A DNA stretch of 64,000 nucleotides from Gemmatimonadota bacterium (lineage in GTDB: Bacteria > JBHIER01 > G020348925). Made by a program: the position numbers and the translations under genes. The stretch is from the NCBI GenBank assembly GCA_020348925.1, contig CP070758.1, positions 886,469 to 950,468 on the forward strand, written 5' to 3'. The notes beneath the pieces were generated by a model. The model was given only the letters and a program-made list of their open reading frames with translations. It was not told the origin of the DNA and did no database searches. Each line of letters starts with the position of its first letter. Positions within the stretch are counted from its first letter, which is position 1. Below, one piece after another: positions 1 to 64,000 of this stretch.

Positions 1-1145
1 TTCGTTTTGATGAGCCAGACATCGCTTTCACCTGCCCCGAAAGATTCGGTATATCCGCAGATGATGTACGTGCCATCGCTCATCTCACAGGCGGATCGTC
101 CGATGTCTTCTTCCGGGCCCCCGAAGGTCTTCGTCCACAGCTCGTCTCCGTTCGAGTCGGTCTTGATGAGGTACACATCATTCAGGCCTTGTCCGAAGGA
201 TGTGGTGGAGCCTGTCAGGAGATAACCGCCGTCGCTCGTCTGGCACGCCGAATATCCGTACTCCCAGCCGGGGCCGCCGAAGCTGCGCGACCATTGCTCG
301 TCTCCCTGGGAGTCCGTCTTTACGAGATATATGTCGGAGGCACCTGCACCGAACGAATAGGTATAGCCGCATATGATGAAGCCCCCGTCGTCGGTCTCCT
401 GGACGGACCTGCCTCCCTCGGAATCAGGGCCGCCGAATGTTTTGGCCCAGATGGCTGTATCTTCATTGATGATTCGGGAAATTTTGGATGAGGAGATATC
501 CGTTTTCGTTTTGGTTCCTCCGCCACTGTTCCGTGTCGTGGCCAGAGCAGTGGCTATGGCCTGACTGTTGTGATAGTGGTACGTTTGACCTCGTACACCG
601 GTCACGATATTTCCGTCAATGACCGGCGGGTGATCACTTCCCACATAATTCGCCCCTGCATTCTGATATTGGTTCGCGTATTGCCCTGTGCCGACGATGT
701 CCACATCATTCAAACGATCGGCAGCAGCCAACACGAGAGGTCCTGAACACATCGTGTAGACGACCAGGCCCGAATCAACGGCCGCTGTCACGAGGTCCAT
801 GGCCTCCTGACTTCCCAAGACATCGGCCCACGGGTTGCCGGCCCGCCAGCTTATGGGTGGTAATAACAATATATCGTACTCTGTGATATCCGTGATCTCT
901 GAAATAAGCCTGTCGATAGAGATGGTTGGAAGCCCTCCAAAGAGGGGACAGGGCGGTATGGTTTCTGAAATCCCTGTCAGAGTGATATTCCAGCCGTATG
1001 CTTCGAGATCATCCCATATGAAAAGAACGTTCGGTCCATAGTTGTTCGCCATGAACACCAAAACATTGATGTCTTCGGCCATTCCAGTGCGGACTCCGGC
1101 GAGCGCGAAAACGAAACAGACGATGACTATGAGCACCTTCTTCAT
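1..1145 (-). CDS. Secreted DJ-1/PfpI-domain protein fused to W-x-K-T-F-G-G beta-propeller repeats (3' end runs off the window; absent from the ORF track)
   Basis: Manual translation from ATG 1145 (SD AAGGAGGAG upstream): signal peptide MKKVLIVIVCFVFALAG, then DITEYDILLLP and TMCSGPLVLAAA (DJ-1 nucleophile elbow), VIDGNIVTG, then repeats WAKTFGG/WSRSFGG/WTKTFGG...SFGAG.SD.YL.KTD. No stop found before the window edge. Confidence 0.85.
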   Translation of the reverse strand, partial: MKKVLIVIVCFVFALAGVRTGMAEDINVLVFMANNYGPNVLFIWDDLEAYGWNITLTGISETIPPCPLFGGLPTISIDRLISEITDITEYDILLLPPISWRAGNPWADVLGSQEAMDLVTAAVDSGLVVYTMCSGPLVLAAADRLNDVDIVGTGQYANQYQNAGANYVGSDHPPVIDGNIVTGVRGQTYHYHNSQAIATALATTRNSGGGTKTKTDISSSKISRIINEDTAIWAKTFGGPDSEGGRSVQETDDGGFIICGYTYSFGAGASDIYLVKTDSQGDEQWSRSFGGPGWEYGYSACQTSDGGYLLTGSTTSFGQGLNDVYLIKTDSNGDELWTKTFGGPEEDIGRSACEMSDGTYIICGYTESFGAGESDVWLIKT

Positions 1146-1492
1146 TGGAACTCCTCCTTTTGTTGATGAATGTTTCAGGCACAATCGTTTTGGGGTGTTG
1201 TTCATTTTGAGTCCCGATTCTCCCAATCGTTGTTCATTAGATCATGGTTCTATGATTTTTGTTTCACTCGTGGCGGACGGTTGTGGCATTCGTTCGACGC
1301 GTGCCGCAAACTTCCTCCCTTGCGGTGCACTTGATATTGACTAAAACTCTTTGATTAAAATAGAGTTACGGAATATATGCTGTTGCAGAATGCTGCCTTT
1401 TGAATCCGTTTCTCTTCTCCCTCTTTCATCATCCTTGAGAGGCCTTGGGCCCATCGAGGAACTCCGTTCCGCTTCGGATAGTCGTGGGCGGG

Positions 1493-1807
1493 TTATTTCA
1501 GAAGCACCATTGATCTGGTTTGTGACCATTGGCCGTTATTCGCCGTCAATTGATAATAGTAGATTCCGCTGGCCATATCGGAAGCATCCCATGTGACCGT
1601 ATGGTGTCCGGCCTTCAAAGGACCATCGACCAGCACGTCCACCACCTGTCCCAATAAATTGTACACTGTCAGAGTGACTTTTTCTGCTTGAGGAAGCCCA
1701 AAAGTAATGTCAGTCTCAGGGTTGAAGGGGTTGGGGTAGTTCTGGGAGAGCTGGTACTCGGCCGGGACCTGAGCCCCTTTGATGAGCTCCATGAACCGCG
1801 CAAAGTT
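1493..1807 (-). CDS. C-terminal fragment of a secreted protein: FlgD-Ig/T9SS type A-like sorting domain (5' part lost in gap)
   Basis: YQLSQNYPNPFNPETDITFGLP...VYNLLGQ.V..LVDG...AG.H.V.WDA..MASGIYYY...MVLLK; abuts the N gap. Confidence 0.9.
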   Translation of the reverse strand, partial: NFARFMELIKGAQVPAEYQLSQNYPNPFNPETDITFGLPQAEKVTLTVYNLLGQVVDVLVDGPLKAGHHTVTWDASDMASGIYYYQLTANNGQWSQTRSMVLLK

Positions 1808-1907
1808 NNNNNNNNNNNNNNNNNNNNNNNNNNNNNNNNNNNNNNNNNNNNNNNNNNNNNNNNNNNNNNNNNNNNNNNNNNNNNNNNNNNNNNNNNNNNN
1901 NNNNNNN
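1808..1907. other. Assembly gap (100 N)
   Basis: N run; genes on either side are unrelated and truncated. Confidence 1.
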
Positions 1908-1909
1908 GG

Positions 1910-4900
1910 ATAATGGCTTGTGTGATGTTTCTGTTTTGGAGTTCAATGTCCTTCGCTCAATGTACGGTCACGGTGACCGCACCGAATGGGAGTGAATCCT
2001 GGTGCGCGGGTGAAATCCAGGATATAACGTGGTCCTCGTCGAATACCAGCGGTGATGCAAAGATCGAGTACTCAACAGATGGCGGCTCGAAATGGCTGGA
2101 AGTGATCGGCAGTACTCCTGACGACGGCGCCTATGAGTGGACGATTCCGGTAATCTCTTCGACAACCTGTCTGGTAAAAGTCTGTGACGAGTTGGATACC
2201 GATTGCTGTGATCAGAGCGACAATACGTTTTCGATTGTTTGCCGGATGAATATCTCATCACCTACTTTCGGAAAAAATTGGTGTGAGGACAGTCTCTATA
2301 CTGTAACCTGGACTGCGGAGTGTTGCTTAAGTGGACTATATCGCATCGAATATTCAACGGATGACGGGTCAAGCTGGACAATGGTGGATATGACGGACGG
2401 AACATTATATGATTGGACTGTACCCAAAACGCCCTCCGATAAATGCAGGATAAAAATCTGCTGCGTGGATGAGGATCCCGAGTGCTGCGCCCAGAGCGAA
2501 ATCTTTTACATCTGGGAGCGGGCTTTATTGAAGCTGTTTTATGCCACAGCAGGAGATTCCTGGAAGAACAACTCGAACTGGTTGTCGGAAAACGATCCGA
2601 TCTGGGATTGGTACGGCGTCACACATGCTAATGGTCGGGCTGAAACGATCGACCTCGCTGACAATGACCTGAATGGGACAATTCCTGCCCAAATAGGTGA
2701 TTTTGAAGCTCTTCGCGTTTTGCGATTGAATAGTAACACAAAAATTACCGGCAACATCCCTGTTGAGACTGGAAACCTATCCTTGCTGGAAGAGCTACAT
2801 CTTTCGGGGGATGATTTAACCGGAGAGATCCCGAATGAGATTGGAAACCTGACGGAACTGCGAATTTTGCGCCTCAACAACAATACGCAGCTAACAGGTC
2901 CCATTCCGGATCCAGAGATCGGCAATCTGTCGAAATTGGAAGTGTTGGATCTTTCGGGGGATGATTTAACCGGAGAGATCCCGGATGAGATTGGAAACCT
3001 ATCCTTGCTGGAAGAGCTAAATCTTTCGGGGGACAAGTTAAGCGGAGAGATCCCGAATGAGATTGGAAACCTGACGGAATTGCGACTTTTGCGCCTCAAC
3101 AACAATACGCAGCTAACAGGTCCCATTCCGGATCCAGAGATCGGCAATCTGTCGAAACTGGAAGTGTTGGATCTTTCGGGGGATGATTTAACCGGAGAGA
3201 TCCCGGATGAGATTGGAAACCTGACGGAATTGCGACTTTTACGCCTATCTGAGAACGAACTGACTGGTGACATACCGAATATCGGCAGTCTGATCAACTT
3301 AGAAGAATTGAATGTCTATAATAATGAACTGGAAGGCAACATTCCGGCCAACATAGGATTGTTGACAAATATGCAGATTTTGAACCTTCAACAGAACAAT
3401 CTGTCCGGCGGCATTCCGGGTGGCATCTGCAATCTGACAAAGCTGGTCGAGTTGAATCTCTCTGATAACAACCTTAATGGCGGTATCCCGGCCGACATCG
3501 GAAATGTGGCAGGTTCACTGCGCGTTCTGCGCCTCCAGAGAAACAATCTGTCCGGCAGCATTCCGGACGGCATCTGTAATCTGACGAAGCTTGAGGAATT
3601 AAATCTCTCTGAAAATAACTTTAATGGGAGTATCCCGGCCGACATAGGAGATGTGGCAGGTTCACTGCGCGTTCTGCGCCTTCACAGAAACGGCCTGTCT
3701 GGGGGTATCACTGAAATTGGTAAATTAACAAATTTGGAGGAGCTCAATCTCTCCAGCAATAGCCTGAATGGCGTGATACCGACAACCACTGGAGATCTGA
3801 CACAACTGCAGATTCTCCGACTGCACCGCAATGATCTTTCGGGCGTGATTCCAGACGGGATCGGTGCATTAACAGAGCTCGTGGAGTTGTACCTTTCGAG
3901 TAACGGCCTGTCAGGTGGAATTCCTTCCACTATCGACGGATTATCCGCATTGGTAGAATTGGACCTGAGTTACAATCAGCTTGACGGCAACATACCACCT
4001 GAGATAGGAAGTCTGAGTGCATTAAAAGAATTGAATCTTTCGGGAAACCAGCTCGTGGGCGACATCCCGCCCCAGATCAGTAACCTGGTCAAATTGAGAA
4101 TATTAAATCTTTCCGGGAACGCACTCAATGATGTATTCCCCATCGAAATCTTTGCCATGGACACATTGGAGACATTAAACCTTTCGGACAACACCTTATA
4201 CGGTCCCATCTCTTCAGGTATCGGTACGCTTAACTCCTTACGAATCCTGAATCTTTCAACCAATCTGTTCGAGGGTCTTATCCCGAGTCAGATAGGCAAC
4301 TTAGAAAAATTGAACTATTTATCCCTGGGATCTAATCTCCTGTCCGGCACAATTCCCTCTGTAATCTGGAATCTGACCTCACTGGAATATTTGGACGTCT
4401 CGTCCTGCGAAAAAATAAAGAGTGAAATTCCCGCATCGATTCAAAATTTGATACATCTGGGAATATGCGACCTTTCTGACGACAGTTTATACGGTTCCAT
4501 TCCGAGTGAAATCGGAGAGCTGAGTTCTTTGCGGCAATTGGATCTTTCCTTCAACTGGCTTTCCGGAACCATTCCAGCGACGATAGGAAATCTCGATAAT
4601 GCGCGAGCCCTGTCCCTCCAATCAAATCAGCTCTGCGGTGCGATTCCATCTGAGATAGGGAATTTAAGTAACATTGAAGATTTATTCTTGGGCATGAATC
4701 GGCTCTCCGGATCTGTCCCTGACGCTATTATCAGCCTTAGCGAACTTGATGATTTACATATTGGATACAATATGCTCTTCAGCAATGATAGTAACGTGAG
4801 GAGTTTTCTCAATGACAAAGATCCCGACTGGGAGGATACCCAGACCGTGCCACCGATCGACGTGACCATCGATTCTATTACCCACAAGAGCATTGAAGTC

Positions 4901-6793
4901 AAATGGTCACCGATCCCTTACACCTGGGACGACGGCGGATATTGGGTCCAGTATGGCACATCCTCCGGCGCTTACACTGATTCAGTTGGCCAGACTGCCG
5001 GAAAACTGGATACCTCCTTGACCATAACAGATTTGAATACCGATACCGATTACTACTTCGTTGTCAAAACACACACACTGCCCCACGGTTCTCAGAAAAA
5101 CGATCTCTACAGTACCATCAGCACGGAAATCATGGCCCGAACCCTGAGGGATGTTGACGAAGATGGAGTCGCAGACGATGATGACAACTGTCCAAACGAT
5201 GCCAATCCCGACCAATTGGATAATGATAGTGACGGAGTGGGGAATGTCTGCGACAACTGTCCGGATGTCCATAATCCTGTTCAAACCGATGTCGATGGCG
5301 ATGGGTTTGGCGATGCGTGCGATCTCTGCCCAGGTTTTGATGACAGCCAGGATTATGATGGTGATGGTGTTCCTGACGGCTGCGACAACTGTCCGCACAC
5401 GTGGAATGAGGACCAGACGAATTCTGATGACGATAGCCGAGGCGATGTCTGCGACAACTGCCCGGGCGAAGACAATGAGGATCAGGACGATACAGATGGT
5501 GATGGAGCAGGCGATGTCTGTGACCTCTGTCCTGGCTTTAATGATATGCAGAATTCAGACAGTGACGGCATACCGAACGGCTGTGATAATTGCGACTTCG
5601 TGGATAATCCCGATCAGGCGAATTCAGACACTGATTCCCTCGGAGATGCCTGCGACAACTGTGATTTTATTTACAACGTCGATCAAGCTGATGGAGACCT
5701 GAATGAACTCGGAATCCCGGCGCCAGATGGAGTTGGTGATGTCTGCGACAATTGTCCGGATGTCCCAAATCCTGCTCAGGAGGACGCTGACGGCGACGGA
5801 ATTGGTGATCACTGCGAGATAGACGCTGATAACGACGGGATCATCAATGATGAGGACAATTGCTGGCAGGACTGGAATCCGGATCAGACAGACGGGGACG
5901 GTGATGGTGTGGGCGATGTCTGCGACAACTGCCCTGGAATTTCTAATCCGGCGTTGGACGATCTTGACGGCGACGGCCATCTTGACCAGGTTGACACCGA
6001 CGCCGACAACATTGGCGATCAATGCGACAATTGTGCAGCCGTTTTCAATCCCCTTCAGGAGGATGGCGACGGCGATGGTCTTGGAGATTCGTGCGACTAC
6101 TGTCCGAACGATCCGATGAACGATGTGGACAGTGACGGTGTCTGTGGTGATGTGGACAACTGCCCGGCCATCTTTAATCCCAACCAGGAAGACGGTGACG
6201 GTGATAGTGTTGGTGATGCCTGCGATGGCTGCCCGGAAGACCCGAATAAAACTGATGAGGGTCTCTGTGGATGTGGAATTCCCGATACCGACGATGACAG
6301 CGACAGTCTGATTTACTGCCATGACAATTGCCCTTTTCACTTCAACCCGGATCAGACCGATGGCGATGGAGACAGCGTTGGTGATATCTGCGATAACTGT
6401 CCGACTGTCGTAAATGAAGATCAGATGGATAGGGATAGAGACGCACTGGGTGATGCCTGTGACAACTGCCCTACTGTTTTTAATCCCGACCAGGCGGATA
6501 GCAACGGCAACGGCATTGGCGATGTGTGTGAGGGCCTGAGGGGAGACGTAACCGGTGACGGAGAAATCAATATCCTGGATGCACTGGCGGTGATCAATCA
6601 TATTCTGGGAATCCATGCCTTGGAATACAATGCTCTTTTCCTGGCCGATTGCAACGGAGATGTTGAGATTAACATATTGGATGTGTTGGGTATTGCGAAT
6701 GTGGTTTTAGGCATCAGTGAGTGCGAGCCCGCCGCTTTACGAGAGTTACCTGTACGAGAGGGCATGAAGCTGAGGAAAATGCAAAGGCAATAG
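1910..6793 (+). CDS. Giant secreted protein: two Cys-containing Ig-like domains, LRR N-cap, about 30 plant-type LRRs, FN3, thrombospondin type-3 repeats, C-terminal dockerin (start probably in the gap or at ATG 1913)
   Basis: Signal-like [22 protein letters not shown]....ITW domains; [13 protein letters not shown]....NWLS...WYGVT cap; LxxLxLxxNxLxGxIPxxIGxL repeats; DxDGDGVGDxCDNCP repeats; [13 protein letters not shown]...[13 protein letters not shown] dockerin. Confidence 0.92.
2801..3222 (+). repeat. Intragenic tandem duplication, 222-bp period (3 LRRs)
   Basis: 2801-3000 is repeated near-identically at 3023-3222. Confidence 0.9.
3395..3690 (+). repeat. Intragenic tandem duplication, 147-bp period (2 LRRs)
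   Basis: aacaatctgtccggc...gtggcaggttcactgcgcgttctgcgcct occurs at 3395 and again at 3542. Confidence 0.85.
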
Positions 6794-6859
6794 TCTCCGT
6801 TGGCGTGTTCCCCGACGTACAAGAAACAGACGGTGTTGATGAAATAGTTCCAGAATGAC

Positions 6860-6898
6860 ACCTCGGAGTCTAAGAGACTCCGGGGTTTCTGTTCTTTC
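6860..6898 (+). terminator. Probable intrinsic terminator after the LRR gene
   Basis: cctcggagtct-aag-agactccgggg followed by tttctgttcttt. Confidence 0.55.
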
Positions 6899-6909
6899 TA
6901 AACGGAAAA

Positions 6910-7027
6910 ACTTTGAGCGGGTGGGCGGTTTTGGGTTTCTGACAAAAACAGTAAAAATCCTACCCTCTTGCAACTCACCTCTCTGAGGCGTTTCACTTTC
7001 TCTTCAGAGCCGCAACCCGCTCAAAGT
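6910..7027. repeat. 118-bp segment bounded by 13-bp perfect inverted repeats (MITE-like or long stem)
   Basis: actttgagcgggt at 6910-6922 and acccgctcaaagt at 7015-7027. Confidence 0.5.
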
Positions 7028-7031
7028 AAAT

Positions 7032-7243
7032 ATACATCTCGGAAATTCTACGATTTTCGAGATGTATCAGGGGATTTGGGGGAAAGGATGTACTTTCCCC
7101 CAAGGGGTAACAGGATTTCGATGTGAGCTGGCAGAGCATCGAAATCCGCCAGAGGGGCGAAAGCCCCTTGGGAACGTTGCGAGCAAAGCGAGCTCAGTTC
7201 AAAACGGATTCTCACAAGTCTGTGCGGCTTCTCAAACAGCCTC
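7032..7243. repeat. Multi-hairpin intergenic element (REP-like or structured RNA)
   Basis: Four consecutive stems at 7032-7067, 7076-7103, 7113-7147 and 7153-7168 (GAAA loop), then gcgagcaaagcgagc. Confidence 0.55.
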
Positions 7244-7913
7244 ATTCAAGGAAGATTAGAGAGGATGACATATTTTTCGTATCCAGAAACCAAATGCAAA
7301 TAGAAATCGAGATACCTCGATTCTAAAAATACCCTCAAGCCTGAGCCGCTGACGGTCCTGGTGAAGGTTTTGAACCGGCCTTCCTTTTCGTCTCTCTATC
7401 TTTGGTCAGCAAAGTAGAAGAAGAGAAATTATGTTCCCACTTCCATCAGATGCCTGAAAGAATATGCCAGCTCAAATATTCCTCATATTCGGCTTTTCAT
7501 TCACCCCATCGATCCAAGGACTCTCCCAACTGATGGGACATCATCGCTTATTGTTCGTGAGGAAGCCAACATCTCAGCCCATCGCTCCGACACATTCTAT
7601 GAAGAAACCAAGTTTGGACATTCTCTAAAAAAAATGAGGAAAATCTCAAAGATTTTTTGGAGGAGAGTCTACCAATCTCCCTTGATTGTAGTAAATTCCC
7701 ACAGTTAGTGACGCCATTTTCCACAATAATATTACCCCTTCAGTGTTAATAAGTTAAACAAAAGTGAGGCGCCGATCTTAGAATCACTGTCGGATTATCC
7801 TACGATTGTGCGCTGTATTTTCTAACACTGTCACAAATCCGATCGACAGGATGCATCAGCAAGACAAATAGAATCAAAATGTTAGTATAATGTGCTCTGA
7901 ACTGGTCTTTTTT

Positions 7914-7929
7914 AGGCATACCTTTTGCA
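7914..7929 (+). promoter_or_regulatory. Sigma54 (-24/-12) promoter of the GcvH-like/HybAB cluster
   Basis: AGGCATACCTTTTGCA = GG-N10-GC. The cluster encodes an NtrC-type activator; tandem TGT-N11-ACA-like sites at 7687-7725 are candidate enhancer sites. Confidence 0.75.
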
Positions 7930-8016
7930 AAATGAGAGAGACGGAACGAGAAAAGCAAAGGTTCTGTGAAATGTGGAACCGAAAGCAAGTAAAGTCGAAA
8001 GAAAGGAGGTACCATC

Positions 8017-8697
8017 ATGGTGGCCATATTAGTTGCGCTGACCTTCATCCTGGCGGTCACTATTGACGCACTCATCCGCAGGCGTCAAAAAGCGAAAGCG
8101 GTTGTGGCTGTTACCGCCAAGCCGATGCCCAGTTTTCCCTTGGGATATTTCCTCACTCCTGGGCACGTGTGGTTGAATCTTCGTCCCTCAGGAAAGCTGT
8201 TCATGGGTGTGGACGAATTGATCCAACGGACTCTCGGCAAAGTGAGTCAGATACGCCTCAGAAAAGAGGGTGAGACCATCCAGACAGGAGAGGTCTTGGC
8301 AGTATTGAGCCAGGGTGATCGAGACATTCGCCTTCTCTCCCCGGTCGATGGAACCATTGAGAAAACGAATGTTACGCTGGAAAAAAGCCTCCACCAGTCT
8401 TTGGAGCGCCCCTATGAAAGCGGCTGGTTTTACCTTATCCGTCCTTCGAATCTCTCGGAAAGCTTAAAAAACTTCATTATTTCGGATAAAGCCAAGGCCT
8501 GGTGGTCCCAGGAGTTGAAACGCCTTAGGGATTTTTTTCAAAGCCGCATACCACAGGAGGCGCTGGCCGGTTCGACTCTTCTCGATGGCGGTCCGCCCCT
8601 GGACGAAATTGCGCAGCATCTCGATAACAAAGCGTTCGAAGAGTTTGAAACCCTCTTTCTGCATGCTGCATCCGTAAAAGACGGGACCGTAGAATAA
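8017..8697 (+). CDS. Membrane-anchored glycine cleavage H-protein-like protein lacking the lipoyl lysine
   Basis: N-terminal TM helix; PGHVW, GVDELI, SPVDGTI...N, PYESGW; LSQGDRDIR where GcvH has VESVK. SD AAAGGAGG. Confidence 0.85.
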   Translation: MVAILVALTFILAVTIDALIRRRQKAKAVVAVTAKPMPSFPLGYFLTPGHVWLNLRPSGKLFMGVDELIQRTLGKVSQIRLRKEGETIQTGEVLAVLSQGDRDIRLLSPVDGTIEKTNVTLEKSLHQSLERPYESGWFYLIRPSNLSESLKNFIISDKAKAWWSQELKRLRDFFQSRIPQEALAGSTLLDGGPPLDEIAQHLDNKAFEEFETLFLHAASVKDGTVE

Positions 8698-8709
8698 GGA
8701 GCTTACACG

Positions 8710-9453
8710 ATGAGCAAACACAATGCACTCCTCGTCGATTTCACGAAATGCATCGGCTGCGAGGCCTGTGCTTACGCCTGCAAGGAAGCGAATCATCTGC
8801 CGGACAAGGAAGAACATCAACTGTCTTCCACAGCGTATACAGTCGTGAAGGAAAAGAACGACGTATATTTTCGGCAGATGTGCATGCACTGTGATGAGCC
8901 GACCTGCGCCTCGGTCTGTCCTGTAAAAGCTTTCGAGAAGACACCGGAAGGTGCCGTTATCTATCACGATAAAAAATGTATCGGCTGCCGCTATTGCATG
9001 CAGGCATGTCCCTTCGGTGTTCCGACGTACGAATGGGACAAGACACTCCCCCTGGTGCGAAAATGCACAATGTGCATCCAAAGACAGAGACAAGGAGAAA
9101 TCACTGCCTGCTCGGAAGCGTGTCCAACCGAAGCCACGCTTTTCGGGAACAAAGCGGAATTGTTGCGCGAGGCTCGAAAGCGGATACAGGAAAATCCGGA
9201 CCTCTATGTCGATCACATTTACGGTGAGAAAGAGGCCGGTGGAACTTCCGTCATATGTCTGTCCAGTGTACCTTTTGAGAACCTGGGGTTTCCCACGAAC
9301 GTATCGCACGAACCTCTGCCCTCACTCACCTGGAAAATTATGTCAAAGATCCCCAATTACGTTGTCGTCAGCAGCTTTCTCTTGTATGGGATCTATTGGA
9401 TCATCGACAGGAGAATGGAGGTCGCCGGGGCGAAGCGCGAAGTGAGCGAATAG
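8710..9453 (+). CDS. HybA/NrfC-like 4Fe-4S dicluster protein with C-terminal TM helix and no Tat signal
   Basis: CIGCEACAYAC, CMHCDEPTCASVCP, CIGCRYCMQACP, CTMC...CSEACP; YGEKEAGGT. Confidence 0.9.
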   Translation: MSKHNALLVDFTKCIGCEACAYACKEANHLPDKEEHQLSSTAYTVVKEKNDVYFRQMCMHCDEPTCASVCPVKAFEKTPEGAVIYHDKKCIGCRYCMQACPFGVPTYEWDKTLPLVRKCTMCIQRQRQGEITACSEACPTEATLFGNKAELLREARKRIQENPDLYVDHIYGEKEAGGTSVICLSSVPFENLGFPTNVSHEPLPSLTWKIMSKIPNYVVVSSFLLYGIYWIIDRRMEVAGAKREVSE

Positions 9454-9503
9454 TGTCTTGCCACACAGACTGAACGAACCAACAGTACAAAAGTGAGGTC
9501 AGC

Positions 9504-10685
9504 ATGAAATTCAAGATTCCCTTCAAGATAACCTTCTGGAAAGTGGTCTTAATCGCAGCCTGGATTTTTGGCATCGTTGCCGGCATTCTTCGGTTCTCAA
9601 AGGGATTGGGAGCAGCCACGCATTTAAGCGATCACTTTCCGTGGGGCCTGTGGATTGGGTTTGACATTCTGTGCGGTGTGGGTCTGGCCGCCGGCGGTTT
9701 TACAATCGCCGCCATTGTGTACGTCTTTCACATTAAGAGATTCTATCCTATATTACGGCCCACGATCCTGACTGCTTTTCTGGGATATCTCATGGTCATC
9801 GTGGGACTTCTATTTGATCTGGGACAGCCGTTTCGCATCTGGCACCTCATTTTCTGGTGGAACCCTCATTCCGTGTTGTTCGAGGTCGGCTGGTGCGTCA
9901 TGCTCTACACGACGGTATTGGCCCTGGAGTTCAGCCCCGTGCTCTTCGAGCGTCTGGGATGGACCGGCCCCAAGAAATGGATAAAAAAGGTGACCATCCC
10001 CCTGGTCATTGCGGGCGTGATCCTCTCCACCCTGCACCAATCTTCCCTCGGTTCCCTGTATCTCATCATGCCTGGGAAGCTCTATCCCTTCTGGTATTCG
10101 CCGATCCTTCCCTTTTTATTCTTCATCTCGGCTGTAGCGGTTGGGTGCGCCATGGTCATCTTCGAATCCCATTTAAGCGGACGGGCTTTCGGGCATCGAC
10201 TGAGAGTGGACGTTCTTGCGGATTTGGGCAGAGTCATGCTCGTCACGTTAGGGGTCTACCTGATTCTGAAGATTCAAGACTTTACAGCACACGGCGTCTG
10301 GCAGTACCTGTCTCAAATGCGGACGGAGACGTACCTGTTCCTGTTGGAAATCGTGACCGGCGTTATTGCCCCCATCGTCTTGCTCCTGATTAAGAAAATC
10401 AGGATCTCCGCTCGCGGTCTGTACTACGTCTCTGTGTGCACGATTACGGGCTTCTTGCTGAATCGTATCAACGTTGCCATAACCGGCATGCAGGCCTCTT
10501 CTGGAGTGAGCTATTTTCCTTCGTGGATGGAGATTGCGATCACTACCGCTATCGTCGCCACAGGATTCTTCGTCTTCTCCATGGCGACTCGATATTTACC
10601 TATTTTTAAACATCCCGAAAGTTTTGATGAATTGGAGGATCATGAAGCCCTACCTCAGGACGCCGTTTTCGAAGCAGGTGTTTGA
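9504..10685 (+). CDS. HybB/NrfD (HmcC-like) integral membrane quinone-interacting subunit
   Basis: PWGLWIGFDILCGVGLAAGGF, DLGQP.RIW, SVLFEVGWC, TLHQSSLGSL; about 10 TM segments. Confidence 0.9.
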   Translation: MKFKIPFKITFWKVVLIAAWIFGIVAGILRFSKGLGAATHLSDHFPWGLWIGFDILCGVGLAAGGFTIAAIVYVFHIKRFYPILRPTILTAFLGYLMVIVGLLFDLGQPFRIWHLIFWWNPHSVLFEVGWCVMLYTTVLALEFSPVLFERLGWTGPKKWIKKVTIPLVIAGVILSTLHQSSLGSLYLIMPGKLYPFWYSPILPFLFFISAVAVGCAMVIFESHLSGRAFGHRLRVDVLADLGRVMLVTLGVYLILKIQDFTAHGVWQYLSQMRTETYLFLLEIVTGVIAPIVLLLIKKIRISARGLYYVSVCTITGFLLNRINVAITGMQASSGVSYFPSWMEIAITTAIVATGFFVFSMATRYLPIFKHPESFDELEDHEALPQDAVFEAGV

Positions 10686-10727
10686 AAAGCTCTTTTTTAA
10701 ACTGTGTTGTTTCAGGAAATGAGACTC

Positions 10728-11543
10728 ATGACAAAAGAACAACCCAACAAAAGAACCTCTCCTGATCCGGATCATACGTCTCAAGAGCGTTGCATTTGGA
10801 TGACAGCAGGAGTCGTGTCGTATAAGCTTTGTCCCTTGCAGTATGACTGTGAACACTGTGAATTTGATGAAGTTATGAGACACCAGTTCACACAGAGAGG
10901 CGTCCCTAAAAAGGGCATCGGTCTCAAGAAAAAGTCGTCCGCTGCGACGAAAGCACATAAGGAAGACCCATTTTTCACCTTTTCTGTCGATGAACTCCCT
11001 GAGGAGTGCTACTTCCATCTGACGCATGTGTGGGGTCGTCCGAGAAAAAAGGACATATGGGAGATGGGCATCGATCAGCTCTTGAGCTATATTTTACCCC
11101 CACCCATAGGATTCGAGGTGTTCGCCGACAAGAGGAACCTGGTCCAGAAGGAGGTGCTGGGCAGGATAATAACCACCGGTGGCTCGGTTTTTCTCATCAC
11201 CCCGCTGTCCGGGTCATTCATTCGCATGAATCCGGAAGTTTCGAAACGGCCGCAGTTGATGCAGGAAGATCCTTTGGGGAAAGGGTGGTTGGCACAGTTT
11301 CAATGGTCCCAGGACAGATCCGAACTCAGGGAATTCTATACCGGTGCTGAAGCGAGAAAATTTCTGCAAGAGGAAGCGTGTCACCTGAGACATGTACTCA
11401 AGTATCGCGGAGTAGAGGTTGGAAAAACAGGCACGACCCTTCGCGATGGGGGTGACAATTTTAAACACTTACATCAAATTCTCCCTTTAAAGCTGTGTGC
11501 GGAACTCTCCCGGATTCTTATTGCCCTTGGAAAGGCAATTTAA
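10728..11543 (+). CDS. Second GcvH-like protein, with N-terminal CxWMxAGxxxxKxCxxxYxCxxCxFD Cys domain and no lipoyl Lys
   Basis: CIWMTAGVVSYKLCPLQYDCEHCEFD; HVW..GIDQ..TPLSG..N..DPLGKGW. Start could be 10719 or 10728. Confidence 0.82.
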   Translation: MTKEQPNKRTSPDPDHTSQERCIWMTAGVVSYKLCPLQYDCEHCEFDEVMRHQFTQRGVPKKGIGLKKKSSAATKAHKEDPFFTFSVDELPEECYFHLTHVWGRPRKKDIWEMGIDQLLSYILPPPIGFEVFADKRNLVQKEVLGRIITTGGSVFLITPLSGSFIRMNPEVSKRPQLMQEDPLGKGWLAQFQWSQDRSELREFYTGAEARKFLQEEACHLRHVLKYRGVEVGKTGTTLRDGGDNFKHLHQILPLKLCAELSRILIALGKAI

Positions 11544-11725
11544 TCTGGAGCAAAGAGAGTAAAACGCATTTTGGTTCTGTTGTTCCCATTTCCACGCCGT
11601 TCCAAAGAAAAATTCAACCTTGAGGCCATTCCTAAAAACAACTTGCCTTGATCGGATACGGGTCATATCTTCAGTGATCAGTAGAGTATTTTTATGTACG
11701 ACCTTCAAAGTAATGTAAAATTTAC

Positions 11726-13369
11726 ATGTCCTTAGGATTAAAACTCTTCATTACGCTGGCCGTAGTCATGTGTTTGGGATTGGGACTGTTCACCTTCCTC
11801 AATATGAAAAGCCATACGAACAACCTGATTGAGCTGGTTCAATTAAACGCCCTCCAGGCGACAGACTTAATCAAGGAATCCACGCATTACAGCATGCTCA
11901 TTAACCGGAAAGAGGACATCCATCAGATATTTCAGAATTTCAGTGAGCTGCCGGGATTCGAGGTCATCCGGATTTACAATAAGGAAGGCGATATTATTTT
12001 CACAACAATACCTGAGGAGAGATTGAAAAAGGTCCCGATCACCTCAGAGGCGTGTCAGGTCTGCCACAGGTACCCACAACCGCTCAAGGCTTTGGCCACA
12101 CAGCAGCGACAAAGAATCATCAAATCACCGGACGGACATCGGATTCTGGCCCTCATCAATCCCATCGAAAACGAAAAAGCATGTTACGGGTCAGGATGTC
12201 ACGAACATCCTGATGACAGATCCATATTGGGGGCTCTGGATGTCCAGATGTCTCTGACAACGGTCGATACGGATATTTCCCGCAGCCGCAAACAGACGAT
12301 GTTGATGTTAATTGTTCTTGTCCTCTGTGTCTTTTTCGTCGTCGGGATATTGATCTGGACGTTGGTTCGGGCCCCCATTCGCAAGCTCATAGATGGGACC
12401 AAGGCTATTGCCCACGGGAATCTGGATTACACCATTCCCCTGCACAAAAAAGATGAGATCGGAAAGCTCGCCGACTCCTTCAATATCATGACAACGGAGT
12501 TGAAAAAGGCCCAGAATGAGATCACACAATGGTCAAAGACCCTGGAGAAAAGGGTAGAGGAAAAAACAGAGGAACTGAAACGCATCCAGGCTCATCTCAT
12601 TCAGGTTGAAAAAATGGCCTCGTTAGGCAAGCTCTCGGCCACAGTCGCCCACGAGCTGAACAACCCCCTGGGAGGCATTTTAAACTATGCCAAGCTGTTG
12701 CAGCTGAAGTTAGACTCCGGCAACTTGACCAAGGAAAGACTCGAATCAATCCAGGAGGAGCTTTCCGTCATCAGTGAAGAAGCCATGCGTTGCGGAAACA
12801 TCGTCAATAACCTGTTGCTGTTCTCCAAAAGGCAAATCGGTGAATTTTCAAGGACCGACATCCATGAAATTTTGGACCGCTGTTCTCAATTGATCCATCA
12901 CCACTTGGAACTGAATAAGATACGTCTCATAAAATCGTATCACAGCCAACATTCAGAACTGTTGTGTGATAAGGATCAAATTCAACAGGCGACATTGGCT
13001 ATTCTCATGAACGCGGTTGATGCCATGCCCAACGGAGGGGTGTTAAACATAACGACAGAAGATCATGCGAACGAAAAAGCTTTCATTCTAAAAATTCAGG
13101 ATACCGGATCAGGCATTCCCCAAGAGGATCTCTCTCACATCTTCGAGCCTTTTTTCACCACGAAACAAGAGGGGAAAGGGGTTGGATTGGGCTTATCAGT
13201 AGCCTATGGCATCTTTGAAGCCCACAATGCAAAGGTCGAAGTGAGCTCGAAAGTGGGTCAAGGGACGACATTCGTCGTGAAGCTCAACCGCGACCTGGCG
13301 CAGATATCGGATCCGCGAGTGAAATTCGAAAAAGATTTGAAAGAAGGTAAAGAAAATGAAATCGAATAA
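11726..13369 (+). CDS. Sensor histidine kinase (HAMP-HisKA-HATPase) with heme c-type motifs in the periplasmic domain
   Basis: Two TM helices; CQVCH and CYGSGCH; HELNNP; FEPFFTTK...GVGLGL. Confidence 0.93.
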   Translation: MSLGLKLFITLAVVMCLGLGLFTFLNMKSHTNNLIELVQLNALQATDLIKESTHYSMLINRKEDIHQIFQNFSELPGFEVIRIYNKEGDIIFTTIPEERLKKVPITSEACQVCHRYPQPLKALATQQRQRIIKSPDGHRILALINPIENEKACYGSGCHEHPDDRSILGALDVQMSLTTVDTDISRSRKQTMLMLIVLVLCVFFVVGILIWTLVRAPIRKLIDGTKAIAHGNLDYTIPLHKKDEIGKLADSFNIMTTELKKAQNEITQWSKTLEKRVEEKTEELKRIQAHLIQVEKMASLGKLSATVAHELNNPLGGILNYAKLLQLKLDSGNLTKERLESIQEELSVISEEAMRCGNIVNNLLLFSKRQIGEFSRTDIHEILDRCSQLIHHHLELNKIRLIKSYHSQHSELLCDKDQIQQATLAILMNAVDAMPNGGVLNITTEDHANEKAFILKIQDTGSGIPQEDLSHIFEPFFTTKQEGKGVGLGLSVAYGIFEAHNAKVEVSSKVGQGTTFVVKLNRDLAQISDPRVKFEKDLKEGKENEIE

Positions 13370-14708
13370 AGATGAAAAATCACTGGGGATCTTGGTGGTC
13401 GATGATGAGCGGAGTGTGCGGGACTCATTGAGGAAGTGGTTCGTCGAAAGCGGCTACAATGCCGACTCGGCTGCGGATGCGAAAGAGGCTTTGAATAAGC
13501 TCCAAAAGGGGGGGTGGGATATCGTCTTTTTAGATATCAGGCTCCCCGGTATGGATGGCATGGAGCTTCAAAAGAGGATCAAGGACCTCTCACCGAATAC
13601 CATCATCATCATGATTACGGCCTATGCTTCAGTTGACACCGCCGTTCAGTCTCTCAAGGAAGGTGCCTACGACTATATCACAAAACCTGTGGATCCCAAT
13701 TATCTGATCCATCTTGTAAACAAGATCGCCCAACAGCGACTTCTCATCTCAGAAAACATACAGCTCAAGGAAAGAATTCAGGAGCTCTACGAAGTCGACC
13801 AGATCGTGGGGGAAAGCTCTTCGATGCTGAAAGTCTTTGAGCTCATCAAAGCTGTGGCACCGACGGATACCTCGGTCATGATCAGAGGCGAGAGCGGGAC
13901 GGGAAAGGAGCTTATCGCCCGGGCCATTCACTCAAGCAGCCCCAGACGATTCCATCCCATTATTACGGTCAACTGCGGAGGCCTGACAGAAGGGCTTTTG
14001 GAGAGCGAGTTCTTCGGTCATGAGAAGGGAGCATTCACCGGTGCCCTCTATCGTCGCAAGGGGAAATTTGAGATGGGCGACGGGGGAACCATCTTTCTGG
14101 ATGAGGTGGGCAATATAGGCGTGAAGACCCAGATGGATCTCCTCCGAGTTCTGGAGACGAAACAGTTCACCAGGGTTGGAGGGAATGAGGTGATCCAGGT
14201 AGACTTCCGTCTCATCTGCGCCACAAACCGGGACTTGGAATTGGCCGTCAAGGAAGGGGATTTCAGGGAGGATCTCTATTACCGGCTCAACGTCTTCTCC
14301 ATTTCAATCCCCCCTTTGCGCGAAAGAAGGGGCGACATTCCTCTGCTGGCCGAACACTTCTTGAAAAGACTGACGTCCTCAATGAGCAAACAGATCTACG
14401 GGTTTACTCCGGAGAGCATGGAACTTCTGAAAAAATACGATTGGCCCGGTAATGTGCGCGAGATGAAAAATGCCATCGAAAGGGCCATTGTTGTCGGCAA
14501 GGGGAACTATATCACGGTCGGCGATCTTCCCATTCCTGCCTCATTAAAAATTTCCCCGGAGGATCGAAGTCTGGAAGCTCTTGAGAAGGCGCATATCTTT
14601 AATATGTTAGAAGAGATGGGATGGAACATCACCCATGCAGCGGAAACGTTAAAGATAGACCGATCAACGCTGTACAGTAAAATAGAAAAATACGGCCTGC
14701 GAAAATGA
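13356..14708 (+). CDS. NtrC/AtoC-family sigma54-dependent response regulator
   Basis: REC domain, GESGTGKE, GAFTGA, FLDEV, WPGNVRE, C-terminal Fis-type HTH. Confidence 0.96.
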   Translation: MKSNKDEKSLGILVVDDERSVRDSLRKWFVESGYNADSAADAKEALNKLQKGGWDIVFLDIRLPGMDGMELQKRIKDLSPNTIIIMITAYASVDTAVQSLKEGAYDYITKPVDPNYLIHLVNKIAQQRLLISENIQLKERIQELYEVDQIVGESSSMLKVFELIKAVAPTDTSVMIRGESGTGKELIARAIHSSSPRRFHPIITVNCGGLTEGLLESEFFGHEKGAFTGALYRRKGKFEMGDGGTIFLDEVGNIGVKTQMDLLRVLETKQFTRVGGNEVIQVDFRLICATNRDLELAVKEGDFREDLYYRLNVFSISIPPLRERRGDIPLLAEHFLKRLTSSMSKQIYGFTPESMELLKKYDWPGNVREMKNAIERAIVVGKGNYITVGDLPIPASLKISPEDRSLEALEKAHIFNMLEEMGWNITHAAETLKIDRSTLYSKIEKYGLRK

Positions 14709-14711
14709 CCG

Positions 14712-15266
14712 GTGCATACACTACAGAACATCTTACACATCTGCTTACTTCCACTCTCTTTTCCAGATCACGAACTCCTGACTGAGCTTTCATCTGTTCT
14801 TGGGGAAATATTTCGAATCCCAGTCGTCATTTCAAATAAACATTTCTCTCTGGAAGATGGAAAGGATTATGTTCGCAATCAGTACAATTCTACCTGGATC
14901 TTAGCCCAAATTTTAGAACAGTTCCCCGAAGACTCTTACAAAATCTTGGGAGTAACCACCGTCGATTTGTATGTCCCAGTCCTGACGTATGTTTTCGGTG
15001 AGGCCCAGTTGGATGGGACAGCCGCTGTCGTCTCAATCCACAGACTGAGAGATGAGTTGTACGGGCTCCCCAAGAATCCGCAAAAACTGCAGGAGCGGTT
15101 GGAAAAGGAGGCCATCCACGAATTGGGACATACCTTCGGGTTGATTCACTGCTCCCAGCCGCAATGTGTCATGTATACCTCCACCTACGCCGAGGAGATC
15201 GATTTCAAGCCCAAGTACTTCTGTCACTCCTGCCTTCAGGAACTCAGTGCAAAATCGAAAAAGTAG
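14712..15266 (+). CDS. Archaemetzincin (peptidase M54) zinc metalloprotease
   Basis: VDLY...YVFGEA; HELGHTFGLIHC...CVM...FCHSC. Confidence 0.9.
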   Translation: MHTLQNILHICLLPLSFPDHELLTELSSVLGEIFRIPVVISNKHFSLEDGKDYVRNQYNSTWILAQILEQFPEDSYKILGVTTVDLYVPVLTYVFGEAQLDGTAAVVSIHRLRDELYGLPKNPQKLQERLEKEAIHELGHTFGLIHCSQPQCVMYTSTYAEEIDFKPKYFCHSCLQELSAKSKK

Positions 15267-15509
15267 GTCGAATTACAAAACGTCCTCCGATCACGAAATG
15301 GCAGTGGAACCATGAATCGCATTGGATTCGTGGTCATCCGTTCCGGTTCGGATGTGCCGACCTCTCATCTCACGCAGTTCAACTTTTCAAATTCTCCTTG
15401 ACACGACGGTTTGAATGCTGTACTTTCGGGAGTGATTTATTGCGACGTTCTGTTTTCCACCTGCTTTACAAAGGTCTCTGAGCGCAACTCAAAAATCTCT
15501 TTGACATCT

Positions 15510-16436
15510 ATGCCCCGCCCAAATCGCAACAGTCGAGACGGACAGAGGAACGTATCACCCGCCCAAATGGCTGTGTGGGCCAGCCTTCTCGTCCTGATCA
15601 CCCTCCTCTGGGGAAATTCCTTCATTGCCATTAAATATGTCGTCCGGTATGTGACGCCCCTGGAGCTGGTTACTGTCCGTTTTGTGCCGGTAGCCATTAC
15701 CTTCACGATCATATTACTGCCGAAATACAGAAGTGGGGTATGGAGCATCATTCGCAATGAATGGTGGAGACTGATGCTTCTGGGACTGACAGGTGCGGTG
15801 CTTTACAACGTTTTCTTAAGCTGGGGCGAGACCAGGGTTGCCGCAGGAACCGCCAGCTTGATTATCACGCTCAATCCCGCCTTCATCTACACCCTCGCCG
15901 TCCTTTTTCTCAAAGAACAGTTTTCCTGGGGTCGCGTGTTAGGGCTGGCCGTCGCCTTCGGAGGCGTATTCGTCATCGTCCGTTGGGGCAGCGGCCGTGC
16001 TGTGACTCTCGACGACATTGGCTTCGCAGGGATCACCATGCTTGCCCCGGCCATGTGGGCCATCTTCACTGTGACAGGCAAGACTATCGTAACACGATAT
16101 CCTCCCCTGCTGGTGACCGGTATCTCAATGACATTCGCAGGTCTGTTCTCCCTCGTCTTTATACGACCTTCCTTCGCAAAACTACTCCCGGCTTTTCCCG
16201 TCCTGTTTTGGTGGGCAGTTCTCTTTCTCGCCTTGCCGTGTACGGTCTTTGCTTTCTACATCTGGTTTGCGGCTTTGGAACGCTTATCGGCCGCTCGTGT
16301 GGCCAGCTTTGTCTATCTTGTGCCCATGTTCGGCGTTACCTTCAGCCGCTGGCTTCTCAACGAATCCATCACCCCCGCTCTCATTCTGGGAGGAATTATC
16401 CTCATCGTTGGCATATGGCTGGTCAACCGGCGGTAA
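15510..16436 (+). CDS. DMT/EamA family transporter
   Basis: LLWGNSFIAIK; two EamA repeats, about 10 TM segments; start uncertain. Confidence 0.9.
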   Translation: MPRPNRNSRDGQRNVSPAQMAVWASLLVLITLLWGNSFIAIKYVVRYVTPLELVTVRFVPVAITFTIILLPKYRSGVWSIIRNEWWRLMLLGLTGAVLYNVFLSWGETRVAAGTASLIITLNPAFIYTLAVLFLKEQFSWGRVLGLAVAFGGVFVIVRWGSGRAVTLDDIGFAGITMLAPAMWAIFTVTGKTIVTRYPPLLVTGISMTFAGLFSLVFIRPSFAKLLPAFPVLFWWAVLFLALPCTVFAFYIWFAALERLSAARVASFVYLVPMFGVTFSRWLLNESITPALILGGIILIVGIWLVNRR

Positions 16437-16563
16437 AACCCAAAATTCGAATCAAAGAAATAGAGAGGGACAGCATGCTGCAGACCTGTTACGAGTGCTG
16501 TTCATTCCATTTTACGTTCAAAACACACTCCTGCAACGGAATCCCTCATCATCCTGAAACGTA

Positions 16564-16592
16564 TTGACAAACGAGGAAAAGGATCTTAGATT
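16564..16592 (+). promoter_or_regulatory. Sigma70-like promoter upstream of the MgtC-family gene
   Basis: TTGACA-N17-TAGATT. Confidence 0.55.
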
Positions 16593-16702
16593 GAAACAGA
16601 ATATCTGAAATGCGGCGAACCTATGCTGCAATTGCGTCGGTTTCATTTCGCTGTTATATCATCAAGGGAAACCTATTTGTGTAACAAGGAGGTACAGAGC
16701 AC

Positions 16703-17170
16703 ATGAATCCGCTTACATCTCAATTCTGGATCGGGGTCGGTTGTGCTGTGCTGTGCGGGGCTATTCTTGGTTTCGAGCGTCAGATACGAGGCAAGCCGGC
16801 TGGAATCCGGACAAGTATCTTGATCTGTCTGGCCACCAGTATTTTCATCCATCTCGGAGCCAGCTTCGGGGGTCCGCATGTCGATCCGACGAGGGTGCTG
16901 GCTCAGGTTGTGACAGGTGTGGGCTTTTTAGGAGCCGGTGTCATCCTCGCCCGGGAAGGCCTTGTTGTGGGAGTAACGTCGGCTGCAGTCATTTGGGTTC
17001 TGGCCGGTATCGGGGCCATGATCGGGTTTCGAAAGTTTACCCCCGCCATCGCACTTTCGGTCGTAACAGTGGCCATTTTGACCGGTATCGAATTCCTCGA
17101 AAGGGGCATCCATCGACTCCGCAGCGGCTTCCACGCGGGGAATGAGGACAGAAAGACGAGCGATGTCTGA
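16703..17170 (+). CDS. MgtC/SapB family membrane protein
   Basis: GAILGFERQ..GKPAGIRT, DPTRVLAQVVTGVGFLGAGVI, GVTSAAVIW. Confidence 0.92.
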   Translation: MNPLTSQFWIGVGCAVLCGAILGFERQIRGKPAGIRTSILICLATSIFIHLGASFGGPHVDPTRVLAQVVTGVGFLGAGVILAREGLVVGVTSAAVIWVLAGIGAMIGFRKFTPAIALSVVTVAILTGIEFLERGIHRLRSGFHAGNEDRKTSDV

Positions 17171-17350
17171 TATATGATGAGAGAGTGAAAAGCTTCTTCC
17201 TCGTTCCCGATACGGACTTCCCCGTTTACAGGTTTATTGTTTGAGTTGAATACACCGCAAATTGGTCAGAAGATAATTTAACATATTTTTTTGAACTATG
17301 AAAGTTATGGCCTTGAACTCCGCTCGTTTTTGCTTTCCACAGGAACACCG

Positions 17351-17456
17351 CATGTCATTCCGGTCTTATACCGGAGTCTCCTGAGTAGAAAGGAAGTTGA
17401 GCCAACCGAGGAGATTTCCCGATAAATCAGGATCGAAACGACAGCTCATGAATAAA
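17351..17456 (+). repeat. Dispersed palindromic intergenic repeat, copy 1 (TGTCATTCC family)
   Basis: catgtcattccgg..ccggagtctcctgagtagaaag...gaggagatt...acgacagctcatgaataaa; matches 60378-60479. Confidence 0.8.
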
Positions 17457-17555
17457 CCTTGACAAAGGGAATAGAAAATTTTATTTTAAGCACGTTATCC
17501 GACAGTGAGCATTTTGAATAAGCGTTCGAGCTAAAGAGGAAAAGAGGAGGCTATC

Positions 17556-18413
17556 ATGAAAAGAACGTTTTTCGTTCTGCTGTTGGTGAGTCTTGCCTCC
17601 GCTGCAGCAGATGAGTACGGACTCGAAAAAGTCTGGGAAACTGAACAGATTCTAAAAACACCCGAATCCGTCATTTATAATCCTGCCGATAGCATGCTGT
17701 ATGTCTCCAATATCAACGACAGCCCATCGGCAAAGGACAGCAATGGATTTATCTCTAAGGTCTCGCTTGACGGAAAGATACAGCAGTTAAAATGGGCAAG
17801 CGGATTACACGCCCCCAAGGGTTCGGGGATATTCAAGGATACATTGTACGTCACCGACATCGATCATCTTGTTGAGATCGACATGAAATCGGGCAAAATT
17901 ATGGATCGCCATCCGGCCCCCGGGGCGAAGTTCTTAAACGACGTGGCCATCGATACTTCAGGCAACGTGTATGTTTCCGATTATTCCAAGGACAACAGTG
18001 CCATTTACAGATTCAACGGAAAAAACGTTGAGGTCTGGGCAAAGAGCAAAGACATCAAATCGCCCAATGGCCTTTGGCTTGAAGGGGTGGAACTGTTCTT
18101 CGGCAATACCGGTGACGGCTCGCTGAAGGCCATCAATTGTGCAACCAGGAAGATCCGTAAAATCGTTGATGTCGGTTTCGGCATCGATGGCCTGCGGGCC
18201 GACGGCCGCGGCAACTGGCTTGTTTCGGACTGGCAGGGCAAGACGTCATTGGTAGAGGAGAATGGCAAGATAACAGTACTTTTGGATACAACCAAATCCA
18301 AAATCAACTCGGCGGATATTGAATTCGTTTCAGGCATGAATCTTTTGATCATACCGACTTTTTTTGATAATAAGGTTGTTACTTATAAAATTGAATTGAA
18401 AGAAAGAAAATAA
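17556..18413 (+). CDS. Secreted SMP-30/gluconolactonase-like beta-propeller protein
   Basis: Signal peptide; TPESV, LYVSNIN..P..KD.NGFISK, APKG, FLNDVA, PNGL, DGL. Confidence 0.85.
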   Translation: MKRTFFVLLLVSLASAAADEYGLEKVWETEQILKTPESVIYNPADSMLYVSNINDSPSAKDSNGFISKVSLDGKIQQLKWASGLHAPKGSGIFKDTLYVTDIDHLVEIDMKSGKIMDRHPAPGAKFLNDVAIDTSGNVYVSDYSKDNSAIYRFNGKNVEVWAKSKDIKSPNGLWLEGVELFFGNTGDGSLKAINCATRKIRKIVDVGFGIDGLRADGRGNWLVSDWQGKTSLVEENGKITVLLDTTKSKINSADIEFVSGMNLLIIPTFFDNKVVTYKIELKERK

Positions 18414-18431
18414 GAATGGTCTCGCCTTGTT

Positions 18432-18710
18432 TCAAAATTCCGTCCAACTGATGACACCTTTGGCGATCCGGAACAGTTTCTCTTCAACCGATAATTGTTC
18501 TTCAAGCCACCCGCTATATTCTTCAGTCGTTCTGAATTCCCTATGATAGCGGTTTGTCAGGGGATCACATCCTCCGTTCGCATAAAATCCAGCGCTGGAC
18601 CAGGACCATTCCCTGGCATGTTTACACAACCCCGCACTCACGGGATTCCGCTCAATGTAACGACCGCAGGCCATCATGTATAGCTCGATCTCACGGGATA
18701 TGTATGCTGG
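18432..18710 (-). pseudogene. REP-associated tyrosine transposase (RAYT) C-terminal remnant
   Basis: ACGRYIERNPVSAGLC...W.WSSA.FY; no N-terminal HUH part found upstream. Confidence 0.75.
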
Positions 18711-18871
18711 GTGAAAATCTTTTTTGGGTGTATCTCCCTTCCCATCCCCCTTACAGGATATATATCCTGTGCGATCTCGTGGTCCTGTCCGATCTCAGCC
18801 TAACCCTCACCACGCCTGGACACCTCGATTCCGTTTCATTCCACACAGAATAGCATCTTAACAAAACGAAA

Positions 18872-18919
18872 GACAGGGTTTATCCCTGTCCGAGGACAGC
18901 CGTAAAGGCCGTCCCTACA
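18872..18919 (-). repeat. GTAG-type REP doublet next to the RAYT remnant
   Basis: Minus strand tGTAGggacggcctttacggctgtcc-tc-ggacagggataaaccctgtc: two hairpins, GTAG at the 5' foot. Confidence 0.65.
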
Positions 18920-19018
18920 TCTTCAAAAAATCCTCAAACACAGCCTCAAGGAAAGCCTTTGATAATTCATGTATAATAACTAAATTAATTCAGATATCTC
19001 AGAAATCTTTCAGATCAA

Positions 19019-19047
19019 TGTAAACCGATTCTCCTCCCAACTCGTCT
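19019..19047 (+). promoter_or_regulatory. ECF sigma promoter (probably autoregulatory)
   Basis: TGTAAAC-N17-CGTCT just upstream of the ECF gene; same geometry at 23285-23312. Confidence 0.7.
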
Positions 19048-19068
19048 TTCTGATCGGAAGGAGGTTAC

Positions 19069-19650
19069 ATGAAGGATGGTGAGCAGAGGCTCATTGAGCA
19101 ACTCAAGGCCGGAGAGACCGAAGCCTTCAGGGAGCTGGTCGAACGATACAAGAAACAGGCGTACTACGTCGCCTACGACCTTATGGGCACTCACGAGGAC
19201 GCCGAGGACATCTCCCAGGAGGCCTTCATCAAGGTGTATCAATCGATCGGGAGCTTTCGGGGCGAAGCCCAGTTCAGCACCTGGTTGTACCGGATTGTAG
19301 TGAACCTATGTATCAGCGAAAAGAGAAAGAAGAGTTCGAAAGAAATGGAATACTATGGAGATACAATACCCGAGGCAGCGCATCACGCCCAGGACATCGA
19401 TCCCTCGGAACACCCGGAAAAGGCCCTTCAGTCCCAAAAAATTCAAGAGCACATCCGGGAGGCTCTGGACAAACTCCCCTCACAACAGAAAACCGTTTTT
19501 GTGCTGCGCTTTTATCAGGATCTGTCCCTCAAGGAAATCGGACGTATTATGAAATTGTCCGAAGGGACGGTGAAAAGTCATCTCTTTCGGACATTGCGAA
19601 AATTGAGAGAATATCTGAAATTCTACGAAGCCGATTTCGGACTAGAATGA
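19069..19650 (+). CDS. ECF (sigma-70 group 4) RNA polymerase sigma factor
   Basis: DAEDISQEAF, FRGEAQFSTWLYRIVVN, SLKEIG..MKLSEGTVKSHLFR. Confidence 0.95.
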   Translation: MKDGEQRLIEQLKAGETEAFRELVERYKKQAYYVAYDLMGTHEDAEDISQEAFIKVYQSIGSFRGEAQFSTWLYRIVVNLCISEKRKKSSKEMEYYGDTIPEAAHHAQDIDPSEHPEKALQSQKIQEHIREALDKLPSQQKTVFVLRFYQDLSLKEIGRIMKLSEGTVKSHLFRTLRKLREYLKFYEADFGLE

Positions 19651-19661
19651 GAGGTTAGAAA

Positions 19662-20501
19662 ATGAAGGCATGCAAAGAATTTAAAAAATTATACGTCGAA
19701 TACCTCTTCGGTGAGCTTGAAGCAGAGAAGCGTGGAAACTTCGAGGGCCATTTGTCTCAATGCTCCAATTGCGCGTCCGAACTGGCAGAGATGAGGCGGA
19801 CTTTGGAGATGATGGGGCACAGCAGACGTGTGGAACCTCCCGAGGAGTACTGGGACACCTACTGGTCGCGGTTGTCGACTCGTATGGAGAAAGAGCTGGC
19901 ACCCAAGACCCGGGCGAAAATCGGAATCTGGGGGAGAATCAAGGAATCCTTTCCGACCATCCCCAGCCCCGCGTACAGATGGGCGGCCGTGGCAGCAGCC
20001 CTGGTTCTCGGAATTGTTATTGGCAGATATCTCGTCACTTCGGGCGGTGTAAAGGAAGCACCCGTGGCGCAGAGCCCCGCTCAACCGGAACAGGAGATGT
20101 ACGCCCAGACTGTGGACTCTCGCGCGGAAAAATACCTTGAGAAATCCAAGATTTTTCTCCTCGGCTTTGTGAACACCAACGGAGAACTCGAAGAGGGCGA
20201 TTTCGATATGTCCCGGCAGCGTGATATTTCCCAGGGCCTCATCCAGGAGGCCTCATACCTGAAGGATAACTTACAGGGACATTCGCAGCAGAGGCTCAGA
20301 ACGCTCATTGAGGACCTGGAAACCATTCTCATCGAGATCGCCAATCTTGAAGAACAGGAAGATCTTCCCGACATCGAGCTCATCCGGGACGGCATCGACC
20401 GGAGGGGCATTTTACTGAAGATCAATGTGCATCAGATGAAAGATGAGTTTGATCGAGAAGATATGAAATCGAAGAAAGAAAGGGACAAAACACTCATCTG
20501 A
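19662..20501 (+). CDS. Zinc-binding (zf-HC2) transmembrane anti-sigma factor
   Basis: C...YL.GEL...HLSQCSNC; single TM; periplasmic helical domain. Confidence 0.9.
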   Translation: MKACKEFKKLYVEYLFGELEAEKRGNFEGHLSQCSNCASELAEMRRTLEMMGHSRRVEPPEEYWDTYWSRLSTRMEKELAPKTRAKIGIWGRIKESFPTIPSPAYRWAAVAAALVLGIVIGRYLVTSGGVKEAPVAQSPAQPEQEMYAQTVDSRAEKYLEKSKIFLLGFVNTNGELEEGDFDMSRQRDISQGLIQEASYLKDNLQGHSQQRLRTLIEDLETILIEIANLEEQEDLPDIELIRDGIDRRGILLKINVHQMKDEFDREDMKSKKERDKTLI

Positions 20502-20530
20502 GGCTCTATACTTTGAAAGGAGTGATTGAA

Positions 20531-22057
20531 ATGGAAAAGAGAACACTATTCATCGGCGTCACGATACTATGTCTCATGAGCACTATTGCCCAGAGCAATG
20601 CCCTAAGCGCATATATGACTTCGTCATCGATTTCCATCAGCGGCGCTCAAGATGATGAAGATCGTTCCGCATCAAGAGAGGCAAGAGAAGCTTACAGGAA
20701 GGCGTATGATCTCATCCTGGACGAAAATTGGCCGGACGCCCGGAAGAGTCTGTCGACATTCCTCGAGAAGTACGCCGAAAGCGCCTATTCTGACGACGCC
20801 AGTTTCTGGATCAGTTACACCCTTGAAAAACAGGGAAAATACGAGGACGCTTTCAAGTCCTATCAGGGTTTTGTGGAAGCATACACAAACAGCAAATATG
20901 TCGATGACGCCGAATCAAACATGATAGCCTTGGCCAAGAAACTCTATCAGATGGGTAAGACCCAGTACAAGATCTACTTGGATGAAGCCGGCGAAGATCC
21001 TGATGAGGACATCAAGCTTCAAGCTCTGGCAGCCCTCGGTCAGATGGACAGCGAGGAAGCCCTGCCCATCCTCAAGGATGTCCTGAAAACGAGTAAGAGC
21101 AAAAAACTGAGAGAGAAAGCGGTCTTTGTCATCAGCCAGATTGGCGGTAACGAAGCGTTAGAAACCCTCCTCGACTTAGCCAAGAACGATCCTGATCCTG
21201 ATGTTCGTGAAAACGCGGTTTTCTGGATCGGTCAGGAAGGAGGACGCGAATCTCTCGGCGTGCTGATGGATGTTTTCAAGTCAACCCAGAATCAGCAGGT
21301 GCGCGAGAAGGTCGTCTTTTCGATTTCACAGATCGGTGGGCCGGAGGCCGTTGATATTTAGACAACAATCGCCAAAACCGACAAAGACCCGGACATCAGG
21401 GAAAACGCCGTTTTCTGGATCGGTCAGGAAGGGGATGAGGACGTCCTCGACGCCCTGTGGGATATTTTCAACAGCACGGAGGATAAGGGGGTACGCGAAA
21501 AGGTGGTCTTCTCTATCTCACAGGTGGGCGGCAGAGAGGCCATGGGAATACTCGAGAGGATAGCCCGGGACAATTCGGACTCTGAAGTCCAGGAAAAAGC
21601 GATCTTCTGGATCGGCCAAGAAGGGGGATCGGAGAGTCTCGAAATTCTGACGGATATTATCGATGAGGTCATAGAGTCAGAAATTCGGAAGAAGGTTGTC
21701 TTCTCGATTTCACAGATCGGCGGGTCGAAGGCTATTGAAACTCTCATTGACATTGCCAAAAACGACAAGGATCCTGAGGTCCGGGAGAATGCGATCTTTT
21801 GGATCGGCCAGGAAGGCGGGACTGAAGGTCTGGACGCGTTGTGGGATATCTATCAAACAACGACCGACCGGGAAGTCAAGGAGAAGATCGTCTTTTCGAT
21901 CAGCGAAGTGGGTGGAAAACGTGCCGTCGAAAAGTTAGTCCTCATAGCCAAAAACGACAAGGATATCGAGGTCAGAAAAAAAGCCATTTTCTGGTTGGGT
22001 GAATCCGGTGATCCGAGGGCACGCGAGGCGTTGCTTGAAATATTGGAAGGGAAATAA
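20531..22057 (+). pseudogene. Exported BamD/TPR-like plus HEAT-repeat protein interrupted by an in-frame TAG at 21359-21361 (nonsense change or sequencing error)
   Basis: ORFs 20513-21361 and 21503-22057 share a frame; reading through gives AVDI*TTIAKTDKDPDIRENAVFWIGQ, continuing the repeat register where Leu is expected. Confidence 0.75.
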
Positions 22058-22078
22058 ACAGTGATGGAGGTGATTGAA

Positions 22079-23278
22079 ATGAAACAATCCAATCATATTC
22101 GTCAGATCGTCGCAGGTATTCTCATCGCGGCGGCTTGCTTCGGATGGTATGTCTTGACGGAGGGCAAAATACCCCAGGTGGTGCGATACGATGGCGGGGA
22201 TGAGCCGTTAGTTGAAAAATGGAAATGGGCTCTGAATGAGGGGAAATCCGTTCAAGATCATGATGCCTTCTGGATCGGATACTCCGTTACAAAATGGATG
22301 AGCCCGCACGAGTTCTACGGCGATGACTGTATCTACCGCAGAGGCGGTGGCAGAACCATTCAGCAGCTCATAAGTGGGGATACGATCATCCGCTTGGAGG
22401 AGACGGATGAGGGGGACGACCTGAGACGGATTACCCTCGGGGCTTTGAAGAACCTTGGCGACGATGAGGCGGCTGAAAAGCTTCAGCGTGAATACCATGA
22501 TGATGAGGACCGTGCCGAGAGAGATCTCGCCATCTTGGCTTATTATGAAACGACAAAAAACACACCGCGTCTGGAGGATGTGAAAATTCGGAGGATGGAC
22601 CGAAGATATGAACCTGAAGGAGATGTACTGTACTGGTTGGGGCACACGGAGGATGGGGAAAGTATCGATTTATTATGGGATTTATTCCACGAAGCCGACC
22701 GGTTGAAGTTGCAGAAACATATCGCGACAGCGATTGGGGTCCACGATGCACCAAAAGAGGTTGTTCCTCTCCTGGAAAAGATCGCTTGTGGAGACTACCG
22801 AGAGAAGCTGAGGGAAAACGCCATCTTCTGGTTGGGTCAACAGAAAGGAGAAGAAAGCCTGAGGGTTCTTAAAAGGTTGCTGCGGGACGAGAGGGATTTC
22901 GAATTGAGGGAGAAAGTTATTTTTTCAATATACTGTTACGGCGGTGAAGAGGCTATCTCCATTCTCTCCGATGCTGCCCGCGGGGACCGATCCACGAAGG
23001 TGAGGAAAGAGGCCGTCTTCTGGCTGGGACAGCTGGCGGCGGCAAAGACCCTTGATATACTGTCCGATATCGCGATCGATTCGGAGGAAACGGAGATTCA
23101 GGAGCACGCGGTCTTTGCCATCAGTCAGCACTCCGATGACGAAGCCGTACCGACACTGATCAAAATTGCCAAGACACATAGAAACCCTGAAGTCAGAAAG
23201 AAAGCCATTTTCTGGCTCGGCCAGACTGAGGATGAACGGGCACTCGATTTCTTTGTGGAACTTTTAAAAGGTGATTGA
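22079..23278 (+). CDS. Exported or membrane-anchored HEAT-repeat protein
   Basis: N-terminal hydrophobic segment; repeated RxxAIFWLGQ / AVFAISQ; SD GGAGGTGA. Confidence 0.88.
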   Translation: MKQSNHIRQIVAGILIAAACFGWYVLTEGKIPQVVRYDGGDEPLVEKWKWALNEGKSVQDHDAFWIGYSVTKWMSPHEFYGDDCIYRRGGGRTIQQLISGDTIIRLEETDEGDDLRRITLGALKNLGDDEAAEKLQREYHDDEDRAERDLAILAYYETTKNTPRLEDVKIRRMDRRYEPEGDVLYWLGHTEDGESIDLLWDLFHEADRLKLQKHIATAIGVHDAPKEVVPLLEKIACGDYREKLRENAIFWLGQQKGEESLRVLKRLLRDERDFELREKVIFSIYCYGGEEAISILSDAARGDRSTKVRKEAVFWLGQLAAAKTLDILSDIAIDSEETEIQEHAVFAISQHSDDEAVPTLIKIAKTHRNPEVRKKAIFWLGQTEDERALDFFVELLKGD

Positions 23279-23284
23279 TTTCGG

Positions 23285-23312
23285 TGTAACCTTTAAAAGA
23301 CTCGGAACGTCT
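23285..23312 (+). promoter_or_regulatory. Second ECF promoter (upstream of the third HEAT gene)
   Basis: TGTAAC-N17-CGTCT. Confidence 0.7.
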
Positions 23313-23371
23313 AACCATACGAAAGAACGATTCAATTTTCAATTTAATATATTAAAGAGGAGGGATGAAAA

Positions 23372-24139
23372 ATGAAGCGTACTCTTATCGCACTCGTTCT
23401 CGTAAGCCTCATCGGTCTTCTCGTCCTTTCATACGCCGTTGCACATGATGATGAAAGTGGTCACAAGAAGGAGAAGGCGAAGGCCAAGGTTTATTGGAAT
23501 GATGATTGGGATCTTGATTTTCATCACGATTGGCAATGGGATTTCTCGGACCTCGAAGAATTAGAAAGTCTCGAAGCTCTGAAAGGTCTCGAAGCTTTAA
23601 AAGGATTGGAGGCCCTTGAGGATTTGGATTTCGACTTTGACTTCGATTTCGAGTTCGATTTTGATCATTGTTTCGAAGCGTGGGAACATACGGATAATAT
23701 ATGGGACCATTTACCTGTTCTTCCAAATCCGGTTATAGCCCTTCCACTGCCTCCCCTACCCCCTCTCCCTGCGATGACGAAGGACTGTCTTTCCCATTTC
23801 CACTGGGATTGGGATGGGTGCGACGACTACATAGAGCATGAGGATCTCACGGAAGAGGAGGAATTACGCCTGCATACCCTCTCCGCCCTCCGCAAGTTGG
23901 ACGGAGATGAATCCATACCCATTTTAGAGGAAATATTGAGAGAGGAAGAAAATCCCGCCATTCGGAGCAAAGCACTTTCTGTTCTGAATATGATCGACGA
24001 TGATCGAGTCGTCCCCATTTTGGGAGAGGTGGCGAAACACGACAGTAATCATCGGATCAAAAAAAGAGCCATATATTATTTGGGAATATCGGGCGACGAC
24101 CGGGCCTTAGAGATCCTGAAGGAGATCTTGGAAAAGTAG
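23372..24139 (+). CDS. Secreted HEAT-repeat protein with low-complexity (LEALKG)n, (DF)n and Pro-rich N-terminal region
   Basis: Signal peptide; LEALKGLEALKGLEAL; DFDFDFDFEFDFD; C-terminal HEAT repeats ending RAIYYLG...ALEIL.EILEK. Confidence 0.85.
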   Translation: MKRTLIALVLVSLIGLLVLSYAVAHDDESGHKKEKAKAKVYWNDDWDLDFHHDWQWDFSDLEELESLEALKGLEALKGLEALEDLDFDFDFDFEFDFDHCFEAWEHTDNIWDHLPVLPNPVIALPLPPLPPLPAMTKDCLSHFHWDWDGCDDYIEHEDLTEEEELRLHTLSALRKLDGDESIPILEEILREEENPAIRSKALSVLNMIDDDRVVPILGEVAKHDSNHRIKKRAIYYLGISGDDRALEILKEILEK

Positions 24140-24142
24140 GAC

Positions 24143-24895
24143 TTAAAAGAGATCGTATCCGGCGTAACGCATCCGAGCCACGGCCGTCGGATATGGACTG
24201 CAATCCTCTTCCTCGAGGTAGTCATAATAGCCTATCCTTTCGAGCTGCCGAATCATTTCCTTGCGCTCTTTCGAAGGCATAACCCGCGGATCGCTCATAC
24301 AGGCGACCCTCATATCGGTTCCAAGTTCAAGAAGATACCCCACAGCCTTGAAAGGTAGATTGAAGAAATCACCCAAGGCCCCGGTCCTTCGTTCAAAACC
24401 CCAGGCATCACCGGCCTTGATGGAAACTCGAATATAGAGATTCTCATATTTGGACAGCGCTTCAGCATACGATCTGTCGTGTCCCAGGAGAATGCCGTTC
24501 GTCTCAAGAATGAATAAATATCCCAGAGGATCTGTAAGATCGAGAAGCTGGAGAAGGTGCTCTCTGTTCAACGTCGGTTCGCCACCGGATATGCGCAGTC
24601 TGCCAACACGTTTCCTTCTGGCGATGTTGATCAATCGATTGAACACCTGCTGAGGTGAGTAGAACTGACCGTGCTTTTCAGGGTAATCCCGCGACCAATC
24701 GACCCAGCAGAAGGGACAGCGCAAGCAGCAGCCAACCAGATAGCCAGTGGCGATCCCTCCGTACACACCGACCTTGTAAAAGTCGGTATACTTTCTCGAA
24801 GATCCTCTGCCGACGATACTCATTGTCTTCTCGCATAAATCCAGCGGGTCAAAGGGCTCGAATTTCGGTGTGAGATATCTGGGGTAGTCTTTCAT
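24143..24895 (-). CDS. Radical SAM protein (short, archaeal-like family)
   Basis: GCCLRCPFCW, RISGGEPTL, FILETNGILLG. Confidence 0.88.
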   Translation of the reverse strand: MKDYPRYLTPKFEPFDPLDLCEKTMSIVGRGSSRKYTDFYKVGVYGGIATGYLVGCCLRCPFCWVDWSRDYPEKHGQFYSPQQVFNRLINIARRKRVGRLRISGGEPTLNREHLLQLLDLTDPLGYLFILETNGILLGHDRSYAEALSKYENLYIRVSIKAGDAWGFERRTGALGDFFNLPFKAVGYLLELGTDMRVACMSDPRVMPSKERKEMIRQLERIGYYDYLEEEDCSPYPTAVARMRYAGYDLF

Positions 24896-25023
24896 CTTTT
24901 CGATTTTCGTTTTTTACCACAGAGACTCTGTGATGCTGAGCGTTGAATAACCTTCAAGGGACTGAGATTTACGAAAAAATAACTCCGTGCACTCAGCATC
25001 TCAATGATTGACAAATAAAAAGA

Positions 25024-25629
25024 TTATATTTCCTCCCTTTGAACACATTCTATGACTCTTTCAGGCGTAAGGATGTAATCGATCCGTTTATCCCATCTTT
25101 CCATCAATTCTGAGAAATCATCGAGAATCTGCTTCTCGTGCACGACCGTCAATGTCTTTTCATTTCCCCCGATAAGTCGACGTTTCCTCAGATGCTCCCA
25201 CTCCTGATCGCCGTATCCCTTCCCTTTTCCCAACCTGTTTCCTTTGAGATCCACAGCAACGCTGCCCTGGACGAAGAGGTCGATCTTCGTCTCGAGCACC
25301 TTTCCGAACCGGCGAAACCCTTTTATACTGGTAGCCTGCCCGATACGTTCTCTCTCCACAATCTGGAGAAACCCGGTCATGTGGGGCAAAGCCACGGCGA
25401 GAATTTTCCCCTCTTCAAGAACAATCTCTCGTATTCTCTTCAGTACTCGGTCTGGAGCACAAAAGATGCACCTCGCCTCCTTGAACTCGGGTACACTTCG
25501 TATCCGTTCCCCGGCCTCATCACTCCCTGTAAAATTGGGAATCCGCCCGTGGCAGGGCCGTGGAAAGGTGACGAGATTCTTATCTTCTAAATACGTCCAA
25601 ATTCTTTTTCGTATATCGTCCTTCGTCAT
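25024..25629 (-). CDS. 5-formyltetrahydrofolate cyclo-ligase family protein
   Basis: GRIPNF.G, GSVAVD..GNRLGKGKGYGD, D.ILTPER. Confidence 0.88.
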   Translation of the reverse strand: MTKDDIRKRIWTYLEDKNLVTFPRPCHGRIPNFTGSDEAGERIRSVPEFKEARCIFCAPDRVLKRIREIVLEEGKILAVALPHMTGFLQIVERERIGQATSIKGFRRFGKVLETKIDLFVQGSVAVDLKGNRLGKGKGYGDQEWEHLRKRRLIGGNEKTLTVVHEKQILDDFSELMERWDKRIDYILTPERVIECVQREEI

Positions 25630-25663
25630 TTGAGATCCTTTTCACCCACCCACATATTCTCAC

Positions 25664-26116
25664 TCAATCTTTCAGGAAATCAAGCTGTTCCTCTGGCTCC
25701 CAGGTTTTATTCGCCTCAATAATATGGATGACGCTCCGACCCCTCGCTCTCAACCGATCCGCAATAAACCTGCGATGACACCGCCAGGGCAATCTTTCGG
25801 CACACACAATAACGGAAGACTCCGTTTCAGCCATGCGCTCGACTCGATCGAGAGCTTTCTGAAAAGGATCGGTTTCCATGTAGCTTTTATATCCACCTGC
25901 GCGATATCCTCCCAACGTATCCCCTGAATAACTGTATAGAAATCCCTTCGACTCCAACATACTCAAAAGATTCTCTTTCTTGAAATGGGCGAACTTTGAG
26001 GTAGGAAACCTCCGCACGTCTATGACCCGCTGAATCTCATACTCCCGCAAAACATCCAGGAACTCTTTGATGCTCCGATCACTGGTACCGAGAGTATAGA
26101 TGGATTTTTCATTCAT
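25664..26116 (-). CDS. DUF488 family protein
   Basis: IYTLGTS, DVRRFPTS, LGGYR, CAE..PWRCHR. Confidence 0.88.
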   Translation of the reverse strand: MNEKSIYTLGTSDRSIKEFLDVLREYEIQRVIDVRRFPTSKFAHFKKENLLSMLESKGFLYSYSGDTLGGYRAGGYKSYMETDPFQKALDRVERMAETESSVIVCAERLPWRCHRRFIADRLRARGRSVIHIIEANKTWEPEEQLDFLKD

Positions 26117-26282
26117 TTAGAAAAGTTTCCAATTTTGATTCAAACAGGGAAGAACAAGCTTTACGAAAATCTCCTCGGTAACGACAGCTCGTTGCACTCC
26201 AAATCTATTTCCACGAATAATGGGAGTTAAATGATTCATCATTTCAAAGTTTTCCGGGAATTCAGAAAAAATCCCCTTCAAG

Positions 26283-27989
26283 TCAACGTGTATTCCCAAA
26301 ATATTTCAACAGCTTTTTCAACGGATACGTATTGATCACGTCTTCTCGTCCGAGCCATCCTCTTCGAGCGACAGCCACACCCAATCTCATCATCCACAAC
26401 TGATCAAGATGATGGGCATCGGTACCGATAGCCAGCCTCGCTCCCATCTCCTTCGCTTTCCTGCAGGAAACGTCATCGAGATCGAGACGCTCAGAGTGCG
26501 CATTAATTTCCAGGACAGTACCGGTCTCGGCGGCCGTTCGCATCACGGCGTCAAGATTCACATCATATCCCTCACGGCTGGAGATGAGTCGTCCGGTCGG
26601 GTGGGCAATACTATCGACATGCGGATTCTCCATGGCCTTGATCATTCGCTCGGTGACGTTCTTCTTGAACCCGGAATGAATTGCCGCCACCACGACGTCC
26701 AATTTTTCCAACAATTCATCAGGACAGTCGAGATGACCATCAGTTTTGATGTCAACCTCAATTCCCGAAAGAAGCGTAACACATGATATTCGTTTATTGA
26801 TAGCTTCGATCTCCTCAATTTTTTCAACCAACTTCTGCTGCGAGACACCACCGGCGTAAAAGACCGATTCCGAATGATCACAGAGCGCTACATATTCGTA
26901 TCCCATTTCTCTGGCCCGAACTGCGATCTCCTCCAGCGATGCCGACCCATCGCTGTAGCTGGAGTGAACGTGCAGGTCCCCTCGAACCTCCTGATACTCG
27001 ACCAATTTCGGCAAGTGATCTGAAAGTGCCACCTCCACCTCACCCCGATCCTCCCTCATCTCCGGGGGAATCCAGGGTAACCCGAGGGCGGCATACACCT
27101 CCTCCTCTGTTTTGCCGCCTATCTTCTTTTCTCCTTGAAAAACTCCATACTCGTTCACTTTCAATCCCCGCTCCCTGGCGAGCCCTCTGAGGCGGACGTT
27201 GTGATCCTTCGATCCGGTAAAATACTGCATCGCCGCTCCGAAGGAGTCAGGTTTGACAACCCTGAGATCCACCTGAATGCCACCCTCGACAATGACACTC
27301 CCCTTCGTCTCCCCGGCGGCCAACACCTCCTCCACCAGATCGAAACGGATAAAGTGGTCGATAATATCTTTCCCCTTACGGCCGGTTGCAAGAATGTCGA
27401 TATCACCGATGTTCTCGCGCATCCGGCGCAGGCTTCCGGCAGGAGTAATGTCTAAAACTCCCTTCACCCTCTTCAATTGCTCGACAATCGACTCAACGAG
27501 CGGTAGGGCAACGCCCAGGGGAATTCTGCCCAGGCTGGCGGACCGGAGTTCAATCCCTCTCAAAATATTCTCAATTTTCTTCGCTCCCATGCCAGGTAAG
27601 GATTCCAAGGCTCTACTGTCAATAGTCTTCTTCAGATCCTCCAGATTCTTCACCCCAAGTTCTTTATGGACCAGGGCCAGTGTCTTCGGTCCAAGCCCCT
27701 GAATGGACATCAGCTCCATGAACCCATCCGGTACACTCTTCGTCACCTCTTCATATTTGCTCATCCGGCCGGTTTTCAGATACTCATCGATCTTCTTGGC
27801 AAGGGCCACTCCTATACCTGGGATACTTCGAAGTTTCCCATTCTCCCAGTTCAGTTCGATATCTTCCCGAAGATCACTGAGAACCCGGGCCGCCTTCCGA
27901 TAGGCGTTCACTTTGAACGATAGTTCTCCCTGAAACTCAAGGATGTCGGCTATCTCTTCAAACATCGAAGCAATCGTTCGGTTTTTCAT
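26283..27989 (-). CDS. polX: DNA polymerase X / PHP 3'-5' exonuclease
   Basis: AYRKAA, HhH motifs, AGSLRR...GDIDIL, YFTGSK.HN, DLHVHS.YSDG, GTDAH. Confidence 0.95.
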   Translation of the reverse strand: MKNRTIASMFEEIADILEFQGELSFKVNAYRKAARVLSDLREDIELNWENGKLRSIPGIGVALAKKIDEYLKTGRMSKYEEVTKSVPDGFMELMSIQGLGPKTLALVHKELGVKNLEDLKKTIDSRALESLPGMGAKKIENILRGIELRSASLGRIPLGVALPLVESIVEQLKRVKGVLDITPAGSLRRMRENIGDIDILATGRKGKDIIDHFIRFDLVEEVLAAGETKGSVIVEGGIQVDLRVVKPDSFGAAMQYFTGSKDHNVRLRGLARERGLKVNEYGVFQGEKKIGGKTEEEVYAALGLPWIPPEMREDRGEVEVALSDHLPKLVEYQEVRGDLHVHSSYSDGSASLEEIAVRAREMGYEYVALCDHSESVFYAGGVSQQKLVEKIEEIEAINKRISCVTLLSGIEVDIKTDGHLDCPDELLEKLDVVVAAIHSGFKKNVTERMIKAMENPHVDSIAHPTGRLISSREGYDVNLDAVMRTAAETGTVLEINAHSERLDLDDVSCRKAKEMGARLAIGTDAHHLDQLWMMRLGVAVARRGWLGREDVINTYPLKKLLKYFGNTR

Positions 27990-28356
27990 GATCGTTTCTT
28001 TCTCTCAAGATTTCTTTGTTTATGAATTCCAAAATTCAATTCAATATCAAAATACCCCAAAAAGACCACTCGGTCAAGAAGAAAACCAGAGCCAATACTG
28101 CCGTCCAATGACATGTATTCCTTTCGGGGCATTCTTTACAAAACTTTTCTGCACAATAAGTTAAGAGTTCAATGTTTCAAAAAAGAAAAAGTGGAACGAT
28201 AAAAAAAGTGTTCTCATTCTCTTAAAACGGTTATGATTATCGATGAATCACGCGCCTTGAGACAGAAGAACGGCAACGTGAAAGGATAAATAAACTCTCA
28301 ATTCTAAGTGGGGAAACGCGTAACAAAGAGCGTTCTCTTTATTTTCTGCTTATTTC

Positions 28357-28735
28357 CTAAAATTCCATGAACTCTCTTCTCCTTAAACCTGACAGATCAA
28401 GAGTTGCATCTTTCGGATTCGGAATTATCTCCCACTCTTCCATAGTGAGGGCACCAATGAGAACATCGAGAGTTTTTCCATTGATCTTGCCAATCTCATC
28501 CACTGGAACAGCCTTTGTATCAGAATCAAGCCCTTCAATCCTGCCATGAATAAGGCAGAATTCGTTTACCTCTATCTCTTTAGCTACTAAAGCCACTTTA
28601 AACTTCTTCAGAATACAACGTCTCGGTACTCCCTCAGTTAGACGCCTCTGAATGTAAGTATGCACTGCACCTGTGTCGAATAATGCTACCACCTCTTTCC
28701 TTTCAACATTCAATTATCTTTACAATCCTCGGCAT
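28357..28735 (-). pseudogene. Retropepsin-like (clan AA) aspartic protease with an apparent +1 frameshift near codon 10
   Basis: ATG 28735 reads MPRIVKIIEC*; removing one T near 28708 gives MPRIVKIIEVERKEVVALFDTGA...LIGALTMEEW. Confidence 0.65.
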
Positions 28736-29040
28736 CTCGATCCTCCAGGTTGGAGATTTTCAATGTGCAGGTGAGCTATGATCGGTGTCTGTTTGCTGTA
28801 AGATTAGCTTTTCTGCATACTGCTGTCAAGCTATTTCTTGGTCCAATCGACTGCTCCATTTTTCATCCTCGAACCCTTGCCGTGATCTTTTCGTCAACTG
28901 GCCGCTATATCACCCAATTGTAGGGAAAAGACCTCCAAAAAACGTGGCGTAAGATTCTCATTTTACGCCGACCATTCCTAACGTCATACAAGACATAATA
29001 TTTCAAGGAAAAAGAAGATAGCAGATTTTCTTGAAATTTA

Positions 29041-29056
29041 AGGCACTGAATTTGCA
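29041..29056 (+). promoter_or_regulatory. Orphan sigma54 promoter
   Basis: AGGCACTGAATTTGCA = GG-N10-GC; palindrome GGCGTAA-N10-TTACGCC at 28946-28969 upstream. Confidence 0.65.
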
Positions 29057-29066
29057 GTATAAATAT

Positions 29067-29183
29067 GATGCGGGTGAGTAGCGAATGGGTTAACTGACAA
29101 AAATAGCATTCCCTCCTATTTCCCCTCCAAAATCACCTACCTTTTTTCCCTCTAAGCCGCGAAAGCCCGCGGTTTTTCTTTTT
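29067..29183 (+). ncRNA. Candidate sigma54-dependent small RNA with CU-rich anti-Shine-Dalgarno motifs
   Basis: Lies between the sigma54 motif and terminator gccgcg-aaagcc-cgcggt-ttttcttttt; no ORF; CCCUCC occurs twice. Confidence 0.45.
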
Positions 29184-29314
29184 ACCACAGAGACGCAGAG
29201 ATACAGAGAAAAAAATCAATACCTGCTCTTTTGACCAATCAGGTGTATGACTGACCACGGTTCACAAACATCTTTCTGTGCCCTGTATCTCAGGAGATTC
29301 ATGAATGAATCACA

Positions 29315-30589
29315 CTAATTATGGCCGAAAGTTTCCTTGGGGGGGTTGAAATACCCGAAACGAAGATGCGGGAATCGCTTCTTCAGCCGATCCATCGTCT
29401 CTTTCACTCCGAAGCCAACACTCAGTGCGTTCGGTGGCAGCGAGTCGATATAGATCTCAGGATCAATATTCAGGTTGCGCATCTGAATCATGTTCGGTTT
29501 GACGTCATCAATCAAAGGTACAAGGACCTTCAGCTCTAACTCGGTATCGGTGATTCCGGGAAAAACGAGAAGGTTTATACTTGAGATTTTCTCATACGTT
29601 CTGGCGATCTTCAGTGTCTCGAAGACATCCGCAAGCTCATACCCTTGAGGCTTGAAGTAGGCATCATAGAGATCCCTCCGCGGGCTGTTCAAGGAGACGC
29701 GGATACTGTCCAAGCCGGCCCGGAAAAGACGATCAACAACATCGGGGAAGCTGCCATTCGTGTTGAGGTTGACGGTCCCCTGAGCGGTTTCCTTTCGTAT
29801 GAGCCGAATACTCTCCTCCAAGAGATCGCCCATAAGAAGCGGCTCGCCCTCGCAGCCCTGGCCGAAGCTGACCACGGCTCGCTTTACCCGTCCGATATGG
29901 CCAACGGCCACTTCGGCGATCTCCTCTGCTGTGGGTGGAACATCAAGTCGCTCATGGGAAGCTTTAAATTGTCCGTCAGGCTGCAGAGAGATGCAACCCA
30001 CACACTGCGCATTGCAGGCGATACTTGTCGGCAGCGGCGCTTCCCATCGATCCAAAAAGAAGTTCTGCGCGGCCCTGCAGCCGTACTCCATAGCACAGCG
30101 GACCAGCTGCTGCACAAGTCTGTTACAACCCATGTGTTGAAGACGTTTGTCAATGCGCTTCTGAATCATATCCGTCTTGAACCGCCACGGATCCTGCCTC
30201 GGATCCGTATCCACTCTCAGCCCCGCCACCCAGAACTGTCCCCTGGCAAATCCCAATGCAGTGTAAGCGAAGAGTGGGAGAACGGGAGCATCCTTGAGGG
30301 TGACATAAGCAGGGCGCATGGTCTGGGTGTGCGCCGGTGCCATAAAGACGGCTGCCGCATACACAGGATCCCCCTTCCATCTCTCCAGAACGACGGGTTG
30401 CCCTGTGTGGTGATCGATACCCACAGGATGCCGCTCCGGAAGTATCATAAAATCGCTTCCACGCGGAACAGGAACGACATCCCGGTCACTCACTGCGCGC
30501 GGTTCAGGACCGTCAAGAGCGGCCATGAGCAGTTTCGGGTGGTCATAGATATTTCCGCCCTCATCACAGAAGACGGTATGAAGTTTCAT
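29315..30589 (-). CDS. Radical SAM protein (uncharacterised family)
   Basis: CNAQCVGC, SFGQGCEGEPL, NTNGS; N-terminal LPLFAY domain. Confidence 0.9.
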   Translation of the reverse strand: MKLHTVFCDEGGNIYDHPKLLMAALDGPEPRAVSDRDVVPVPRGSDFMILPERHPVGIDHHTGQPVVLERWKGDPVYAAAVFMAPAHTQTMRPAYVTLKDAPVLPLFAYTALGFARGQFWVAGLRVDTDPRQDPWRFKTDMIQKRIDKRLQHMGCNRLVQQLVRCAMEYGCRAAQNFFLDRWEAPLPTSIACNAQCVGCISLQPDGQFKASHERLDVPPTAEEIAEVAVGHIGRVKRAVVSFGQGCEGEPLLMGDLLEESIRLIRKETAQGTVNLNTNGSFPDVVDRLFRAGLDSIRVSLNSPRRDLYDAYFKPQGYELADVFETLKIARTYEKISSINLLVFPGITDTELELKVLVPLIDDVKPNMIQMRNLNIDPEIYIDSLPPNALSVGFGVKETMDRLKKRFPHLRFGYFNPPKETFGHN

Positions 30590-30670
30590 TCTCTCTCTCT
30601 GTTCTACAAGTTATCGATTGAAAAATGAAAACAGTGTCACGTAGGATTTTAAGAGTGGTGCCTCATGCGG

Positions 30671-31174
30671 TTATGACACGTACGACGTGACCACTTCGAC
30701 AAACTCATCCGGCCGATCGGGTGTTACGACAAAGTTTTTATCAGCAGCTATGAGGACCCCATAATCCCTGTGGGTGGCGTATATTTTAAAGCTACCCAAC
30801 TCCTTGTTCCTGAACGATCCGTAGTATCCAAAGAGTCCTCCGTTGCCAAAGGTCCGGCTTGATTTCATGAATCGGTCTCTCTCGATCCGAGTCACCCTCT
30901 GTATGCTCCCCATTTCGATTCGTACCGGTGCCACTTTCCTCTCGATGCTTATTCCGGTTTCGTCGATCAAGAATCCCTGAGGAGCGTAGAGATATGAAAA
31001 CAGGAGGATCACAATGTTGCATACAACGACCAAAAATGTAATGAACTGAGCCGTCATCTGCGAGGCAGTCAGAAACAGAGCGATTGCAATGACGATCGTT
31101 TCAAGAACGAAAAATGCCACCACTGCATACGTCATCGTTTTGAGCGACTTATCCCAAGGGGCATCATAATACAT
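30671..31174 (-). CDS. Membrane protein with bacterial PH domain
   Basis: Two TM helices; RTFGNGGLFGYYG.F...LG.F..YAT...VTPD.P..F. Confidence 0.8.
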   Translation of the reverse strand: MYYDAPWDKSLKTMTYAVVAFFVLETIVIAIALFLTASQMTAQFITFLVVVCNIVILLFSYLYAPQGFLIDETGISIERKVAPVRIEMGSIQRVTRIERDRFMKSSRTFGNGGLFGYYGSFRNKELGSFKIYATHRDYGVLIAADKNFVVTPDRPDEFVEVVTSYVS

Positions 31175-31801
31175 TTACTCAGTCCCTTTGGTAACACCGG
31201 GGCTTTTCATCTTTATGTGTCGAATCAATCTGACCGCCTGACTCTTCAAAAGCAATACAACCGCTGTGCAGGTAACACCAAGAACCGCACCGAAGAGAAC
31301 ATCGAAGGGAAAATGGACACCCACATAAACGCGGGAGTACCCGACAAGGAAAGCAAGCGGAATAAGGACAGGCGTCAGCTTCCTGTATGTATAGGCAAAA
31401 AGGGTCGCCTGTGCAAAAATATTGGTTGCATGAGAGGAGGGAAAGGAGAACGCTTTCGTACAATGCACCAAGAGGTGCACATTTTCCAGAACGTTACAAG
31501 GCCGCGTTCGAGCAAAATACGGTTTCAGAACGCTGCTACTGAGTTGATCGGAGAGAGCCAAGCAGACTCCAGCCAGGAGCGCCACAATCCGTCCCTTTTT
31601 ACCCCCGAAGATGAGAAGGCCCACCCAGATCACGGCCAGTGGAATTCGCCAGTTGTCAATCTCTGTCAAAAACGGCATCACGACGTCGAAGAGACGGTTG
31701 TGTGTTCCGTTGTTGACGAGATAGAAGAGAGCAACATCCCATCGGGTCAATATCTCAAGAAAAAGGCTTAGAGTTATCGGCAGCATCATCTCCTTTCGCA
31801 A
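31175..31801 (-). CDS. PAP2-family phosphatase (undecaprenyl-diphosphatase-like)
   Basis: KPYFARTRP, SFPSSHA, SRVYVGVHFPFDV. Confidence 0.92.
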   Translation of the reverse strand: MRKEMMLPITLSLFLEILTRWDVALFYLVNNGTHNRLFDVVMPFLTEIDNWRIPLAVIWVGLLIFGGKKGRIVALLAGVCLALSDQLSSSVLKPYFARTRPCNVLENVHLLVHCTKAFSFPSSHATNIFAQATLFAYTYRKLTPVLIPLAFLVGYSRVYVGVHFPFDVLFGAVLGVTCTAVVLLLKSQAVRLIRHIKMKSPGVTKGTE

Positions 31802-31835
31802 TGTGTAATGAGGTCATCTTTCAAAAGTTCTCCTC

Positions 31836-33359
31836 CTATTGCTTCTTCTCACTGAAGATGTCCGCAGAGAAAATGAAGATTTCCGTATCCTTTTCTCGCC
31901 ACGCATCGGTCGGGAGCCCGGCTTTCAGACACGTATGCTCTAAAAATGTGTTTCGATCCCAGCCGTATTCCGTGGCCACCTGTGGCAAAAGAAGCCCGGA
32001 ATAATAGCCCTTCTTGATGTAGATCCCGTGGAGACCGACTTCGATCTCATCCGTATGTTCGATCTTTCGCAGCGGTGTCAGAGCCGATATCTCGATTTCA
32101 AGATCCTTCAGTTCACGCTCGGCTACCGGCGTAAACCGTGGATCGCTCAGCGCGGCCGATTCTGCCATTTCGCGGACAGTCTCATGCAGAGGTTTGATCG
32201 GCTCGATGTATCCGATGCAACCCCGGAGTTGACCGTGTTTATTGATCGTAACGAAAGCTCCTCGATGTTCTGCGAGGACCTCTGATGTGACGTCGAATTT
32301 TGGAACATCCTCTCCTTTCACCCTCTTCTCAATAGTGGTCCGCGCAATCTCTAAAAGAAGTTTCTTGTCCTCGGCACTCAAGCCCACTTTAACGCCCACC
32401 TCTCTCTGTTCCTCGGACGGTTTCCCATCGGCGCTCTTGTAAATAGCCACAGATGCATATCCAACACAATAGCCACTTCGTTCGGCCATGACATCATTTG
32501 AATTGGTCCGGGCAATGACCTTGGCCTTATCGGCTCCCAGCTCCTTGGCCGCCAAAAGAGCCACCGTTATGGGGCCTCCGCCGCAGGCATGATATGCTTC
32601 CTGCCCCAATCCTTTGCAGAACTTTTCAGGATTATACTCCTCGATAGCCTTGAGCGTCCGTGTGTCGGCCGCCACACATTCGTCATAGGAGTACCCGTGA
32701 TAAAGATCCGAGCTTGCCACAATAAGGACACTCCTTCCCTTCGCCGCTTTGGCTATCGCCATGGCGAGTCTTTCACACAAACTGAATGACCGATCGGCCA
32801 TGACGATAGGCACAATCTTCAACCCAGGAATGGCTTCCTGAAGAAAGGGAAGTTGCACCTCCAGGGAATGCTCTTCCCGGTGCCCGACTGCACTCGATGT
32901 GATGACCTCATCACCCTCCACAAGAGCCTTGGCGAGAACCTCATCAACCGGCACCACACCGAGCGGCGTCTCGTATCCACCCTCGGTGTAAACAGAAGCT
33001 CCTGGGAAATACTCAGAATGGCTCGGTGCAATCACGACGACGGCATCATACTTGTTCCCCGCAACCTGTTTATATGCGACTCCGGCAATCCCTCCAGAGT
33101 AGGGATAGCCCGCATGGGGGGAAATCAGGGCCAGTATTTCACCATCGATTGCGGCGGATTCGGCCCTCTGCAGAAATCCATCGACCTGATTTTTTAAAAC
33201 CGTTGGATCAGCAGGATAGAAAGCTCCTGCAACCGCCGACTTGCGAACCTTCTTGGGATCAATATCCTGTGGGCTCATGAACGACACCCCCTTTGAAGAC
33301 TTACAAAAAACCAAAGTCAAAATACAAAATCCAAAAAGTACAACGATTCGCTTAATCAT
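31836..33359 (-). CDS. MEMO1 (AmmeMemoRadiSam B) - AMMECR1 (A) fusion protein with signal peptide, copy 1
   Basis: PHAGYPYSG, EHSLEVQLPFLQ, ASSDL, CG; GAFVT...LRGCIG...DPRF...LLLPQVA...C.KAGLP; leader MIKRIVVLFGFCILTLVFC. Confidence 0.92.
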   Translation of the reverse strand: MIKRIVVLFGFCILTLVFCKSSKGVSFMSPQDIDPKKVRKSAVAGAFYPADPTVLKNQVDGFLQRAESAAIDGEILALISPHAGYPYSGGIAGVAYKQVAGNKYDAVVVIAPSHSEYFPGASVYTEGGYETPLGVVPVDEVLAKALVEGDEVITSSAVGHREEHSLEVQLPFLQEAIPGLKIVPIVMADRSFSLCERLAMAIAKAAKGRSVLIVASSDLYHGYSYDECVAADTRTLKAIEEYNPEKFCKGLGQEAYHACGGGPITVALLAAKELGADKAKVIARTNSNDVMAERSGYCVGYASVAIYKSADGKPSEEQREVGVKVGLSAEDKKLLLEIARTTIEKRVKGEDVPKFDVTSEVLAEHRGAFVTINKHGQLRGCIGYIEPIKPLHETVREMAESAALSDPRFTPVAERELKDLEIEISALTPLRKIEHTDEIEVGLHGIYIKKGYYSGLLLPQVATEYGWDRNTFLEHTCLKAGLPTDAWREKDTEIFIFSADIFSEKKQ

Positions 33360-34927
33360 CTCTCACCAAAAACCTGGGTGGCGTAAACGTAAAGTTCCGC
33401 TCCATCCCTCCATGCCCCTGAAGGCAGGCCGGCTTTTCGACACAAGTGCTCCATCTCCTCCTCTTTCGTCCAACCCGCCTCGAGTGGCACTTCCGGAAGG
33501 TAGGTCGCTGCCCGTCCTCCCTTTGTCAGAATAATACCATGTCTTCCCAGTTCAAACTCATCAAGATTATCAATCTTGTAAACATTGCTGAGATAGACGG
33601 ATATTTTGATCTCAATATCATCGAGCTCATCCACTGAGAGCGGTGGAAAACGGGTATCCTTCACAGCAGCGGCTATGGCCCGATCAGGTATGAGCTTGAA
33701 GAGGGGAACATCATGACCATGATAGCCGATACACCCTCTAAGAAGACCCTGTTTCGTAATCGTAACAAACACCCCTCTCTTTTCGTTCAAAACCGGATGC
33801 TCAGGCTCGTACTCGGGTGTTCGCCCTGTCCTCACGTATGTCTCAATAGTCTCTCGTGCCATGCGTAATGCCACCTGCTGCGCTTCCTCATCTAGAGGTT
33901 CAAAGGTAATTTTCTCGTCTTTCATATCACCCTGATATACTGCTACTGCTCCATAGCCGACCACTCTGTCTCGGTCTCCGTAGGGAGTATCCCCTGAATT
34001 TGCATATTTTAAAATCTTTACGGCATTCGCTCCAAGGCCACGGGCAGTTATCATTGCGACAAGGACCGCCTTCAATCCACAGAACGTGCAGCTTACATTT
34101 CGATACCCAGCTCCCATAATCTTGGAATCCGTCCGAACGAGCCGCTGCACATCAAAGCTTTCAACTGCGGCCAACATCTCCTGATCTATCGACACCGCCT
34201 CATCGTATGTCGGATAGTGAGACATATCCGAACTCGCAATGAGAACCACATCATCTCGTTGGCTGATCAGATCAACGAGAGCTTCGGAAAGATGCACACA
34301 ATCCTCAACGCTACAAAGCGGCCCAATGACCACGGGTACAAAATCGAATTTTGGCAAGACTCTTTGCAGAAATGGCAATTGAATCTCCAAACTATGCTCG
34401 TTTGCGTGAGCCTCAGGAGCAAAGGAGACAAGGTCACAGGTTGAGATGAGGTGATGTGCCAGTTGGGTATTAATAGGCACGACACCTAAAGGGGTTTCGT
34501 ATCCTCCTCTCGCGTACACCGAAACACCTCGGAACGAATGACGATGGCTTGGACCGAGGAGCACAACTGTTCGCACCCCTGAGCCCCGAAGGAGCTTCAG
34601 GGCGTGCGCGGCTACGGAACCGGAATACCTGTATCCGGCATGGGGAGCAATGAGTGCTACAAGCTCTCCCTCAACTGTTTCATCAGGGGCTTTGCTCAAA
34701 TAACCGTCGACTACAGCCGAGAGCTCTTCCCGATCACCGGGATACCATGAGCCGGCAATAACGGATTTTCGAATTTCCCGATCGATTACATCTGCGTTGC
34801 TCGCACCCTTCCCGGAATCGGAAGATCCGCGACAGTCCAGTGAAAAAAGAGACGCACAGCAACTCACTGCGAATAGAACAGCCAACAACGATGGTGCTTT
34901 TGACCAAACCTTGATTTTCTGAGCCAT
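33356..34927 (-). CDS. MEMO1-AMMECR1 fusion protein with signal-like leader, copy 2
   Basis: PHAGYRYSG, EHSLEIQLPFLQ, ASSDMSHY, LRGCIG, DTRF, CRKAGLP; ATG 34927 directly after the ychF stop; ATGA overlap with copy 1. Confidence 0.9.
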   Translation of the reverse strand: MAQKIKVWSKAPSLLAVLFAVSCCASLFSLDCRGSSDSGKGASNADVIDREIRKSVIAGSWYPGDREELSAVVDGYLSKAPDETVEGELVALIAPHAGYRYSGSVAAHALKLLRGSGVRTVVLLGPSHRHSFRGVSVYARGGYETPLGVVPINTQLAHHLISTCDLVSFAPEAHANEHSLEIQLPFLQRVLPKFDFVPVVIGPLCSVEDCVHLSEALVDLISQRDDVVLIASSDMSHYPTYDEAVSIDQEMLAAVESFDVQRLVRTDSKIMGAGYRNVSCTFCGLKAVLVAMITARGLGANAVKILKYANSGDTPYGDRDRVVGYGAVAVYQGDMKDEKITFEPLDEEAQQVALRMARETIETYVRTGRTPEYEPEHPVLNEKRGVFVTITKQGLLRGCIGYHGHDVPLFKLIPDRAIAAAVKDTRFPPLSVDELDDIEIKISVYLSNVYKIDNLDEFELGRHGIILTKGGRAATYLPEVPLEAGWTKEEEMEHLCRKAGLPSGAWRDGAELYVYATQVFGER

Positions 34928-34928
34928 G

Positions 34929-35070
34929 TTACACATGGAAACGGTAGAAGATGATATCTCCGTCCTGAACAACATAATCACGCCCTTCTGACTGAAGCAA
35001 TCCTTGATCACGGGCATGAGACCAACCACCAGCCTGTCTGAATATCTCGAAAGGTACCACCTCAGCCTTA
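34929..35070 (-). CDS. ychF: YchF ATPase, C-terminal fragment (truncated by gap)
   Basis: KAEVV...EGRDYVVQDGDIIFYRFHV* is the characteristic YchF C-terminus. Confidence 0.88.
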
Positions 35071-35170
35071 NNNNNNNNNNNNNNNNNNNNNNNNNNNNNN
35101 NNNNNNNNNNNNNNNNNNNNNNNNNNNNNNNNNNNNNNNNNNNNNNNNNNNNNNNNNNNNNNNNNNNNNN
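35071..35170. other. Assembly gap (100 N)
   Basis: N run. Confidence 1.
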
Positions 35171-38100
35171 CACCGGCTCCTTGTCCCACGGCCCGTCCGG
35201 CCAGATCGTCATCCGACACCGACGCGTTTTATACCAGGTCGGCTCCGGCTCCTCAAAACAGAAATTCATGTCCCGCGTCCACTCCACGACAATATTCCGA
35301 GCCCACCAATTGTGATGGTCAGGATGATGGTGATACGCACACGCACACGCCAACGTGTCAACCCCCCCAGCAGGCACTGCGATGAGCTCACCACACAAAG
35401 CTCCCCCTTCCGGCGCAGTAAACAGCCCCCACGGCGCCTCGTAAAAGGCCACATTCACGAACTCATCCTCATCACACTCGTTGCGGAATATTGCCTCCAC
35501 AGTGTAATCGTCACACACACACGGATACTCACCGCGGTACGGATGGCTCCACGTTATATCCGGCTCCTGAATCTCGACACATCCTGCATTGTATTCCAAA
35601 CAGACCGCCACCATGTACTCATACCCATCGAAGCACTTCCAGTACCCGTTCTCACCATTCCAGATCCAGGAGTAACTCTCCGAATGACCGACGTCCCCCA
35701 GAATCCTCGGCCTGTCCGCACCATCCTTCATCTTCCACACGATGTAGAAACACCGCTTGGCCGGAATCTGTATACACGGACCATCACCCAACTCCACCGT
35801 CTCCCACTCCCAGTTGCCAATAAAACTGCCGGAAGGAATCATATCCAACGAATCGGCCAGCATCGGATCCCCATCATAGGGATAGCACACAGGACATCCA
35901 TCCTCCGGCCCCAAATAGACCCACAGATCGACCTCGCCCGGATCGTACCACTGGAACGAAACCGACGTCAGCCGGGCCTCTCCACCGGGATTGTAGAATC
36001 CCACGGCGTACAGATCCTGATCCGGCAGTCCGCTCCCTTCCAGAAAATCCTCAGGATCGCCCGCCACATGGTGGTCCAAGCACGTATCGCCCCAGGCCAC
36101 TGCACAGGGATAGAGCCACGGATAGAAATCGACGAAAGCCCCACGGGTCTCGATCACCTCATCCCCGTGACCCGAAGGGTTTCGGACCGCATGGTACGGA
36201 CCGGTGCACGAGCACCACCAGTTGCGCTCGGCATCCACATCAAAGAAGCTGTCGTTTATCAAACCATATGTATTATTGCAGAAATAGTTATGATGGATCT
36301 CGGCTCCCTCCGAATTCATCGCCACTTCGATGCCCGTATGCCCGTCCGAAAAGGTAAAACCGTGGTTGCTTTTCCCGATGATCACATTGTCGGCATCGAT
36401 GGCAATAATCGTACCCTGGCCTCCATCCACCACCAGGGTCACCTCAGGACCACCGGTCGAATAGACCTCCAGACCGTCCAGGGTGATGGTCGCATTGGTG
36501 GGATACCATCCCGGATAGACCCAGCACTCACTGCCGCTGACATTGGCAAAGGCATCGGCCAGGTTGTCAAAGCCGTTGCAGTCTTTAATAATGTCCTCAC
36601 CGTACCGACCCGTACCGAGATAGGCTCCACACACTTCCACCAGCCAGTCGTCGTCCACGTAAACCACGGTGAAGATGGGGTTGGCCGTCACGGTGAAATT
36701 GCACGTGGACGTATTCCCGGCTGCGTCTGTGGCCGTGCAGGTGACGGGATGAGGATCGACGCACACCTGAAAGACAGTGCCTGACGGCGGATCGCATGCG
36801 CACGTTACGCCCGGACAGTTGTCTGTGCACACCGGAATATCCCAAGTGGCCTCAACATCGCATTCTCCCGGCGCAGCGGAGACCGTTATATCATCCGGAC
36901 ACTCGATTGTTGGATCCTGGTTATCCTCAATGGTCACGTCGAAGGTGCAGAAATCTGTGTTGCCGGCCGCGTCCGTGGCCGTGCACGTGACCTGCGTCGT
37001 GCCCAAGGGGAACGTACTCCCGGAAGTGGGCGCACAACTGTACGTCACACCGGGACAATTATCGTCCACAAGCGGAGTCCAGGTAACCACCGCCTCACAC
37101 ACATCCGGATCGGTATCCTGCACGATGTTTTCCGGACACGTAATTGTCGGCGAGGTACCATCGTCCGCCAAATCCTCTATGAAACCGACCCGCATTGTCG
37201 GCCCCGCAGCCGGGAAATCGCCAATCCATACTCCGCTGGGGGTAGCACCGTACCAGTTTGCGTTGCACGGTACCGACGTATCGCGGAAATTGTACTCGGA
37301 TGAAACCCATAAATCATCCGCATCACCCCTGTTGACCTCCGCATCCAGATCGTCCGCATCTGCAACGTGCGATGTGGGGTGTTCTGCCGTTTCCACATCG
37401 ACCCCTTTGTGCGCTTCATCAACATTGACATTGTTTGTACCGCTGGTGATCCAATCCTGAACTTTCGATTCATCTATGTGATAGATCACGATACCCTCAT
37501 CCGGGTACGTGCCGTCCGGTGCCACCGGGGCACCGACTGACTCGTAATACGAGCTGGCCGGATGCCTATTTTCAATTAAGAAATATTCATCACTTGAATG
37601 AGACGGATCAATGAGAATATACGCCTCGGCAATTGTTTCCGCAGCGTCCACATCGTAGTAACCACATCCTGTCACCACGGTGGGATTCAGCCATCCCAAC
37701 TGGATCTTGCACCAGGCGGTAAAATGTGAGAACGTCCACGAGCCCCCGCCCATGAGTCCGTACTGTCCTATACCCTCTGAACCATCGTCTGTGTCGTACA
37801 GATCAGGCAGACCGAGATCATGACCCAACTCATGAACGTAGCTACCAATGTGTCTCTCCTCGTGGGTGTTATTGAACTCCCCCTCAACCTCGACGCCGTC
37901 CCCGGTTACCACCGAACCAATAGTCCACCAGTGGGACGCTCCACCTTGATCTCCTGACACAATGACGAAAATCGTCAACTCTTCATTCGTCACAGTACCG
38001 TCAGCAGGGTTTGTATCATACGGAGAAAAGTCAAAATCAGCATCAACATCCTGTATAGCCTCAGTCACCACAGGTCTTTTGTCGGTGGTCCACTGACTCT

Positions 38101-38521
38101 GGTCGTATGTGGAGGGATACCAACCCAAAACATCACCCGGAATGTACGTGAAATTTCCATACGAGACCTCAGTGAAGTAGTCTCTCGCACTGGGCGGACT
38201 CGTATCGAAAAACCTGTCCTCAAAATAGGCAATGGTGTGAGCAGGATCAGGGGCAACGTCCGAAAGCTCCACCAGGATAACCAATAGCTCCCGTGTTCCA
38301 GTCACAGGGACAGGGGGCGGGCCTTCAACCTCTTCCCCTATTCCGGCTTTGGCAAGTATCATATTCAGGGTTCTGTAATGCTTGGGGGGTTGTATATAAT
38401 CAGGCCCTTCCAGATCTCCCAGAACAATCTTGCGATCCTTGTCCCGTTCCGAGGGTGAGACCGTCTGTGTCAGTGATAACAGCATGATCGATATGATGAA
38501 CAGTACAACAATCTTATTCAT
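35171..38521 (-). CDS. Secreted M6 (immune inhibitor A) metalloprotease with two HYR domains, a short beta-helix and a shared unrecognised Cys/Trp-rich domain (3' end truncated)
   Basis: Signal peptide; HELGHDLGLPDLYD, GLMGGGSW, EYFLIENR; PTITCP...SGSTFPLGTT.VTCTATDAAGN; AERNWW; final ~300 aa homologous to the 46091 protein. Confidence 0.9.
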
Positions 38522-38651
38522 GGTTGTAACCTCATTTAAAAAATCCTTTGAGGTTCAAAATGTTCACTTTGAACCTCTTTCTCCTCATCTCTCTTTTCCC
38601 CAAACCCAAAACAAACCATTGACATTTCAGACATGTTATCTTTCTCTGTCC

Positions 38652-38679
38652 AATATATCATTGGTAAAATTTTTGTCAA
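38652..38679 (-). promoter_or_regulatory. Sigma70-like promoter of the M6 gene
   Basis: TTGACA-N16-TATATT(GGA); resembles the promoter at 45762-45790. Confidence 0.55.
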
Positions 38680-38846
38680 GTTCTAAATGGGGATTCCCTT
38701 GGATCCTCCGAGAGCTCTTCTTCGGTCCCTCTTCTTCGCTCAGAACAGGTTCTTCGACTTTGAAACCTTCGAGACGGTTACACTTATCTCTTTCAGCAAA
38801 CCATTCTTCTCAACGGAGCGCAAGCGCTTTTTCACCCGTCACCACC

Positions 38847-39758
38847 TCAACCCATGAGTATGGCCATGATCGCTTTCTGTATGTGGAGACGGTTTTCCGC
38901 CTGGTCGAAGACAATCGAATGTGGACCGTCCATCACCTCATCCGTAATCTCTTCACCCCGGTGAGCCGGCAGACAGTGCATGACTTTCACGCCCTTCCTG
39001 GCCAAACCGACCAACCGATCGTTCACCTGGAAGTCCTGAAACCTCGCCGCTCTCTCCTCCTGTTCCGCTTCATGTCCCATACTGGTCCAGACGTCGGTGT
39101 AGATCACGTCGGCTCCCTTCACGGCCTCTTGTGGATCATGGAGGACTCTGATCTCGCTCGTGCCGCAATGCTCAGCGGTTTTCAAGACGTCAGGATCAGG
39201 ATCATATCCCTCGGGAACGGCCAGGTGGAGCACCATGGGAATTTTGGACGCGAGGTTGATCCACGAATTGGCCACATTATTGCCGTCGCCAACCCAGGCC
39301 ACTTTCAGGTCATCCAAAGTTTCACGATGCTCCCAGATTGTGAGGATATCCCCCATGACCTGACACGGATGGAAAAGATCATCCAGACCATTGATAACCG
39401 GCACCGTGGCGTATCGGGCCAACTCCAACATATGGCTATGGGCAAAGAGTCTGGCCATGAGCCCATTACAATACCGCGAGAGGACTCTGGCCACATCGGC
39501 CACTGATTCCCGTTCCCCGATCCGAATCTCATTCGGTGAGAGGTAGAGGGCTGTGCCTCCCAACTGGTACATACCCACCTCAAAGGAGACCCGCGTACGG
39601 AGGGATGGTTTCTGAAAGATCATGGTCAATGTCTGTCCGGCCAGTGGCGTATGGGGTTCTCCCTTCTGTGTCTTGGCTTTTATTTCCTTGGCCGTGTGCA
39701 GCAGGTTCCAAACTTCGTCGGCAGAAAGATCCGCAATTGATACAAAATCTTTTTTCAC
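38847..39758 (-). CDS. argF: Ornithine carbamoyltransferase
   Basis: KPSLRTRVSF, HPCQ, GDGNNVA, DVWTSMG, HCLP, QAENR. Confidence 0.95.
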   Translation of the reverse strand: MKKDFVSIADLSADEVWNLLHTAKEIKAKTQKGEPHTPLAGQTLTMIFQKPSLRTRVSFEVGMYQLGGTALYLSPNEIRIGERESVADVARVLSRYCNGLMARLFAHSHMLELARYATVPVINGLDDLFHPCQVMGDILTIWEHRETLDDLKVAWVGDGNNVANSWINLASKIPMVLHLAVPEGYDPDPDVLKTAEHCGTSEIRVLHDPQEAVKGADVIYTDVWTSMGHEAEQEERAARFQDFQVNDRLVGLARKGVKVMHCLPAHRGEEITDEVMDGPHSIVFDQAENRLHIQKAIMAILMG

Positions 39759-39852
39759 TCTATGCTCCTTGCTTTAAGTCCCAGTGTGAGAATGTTCGAT
39801 TGTCGAAGGGTGAAGAGGTGCCGTTTTTCAACGTGCGGAATACAAATACTTT

Positions 39853-41223
39853 TCAGAGAATATACCGACTGAGATCTTCATCTTCGATGATATCCTGGAG
39901 CGTTTCATTGACCATCGCCCGGGTCACGCGTATCCTTTTTCGCTTCGAGTCAGGAACCGAGAAGAGGATATCCTCCAGCAGAGTTGTCAGAATGGTGTGG
40001 AGCCGGCGCGCTCCGATATTTTCCATGCGCTCATTCACGATGGTCGCTGTCTCGGCGACCTCTTCGATGGCCTCGTCGGTGAACTGTATGTGGACTCCCT
40101 CCGTTTTCAGGAGCGCCGTGTATTGCTTCAACAAGGCATTCCTCGGCTCGGTCAGAATGCGGATAAAATCCTGCGCCGTCAATCGGCCCAATTCGACCCG
40201 AATGGGGAACCGGCCTTGAAGTTCGGGGACGAGATCGGATGGTTTCGAAACGCTGAAGGCACCGGCGGCGATGAAGAGGATATGATCTGTTCGCACGAGT
40301 CCATATTTCGTGGCCACGCTCGTACCCTCAACGATGGGCAGGATATCTCTCTGGACACCCTCTCTGGAGACGTCCGGTCCGTGTGAGGCTTTCCCCTCCC
40401 CCGCAATCTTATCGATCTCGTCTATAAAAATGATCCCTACGTTCTCCACTCGCAGCTTCGCCTCCTGGATCACTTCCTCCATGTCCACCAACTTCTGCGC
40501 CTCCTGCTGGGCGATCATCCGATATCCCTCTGGGACGTTCACCTGGCGACGTTTCGTTCGTTTGGGCATCATGCCCCCGAACATCTCTTGGATATTGATC
40601 CCCATTTCCTCAATACCGATGGGCGAAAAGATCTCGACGATGGGATACCGGTCGTTTGGCATTTCCAATTCAAGGGTGCGATGGTCCAGATTGCCCTCGT
40701 GCAATTGTCGGCGAAGCCGTTCACGCGTTCTGGCATAGCGTTCCTGAGCCTCACGCTCCTTCGCAGGATCATCGAAGTTTTCTCTTTTTTTGGGGGATGC
40801 AGGAAAAAGGAGATCGAGAATCTTCTCTTCGGCCAGCCGATTGGCTTCCTCCTGCACAGACTGTGTCCGCTCCATCTTTAACATGGTTACGGCCAAGTCC
40901 ATGAGATCGCGAACCATGGATTCCACATCCCGTCCGACGTAACCCACTTCTGTGAATTTTGACGCCTCCACTTTGACAAAAGGTGCTCCAGCCAAATTCG
41001 CCAACCGCCGGGCTATTTCGGTTTTGCCAACGCCTGTGGGCCCGATTAAGATGATATTGTTGGGCATGATCTCGTCCCGCAGTTCGCCTTCGACTCTCTG
41101 TCGGCGCCAGCGATTTCTCAAAGCGATGGCGACCGCTTTTTTGGCCTTATCCTGACCGATAATGTATTTGTCCAGTTCGGCCACAATCTGTTTAGGCGTC
41201 AGCTGTTCGATCCGTTCAAGCAT
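39853..41223 (-). CDS. hslU: ATP-dependent protease ATPase subunit HslU
   Basis: [42 protein letters not shown]-terminal DLSRYIL. Confidence 0.98.
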
Positions 41224-41225
41224 AG

Positions 41226-41750
41226 CTACAGTTCTTCGATCACGATGTGGCTATTCGTGTAGACGCAAATTGACGCCGTGATCTCCAACGCTTCCCTCAC
41301 AATAACCCGGGCGTCCAAGGAGGAATATTTCAAAAGGGCTCGGGCAGCGGCAAGGGCGTACGGAGCGCCAGAGCCTATGGCCACAATGCCATCGTCCGGT
41401 TCAAGCACATCGCCACTCCCGGAAATTATGAAAATGTGTTCTTTGTCGACAACGGCCAAAAGGGCTTCGAGGCGGCGCAGATATTTGTCCGTGCGCCACG
41501 TCTTGGCAAGCTCTACGGCCGCCCGGGAAAGGTTCCCGTTGTACTTTTCAAGCTGTCCCTCCAGTTTATCGAAGAGCGTAAAGGCATCGGCTGTGGCTCC
41601 GGCAAAGCCCGCCAAGATCGTATTATTGTACATGCGGCGTATTTTATTGGCTTTTTCTTTGACAATGGTCTCGTTGAACGTCACTTGACCGTCACCGCCC
41701 AGAGCAACCTTTCCTTTATGGCTGATTCCAATGATGGTCGTCGATCTCAT
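41226..41750 (-). CDS. hslV: ATP-dependent protease subunit HslV
   Basis: [30 protein letters not shown]. Confidence 0.98.
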
Positions 41751-41791
41751 CTTTTCCGATCCTTGTCAGTCATTCGCATCCAGGATCACGT

Positions 41792-42697
41792 TCATGCCCT
41801 TGGATGGGCTTGATCGTACACTTTTTTCAAACGGTCCAGCGTAACATGTGTATACACTTGCGTTGTCGAGAGGCTCACGTGACCGAGCAACTCCTTGACG
41901 GCCTTCAGGTCCGCCCCGGCATCGAGCATATGCGTGGCGAAGGTGTGTCGCAGCACATGGGGACTCACCTTCTGAACGTGAGAAACGAGCCTCAAGTATT
42001 TTTCGACTATTTTCTGTACACTCCGAGCCGACAGGCGACCACCGTTCCGATTGAGAAAGAGTGCCTCGCTGGTGCCCTGTGAACCCTCTTGTCTGAAAAG
42101 TTCATGGCGCTTCTCCTGGTACGCTCTCAGAGCTTCAAGCGCCTTTCTCCCCACCGGTACAATTCTCTGCTTCCTCCCCTTTCCTATCACTTTGACTATT
42201 TCACCGACAGGATCAATGGACGATATGTTCAACCCGATAAGTTCGGTCAGCCGAATACCGGTGCTGTATAACAATTCGAGGATGGCTGCGTCGCGGAGTC
42301 CCAAAATGTCACTTCGATTCGGAAGCTCCATGGCCCTGGAGGCTTGAACAACATCCAGAAAGGAGGGCAATGCCTTTTCGATTTTCGGAGTGGACAGATG
42401 GGCTGCTGGATTAAATTCGATCACTCCTTCTCGACACAGATATTTCAGGAAGGATCTGATACACGCCAACTTTCGTGCAATCGATTTCTTCGTCAGCCCC
42501 TCCTTCTGAAGCCAGGCCAAAAAATGGCGCACCGCCAACTTATCAATATCCTTTGGTCGAATCCTGTCCGTTGCAAGTTGCTCTTCCAGAAAAGCGTCGA
42601 ATTGAGCCAGGTCAATCTCGTACGCTCTCACCGTATTTTCAGAAAAATTTCGCTCGAATGTCAAATAGAGAAGATATTTCTTCATATGTTTTTTCAC
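41792..42697 (-). CDS. xerC: Tyrosine recombinase XerC
   Basis: RDAAILELLYSTGIR, GKGRKQR, SPHVLRHTFATH, LLGH...TTQVYT; sits between topA and hslV. Confidence 0.9.
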   Translation of the reverse strand: MKKHMKKYLLYLTFERNFSENTVRAYEIDLAQFDAFLEEQLATDRIRPKDIDKLAVRHFLAWLQKEGLTKKSIARKLACIRSFLKYLCREGVIEFNPAAHLSTPKIEKALPSFLDVVQASRAMELPNRSDILGLRDAAILELLYSTGIRLTELIGLNISSIDPVGEIVKVIGKGRKQRIVPVGRKALEALRAYQEKRHELFRQEGSQGTSEALFLNRNGGRLSARSVQKIVEKYLRLVSHVQKVSPHVLRHTFATHMLDAGADLKAVKELLGHVSLSTTQVYTHVTLDRLKKVYDQAHPRA

Positions 42698-42759
42698 GAT
42701 ATTCGTTCGCAGGTTTCGGGAGAGACACAGCCAAAGATGCAACACAGGTGATGTCTCTC

Positions 42760-44156
42760 TCAAGAATCGCTCTTGAGCTCACATTCCCCCTTGCATGCGG
42801 GACATTGAAGAAACTCCCCTCGGTCTTTCTTTTTTTTCACGACAAGATACGGGTTCTTGCAGAGGGAACACGTTTGGGCTACCGGCCGATCCCAGAGGGC
42901 GAAGGTGCAGGTGGGATAACGGCTGCATCCGTAAAAGATCTTTCCCTTTTTCGTTCTGCGCTCCGTGAGGAAGCCGTCGCAACCCTTTTGAGGACAAGAC
43001 ACGCCGATACTGATTGCACGAGTATAATCGCATTTCGGATAGGCTGAACATGCCAGAAAGCGACCGAAACGCCCGCTCCGGATTATCATTTTGGCCCCGC
43101 ACTTTTCGCACACTTCGTCCGTTTCCGATAGTTGATCCTTCTCATCCAATGATCGTGTATTCCGACATTCGGGAAATCCAGAGCACGCCATAAACCGTCC
43201 GTTTTTCCCCCATTTAATGACCATGTTGCGGCCACATTTCTGACACGTCTCTTCCGTCCATTCGATGGTCGATTCTTTTAATTCGCTCTTTTTATCGTTC
43301 GCCTCCTGTAAGGCGCGATTGAATGGTACATAAAAATTATCGACGACAGTAACCCACTGATCTTCACCTGCTTCGATGCGGTCCAGACCTTCCTCCATTT
43401 TGGCTGTAAACGCAACATCGAAAATATTGGGAAAATTTTTAACCAGAATTCTGTTCACGGTTATTCCCAAATCCGTCGCATACAAATGACGTTTTTCTAC
43501 AGTGACATACTTGCGGGTCTTGAGCGTACTGACAATTTGCGCGTACGTGCTCGGACGCCCAATTCCCTTTGCCTCGAGTTCTTTCACAAGGCTTGCCTCA
43601 GAATACCTCGGGGGTGGCTTCGTAAAATGCTGGTCAGGTGTCAGTCCGAGCAGCGCCAGCTCTTCACCCACGTTGAGAGGTGAAGGAATGTTCGTCTCGT
43701 CATCGCTTTTTTTATCGTCTGTGCCTTCTTCATAGACCATTGTGAAACCTCGAAAATGCACGACGGAACCCGAGGCTCGAAAAAGATAAGAATCAGCCCG
43801 AACGTCGACCGTGGTCATATTGAAAATGGCTGGTTTCATCTGTGAGGCAATACATCGGTTCCATATGAGTTCGTATAGCTTCAACAGATCCTCGGTTAAG
43901 AATTTCTTGAGTTTCTTCGGTGGACGGAACATAGAGGTAGGACGAATGGCCTCATGAGCTTCCTGAGCACCTTTCTTCGATTTGAATACATTCGGTTTCT
44001 CCGGGAGATAGTCCGCTCCATACATTTCAAAGATATAGTGCCGAACCGCCTCCAGAGCCTCATCGGCAATTCGAGTCGAGTCGGTTCGCATGTATGTTAT
44101 CAACCCCACACTGCCCTCAGAACCTATCTCAATACCCTCATAGAGCTGCTGGGCAA
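42760..44156 (-). CDS. topA: DNA topoisomerase I (5' part lost in gap)
   Basis: GLITYMRTDS, QEAHEAIRP, GIGRPSTY, C-terminal C4 zinc ribbons. Confidence 0.97.
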
Positions 44157-44256
44157 NNNNNNNNNNNNNNNNNNNNNNNNNNNNNNNNNNNNNNNNNNNN
44201 NNNNNNNNNNNNNNNNNNNNNNNNNNNNNNNNNNNNNNNNNNNNNNNNNNNNNNNN
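44157..44256. other. Assembly gap (100 N)
   Basis: N run. Confidence 1.
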
Positions 44257-45443
44257 ACGAGATCGCGTTGTACTCGACGCCGCGGCATCCGATAATTGTG
44301 CCCAATCCACCCAGTTCGCATTGCGAGCTGCCGCCCGGGTACAGTGATGTGGGCTTGTTGTCGATCGTGACAGTGACCTTTGAGATTTTGCCCGGAGCGC
44401 CGGCGGGTGAGTGTGCGGACATCTGGTACGGGACGGTGATTTTGGACGGGCTGCCGGACTGGGAGGGTCATCCCAAGGAGCCGCTGTGTTTGAAGTTTGA
44501 GGACAAGGGTCAGATCTGTTACGGTGGGTACATCGTGCCCAACAAGTGCGACGTGACGGGCTTGTCCGCTGCTCCGGATACGATGGTGACCCTGATGGAT
44601 CTGTTGGCCATCTTGAACCACATCACCGGAAAGAAGAGCCTGGGGTCGTTGGAGGACGTGTTTGATCCGACGACGCTGATCTGGGCGGCTGATGCCAATG
44701 GTGATGGGCTCGTCAACATCATCGATTTGATGAAGTGCATCAACCGGGCTGTGGGTGTGTGCGATCCCAAGGTGGCTGCCGCCGAAGTGGGCTTGGGCGA
44801 TGCGGTCGGAGTATCGGGCCGGACGGTGGCGGTGCCTGTGGATGTGACCTCGGAGCAGGATGTGGCCGGAGTGTTGCTGCGGTTCCGGTACGATCAGGAG
44901 GCCCTGTTTGCAGGCGAGGCCGAGTTGACGGACCGGGCAGCGGGCATGGATGTTGTCACCAAGGTGATCGGGGATGAGCTGGTGGTCTTTGTCTCCAGCA
45001 TGAGGGGCGAGGCCATTGAGGCCGGTGGGGGTTCTGTGGTGCGGGTACCTTTCACCCTGAGTGGCGATGTCTCCGAGGTGGGGATCGAGGTGGTTGAGCC
45101 TGTGGTCTTCACCGTGGATGAGGCCATTGTTTTCGGTCACGGCTCGATCTTTGTGGTTAAGTCAGAGGATCTGGTGCCGGCCGAGTACGGTCTGGCCCAG
45201 AACTACCCGAACCCGTTCAACCCGGTGACGTCGATCGCCTACAGTCTGCCTCAGGCGGCCAAGGTCAAGGTGTTTGTCTACAACACGTTGGGACAGGTTG
45301 TGGCCGAGCTGGTGGACGGTGATCAGGAGGCCGGCCATCATGTGGTCACATGGGACGCGGCGGATATGGCCAGCGGCGTCTACTTTTACCGGATCGAGGC
45401 CAACGACTTCACGGCTACCCGGAGGATGGTGCTGATGAAATAG
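44257..45443 (+). CDS. C-terminal part of a secreted modular protein: cohesin-like, dockerin, cohesin-like, FlgD/T9SS-like sorting domain
   Basis: CDVTG...VTLMDLLAILNHI...AADANGDGLVNIIDL (dockerin); V.VPV.V.....VAG...RFRYD...G.G.VV...F (cohesin-like); LAQNYPNPFNP...MVLMK. Confidence 0.88.
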
Positions 45444-45461
45444 TTGGGATGTAATAGAGAG

Positions 45462-45501
45462 AAAAAAGCCGCCCTGGTTTTGGGACCGGGGCGGCTTTTT
45501 T
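45462..45501 (+). terminator. Intrinsic (bidirectional) terminator
   Basis: aaaaaagccgccctggt-tttggg-accggggcggctttttt. Confidence 0.9.
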
Positions 45502-45761
45502 ATGTGGTCTCCGGTGTCCTATTGAACGTTTTCTATGGGAGAAGACTTTCGAAGTTTTGAAAACTTCACAGGTCCTGAGAAATGATGACGGTCCGCCGCG
45601 AAGTCGTCAAAAGGAGCGGCGCGGATATCGCAATCAAAAGGGAGAAATACTGTCATCTTCCGAGAGCACTAAGACTCCCAACATTCTGAAAAATATTGGG
45701 TTTTTTCAATTCACGTGGGAAGTGAATTCCAGCTCTGACATTAAAAAAGTGTAAAAAATAC

Positions 45762-45790
45762 TTGACAAAAAAATTCATAGGCCCTATATT
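45762..45790 (+). promoter_or_regulatory. Sigma70-like promoter about 300 bp upstream of the 46091 gene
   Basis: TTGACA-N17-TATATT. Confidence 0.7.
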
Positions 45791-46090
45791 GGATCCGATT
45801 TTGTCAGATGCCTTGTATCAAAAGGCGTTATATCGTTTTGTTTGGGAACAGTTGGAGAGCACGAGTACAAGAGTAAAAGAGAGAGTATTTCTGCATAAAA
45901 ACGTTTGATTTTTGAAAAACTTGCGTCGGCTTATTTTGGAAAGGGGGTGAAGCACAGAGAGAGTTTCTGAGGTGTTGTCAGGAGAATTCTAAAAACCTGG
46001 CTCGTGTTGTAATGCTTCTCTTACGCCGAGCCGGGGAAGATACAGCTCGTTCAACCTATTCACACTTTTTTATATCGAGGAGAAAGAACC

Positions 46091-48844
46091 GTGACAAAAA
46101 AAGTGAGTCTTTATCTAACTGTTGTGCTTCTTGTGGCGGGATCAGCTTGGACGCAGTACCCCACGAATCAACGAACACCCTGCTACCCTGCCTGCTGGGA
46201 CACGTGCTGCATAAACCATGATTTGGACGGGGATGCGGAGGACTTTCTGATAGGTCCTCCGGGTGATCCGGATCCGACGAACGACTGGTATGCCGTCGGT
46301 TTCTACAATCCCTGCGGCAGGGCCCGGCTGACGTCGGTCTCCTTCCAGTTTTACGATCCAGGATCGATTAACCTGTATGTCTTTTTGGGATTTGAGTCAC
46401 CGGGTCAACCGTGTCCGCCGTGTATCCCCCGCGATCCCGGGCAGCCGTGGCTGGAGGATCAGCTCTTGACCCAAGTTGGTGTGGAGCCCTTTATCGGCAA
46501 CTGGGAGTGGGAGAAACGCGACCTTCTGGAGAACTGCATCATCATTCCGGCCAAGCGATGTTTTTACGTTATGTGGCAGATCAACGATGTGCAGACGGCC
46601 AAGCCGAGAATTCTGGGCGATTACGGCCATTCGGAATCTTACTCCTGGTTCTACCACGCAGAGGCGGAGGACCCAGCTGGTAATGTGGTCGGCCAGTGGA
46701 AGTGTTTCCCCGGGTACGAGTACATGGTGGAGGTCTGCCTGGACTACACCCCTGAATGCGTCGAAATTAATAGGCCGTTCGGTGAGCCGGACATCACCTG
46801 GAGACATACCTATCGCGGTGAGTATCCCTGTATCTGCGACGACTACACGGTCGATGTTGCCTTTCATCCCATGCACGACTGCGTCTGTGAAGAACTTGCG
46901 CCCGGTGCACCAACTGGTTTTTGGGTTAGACTCGTTCAATTCTACGAGGCGCCCTGGGGCCTGTTCACCCTGCCGGCGGGTTGGCCGACCACTGAGCCTT
47001 TGGCCGGTCCTGTCGATTATCCTGTTCTGTGTGATGAAGAGGAACGGTTTCCACTATCGGTCAATTGTGAGTATCATCACCACCCAGATATGCTCAACTG
47101 GTGGGCCCGGAACATCTTCATCACCTGGTGGGGGAAGACGTGGATTTCGACACCTGTTGGGGGAGAATGTGTCAGAGATACGATGCGATACGCGCGGCGA
47201 TGCCGGATGACAATCTGGCCTGACGGGCCGTGGGACAAGGAGCCGGTCAGGTGGGGCTTGACGCCCATCACGATTCCTGTGTGGAACGATCATCCGGTGG
47301 AGATGAGTTATGAACTGCACGTGGAGATACCGGAGGAGCTCGAAGCCCAGGGCTGGCGCGCCGATCTGAGCGAGACGGCCTTCACTTTACCCCCCAGCCA
47401 ATTAATCCCTCCCCCTATAATTTCAATGAAGGATGTCTACCTGTCGGTCTGGCCTGATGGCCCTGAGCCTGAGGGGCCGGTCATGATCAAAGTGAAGGCC
47501 TTCAAGTGCACGGGCGAGTGGGGCGAGGTGGAGATCGAGTTCATGCCCTATCCGAAGCACTTCTACCTTTGGCCTGACGGTCGTCCGGTAGAGCCGGTGC
47601 ACGTCGAGAACATCCGCTGGAGCCCGCGGTATCCGTGCGAGAACATGCCCTACGATGTGTGGACCACAGTGGTCAACGACGGGCCCAACAGCGCCTATCC
47701 CAAGATCAGCTTCGGCCTGGCGCCGTGGGGGTTCTACTTCCCGCCCTTTGTGGATGCTGTCTACGATACGGTGCTGTGGGGCGGCATCGGCGGCTTCGCC
47801 AGCCAAATCGTAGCGCCGTATCATCACAAGATCCCGTGGTTTACGTACGAGGATCTGGAGTGCAACTACTATCAGCAGTACGCCCGGAACATCGTCATCG
47901 ACTATCCGGTGATACGCCGTCATTGCCCAGATCCCGATTTTCCAACCTGGTGGACGGTGGAGGATTCGACGACGGAATATTTGCGGGACTGCGAGCGGTG
48001 GATGTGGCCGAAGCACCGGTGGGTGAACGGGGATACGACCTGGAGGCCGGTGATCGTTCCGGTGCCTATACACAACGACGAGCCCTTTCCTGTTCTTTTC
48101 TGGATGTGGGTGGAGTCGGTGCCGGTTGCTCCCAGCGGTGAGGTGTGGGAGACAAGTTTTGATGGAGGGGCTCAAGAGATAGAGGTCGATGGCGTTCTCC
48201 CAGGGGAAGTGGAGGAGGTCAATCTGTCCATTATCCCCAAGGGGGATGGACCGCCCACTGCGTTGCCGGCCCACGTGGTGGTGGGCGCGGCGAAGTGGGA
48301 TTATTGGGGACTAGGACATCAACCTTGCTTCTATGACACCACTTTTGTTGACATCAAGTTCATGCCGTTCACAGGCATGTGTATCCGGGACACCTCCGGG
48401 ATCAGGGTCGGCTACAAGTATGCCGAGACCTGCGGTGGTCAGGATCCGACTCTGCTGCCCGGCGATCAGGTGGGTATCGGCCTGATGCTGGACAACGAGT
48501 ACCCGGTCTCGGCGGCGCAGATCGATCTGTGGTACGAGTCGGCCTACATGCGGGTGGTGGACGTGCAGACGACGACGCGGACTGCCGGCTTTGAGCTCGT
48601 GGAGCGGGAGTTGGCGCCAGGGACGCACGAGATCGCGTTGTACTCGACGCCGGCCCATCCGGTGATAATTCCGAACAATACGCCACCGATATCGCATTGC
48701 GAGCTGCCACCTGGGTACAATGATGTGGGCTTGCTGTCGATCGTGACGGTGACCTTTGAGATTTTGCCCGGAGCGCCGGCGGGTGCGTGTGCGGACATCT
48801 GGTACGGGACGGTGATCCTGGACGGGCTGCCGGACTGGGAGGGC
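46091..48844 (+). CDS. Secreted Cys/Trp/Pro-rich modular protein of unknown function ending in a cohesin-like domain (3' end truncated by gap)
   Basis: Signal MTKKVSLYLTVVLLVAGSAWT; core shared with the M6 protein; two internal repeats; last ~70 aa nearly identical to the start of the 44257 fragment. Confidence 0.88.
48627..48843 (+). repeat. Direct repeat of 44257-44467 (paralogous gene segment)
   Basis: acgagatcgcgttgtactcgacgccg...ggacgggctgccggactgggaggg at both contig ends, similar but not identical. Confidence 0.92.
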
Positions 48845-48944
48845 NNNNNNNNNNNNNNNNNNNNNNNNNNNNNNNNNNNNNNNNNNNNNNNNNNNNNNNN
48901 NNNNNNNNNNNNNNNNNNNNNNNNNNNNNNNNNNNNNNNNNNNN
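48845..48944. other. Assembly gap (100 N)
   Basis: N run. Confidence 1.
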
Positions 48945-49337
48945 AGGAAATGGATACAGACATAGCACTACTAGCAAATCACTAAAATAAAAAAGTGTTA
49001 TCTATTAACTTAAGTTGATAACAGTTAAGATTAAATTGTGAAAATATATAAAAAAAAACTTAAAAAAAAAGATAAAAAGGAACCTCTCCCCGACATATTT
49101 TCCTGATCTCCTGGTTTCTTCAAGAACGCTCATTCCGGCCCCGAAGTCTCGGGGAATCTTCTCGATTGATGCAACAGATCCTCTATTCAGATTGTCCGAC
49201 AGGCCTGGAAATGTCAGAGCAGGGTGTTGCGGAGGATGCCCTGGAATAAAGTTGAAGACCAAGGTTCATTTTAATTCCATAATTATATTTATGTTACGTT
49301 GAGTTTACGGAGATTTGCGAATGATCCGGAATCTCTC

Positions 49338-50867
49338 CTATCCTCTTTTGCTTCTTTTCCCTCTTCTCCGTTGGTGTTTCTCCTGAGGAGCGGGTTCCTT
49401 TGTGTCGGAAAGAATCGGCTCCGAAAGAAAATATCCGGAGATGAGCGCCATGAGAACGAGCACGAATAAGGATCCGATCATCCATAGGGGAAGATTGCCA
49501 CTCCGAAGGTTTTTATAAAACATGAAATCTGTGTGCCCTCTCAAAAGGAGCCTCATATTCAATAGAAGGAGGCTGAATTTCGGCTCCATTGTCAGCATGA
49601 TTCGAGCCTTCTCCGAACCAAACTGTCTTTCCATTGGTGCTTGAAAGTTCTGATAGTTCTGGCTCGCACCGATGATTTGAATGAGTATCGAGACCACAAG
49701 CACACCGATGAACAGAATTCGCAGACGTCTCTTTCCGGCCGAGAAGACTCTTTCGATAAAAAGTCCCATGGGGAGCACCATAAAGGCTGTCATGGGGAGG
49801 AGATACCGTTGCCCCCAGGCAGCACTGCCGGCGAATCCGTACGGTCCTCTGTTGGCATACAGCAGGGCATAAAAAACAAGGGCGACGCCAATGATTATCG
49901 CCGATCTCCTAAATTTTCTCCAGAAACCCTTCATTGAGATAAGACTGAATATGAGAACCGGATTGAGAAAGAATATACTTCTGTTGGGAATAATCCACAT
50001 TCCGGCCAATCCCAGGAGCAACTTTTTCAATTGAAAGTCACCCAATAATTTTGTCGAAGCCAAGCCCCGTTCCTCGACGACTTTGGTGTATCCCGTTTCC
50101 AGAATACTCCCAAATCTCAGAGAGTTGTACAGGGCAAAGAGTACGAGGAAGCCGAAAACAGGAAGGGCAAAGGCAGTTATATCTGACACTGTCTTCCGAA
50201 CGCTTCTCTCCTTTCCTGCAAATTCTTTCTTGAAAATGAGAAAGAGACCGACCAAAATACCTATGACGAAAAGGAACGAGTCCGGCCGCACGTGAGCGGC
50301 TGCCCCGCATAATCCTCCCAAGAACACAAGCCATTTGCGATCTCCGTTTTTCTCATACTTAAGGAAACAGAGAAAAATGGATAAAAACACCAAGGACGCT
50401 AAGGGATCGGGCATAAGAAACTTTGTATGAACCAAAGCCTGCGTGCCCAGGCTGTAAGCGAAAACAAGGAGCAATGAGGTTCGCATCGAATATCCCATTT
50501 CCCTCGCTACCAGCAACAACAAGAGCGACACAAAAGCGGTAATAATCCCATTTGTGAGAAGGGCCAATACTCCCGTACTCATCCCCATCGCTTTGGATAT
50601 GAGAACGAGAGGCACAGGTGAAAGCATAATAATCAATCCCTCATAGCTATAGTATTTTCCGTCTTTGCCCTGGGCCAATTCGTGAGTTATGCGCTCCGAG
50701 AAACCCCATTGCCTGTTTTCAACGAGATTCAGTGCCGTTCGAAAGGCAGTGAAATCCATCGATGTCGTGAAATGTCCAGGGGTTAACAGGACGAAGATGG
50801 ATAGTGTGAACAGTACCACAACAATGCACATCCGAGTGCGAACCAGAGGCTCTCTCTCTTGTGACAT
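49338..50867 (-). CDS. Polytopic membrane protein, GT-C (ArnT/PMT-like) glycosyltransferase
   Basis: Many TM segments; G.DG.YYS, YN..RFGS..ETGY, WG.RYLLP; start uncertain. Confidence 0.72.
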   Translation of the reverse strand: MSQEREPLVRTRMCIVVVLFTLSIFVLLTPGHFTTSMDFTAFRTALNLVENRQWGFSERITHELAQGKDGKYYSYEGLIIMLSPVPLVLISKAMGMSTGVLALLTNGIITAFVSLLLLLVAREMGYSMRTSLLLVFAYSLGTQALVHTKFLMPDPLASLVFLSIFLCFLKYEKNGDRKWLVFLGGLCGAAAHVRPDSFLFVIGILVGLFLIFKKEFAGKERSVRKTVSDITAFALPVFGFLVLFALYNSLRFGSILETGYTKVVEERGLASTKLLGDFQLKKLLLGLAGMWIIPNRSIFFLNPVLIFSLISMKGFWRKFRRSAIIIGVALVFYALLYANRGPYGFAGSAAWGQRYLLPMTAFMVLPMGLFIERVFSAGKRRLRILFIGVLVVSILIQIIGASQNYQNFQAPMERQFGSEKARIMLTMEPKFSLLLLNMRLLLRGHTDFMFYKNLRSGNLPLWMIGSLFVLVLMALISGYFLSEPILSDTKEPAPQEKHQRRRGKRSKRG

Positions 50868-50989
50868 GAGCGTTTGAATCCTTATGATGATAGCGCTACT
50901 CGATATTTTCACGGTATTGATGCCCGGCTGGTCCAGGCCAACATCCCGAAAAATTTCGAGAATACCGACTCGCCCGCTTCGGGGCGAGT

Positions 50990-52021
50990 CTAAGGCGTCG
51001 TATGGGATGCATGATCTTCAACTCCCGGTCGAAAAACCTCGCTCCTTTTCAGCTCTCGAAAAGACAAATTCCTCTTGAAGAAGAAAACGAAACCGAGCAC
51101 TGTCAGCGGAATATATTGCGACGCATGCAGGATGACGGCAAAGCCGAGAGACTGCGACTTCCCCACGGCAAAGAGCGAGAGAGCGCTTATGCAAAAAAAA
51201 TGATACGTCCCAATGGCACCCGGTGAGGATGGAATCAGATATCCGAAGCTTACAAAGATGAGTACGACTAACGAAGCGTGCCACGGGGCTCGAATGTTCA
51301 TAGTCCAGAAAATCGAAGAGACCACGAAGGCCGTAACACACCAAATGACCAATGAGAGAACAAAGGTGAAGATGACTCTCTTTGTCCCCCTCAATATCCG
51401 GAATCCCGTAACAAACCTCTCCATGAGAGAGATCACTTTCCCAGAAAAGGACGACGAAAAGAATCCCAAAAGCTTTCTCATGAACCGTAAAAATTGATCC
51501 TCTTTGTAAAGGAGCAATGCCAGACAGCCAATGATGATACAAAAAACGAGTCCGAGCACACTCCCGGCATGCCTGATCTCCGGCGAGAGGGGAAACAAAA
51601 GTGACAGACCGGCCAAAACGAACAGGAGAGATACTGTATCGTATACTCTCTCGACAATAATCGTGGCAAACACCTGGGCTCCGCTCATTTTTTCTCTGAG
51701 TATCAGGGCTCGCACAAATTCACCCGCTCGCGCCGGCAGAATATGATTGGCCATGGCTCCTATCATAATCACTTCAAAAAGTTCAGCGACGCGAAATCTT
51801 CTCAATGGTTTTAATATATATTGCCACCGTATGCTTCTGAACAGAAAAGCGAGCAGTGTGAAAAAAAGAGCGGGTAGGAGATAGATATATCGCGCCTGAG
51901 ACAGCGTCGTTCCGACCTGCTGAGGATCGACTTTTCTGATGATGAGAAACAGAAAAAGAAGGCTGATGAGGATCCCCATCCAGACTCTGAGTTTCCGCAC
52001 GATCTTCTTCCTACTTCGCAA
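50990..52021 (-). CDS. Lysylphosphatidylglycerol synthase TM-domain / putative glycolipid flippase (UPF0104-like)
   Basis: RSIRWQ, ANHILPARAGEFVR, TIIVERVYD, IPSSPGAIG. Confidence 0.88.
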   Translation of the reverse strand: MRSRKKIVRKLRVWMGILISLLFLFLIIRKVDPQQVGTTLSQARYIYLLPALFFTLLAFLFRSIRWQYILKPLRRFRVAELFEVIMIGAMANHILPARAGEFVRALILREKMSGAQVFATIIVERVYDTVSLLFVLAGLSLLFPLSPEIRHAGSVLGLVFCIIIGCLALLLYKEDQFLRFMRKLLGFFSSSFSGKVISLMERFVTGFRILRGTKRVIFTFVLSLVIWCVTAFVVSSIFWTMNIRAPWHASLVVLIFVSFGYLIPSSPGAIGTYHFFCISALSLFAVGKSQSLGFAVILHASQYIPLTVLGFVFFFKRNLSFRELKRSEVFRPGVEDHASHTTP

Positions 52022-52739
52022 AGGGATTCATAAAATACATCAATGGTTTTAACCGCTTCCACCAACCGATGAACGGTTTGACCTTTGTATACTTCCCGTA
52101 TGAGACGTTCGACGGATACAGTTTTGTAACCGGCACTTCTTTCACGTTGTAGTTCAATTTGAGCACCGCCAAATGGAGATAGTACTCTAATGGCTCATCC
52201 AACCAGCTCTGATGAATATTGATTCTCTTGTCCTGAAAAATGTGTGTTTTGTAAGCTCGAAAACCGTTCGTTGCATCCGTTGCCCAGAACCCGGTGACGA
52301 ACCGCACAAGAAACGGGTACACCCGTGTGGTTATTTTTCTGTGGAGCGGCATTTTCCCGAACTTGCCGCCCTTCAAATATCGAGAGCCCTGCACGTAATC
52401 ATAACCCTCCTTCAGTATGGGTTCCAATAATCGTGGAATCTCGGCAGGATTGTCCTTGTCATTGCCCGCCATAACGACAATAATATCATACCCGTTGGCG
52501 ACCGCGTAGTCAATACCGCTCCGTATAGCAGCCCCTATCCCTCTTCTCTTTTCATGGTGATACACTTTTGCCCCTTCACCTTCGGCTTCTCGCGGTGTGG
52601 CATCCGTCGAACCATCATTGATCACCAATATTTCATCCACAATTTCTTTGGGGATTTTTCGGACAACATGACCGATTTTTGTCTCTTCATTGAAGGCGGG
52701 AATCAAAGCGATTATTCTCTCAGGCACGGCTCTATCCAT
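52011..52739 (-). CDS. GT2 polyprenol-phosphate glycosyltransferase (DPM1-like)
   Basis: IPAFNEE, INDGSTDAT, GIGAAIRSG, VQGSRY, DATNGFRA. Confidence 0.9.
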   Translation of the reverse strand: MDRAVPERIIALIPAFNEETKIGHVVRKIPKEIVDEILVINDGSTDATPREAEGEGAKVYHHEKRRGIGAAIRSGIDYAVANGYDIIVVMAGNDKDNPAEIPRLLEPILKEGYDYVQGSRYLKGGKFGKMPLHRKITTRVYPFLVRFVTGFWATDATNGFRAYKTHIFQDKRINIHQSWLDEPLEYYLHLAVLKLNYNVKEVPVTKLYPSNVSYGKYTKVKPFIGWWKRLKPLMYFMNPFAK

Positions 52740-52750
52740 TGATGCGCATC

Positions 52751-53710
52751 TCAGTAATAGGAGTCCTCTTGAATATCCTTTTCAATCCATCTCTTCGTGA
52801 TTTCGAGTCCTTCCTCAAAGGCCATTTTTTCCTTGAAACCCAGACCTTCGATCTTTTCGGTGTCGGGAATGGGTCTCAAATTTTCACCCTGCCTCGCCGG
52901 AGCGTACACAGGCTCCATCTTCTCCGAGGCGTACTTCTCAATAATCATCTCCGCCAAATCTTTCACGGTGACCCTCGCCCGCGAGGCAAGATTGTACACC
53001 TCGCCAACCGTATCCTCCTGAAAGGCAACGAGTATGTTGGCATCGACGTTGTCCTCGACGTATGTGAAACAGCGAATCTGCTCCCCGGTCCCGTAAATGA
53101 CCGGGGGCTCGCCTCCCAACACCCTTGACAAAAAGATATTGACGACGCCGGCTTCCCCATGATAATCCTGGTGAGGACCGTATACATGAAAGTACCGCAG
53201 AACACTCACCCGGACCCCGAACTCTCTGGCGTAGAACAGGCAATACTTCTCCGCCGTCAATTTACTGATGCCGTAAAGTGTCGTGGGTTCAGGCAGATGA
53301 TTTTCCGGCATGGGCTTATCCGCACTCCCCAGAACAGACCCTGTCGAAGCGTGAATGATGCGCACGTTCGTGCCTTTGGCCGCCTCCAGAATATTGAACG
53401 TGCCGACGATATTGGTTCCCAGATCGATGCGTGGCGTCTTGAGAGAGACCACCAGCTTCGAAGCAGCTTCGTGAAAAACGACATCGCTCTGCTTGACCAG
53501 CGGTTGGATCACTTCGACATCACGGACATCCCCCGGTATGATCTCAAGCTTTTTGTCGCGAGCCACGTTTCTCAGATTCTTATGCTTCCCCGCAACGAAA
53601 TTGTCAATGACGATGACCTTTCTCGCATTCTCTTTCAATGCCCGCATAACAATATGACTGCCGATAAATCCGGCTCCTCCCGTCACAAGCACGGTAGCAT
53701 CAGATAACAT
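52751..53710 (-). CDS. NAD-dependent nucleotide-sugar epimerase/dehydratase
   Basis: VTGGAGFIGSH, YGISK, LRYFHVYGP, G.GEQ.R.FTYV.D. Confidence 0.93.
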   Translation of the reverse strand: MLSDATVLVTGGAGFIGSHIVMRALKENARKVIVIDNFVAGKHKNLRNVARDKKLEIIPGDVRDVEVIQPLVKQSDVVFHEAASKLVVSLKTPRIDLGTNIVGTFNILEAAKGTNVRIIHASTGSVLGSADKPMPENHLPEPTTLYGISKLTAEKYCLFYAREFGVRVSVLRYFHVYGPHQDYHGEAGVVNIFLSRVLGGEPPVIYGTGEQIRCFTYVEDNVDANILVAFQEDTVGEVYNLASRARVTVKDLAEMIIEKYASEKMEPVYAPARQGENLRPIPDTEKIEGLGFKEKMAFEEGLEITKRWIEKDIQEDSYY

Positions 53711-53735
53711 ACACGAACCTCCACGTCATAGCGAA

Positions 53736-56180
53736 TTAAAATATTTCATACCCAGAAAAATAGACATCGGCTTGCCTCTGCATCCTCCCGACCAAATAAT
53801 CCTGAGGAAGAGGAACATCACCTTCCCTCGGTACGGTCCATAGAACTCTCTGTTCACCGGATTCGTCTGTACTGGCGTAATACCCGCCCACATGTTTGAG
53901 CTCCAAGCGGATACGATACTGACCTGACTGGAGCCCTCTCCGTGTTGAAAGATCATCATACCGCAGTCTCCGGCCATCGTAGAACGAGGAGACCGTCCTG
54001 ACGCTCCTCAAGGGCGTCACCTTGCGCAGGCGATTGTCCGCTTTCTCCCGCTGGCTCAGAGACGCCCAGAATTTCCAACGCGACGTCTCAAAGGGGGTAC
54101 GGGCAAATGAAGGGCCATCGAAAACATCCCCTTGCGTTGTCCCATAATCCCCATACACGATGAGATAGTTTCTCTTGCCGCCAATCGCACCTTCCAAATG
54201 CAGCTCGATTTTCAGGGGCTGACGAGGATCGATGAGATGTATGTCGAAGGGGATGGTGAACCACTGGCGAAAGTCCTCCTCCCCATAGACATCCGTCGAA
54301 AAGTTCCTATTCCGGTTTTCAGCCGCAGTTTGAAAAAGCTCCGGGTGCACGTTATTTTCGAATTTTACGCTGTCGGAGGTCAATCCCCCCGCATACCGCT
54401 TCACCACGGTGCCATTCACTTTGAAAACGACATCATACTCTTTTCCCAAACCACCCAGCATATCCACCTTCAGGGCAGATTTTTCAAACTTGCTCAAATC
54501 GAGATCCGACGGGAGTGTTATTTCCTGCACGATCCTTTCGTCGCCGTGGTCCAAAAGAGCCTCCCACTCGTGCCAATTTCTATCGTTCAAGCGCCAGCCA
54601 ACGAACGAAAGAGAATAGAGCATGATGGGCAATAGGGATGCCAACAGGATGTTCCCTTTGATCTTTCTCCACCTGTATAATTCGTGCAGGGCGATCCCAG
54701 AAACAATGAGGGCACCCAGCCCCAGCAGCGTCGTGCAATGAAACACGAACCGAATCGACGAAAAGGAAAGAAGTGAAAACAGCACACTGGTCTTCAATAC
54801 GAAAAACAGGATCCACAATCCGATGAGCGGTATCACAATCCGGACAAGCCCGCGTGATTTGAAAAGCGCCCACCCCTCTTTTCTGAAACGTTCGGAGCAC
54901 CTCTTCAGGACACCCAGGAAAAATGACATCTGGAACACGGCGAAGATGATGATGAAGGGCATGGAGGGGACGTTGAACCGATGTTCATATCCCAGCGTCA
55001 AGTAGATTCCAATACTGTATACCACCGGTACGGCCATCAACAACGCGTTTCGCCAGTCCCGACAAAACAGCGACAGAAAGAATCCCAACAGGCCCATAAT
55101 GACGATGAGGCGATGCCAATGGAGCATCGGGGGAAGCGTTATCAGGCTCGTCCTCATTGGGGTTCGATAGGCGGGCTCACGCCACAAAAATGACGAGACT
55201 CCAATTCTGAGTATGACGGATTCGGCGAAGCGTTCCTTGACGAATGTCTTGACAGCTTTCGAACAGGCCTCATTATAGTCACTCGAGACCTGAAACGCTT
55301 CGCGAAGCTCTCTGGTATGGACCGCTCCGGGATAATCGGTGTGATACCCCTGGACATGGAGGTTGGAACCACGATAGAGAAGATCGCCCCCCTGCCTCGA
55401 ATAGCTCCCGATCAGGGGTGTTCCAACGATGAGGCTGGTCAGGATCATCCACAGGACCAGACACAAGAAAAACCCGGCCATGAAAAGTCCTGTCAATCTC
55501 TTCCAATTCTTGGTGTGACTTTTCCACAGAAAAAGAATCCCCACAACTCCAAAGAATATGAAGGAATACTTGAACGCCGCCCGTGCGAGTATCAAGAAAA
55601 AAATGGATGCGCCAAAGAGTGCATATCGCTTCCCATCCGTTGATGGGAACGTTGCCAATCCGATGTATACGACGGCAAGCACCATAAACACGGCAATCGG
55701 CTCCGACAGGATTGTCCCATCTATGTGGAGTAACGGTGTGTAAAAAATCGCAATAAGTGCGGAAAACAGACCGACTCTGTGGGAAAAGACCTGCCTCCCT
55801 ATGAGGTAGATGAGAACCATGGATAACGACGACAGGAGCATGTGGAAGATATGAATGGTGAGCAGACTGTTCCCGAATATCAGAAAGAGGACACCGAAGC
55901 TGAAACTGACCAGGGGGCACCGGAAGAATCCCTTGGCATCGTTGTTCATCCCCAGTTCCGCCCGCTTCTCTTCATCCAGTTCCCCCTTGAGGAGCGGCAG
56001 TCCCACCTGGCTGAAATTTTGAACAATCGTCTTGAACCCAAGGGCTCCGAGATCATACCACCTGGCGTCCCCGGACAGTGGTCGCTGTTCAATATTTCCG
56101 TCAGCCAGATAGGCCGCTCGTATTCCCACGGACAGGGTAAACAGTATGACTATGTATGGAAGGACTTTTTTCGACACCAT
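53736..56180 (-). CDS. Large GT-C (GT39/ArnT-like) glycosyltransferase with C-terminal extracytoplasmic domain
   Basis: GDARWY, FRCPL, ILSEP, EHRFNVP; many TM segments plus a ~280-aa soluble tail. Confidence 0.75.
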   Translation of the reverse strand: MVSKKVLPYIVILFTLSVGIRAAYLADGNIEQRPLSGDARWYDLGALGFKTIVQNFSQVGLPLLKGELDEEKRAELGMNNDAKGFFRCPLVSFSFGVLFLIFGNSLLTIHIFHMLLSSLSMVLIYLIGRQVFSHRVGLFSALIAIFYTPLLHIDGTILSEPIAVFMVLAVVYIGLATFPSTDGKRYALFGASIFFLILARAAFKYSFIFFGVVGILFLWKSHTKNWKRLTGLFMAGFFLCLVLWMILTSLIVGTPLIGSYSRQGGDLLYRGSNLHVQGYHTDYPGAVHTRELREAFQVSSDYNEACSKAVKTFVKERFAESVILRIGVSSFLWREPAYRTPMRTSLITLPPMLHWHRLIVIMGLLGFFLSLFCRDWRNALLMAVPVVYSIGIYLTLGYEHRFNVPSMPFIIIFAVFQMSFFLGVLKRCSERFRKEGWALFKSRGLVRIVIPLIGLWILFFVLKTSVLFSLLSFSSIRFVFHCTTLLGLGALIVSGIALHELYRWRKIKGNILLASLLPIMLYSLSFVGWRLNDRNWHEWEALLDHGDERIVQEITLPSDLDLSKFEKSALKVDMLGGLGKEYDVVFKVNGTVVKRYAGGLTSDSVKFENNVHPELFQTAAENRNRNFSTDVYGEEDFRQWFTIPFDIHLIDPRQPLKIELHLEGAIGGKRNYLIVYGDYGTTQGDVFDGPSFARTPFETSRWKFWASLSQREKADNRLRKVTPLRSVRTVSSFYDGRRLRYDDLSTRRGLQSGQYRIRLELKHVGGYYASTDESGEQRVLWTVPREGDVPLPQDYLVGRMQRQADVYFSGYEIF

Positions 56181-56335
56181 GCCATCTCTCGAATTCCGCT
56201 CTCCAAAACGCTCAAGTGTTTCCGCCGGGTGTGCCGTGACAAATACCTTGGGGAGCTTCCAGCCTCACGTGTTTTTTCTCTCGCTTATTAAGGTGACTCC
56301 GCACTTCACAAAACGATGTCATTCCGCCCGCCGCT

Positions 56336-57514
56336 CTATTTCAGCAGGGCCAGCACCTCCTCCTGCCTCGGCCCTGTGACAATGACCTCGTTGTCGTACG
56401 AGACGTAGACATCGATCTCCGAGCGCACGCCGAAGTCCTCCAGATAGATGCCCGGCTCGATGGAGAAGCAGTTGCCCGGTGCGATCTTGCGCTCGTCCTT
56501 GGTTTCGAGATTGTCGATATTGACGCCGTTGCCGTGGACCTCCTCGCCGATGGAATGGCCGGTGCGGTGGGTGAAGTACTCGGCGTAGCCGGCATCTGTG
56601 ACGACCTTGCGGCAGGCATCGTCCACCTCCCAGCCGTAGACGTCCTGGCCGGACCCGAAGCGCTCCTCCAGAAAGCTGACGGCCCGGTCCCGGGCACTCT
56701 TCACAATATCGAACACCTTGGCCTGCTTTTCCGGCACATCGGAACCCACGTACCCCATCCAGGTGATGTCGAAATAGATGGCCCTAGGCCGGTCCATCTT
56801 GGCCCACAGGTCGATAAGCACCAAATCGCCCTCTCGAATCGGATGTGTATTCTCAATCGTTGGCTCGAAGTGCGGATCGGAGGCGTGCTCGTTGACGGCC
56901 ACAATGGGATCATCGGCCCAGGCCATGCCGTTCTCCTTATACTTCTCTAACATCATCTGCTGGATCTCGTATTCCGTCGGTGTCTGGCCGGCCTTGACCC
57001 GGCCGGCGATCTCCCCGAAGGCGAATTCGCAGATGGCGTGCATCACTTTGCCCGCCTCGAGGTGGCTGTCATACTGCTCCTGCGTCAGACGGGCCTCGAA
57101 CTGCTGCACCAGATCGGCGCTGGAGACCACTTCGACGCCGAAGCTCCGCACCAGGTCGATGGTCCCCCCGTCCACCAGGGAGACGTAGGGTATAGCGTTC
57201 ATGGGCGAATACTGCATGGCCACCTTTTTGGCTCCACCCAGCATCTCCCTGAGCAGCGTATGCTGCTGCGGCCAGGGCAGGTAGATCTGCTTCTCACCGG
57301 GAAGCGAATCCAGTTTCCCTCTCTCGATACTGTGGACCAGTTTTCTCGGCCCGCCCTCGGCCGGGATGAAGTAGTACCAGCGGCGGGTGGCCATGGCCTT
57401 GGGGTCCAGGCCCAAGATACTGGCGGCAATGGGATCGCGATTGTGGAAATCGTAGAAGAGCCAGCCATCGAAGCCATACTCTTTCAAGGCGTTTTGAATA
57501 GCTGCAAGGTCCAT
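56336..57514 (-). CDS. M24 family Xaa-Pro aminopeptidase
   Basis: LIDLW, DITW, FTHRTGHSIG, FSIEPGIY, GVRSE. Confidence 0.92.
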   Translation of the reverse strand: MDLAAIQNALKEYGFDGWLFYDFHNRDPIAASILGLDPKAMATRRWYYFIPAEGGPRKLVHSIERGKLDSLPGEKQIYLPWPQQHTLLREMLGGAKKVAMQYSPMNAIPYVSLVDGGTIDLVRSFGVEVVSSADLVQQFEARLTQEQYDSHLEAGKVMHAICEFAFGEIAGRVKAGQTPTEYEIQQMMLEKYKENGMAWADDPIVAVNEHASDPHFEPTIENTHPIREGDLVLIDLWAKMDRPRAIYFDITWMGYVGSDVPEKQAKVFDIVKSARDRAVSFLEERFGSGQDVYGWEVDDACRKVVTDAGYAEYFTHRTGHSIGEEVHGNGVNIDNLETKDERKIAPGNCFSIEPGIYLEDFGVRSEIDVYVSYDNEVIVTGPRQEEVLALLK

Positions 57515-57779
57515 AGAATCCTCCTTATACGTATGATGAGACGTATTCTCTTCAATGAAAACAAAATTGAAATATACCCTCTAAACCCCTACGAGCAAAG
57601 GATTTTTTTAAGAATTTACAATTTCTATAGGAAAAACTTCGGCCGACAGGGAAAAACCCTTGACTTGTATCGAAGCATTTCATATTCTTTTAATCAATTC
57701 ACACGACACAAGACATCCGTGACTCATTTCTATTCAGTGGAGGCCGACGATATGGACCACTCCAATACATGACGCCGAA

Positions 57780-58065
57780 AAGCCGCAGTTGGCAGACTGT
57801 CAGTGCGACTCCGGTTTCGATCCGGGGAAACCACCACTTGAAGTCACGTTTACTGATAAATCTTATACGGCTGCAATCCAATGGGACTGGACTTTTTATC
57901 CAGGCACACCAGCCGAAGCGAAAGGACAAGGACCTCATACAGTGAAATAGGACAGGCCGGCTGAATACGATGTCTCGCTGAGTATATTATCTTCTGTGCC
58001 AGATGATTCTATCCCACAGGGAGATATAGAAATCAAAAGGAAATATATTAAAGTGACAGCAAATA
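57780..58065 (+). pseudogene. Decayed PKD-domain gene remnant
   Basis: GKPPLEVTFTDKS...WDWTF.PGTP....GQGPHTVK*DRPAEYDVSL...KRKYIKV with an in-frame TAG and upstream frameshifts; TTGACT-N17-TATTCT promoter at 57660-57688. Confidence 0.65.
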
Positions 58066-58521
58066 ACTTTAACGATGTGCGAAAAATGGAGAGTCACATC
58101 TTCGATCTTTCATTCTGTCACGCATTGCATTGGATTACGTAAAAAAGGTCGGTCTGGGACTCAGCAATGAATCGGGATCAAACCTCAAGAAAAAAACAAG
58201 GATATATTGTTTGCCAGGTGTTGCGTGATAAGTGCTTTGAGATTCATTCCCAGTATCCCTCGAAACTCGGTCCTCATTTCACTTGAAATTTTCGAAAATG
58301 CGAGTTTTTTTACCTCTATCGGAAAATAGAAGCGTGTATTTTCCGATGGAAACGGAAATTCGTCTTCAGGCGCATGATGGCTTCAGGGAAACACAAAACA
58401 TTCAGGATACATCAAGTGTTGCTCCAGAGTCACAAAAACCATTTGCTTTCCCACAAAATCTTCAATATTTTTGATGCTCATTCATTTTATGCAACCGTTT
58501 CACTTTTACAAGGAGGGTATC

Positions 58522-60189
58522 ATGTCCAAACGGATTGCGATTGAACTTCTGTTACTGGCCCTTTTGGGACTGATGGTCGGTGTTGCGCCTTTGTGGGCGC
58601 AGTACAAGGCCGATGTGAAACACATCACCGGCCAGCTCAAAAAGTTGGCCCCGGTGACGATCTCCTATGACGAATCTATTCTCTCGGCTGAGGAGAAGAA
58701 GGTCATCGCCAAGCTCGTCGAGGCCTCCCGCATTATGGACGAAATCTTTCTGCACCAGGTCTACAGTAAAAATATGAAAATACGGGACGAACTGGCCACA
58801 TCCAAAGACCCCAGCGACTCAAAGGTGCTGGAGTATTTCACCATCATGTTCGGCCCCTTCGACCGCCTCGACGAGGACAAACCGTTCCTGGGGACGGAGA
58901 CGAAACCTCTGGGCGCCAACTACTATCCGGAGGACATAACCAAGGAGGAGTTCAACCAATGGCTCGAGGACCATCCTGAAGATCGAGAGGCCTTTGAGGG
59001 GACCTTCACCGTTATCAAGCGCCGGGGGAACAAACTGGCCGCCGTCCCCTACTCTGAAGAATATCGGAAATGGCTTGAGCCTGCGGCGAAAATCCTCAAA
59101 GAGGCAGCTCAAATCACCTCGGATGCCTCTTTGAAAAAGTACCTCAACTCCCGAGCCGAGGCGTTCTTATCCAACGACTACTACCAGAGCGACATCGACT
59201 GGATGGACCTCAAAGGTTCCATCGAAGTCGTCATCGGACCGTACGAGGTCTACGAGGACAATCTCTTCGGCTACAAGGGTGCTTTTGAGTCCTTCGTCAC
59301 CGTGGTCGACCCGGTGGAGAGCGAACGGTTGGCGACTGTGGCCAATTATCTCAACGACATGGAGCGCAACCTGCCCATCCCTGACGAGCACAAAAATCCC
59401 AACAGAGGGGCCTCCTCCCCGGTCAAAGTCGTACAGGAAATCTTCACCGGCGGTGACACCAAGGCTGGCATTCAGACGACGGCCTTCAACCTGCCCAACG
59501 ACGAGCGGGTCCGGGAGGCCAAGGGCAGCAAAAAGGTCATGCTCAAGAATGTATCCCAGGCCAAGTTCAACAATTCCTGGATCCCCATCGCCGACGTCGT
59601 CCTGGATCCCGAGCAGCGCCAGGAGGCCTCCTTCGACGCCTATTTCACCCACGTCCTCCTCCATGAGTTCTCCCACGGCCTCGGACCCGGCAACATCACC
59701 CTAACCGACGGCACCCAGACCACCGTCAACAAGGCTCTTCAAGACACCTATTCCACCATGGAAGAGGCCAAGGCCGACGTTCTTGGGAATTACAATTTTC
59801 AGTTCCTCATGGACAAGGGCGTCTATCCCAAAGACTGGGAGCGGACCGTCTACATCTCCTACCTGGGCGGCATGTTCCGCTCCATCCGTTTCGGCATCAA
59901 CTCCGCCCACGGACGGGCCAACATGATTCAATTCAACTACCTGTTGAACAAAGGCGCTTTTCTCTACGACGAAGGGACCGGCCGGTTCAGCGTCGATTTT
60001 AAGAAGATTAAGAATGTGGTGCGTGATTTAGCTCAAGAGCTGCTCATGATCCAGGCCCAGGGTGATTATGAAGGTGCCAAAAGGTTTATCGACACATACG
60101 GAAACATGACACCTGTAATGGAGGCCACCTTGGCGAGGCTCTCCCACGTCCCCATCGACATCAAGCCCATCTACGCCATCGCGCAATAG
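58522..60189 (+). CDS. Secreted M49-like (dipeptidyl-peptidase III / NUDT3-like) metallopeptidase
   Basis: Signal peptide; GPYEVYED.LFG.K..FE, AFNLPNDERV, HEFSHGLG, EEAKAD, RSIRFG..AHG. Confidence 0.9.
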   Translation: MSKRIAIELLLLALLGLMVGVAPLWAQYKADVKHITGQLKKLAPVTISYDESILSAEEKKVIAKLVEASRIMDEIFLHQVYSKNMKIRDELATSKDPSDSKVLEYFTIMFGPFDRLDEDKPFLGTETKPLGANYYPEDITKEEFNQWLEDHPEDREAFEGTFTVIKRRGNKLAAVPYSEEYRKWLEPAAKILKEAAQITSDASLKKYLNSRAEAFLSNDYYQSDIDWMDLKGSIEVVIGPYEVYEDNLFGYKGAFESFVTVVDPVESERLATVANYLNDMERNLPIPDEHKNPNRGASSPVKVVQEIFTGGDTKAGIQTTAFNLPNDERVREAKGSKKVMLKNVSQAKFNNSWIPIADVVLDPEQRQEASFDAYFTHVLLHEFSHGLGPGNITLTDGTQTTVNKALQDTYSTMEEAKADVLGNYNFQFLMDKGVYPKDWERTVYISYLGGMFRSIRFGINSAHGRANMIQFNYLLNKGAFLYDEGTGRFSVDFKKIKNVVRDLAQELLMIQAQGDYEGAKRFIDTYGNMTPVMEATLARLSHVPIDIKPIYAIAQ

Positions 60190-60217
60190 AACTTTTTGCT
60201 ACACATAGTTTTCAGAC

Positions 60218-60250
60218 AAACGCCCCGTCACAAGCGGGGCGTTTTATTTT
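60218..60250 (+). terminator. Intrinsic terminator
   Basis: aaacgccccg-tcacaag-cggggcgtttt-atttt. Confidence 0.85.
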
Positions 60251-60377
60251 CCCCGGAATGCTAACCTGGATACTTCATAAAATAAAAGTAAACTCAACGT
60301 AACATGAATATATTTATGGAGTTAAAATAAAGATGCATTTTTACATTTGTTCCATGGCATGTTCGGCGATTACAGAC

Positions 60378-60479
60378 CATGTCATTCCGAGTTTATGCCG
60401 GAATCTCCTGACTAGAAAGTATGTTGCGTTAAGGGAGGAGATTCGGGCACTCCGGCCGTAACGACAGTTCATGAATAAA
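60378..60479 (+). repeat. Dispersed palindromic intergenic repeat, copy 2
   Basis: Aligns end to end with 17351-17456. Confidence 0.8.
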
Positions 60480-60745
60480 GCAGGCTAATATGCATCGGAA
60501 AAAGAATTTCTTAAAATACTGCTTGACTTGGTTACTCATTAGTGACTATTATTATTCAAATTTGTGTAAGATGTAACCTCGTAACAAGGAGGTGAACTCC
60601 TCGGATATATAAACAGCCTTAATATTTCTCCGAACACGACGAACACCATCGAATAATTCTTATATGACTATTTTCGTCGATACCGTCCATCTTTCAAATT
60701 TTATTAGATTTGAAGCTGAGCGATTCATCAGACCAAAATACCGGA

Positions 60746-60858
60746 TGTATCATTCTGAATCCCGAATCGAGTTCGGGACAGGCTCCGCAGCGCAAAGTGA
60801 TGAATATCATTCATAAGGCAAGAGATTCTTCGCCCGATACATCGAGCTCAGAATGACA
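60746..60858. repeat. TCATTCTGA...CTCAGAATGACA palindromic REP/MITE-like element
   Basis: Terminal inverted tcattctga / tcagaatga; internal hairpin tcccgaa-tcgag-ttcggga; gagattcttcgc motif. Confidence 0.6.
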
Positions 60859-60909
60859 TCGAAGTCACATTGTCAGTCAGGAATCCCTCAATTTAGGCGA
60901 GAGTAAGAT

Positions 60910-62283
60910 ATGTTTCCCAGCAAGTATACGAACACTATTGATATCCGGGATTTCGATTGTGATTATGATTATGTTGTCTATAACTCTCTGACCGGATATG
61001 TCTCGATGATTGACCGGACGTGCTATGATATAGTAAAGGAAGTAGAAAACGATTCATCGGCTGGAGGGCATATTTCGAAATTGGACGAAGGCAGAAGCAC
61101 TTTTCTGACATCACGCGGGTACATTTTAAGGCACGCACAACAAGATACCGATACTCTGATAAAACTTACTTCCTTTATTGAGACGTTAAAGAACAGTTAC
61201 GAACAATTCAGCATCGTCTTTTATCCAGCGGAAAAGGATTCGGCCTGTGCGCAAGAAAAGCTCACCGCCATCTTCAATACAATTGCGACACTTGCGACTT
61301 CAAAGAATCTCGAAAGATATTTCTTCCACTTTTGGGCCTTTCATGACATTGAAACCCTTCTCTTTGAGGCCTCAGTGAGAATGCTGAAAAATGTCATAGA
61401 TCAGGAACTGGCGCTGAGACAATGCGAAAAACTGTACATCACCCTTCATTCCAACGGAGTTGAGAATCTGAATTTTCATCAGCTGACACCTCTCAATACC
61501 TCGAAGGTGCTGAAAATCTTTGTTGACTGTTCGATAGTGAAAGAATTTCATCATCCGAACGACTATGTTAGCCGCGTTAAGGATACTATTAAACAGGCGG
61601 CCGAAGTCGGATTTGAAACGCGTTTATATTTTATCATTACTGAGGAAAATAAAACTTTTGTTCTGAACGATCTGCTGGACCGGTTTGTTGTCGGCGGATT
61701 ATTTCCCTGGACCATTTATCGATTCTATGTCTTACCCTTTAAAGAGGAAAGGCACAAAGCCAGAATCATGTGCGATATGAATGTTACCCATTGGTCATCC
61801 CTGGGCTCACTTATTCGAGATATGGCCGAAACGCCCAAGTATCACTTGACTTCCTTGTTCGGAGGAGGAGTTATATCAAAATTTCAGTTCCTCCTGAACA
61901 ACAGGGAGCGGTTGCTTCCGGACGTTTACTACTGTCCTTATATTCAAAACTCCTACGTCTTCGACCTGGACGGGAACATCTTTTCATGCCCTGAAGCGTG
62001 TTATGCTCGAGAACAGCCCGAGCACACACGAGTAGGGACATATATCCCCAAGTTGATGGTAAAGAAAAAAAGGTTGCATGTGTGGCGAGATCGAAAGGTT
62101 ACAGAGTTGAAAAAATGTATGGATTGCTGCGACGCTTTCATCTGCGCAGGCGGATGTCCCTACGAATCGCTCAGAGCGAAAGGGAATCCGTATGAAACAG
62201 AATGTCAGCCTGTAAGCAAAATCCTCCGAACAGGCATAGCGGCACATCTGAACTCTTTCCTGAGTGATTTTGGCCCCAGGTAA
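60910..62283 (+). CDS. Radical SAM/SPASM-like protein lacking the CxxxCxxC motif
   Basis: N-terminal YVVYNSLTG...LTSRGYI (RRE-like); SPASM C...D.DGNIFSC...VG...CMDC..AFICAGGC...C; no CX3CX2C and no GGEP. Confidence 0.8.
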   Translation: MFPSKYTNTIDIRDFDCDYDYVVYNSLTGYVSMIDRTCYDIVKEVENDSSAGGHISKLDEGRSTFLTSRGYILRHAQQDTDTLIKLTSFIETLKNSYEQFSIVFYPAEKDSACAQEKLTAIFNTIATLATSKNLERYFFHFWAFHDIETLLFEASVRMLKNVIDQELALRQCEKLYITLHSNGVENLNFHQLTPLNTSKVLKIFVDCSIVKEFHHPNDYVSRVKDTIKQAAEVGFETRLYFIITEENKTFVLNDLLDRFVVGGLFPWTIYRFYVLPFKEERHKARIMCDMNVTHWSSLGSLIRDMAETPKYHLTSLFGGGVISKFQFLLNNRERLLPDVYYCPYIQNSYVFDLDGNIFSCPEACYAREQPEHTRVGTYIPKLMVKKKRLHVWRDRKVTELKKCMDCCDAFICAGGCPYESLRAKGNPYETECQPVSKILRTGIAAHLNSFLSDFGPR

Positions 62284-62319
62284 TAGTAGTTCTTCTTGAG
62301 ATAGGATTTGATTGAAATC

Positions 62320-63636
62320 ATGAGAGTAGTCTTAGTTTCACCACAATCGGAGAAGCCCTTTACCATCAGTTATAAAGTACGAAAAAGTAAATTGAGTCCA
62401 CCCACGGGCATACTGTATCTGGCCTCGGCTATTCAGGACAACTTTGAGACGGCAGTAATTGACAGTCAATTTTACGACGTATCCTCGGAAAAAATAGCCG
62501 AGCGGATACTTTCGTTATATCCCGATGTGGTAGGACTAAGCGTGAACTATCACTTTTTTTTGAGAAATGCAAAAAAAATTGCCCAAAACGTAAAAAAAAT
62601 TGAACCGAATATTACGATTGTTTTCGGCGGAAGTTTTGCGACCTTCCTGGCCGATGAGCTCATAAAAGAAACGTTCATAGATATCGTTGTTTTAAAAGAG
62701 GGTGAGGTATCGTTTGGCCTGTGTCTGAAACGATTGGAACGCAAGACATCGCTCAGGGACATTCCGGGAATTGTATTTAAAGAGAATAGCCGTACGCACC
62801 GAAATGAATTTTCCTCGTACATCAATAATCTGGACAGTGTTTCTTTTCCGGATTATTCTTTTTTAGAAAATCCTGAACAGTATCTGGCAAAAATCGTGTC
62901 CAGCCGCGGCTGCAATTTCAACTGTATCTACTGCACGACACCGACTATGTGGAAAAAATGGAGGGCCCGGACTCCCTCAAATATCATTGAGGAGATAAAG
63001 GACAAGGTGAGAAGATTCAACATCGATAGTTTTCACTTTGCCGACGATAACTTTTGTGTCGACAAAAAACGCATGTATGAGATTATGCATCGTATTGAAA
63101 AAGAAAATTTAGGAATCCGCCTGGGCTTTTCTTCGAGAATCGAGCTGGTGGATGACGACATGCTCGAACAATGCGCCAAAGCCAACTTCAAGACCATCTT
63201 CTTCGGGGTCGAGAGCGGAAGCGAACGCATACTGAATCATTTGAGAAGGAGATATTCAGTTTCCGATATCGAAAAAACGATTGACAAAGCTATCGAATGC
63301 GGGATCCTCCCATTTGTGTCGTTTATGATAGGGATGCCTTGGGAGACGGCCGATGATATTGAACAAACGTTCCGTCTGATGCAACGCATAAACACACCCG
63401 CCATAGGCCTCCATGTGTTCACACCGTATCCGGGCACAGAGGTGTACAATCATCCTGAAAAATACGGTATAACCGTTGAGGTGCATCATCCCGAGGATAC
63501 GATCGGTGAGACCGTCCTGCATCGCACCAGACACTTGCGTTCGGAGGATCTCAGGAAAATGTGGATCGAGGGATTAGGCATTGCCGCGAAGCGGGAAAGG
63601 GAAGCTAAGGCATATCTTGGACGGTTAGCGTTTTAA
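62320..63636 (+). CDS. Cobalamin-binding (class B) radical SAM enzyme
   Basis: PPTGILYLAS, VFGGSFAT, EGE, SSRGCNFNCIYC, ADDNF, FGVESGS, FMIGMP.ET, TPYPGT. Confidence 0.92.
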   Translation: MRVVLVSPQSEKPFTISYKVRKSKLSPPTGILYLASAIQDNFETAVIDSQFYDVSSEKIAERILSLYPDVVGLSVNYHFFLRNAKKIAQNVKKIEPNITIVFGGSFATFLADELIKETFIDIVVLKEGEVSFGLCLKRLERKTSLRDIPGIVFKENSRTHRNEFSSYINNLDSVSFPDYSFLENPEQYLAKIVSSRGCNFNCIYCTTPTMWKKWRARTPSNIIEEIKDKVRRFNIDSFHFADDNFCVDKKRMYEIMHRIEKENLGIRLGFSSRIELVDDDMLEQCAKANFKTIFFGVESGSERILNHLRRRYSVSDIEKTIDKAIECGILPFVSFMIGMPWETADDIEQTFRLMQRINTPAIGLHVFTPYPGTEVYNHPEKYGITVEVHHPEDTIGETVLHRTRHLRSEDLRKMWIEGLGIAAKREREAKAYLGRLAF

Positions 63637-63648
63637 GACGAGAACATA

Positions 63649-64000
63649 ATGCGTGAGAAATTAATAGCAACGGTTTTCGAAGAGGTCCGAAATCTTGTCC
63701 CGATGAGAACGGACCCTCTCAAAAGCCGTCTGGAAGAAAAAGGACGGATACTCATTGTTTCTCTTCAGGGTCAGGAGAAACGCAGGGAACTGCACTGGCT
63801 GAACCGGACGGCTTCGGAAGTTCTGAACATGTGTGACGGTCGTCGTACCATCGACCAAATTGTTCAGGAAATGTCACAGACATACGCACAGACAAAAAAA
63901 GGAACCGTAACCGAGGATGTCATTTCTGCCGTCAGGGTCATGGAAGAAAAGGGCCTCGTGCGTTTCGAATCTCAATCCATATCGGCAGAGTGCGACATTT
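63649..64000 (+). CDS. PqqD-family / RiPP recognition element protein (runs off the window; absent from the ORF track)
   Basis: Manual translation MREKLIATV...LNRTASEVLNMCDGRRTIDQIVQEMSQTY...VTEDVISAVRVMEEKGLV. Confidence 0.85.
   Translation, partial: MREKLIATVFEEVRNLVPMRTDPLKSRLEEKGRILIVSLQGQEKRRELHWLNRTASEVLNMCDGRRTIDQIVQEMSQTYAQTKKGTVTEDVISAVRVMEEKGLVRFESQSISAECDI

What the first reader, a model, noticed from the sequence alone, without database searches (positions are those of the whole stretch)
35171..48844. Paralogous family of modular secreted proteins: variable N-terminus, shared unrecognised Cys/Trp-rich core, cohesin-dockerin-cohesin and sorting domain
Seen: three gene pieces on two contigs interlock. 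The M6 protease gene (38521 to 35171) and the 46091 gene share ~300 aa (YAVGFYNP.G.ARLTSVSFQ.YDPG, FIGNWEWE, IPAKRCFY, PRILGD.GHSESYSW, YRGEYPC.CDDYTV, FYEAPWGLFT, RRCRMTIWPDGPWDKEPV). The end of the 46091 gene matches the start of the 44257 fragment, which continues dockerin-cohesin-QNYPNPFNP. Known: cohesin-dockerin pairs assemble cellulosome-type complexes, and M6 is a zinc protease. Inference: at least two, probably three, paralogs have the plan [optional enzyme]-[core]-[cohesin-dockerin-cohesin]-[sorting domain]. Members carrying both docking partners could self-polymerise into a surface lattice or a proteolytic, non-cellulosomal complex. I do not recognise the core as a named domain.
Basis: partly seen in the sequence, partly recalled or inferred. 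Interest (0 to 1): 0.72.

Follow-up and report, generated by a model that had tools for sequence, protein, structure and literature searches.

The report
Mosaic surface stalks with swappable tips
These three gene pieces belong to a family of 15 related genes in one uncultured sediment bacterium; each joins a different front end to the same long stalk and a plug-and-socket foot, and they likely display varied binding tips and dock secreted enzymes on the cell surface, a variation on known cellulosome-like coats.

Summary
A probable 16th copy is missing from the assembly.

The 'unrecognised core' has no Pfam, NCBIfam or PDB sequence match and is rare (10 outside hits among 1.84 billion representatives). 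Its predicted folds are common: a jelly-roll like the Cwp84 lectin-like domain (Z 13.7-14), then two copies of an Ig-like pair. The second cohesin has a clear cohesin fold (Z 17). The genome encodes SprA, PorU and PorV.

Only 1 of 15 tips is a recognised enzyme (M6), so a proteolytic complex is not supported as the family's role. The dockerin-cohesin-sorting tail ends 35 proteins here, among 289 dockerin and 99 cohesin proteins, so carrying both partners does not imply self-polymerisation.

The paralogs are recombination mosaics, and tips, linkers and stalk segments are reshuffled.

Best reading: exported adhesin/adaptor stalks with swappable tips in a genome-wide cohesin-dockerin coat. This scan reported the same family earlier on other DNA of this genome (e1-9828951).

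The parts
35171..38521 (-). Gene A, 5' part (1117 aa, open at contig end): signal peptide, M6 protease tip, 2 HYR, linker, X, U1
   Evidence: signal peptide read by eye
37520..38275 (-). M6 metalloprotease domain; HExxHxxGxxD zinc motif at 37802-37834
   Evidence: TIGR03296 148 bits, cut-off 110.8; motif
36680..37162 (-). Two HYR (Ig-like) domains
   Evidence: PF02494, 2 stretches
36104..36664 (-). Linker type 1 (beta-helix-like), shared with three other G000 paralogs and three outside homologs; an alternative tip branches off at 36580 in public contigs
   Evidence: weak NosD/Beta_helix hits; no Pfam match on its own
35585..36103 (-). Domain X of A: predicted jelly-roll, like the Cwp84 lectin-like domain
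   Evidence: AF2 model; Z 13.7, rmsd 2.9, 146 aligned to 4ci7
35177..35584 (-). Domain U1 of A: predicted Ig-like beta-sandwich; the contig ends at the U1/V1 boundary
   Evidence: Z 10.4 to an Ig-like domain of a GH2 enzyme, 5t9a
44259..45443 (+). Fragment C: 3' end of another paralog (which gene it completes is unknown)
44259..44534 (+). Second half of cohesin-like module C1
   Evidence: hhalign C1 vs C2 93.5%; genome-trained cohesin HMM
44535..44768 (+). Dockerin; first Ca-loop with a 5-residue insertion, second loop canonical
   Evidence: PF00404; alignment; loop survey
44766..45170 (+). Cohesin C2
   Evidence: PF00963; 93%-identical paralog models as a cohesin, Z 17.3 to 2vo8
45171..45443 (+). 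T9SS type A sorting domain (CTD)
   Evidence: TIGR04183 46 bits, cut-off 23
45462..45501 (+). Intrinsic-terminator-like hairpin after C (A-tract, 11-bp GC-rich stem, T-tract)
   Evidence: read by eye; the automatic scan did not list it
45762..45790 (+). Sigma-70-like promoter match (11 of 12) upstream of B
   Evidence: consensus match only
46091..48844 (+). Gene B, 5' part (918 aa, open at contig end): signal peptide with no tip, then X-U1-V1-U2-V2-C1
46187..46753 (+). Domain X of B (jelly-roll, lectin-like fold by homology to the modelled paralogs)
46754..47590 (+). Repeat 1: U1 (46754-47242) plus V1 (47243-47590)
47591..48373 (+). Repeat 2: U2 (47591-48040) plus V2 (48041-48373), homologous to repeat 1
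   Evidence: hhalign U1-U2 98.6%, V1-V2 99.1%
48374..48844 (+). Cohesin-like module C1 of B, cut by the contig end

Best explanation
A, B and C are pieces of a 15-gene family in which a variable N-terminal tip sits on a shared stalk of about 1,160 residues (predicted lectin-like jelly-roll, two Ig-like pairs, cohesin-dockerin-cohesin, type IX sorting domain); the proteins are likely exported and held on the outer surface, where they would act as adhesin/adaptor stalks. In order: (1) Inferred: Sec export, then passage through SprA/PorV, with PorU removing the CTD and anchoring the protein so that cohesin C2 lies nearest the membrane. (2) Inferred: the two cohesins capture some of the genome's 289 dockerin-bearing proteins, while the protein's own one-sided dockerin ties it to other scaffolds. 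(3) Predicted: the X-(U-V)2 core is a rigid, cysteine-rich spacer, possibly glycan-binding, that holds the tip away from the cell. (4) Shown: tips, linkers and stalk segments are reshuffled among copies; recombination between paralogs is the inferred route. The M6 gene is the one member with a recognised enzyme as its tip.
For: Family and plan: 15 core-bearing genes in G000. All 5 whose 3' end is linked to the core end in Coh-Doc-Coh-CTD, as do the outside homologs P0006, P0009 and P0021. Tips differ: M6+HYR, TIGR04275 propeller, FG-GAP, VWA+DUF11, MAM-like, DUF7901, Cys-rich repeats, or none. Folds: X matches 4ci7 at Z 14.0 and 13.7 in two models; U is Ig-like at Z about 9-10; C2 is a cohesin at Z 17.3. 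Export: SprA, PorU next to PorV, and 8 PorV-family matches are over cut-off. Network: 289 dockerin, 99 cohesin and 256 CTD proteins by genome-trained HMMs; 177 dockerin proteins with an intact 3' end have no CTD. The family's second dockerin loop carries II, VI or IL at the recognition positions (11 of 11), like the genome-wide IL/VL/II. Reshuffling: for 9 genes with both segments, AU tests reject each segment's tree on the other's data (p 7e-58 and 2e-5), and 0 of 40 codon permutations reach the observed conflict (274 vs maximum 95). L027 has the same propeller-like tip as one G000 paralog (60% identical) on the other linker type, and P0009 and the c94 gene pair DUF7901 with different linkers. 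P0012 fuses X directly to a cohesin-like module. Public contigs from two runs (X2, X4; two studies) show another in-frame tip branching at 36580, and A's 1222-bp stalk contig has about twice the depth of B's unique part in X1 and X2.
Against: No binding, anchoring or expression was measured. C1 has long insertions and mixed model confidence (10-residue pLDDT means about 41-86 over residues 690-860); it was not fold-searched alone. The dockerin's first loop has an insertion in 8 of 9 aligned copies and low pLDDT. A GldM/PorM motor subunit was not found, though the controls also gave nothing. A jelly-roll fold does not show glycan binding: PBCV-1 capsid and phage baseplate domains tie with Cwp84 (Z 13.2-13.6), and the Cwp84 paper says the domain may have another function (PMC4089489, passages). 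Several tips have no family match and could be unrecognised enzymes. DsbB and VKOR were not found in this 96%-complete genome, so the disulfides are unexplained. Contig depth is a poor copy-number measure, and X1 may be the source sample.
Confidence: 0.55

Rival explanations
1. Self-polymerising lattice: each protein's dockerin binds a cohesin of another family member, so two sockets and one plug per chain build a branched, S-layer-like or matrix network of mixed tips.
For: The valency of 2 cohesins plus 1 dockerin allows branching. The dockerin sits only a few residues from C2, which probably bars binding C2 in cis (inference). The foot is the most homogenised part of the family (83-100% nt among several copies), as a shared interface would be. 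The recognition letters suggest one specificity class.
Against: 35 proteins share the Doc-Coh-CTD tail and 289 carry dockerins with similar recognition letters, so family dockerins would compete with many others. If each chain is anchored through its CTD, cross-links add little (inference). Proteins with both modules are proposed as adaptors or scaffoldins elsewhere (PMC6461901, PMC9012536, passages).
Confidence: 0.15
2. Dedicated proteolytic complex: the family builds a protease machine centred on the M6 member.
For: A has an intact M6 zinc motif and scores over the TIGR03296 cut-off. Earlier scan notes describe many dockerin peptidases in this genome (not counted here).
Against: A recognised catalytic domain occurs in 1 of 15 tips; two members have no tip. 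A probable second copy of A's stalk carries a different tip. Four other M6-like loci lie outside the family.
Confidence: 0.1
3. Ordinary domain shuffling: a generic secreted-protein tail and a spacer were duplicated in one lineage; C1 and the half-degenerate dockerin are structural spacers, and the proteins are plain T9SS adhesins with no docking role.
For: The tail is generic in this genome. The core was not found in G001, the only same-family genome (87% complete), which still has 69 cohesin and at least 121 dockerin matches. The first dockerin loop is non-canonical.
Against: The second loop and helix are nearly invariant in all 9 aligned copies. The whole plan is kept in homologs only 35-50% identical. 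C2 keeps a clean cohesin fold.
Confidence: 0.15
4. Assembly artefact: the copy number and mosaic pattern come from strain mixture or chimeric joins in a fragmented MAG.
For: 206 pieces, and most family genes are broken at near-identical patches. One contig (c94) is circular. No public contig bridges B from U1 to V2.
Against: Contamination is 0.52%. Paralogs differ by 25-50% nt over most of X-U1. The longest exact tract between 14 aligned modules is 130 nt, below the 140-nt overlaps at contig ends. A separately assembled contig (45401-47211) bridges C's end to B's start. Outside homologs show the same shuffling.
Confidence: 0.05

Closest known systems
Cellulosome-like complex proposed for Ca. 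Stygibacter, Cloacimonadota (PMC8542988; passages read)
   Same: Non-cellulolytic cohesin-dockerin system in an uncultured lineage; scaffoldin-like protein with a C-terminal domain cited to the T9SS literature; dockerin-bearing peptidases and glycoside hydrolases.
   Different: There, one 3,755-aa multi-cohesin scaffoldin with CBMs. Here, 15 paralogs, each with two cohesins, one dockerin, a conserved spacer core and a variable tip, in a far larger system.
'Planctosome' adaptor of Nemodlikiaceae (PMC6461901; passages read)
   Same: A single secreted chain with dockerin, HYR and cohesin, proposed to bind peptidases; hypothetical, like this one.
   Different: Anchoring there is proposed through a lamin-tail-domain protein, not a T9SS CTD. 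The passages read mention no X-(U-V)2 core or paralog array.
ANME scaffoldin-like proteins with one dockerin and up to five cohesins (PMC9012536; passages read)
   Same: Both partners in one chain, non-cellulolytic setting; the authors stress that presence alone does not reveal function.
   Different: Archaeal; the passages read mention no T9SS CTD and no shared stalk with variable tips.
Cwp84 lectin-like domain, PDB 4ci7 (PMC4089489; passages read)
   Same: About 170-residue jelly-roll placed between an N-terminal functional domain and a surface anchor; best structural match for X (Z 14.0 and 13.7).
   Different: 9-12% identity; no Pfam match for X; X is cysteine-rich; glycan binding is unproven in both.
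Clostridium perfringens non-cellulosomal cohesins (2vo8, 2jh2, 2w1n) and type I cellulosomal cohesins
   Same: C2 superposes at Z 17.3, rmsd 2.2 over 130 residues.
   Different: 14-20% identity; hydrophobic recognition letters in the partner dockerins; T9SS-type tail.

Membership tests
Cellulosome (canonical) | Cohesin modules with the cohesin fold | tested here: met
   C2: Pfam over cut-off and Z 17.3. C1: only hhalign 93.5% and the genome-trained HMM.
Cellulosome (canonical) | Dockerin with two calcium-binding loop-helix repeats | tested here: inconclusive
   PF00404 over cut-off in C. Second loop canonical in 11 of 11; both loops canonical in 1 of 11 by a strict pattern that also passes only 115 of 242 dockerins on cohesin-free proteins.
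Cellulosome (canonical) | Cellulases or cellulose-binding modules on the scaffold | tested here: not met
   No glycoside hydrolase or cellulose CBM over cut-off in any of the 15 family genes. Genome-wide cellulase content was not tested.
Cellulosome (canonical) | Calcium-dependent cohesin-dockerin binding | not testable with these tools
   Needs a binding assay.
T9SS type A cargo | N-terminal signal peptide plus C-terminal type A sorting domain | tested here: met
   TIGR04183 over cut-off in C and in all 5 G000 genes with a linked 3' end. Signal peptides read by eye only.
T9SS type A cargo | Host encodes translocon, shuttle and sortase (SprA, PorV, PorU) | tested here: met
   all over cut-off; PorU lies next to the best PorV.
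T9SS type A cargo | Host encodes the PorL/PorM motor | tested here: inconclusive
   TIGR03517 found nothing in G000 or in any control genome; PorL, PorK and PorN were not searched.
M6 metalloprotease (gene A only) | HExxHxxGxxD zinc motif and M6 domain score | tested here: met
   activity not testable here.
Cwp84-type lectin-like domain | Jelly-roll fold of about 170 residues | tested here: met
   Z 14.0 and 13.7 from two models, tied within 1 Z with viral jelly-rolls.
Cwp84-type lectin-like domain | Sequence-family membership or conserved calcium ligands | tested here: inconclusive
   No Pfam or PDB sequence match; residue-level ligand mapping was not available.
Antigenic-variation cassette arrays (silent copies, one expression site; recalled) | Promoterless or truncated silent copies | tested here: not met
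   Members have their own starts and Shine-Dalgarno-like sequences, many 3' ends have terminator-like hairpins, and B has an 11/12 promoter match. One truncated remnant was seen (c177).

The most novel reading that the evidence does not exclude
A recombination-driven combinatorial surface-display system: one uncultured lineage keeps 15 or more genes on a lineage-specific, cysteine-stapled stalk, exchanges tips, linkers and stalk segments between copies, and cross-links the products through their own cohesin-dockerin feet into a T9SS-anchored, self-assembling mixed lattice that also loads hundreds of dockerin enzymes.
Probability: 0.13. Interest if true: 0.8.

Novelty: new variant of a known kind. 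Interest (0 to 1): 0.45.

Why it matters
If true, it extends cohesin-dockerin assembly from clostridial cellulosomes to a T9SS-based coat in a barely sampled lineage. It also shows how such a coat can be diversified, by swapping tips on a conserved stalk. The X-(U-V)2 core is a new sequence family, and the C1/C2/dockerin set makes a small, directly testable binding panel. It is not categorically new: the parts are known folds, proteins with both partners are proposed elsewhere, and no function is shown.

Tried and rejected
1. Complex prediction of C2 with the family dockerin gave no verdict (score 0.10, mark 0.32); not used as evidence either way.
2. ESM Atlas returned nothing usable for X, U1-V1 or P0005.
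3. Foldseek on the whole 1164-residue model gave only low-TM chains of beta-sandwiches such as ciliary central-pair proteins and alpha-2-macroglobulins. On X-U1 it gave GH2 enzymes through their jelly-roll-plus-Ig arrangement, TM 0.20-0.27; this does not imply enzyme activity. V, U2 and C1 were not fold-searched alone.
4. PDB sequence search found 0 matches for U-V and one chance hit (E 0.4) for X.
5. I suspected X was related to DUF7901 or to the jelly-roll-like tip on contig c78; hhalign gave 0.1% and 3.9% with profiles of 1-2 sequences, so this is unsupported.
6. I suspected U was CARDB (recalled resemblance); Pfam gave no CARDB match in the core.
7. The core was not found in 40 of 40 other genomes searched, in G001 with two profiles, or in genome contigs (0 of 33 pattern hits confirmed). 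In metagenome contigs 1 of 179 was confirmed.
8. Word-based protein searches added only P0026 beyond known hits and did not recover the missing 16th copy.
9. No Rfam match in the window or 8 loci. No RNA holder listed.
10. Treating B and C as one overlapping gene was rejected (91% nt identity with gaps, and C lies upstream of B).
11. One search picked the wrong ORFs for c43 and c155, so those rows are unused; c43 was corrected and c155 was left out of it.
12. Literature: six searches listed no paper on this core or family. The library lacks most subscription papers. Peer et al. 2009 was not held. PMC4959524 gave two passages that did not bear on natural adaptors. No supplements were read; those of PMC8542988 and PMC9012536 could list similar architectures.


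Full report
1. The observation. The window is a chain of contigs separated by 100-N runs; the genome G000 has 206 pieces in 5.04 Mb and is 96.3% complete with 0.52% contamination. Gene A (38521-35171, minus) and gene B (46091-48844, plus) run off their contigs, and fragment C (44259-45443) starts at a contig edge. All seven quoted motifs are in both A and B, and their shared core scores 862 against at most 64 in 200 shuffles. B's end and C's start are 91% identical in DNA with gaps, so C ends a different paralog that lies directly upstream of B. A separately assembled public contig spanning 45401-47211 confirms that junction. The genes between A and C look like argF, hslU, hslV, xerC and topA (names recalled from their sequences, no call) and are unrelated.

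2. Family size and arrangement. The core occurs in 15 places in G000. Contig maps give 7 gene starts with no family gene assembled upstream, 7 gene ends followed by non-family DNA, and 8 head-to-tail junctions, one of which is the self-circular contig c94. About half the genes are therefore directly linked in tandem. Three are complete on one contig, and two more can be linked through 140-nt end overlaps; all five end in cohesin-dockerin-cohesin-CTD. A stops exactly at the U1/V1 boundary. All 13 other G000 genes assembled beyond that point continue into V1, and contigs from runs X3 and X4 extend 320 and 141 bases past 35171 (those letters were not shown). That A carries the rest of the module is thus a strong inference, not a direct reading.

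3. Distribution. Among 1.84 billion representatives only 19 proteins match the core. Nine are G000's own; the other 10 are metagenome proteins 35-79% identical to G000 genes. The core was not found in 40 other genomes, nor in G001, the only same-family genome, which is 87% complete and has 69 cohesin and at least 121 dockerin matches. All 9 listed runs holding part of the A contig are sediment metagenomes from 3 studies, 2 of them with half the words or more.

4. What the core is. It has no Pfam or NCBIfam match and no PDB sequence match. Profile comparison splits it into X (about 175 aa) and two copies of U (about 140) plus V (about 105): U1-U2 98.6%, V1-V2 99.1%. AlphaFold2 on a complete paralog's module (22 rows, mean pLDDT 70.6, pTM 0.39) and on A's own X-U1 (20 rows, pLDDT 77.5, pTM 0.65) gives all-beta domains. 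[quoted passage not shown] U1 matches Ig-like domains at Z about 9-10. The V1 region has one match to an Fn3-like protease domain at Z 9.4. The core is therefore a new sequence family made of common folds. In Cwp84 the lectin-like domain also lies between a protease and the surface anchor, and its authors left its function open (PMC4089489, passages). B's core is 3.4% Cys, 5.6% Trp and 11.7% Pro.

5. The foot. C2 is a cohesin (Pfam over cut-off; Z 17.3, rmsd 2.2, 130 aligned to 2vo8). C1 is cohesin-like on weaker evidence (hhalign 93.5% to C2; detected by a genome-trained cohesin HMM). The dockerin has a 5-residue insertion in loop 1 in 8 of 9 aligned copies and a nearly invariant second loop and helix. 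Its loop-2 recognition letters (II, VI, IL; 11 of 11) resemble the genome-wide IL/VL/II. The foot is not special to the family: my HMMs find 289 dockerin, 99 cohesin and 256 CTD proteins, 56 with both partners and 35 ending Doc-Coh-CTD, 11 of them from this family. Pfam alone gives 81 cohesin and at least 148 dockerin matches (only 150 of 527 dockerin candidates were scored). G000 encodes SprA, PorU beside PorV, and 8 PorV-family proteins; GldM was not found, with uninformative controls.

6. The tips. The 15 tips are: M6 plus two HYR (A); none (B and c6); a TIGR04275 propeller; FG-GAP plus TSP3; VWA plus DUF11; MAM-like; DUF7901 plus Cys-rich repeats; linker only; and five with no clear family match (tips L028 and L029 were scanned with Pfam only). 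A recognised catalytic domain is present in 1 of 15. Two linker types sit between tip and X: a beta-helix-like one and a TSP3-flanked one.

7. Reshuffling. B and the c121a paralog are 51-69% identical in DNA over X-U1 but 82-93% over U2-C1, while B and c6 are closer over X-U1 (54-79%) than over V2 (50-64%). For the 9 genes that have both segments (6 of 15 left out because they end earlier), trees of X-U1 and of late U2-V2 reject each other (AU p 6.8e-58 and 2.1e-5), and 0 of 40 codon permutations approach the observed conflict. The longest exact tract between 14 aligned modules is 130 nt, shorter than the 140-nt contig-end overlaps, which makes chimeric joins an unlikely cause (inference). Outside G000, L027 puts one paralog's propeller-like tip (60% identical) on the other linker, and P0009 uses DUF7901 with the linker that c94 lacks; P0012 joins X straight to a cohesin-like module. 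In public contigs, 35195-36416 forms one 1222-bp piece at depth 23.3 (X1) and 14.9 (X2), against 11.7 and 7.18 for B's unique part. Runs X2 and X4 show a different in-frame sequence branching at 36580 that is absent from G000. This points to a 16th, nearly identical stalk with another tip, and explains why the assembly breaks at A's end. Contig depth is a weak measure, X1 and X2 are one study, and X1 may be the source sample. Members have their own Shine-Dalgarno-like starts, many have terminator-like hairpins, and B has a near-consensus promoter, so they look like separately expressed genes and not silent cassettes.

8. Mechanism. Shown: the architecture, the copy number, the mosaicism and the export genes. 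Predicted: the folds. Inferred from established T9SS and cellulosome biology (recalled): export, CTD removal and surface anchoring by PorU; capture of dockerin proteins by C1 and C2, which would suit the 177 dockerin proteins with intact 3' ends that lack a CTD; and tethering of the stalk's own dockerin to other scaffolds. I put this adhesin/adaptor model at 0.55, self-polymerisation at 0.15, plain adhesins with inert modules at 0.15, a dedicated protease machine at 0.10, and artefact at 0.05. Whether these cohesins bind this dockerin remains open.

9. Comparison and novelty. The closest described systems are genome-based proposals: the Ca. Stygibacter scaffoldin with a CTD (PMC8542988), the planctosome adaptor with dockerin, HYR and cohesin (PMC6461901), and ANME proteins with one dockerin and several cohesins (PMC9012536); I read passages of each. 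It works like a cellulosomal adaptor fused to a fibrillar adhesin, but it is not a cellulosome member, since no cellulases or cellulose CBMs are on these chains. Six literature searches listed nothing on this core. Verdict: real, a new variant of a known kind, interest 0.45.

Noticed in passing
L016:1-8765 (contig c94): The contig has identical 140-nt ends, and its two ORF pieces (943 and 1806 aa) overlap across them, giving one family gene of about 2,700 aa on a circle. No second copy of its 5' part is in the genome. Either collapsed tandem copies or an excised circle.
   Followed up: partly
window 36387-36580: Public contigs show a second variant with 15 differences at 36417-36508 and a different in-frame sequence beyond 36580, absent from the assembly.
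   Followed up: partly
window 37920-38539: In run X1, A's M6 tip is thinly covered (depth 2-5, one piece with 15 differences) while the upstream contig is at 11.6. This could be strain variation of the tip or the 31% of the run not read.
   Followed up: no
L027:2647-2649: An in-frame TGA early in domain X of this outside homolog, at a position that is not Cys in the paralogs; pseudogene or sequence error.
   Followed up: no
L025:8715-9560 (contig c177): A 282-aa ORF with only partial dockerin, C2 and CTD of this family, with no core upstream; a likely remnant.
   Followed up: partly
G000 whole genome: DsbB and VKOR were not found although these secreted proteins have many conserved cysteines. 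An ORF on contig c13 looks CcdA/DsbD-like (by eye).
   Followed up: partly
L011:10369-16219 and beyond; L018:1-8300; L021:1-9000: Family genes sit beside other giant CTD or cohesin proteins (1686, 3057, 3688, 2144, 1880 aa), forming surface-protein islands.
   Followed up: no
window 31836-35070: Two adjacent genes on the neighbouring contig that look like AmmeMemoRadiSam B-A fusions (recalled resemblance); the second is fused to A only because the N run is read through.
   Followed up: no
3' ends of family genes, e.g. window 45462-45501: A shared GC-rich hairpin flanked by A- and T-tracts follows six of the 16 3' ends printed (C, c121a, c40, c126, c120, c13); a second hairpin type follows three others.
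   Followed up: partly
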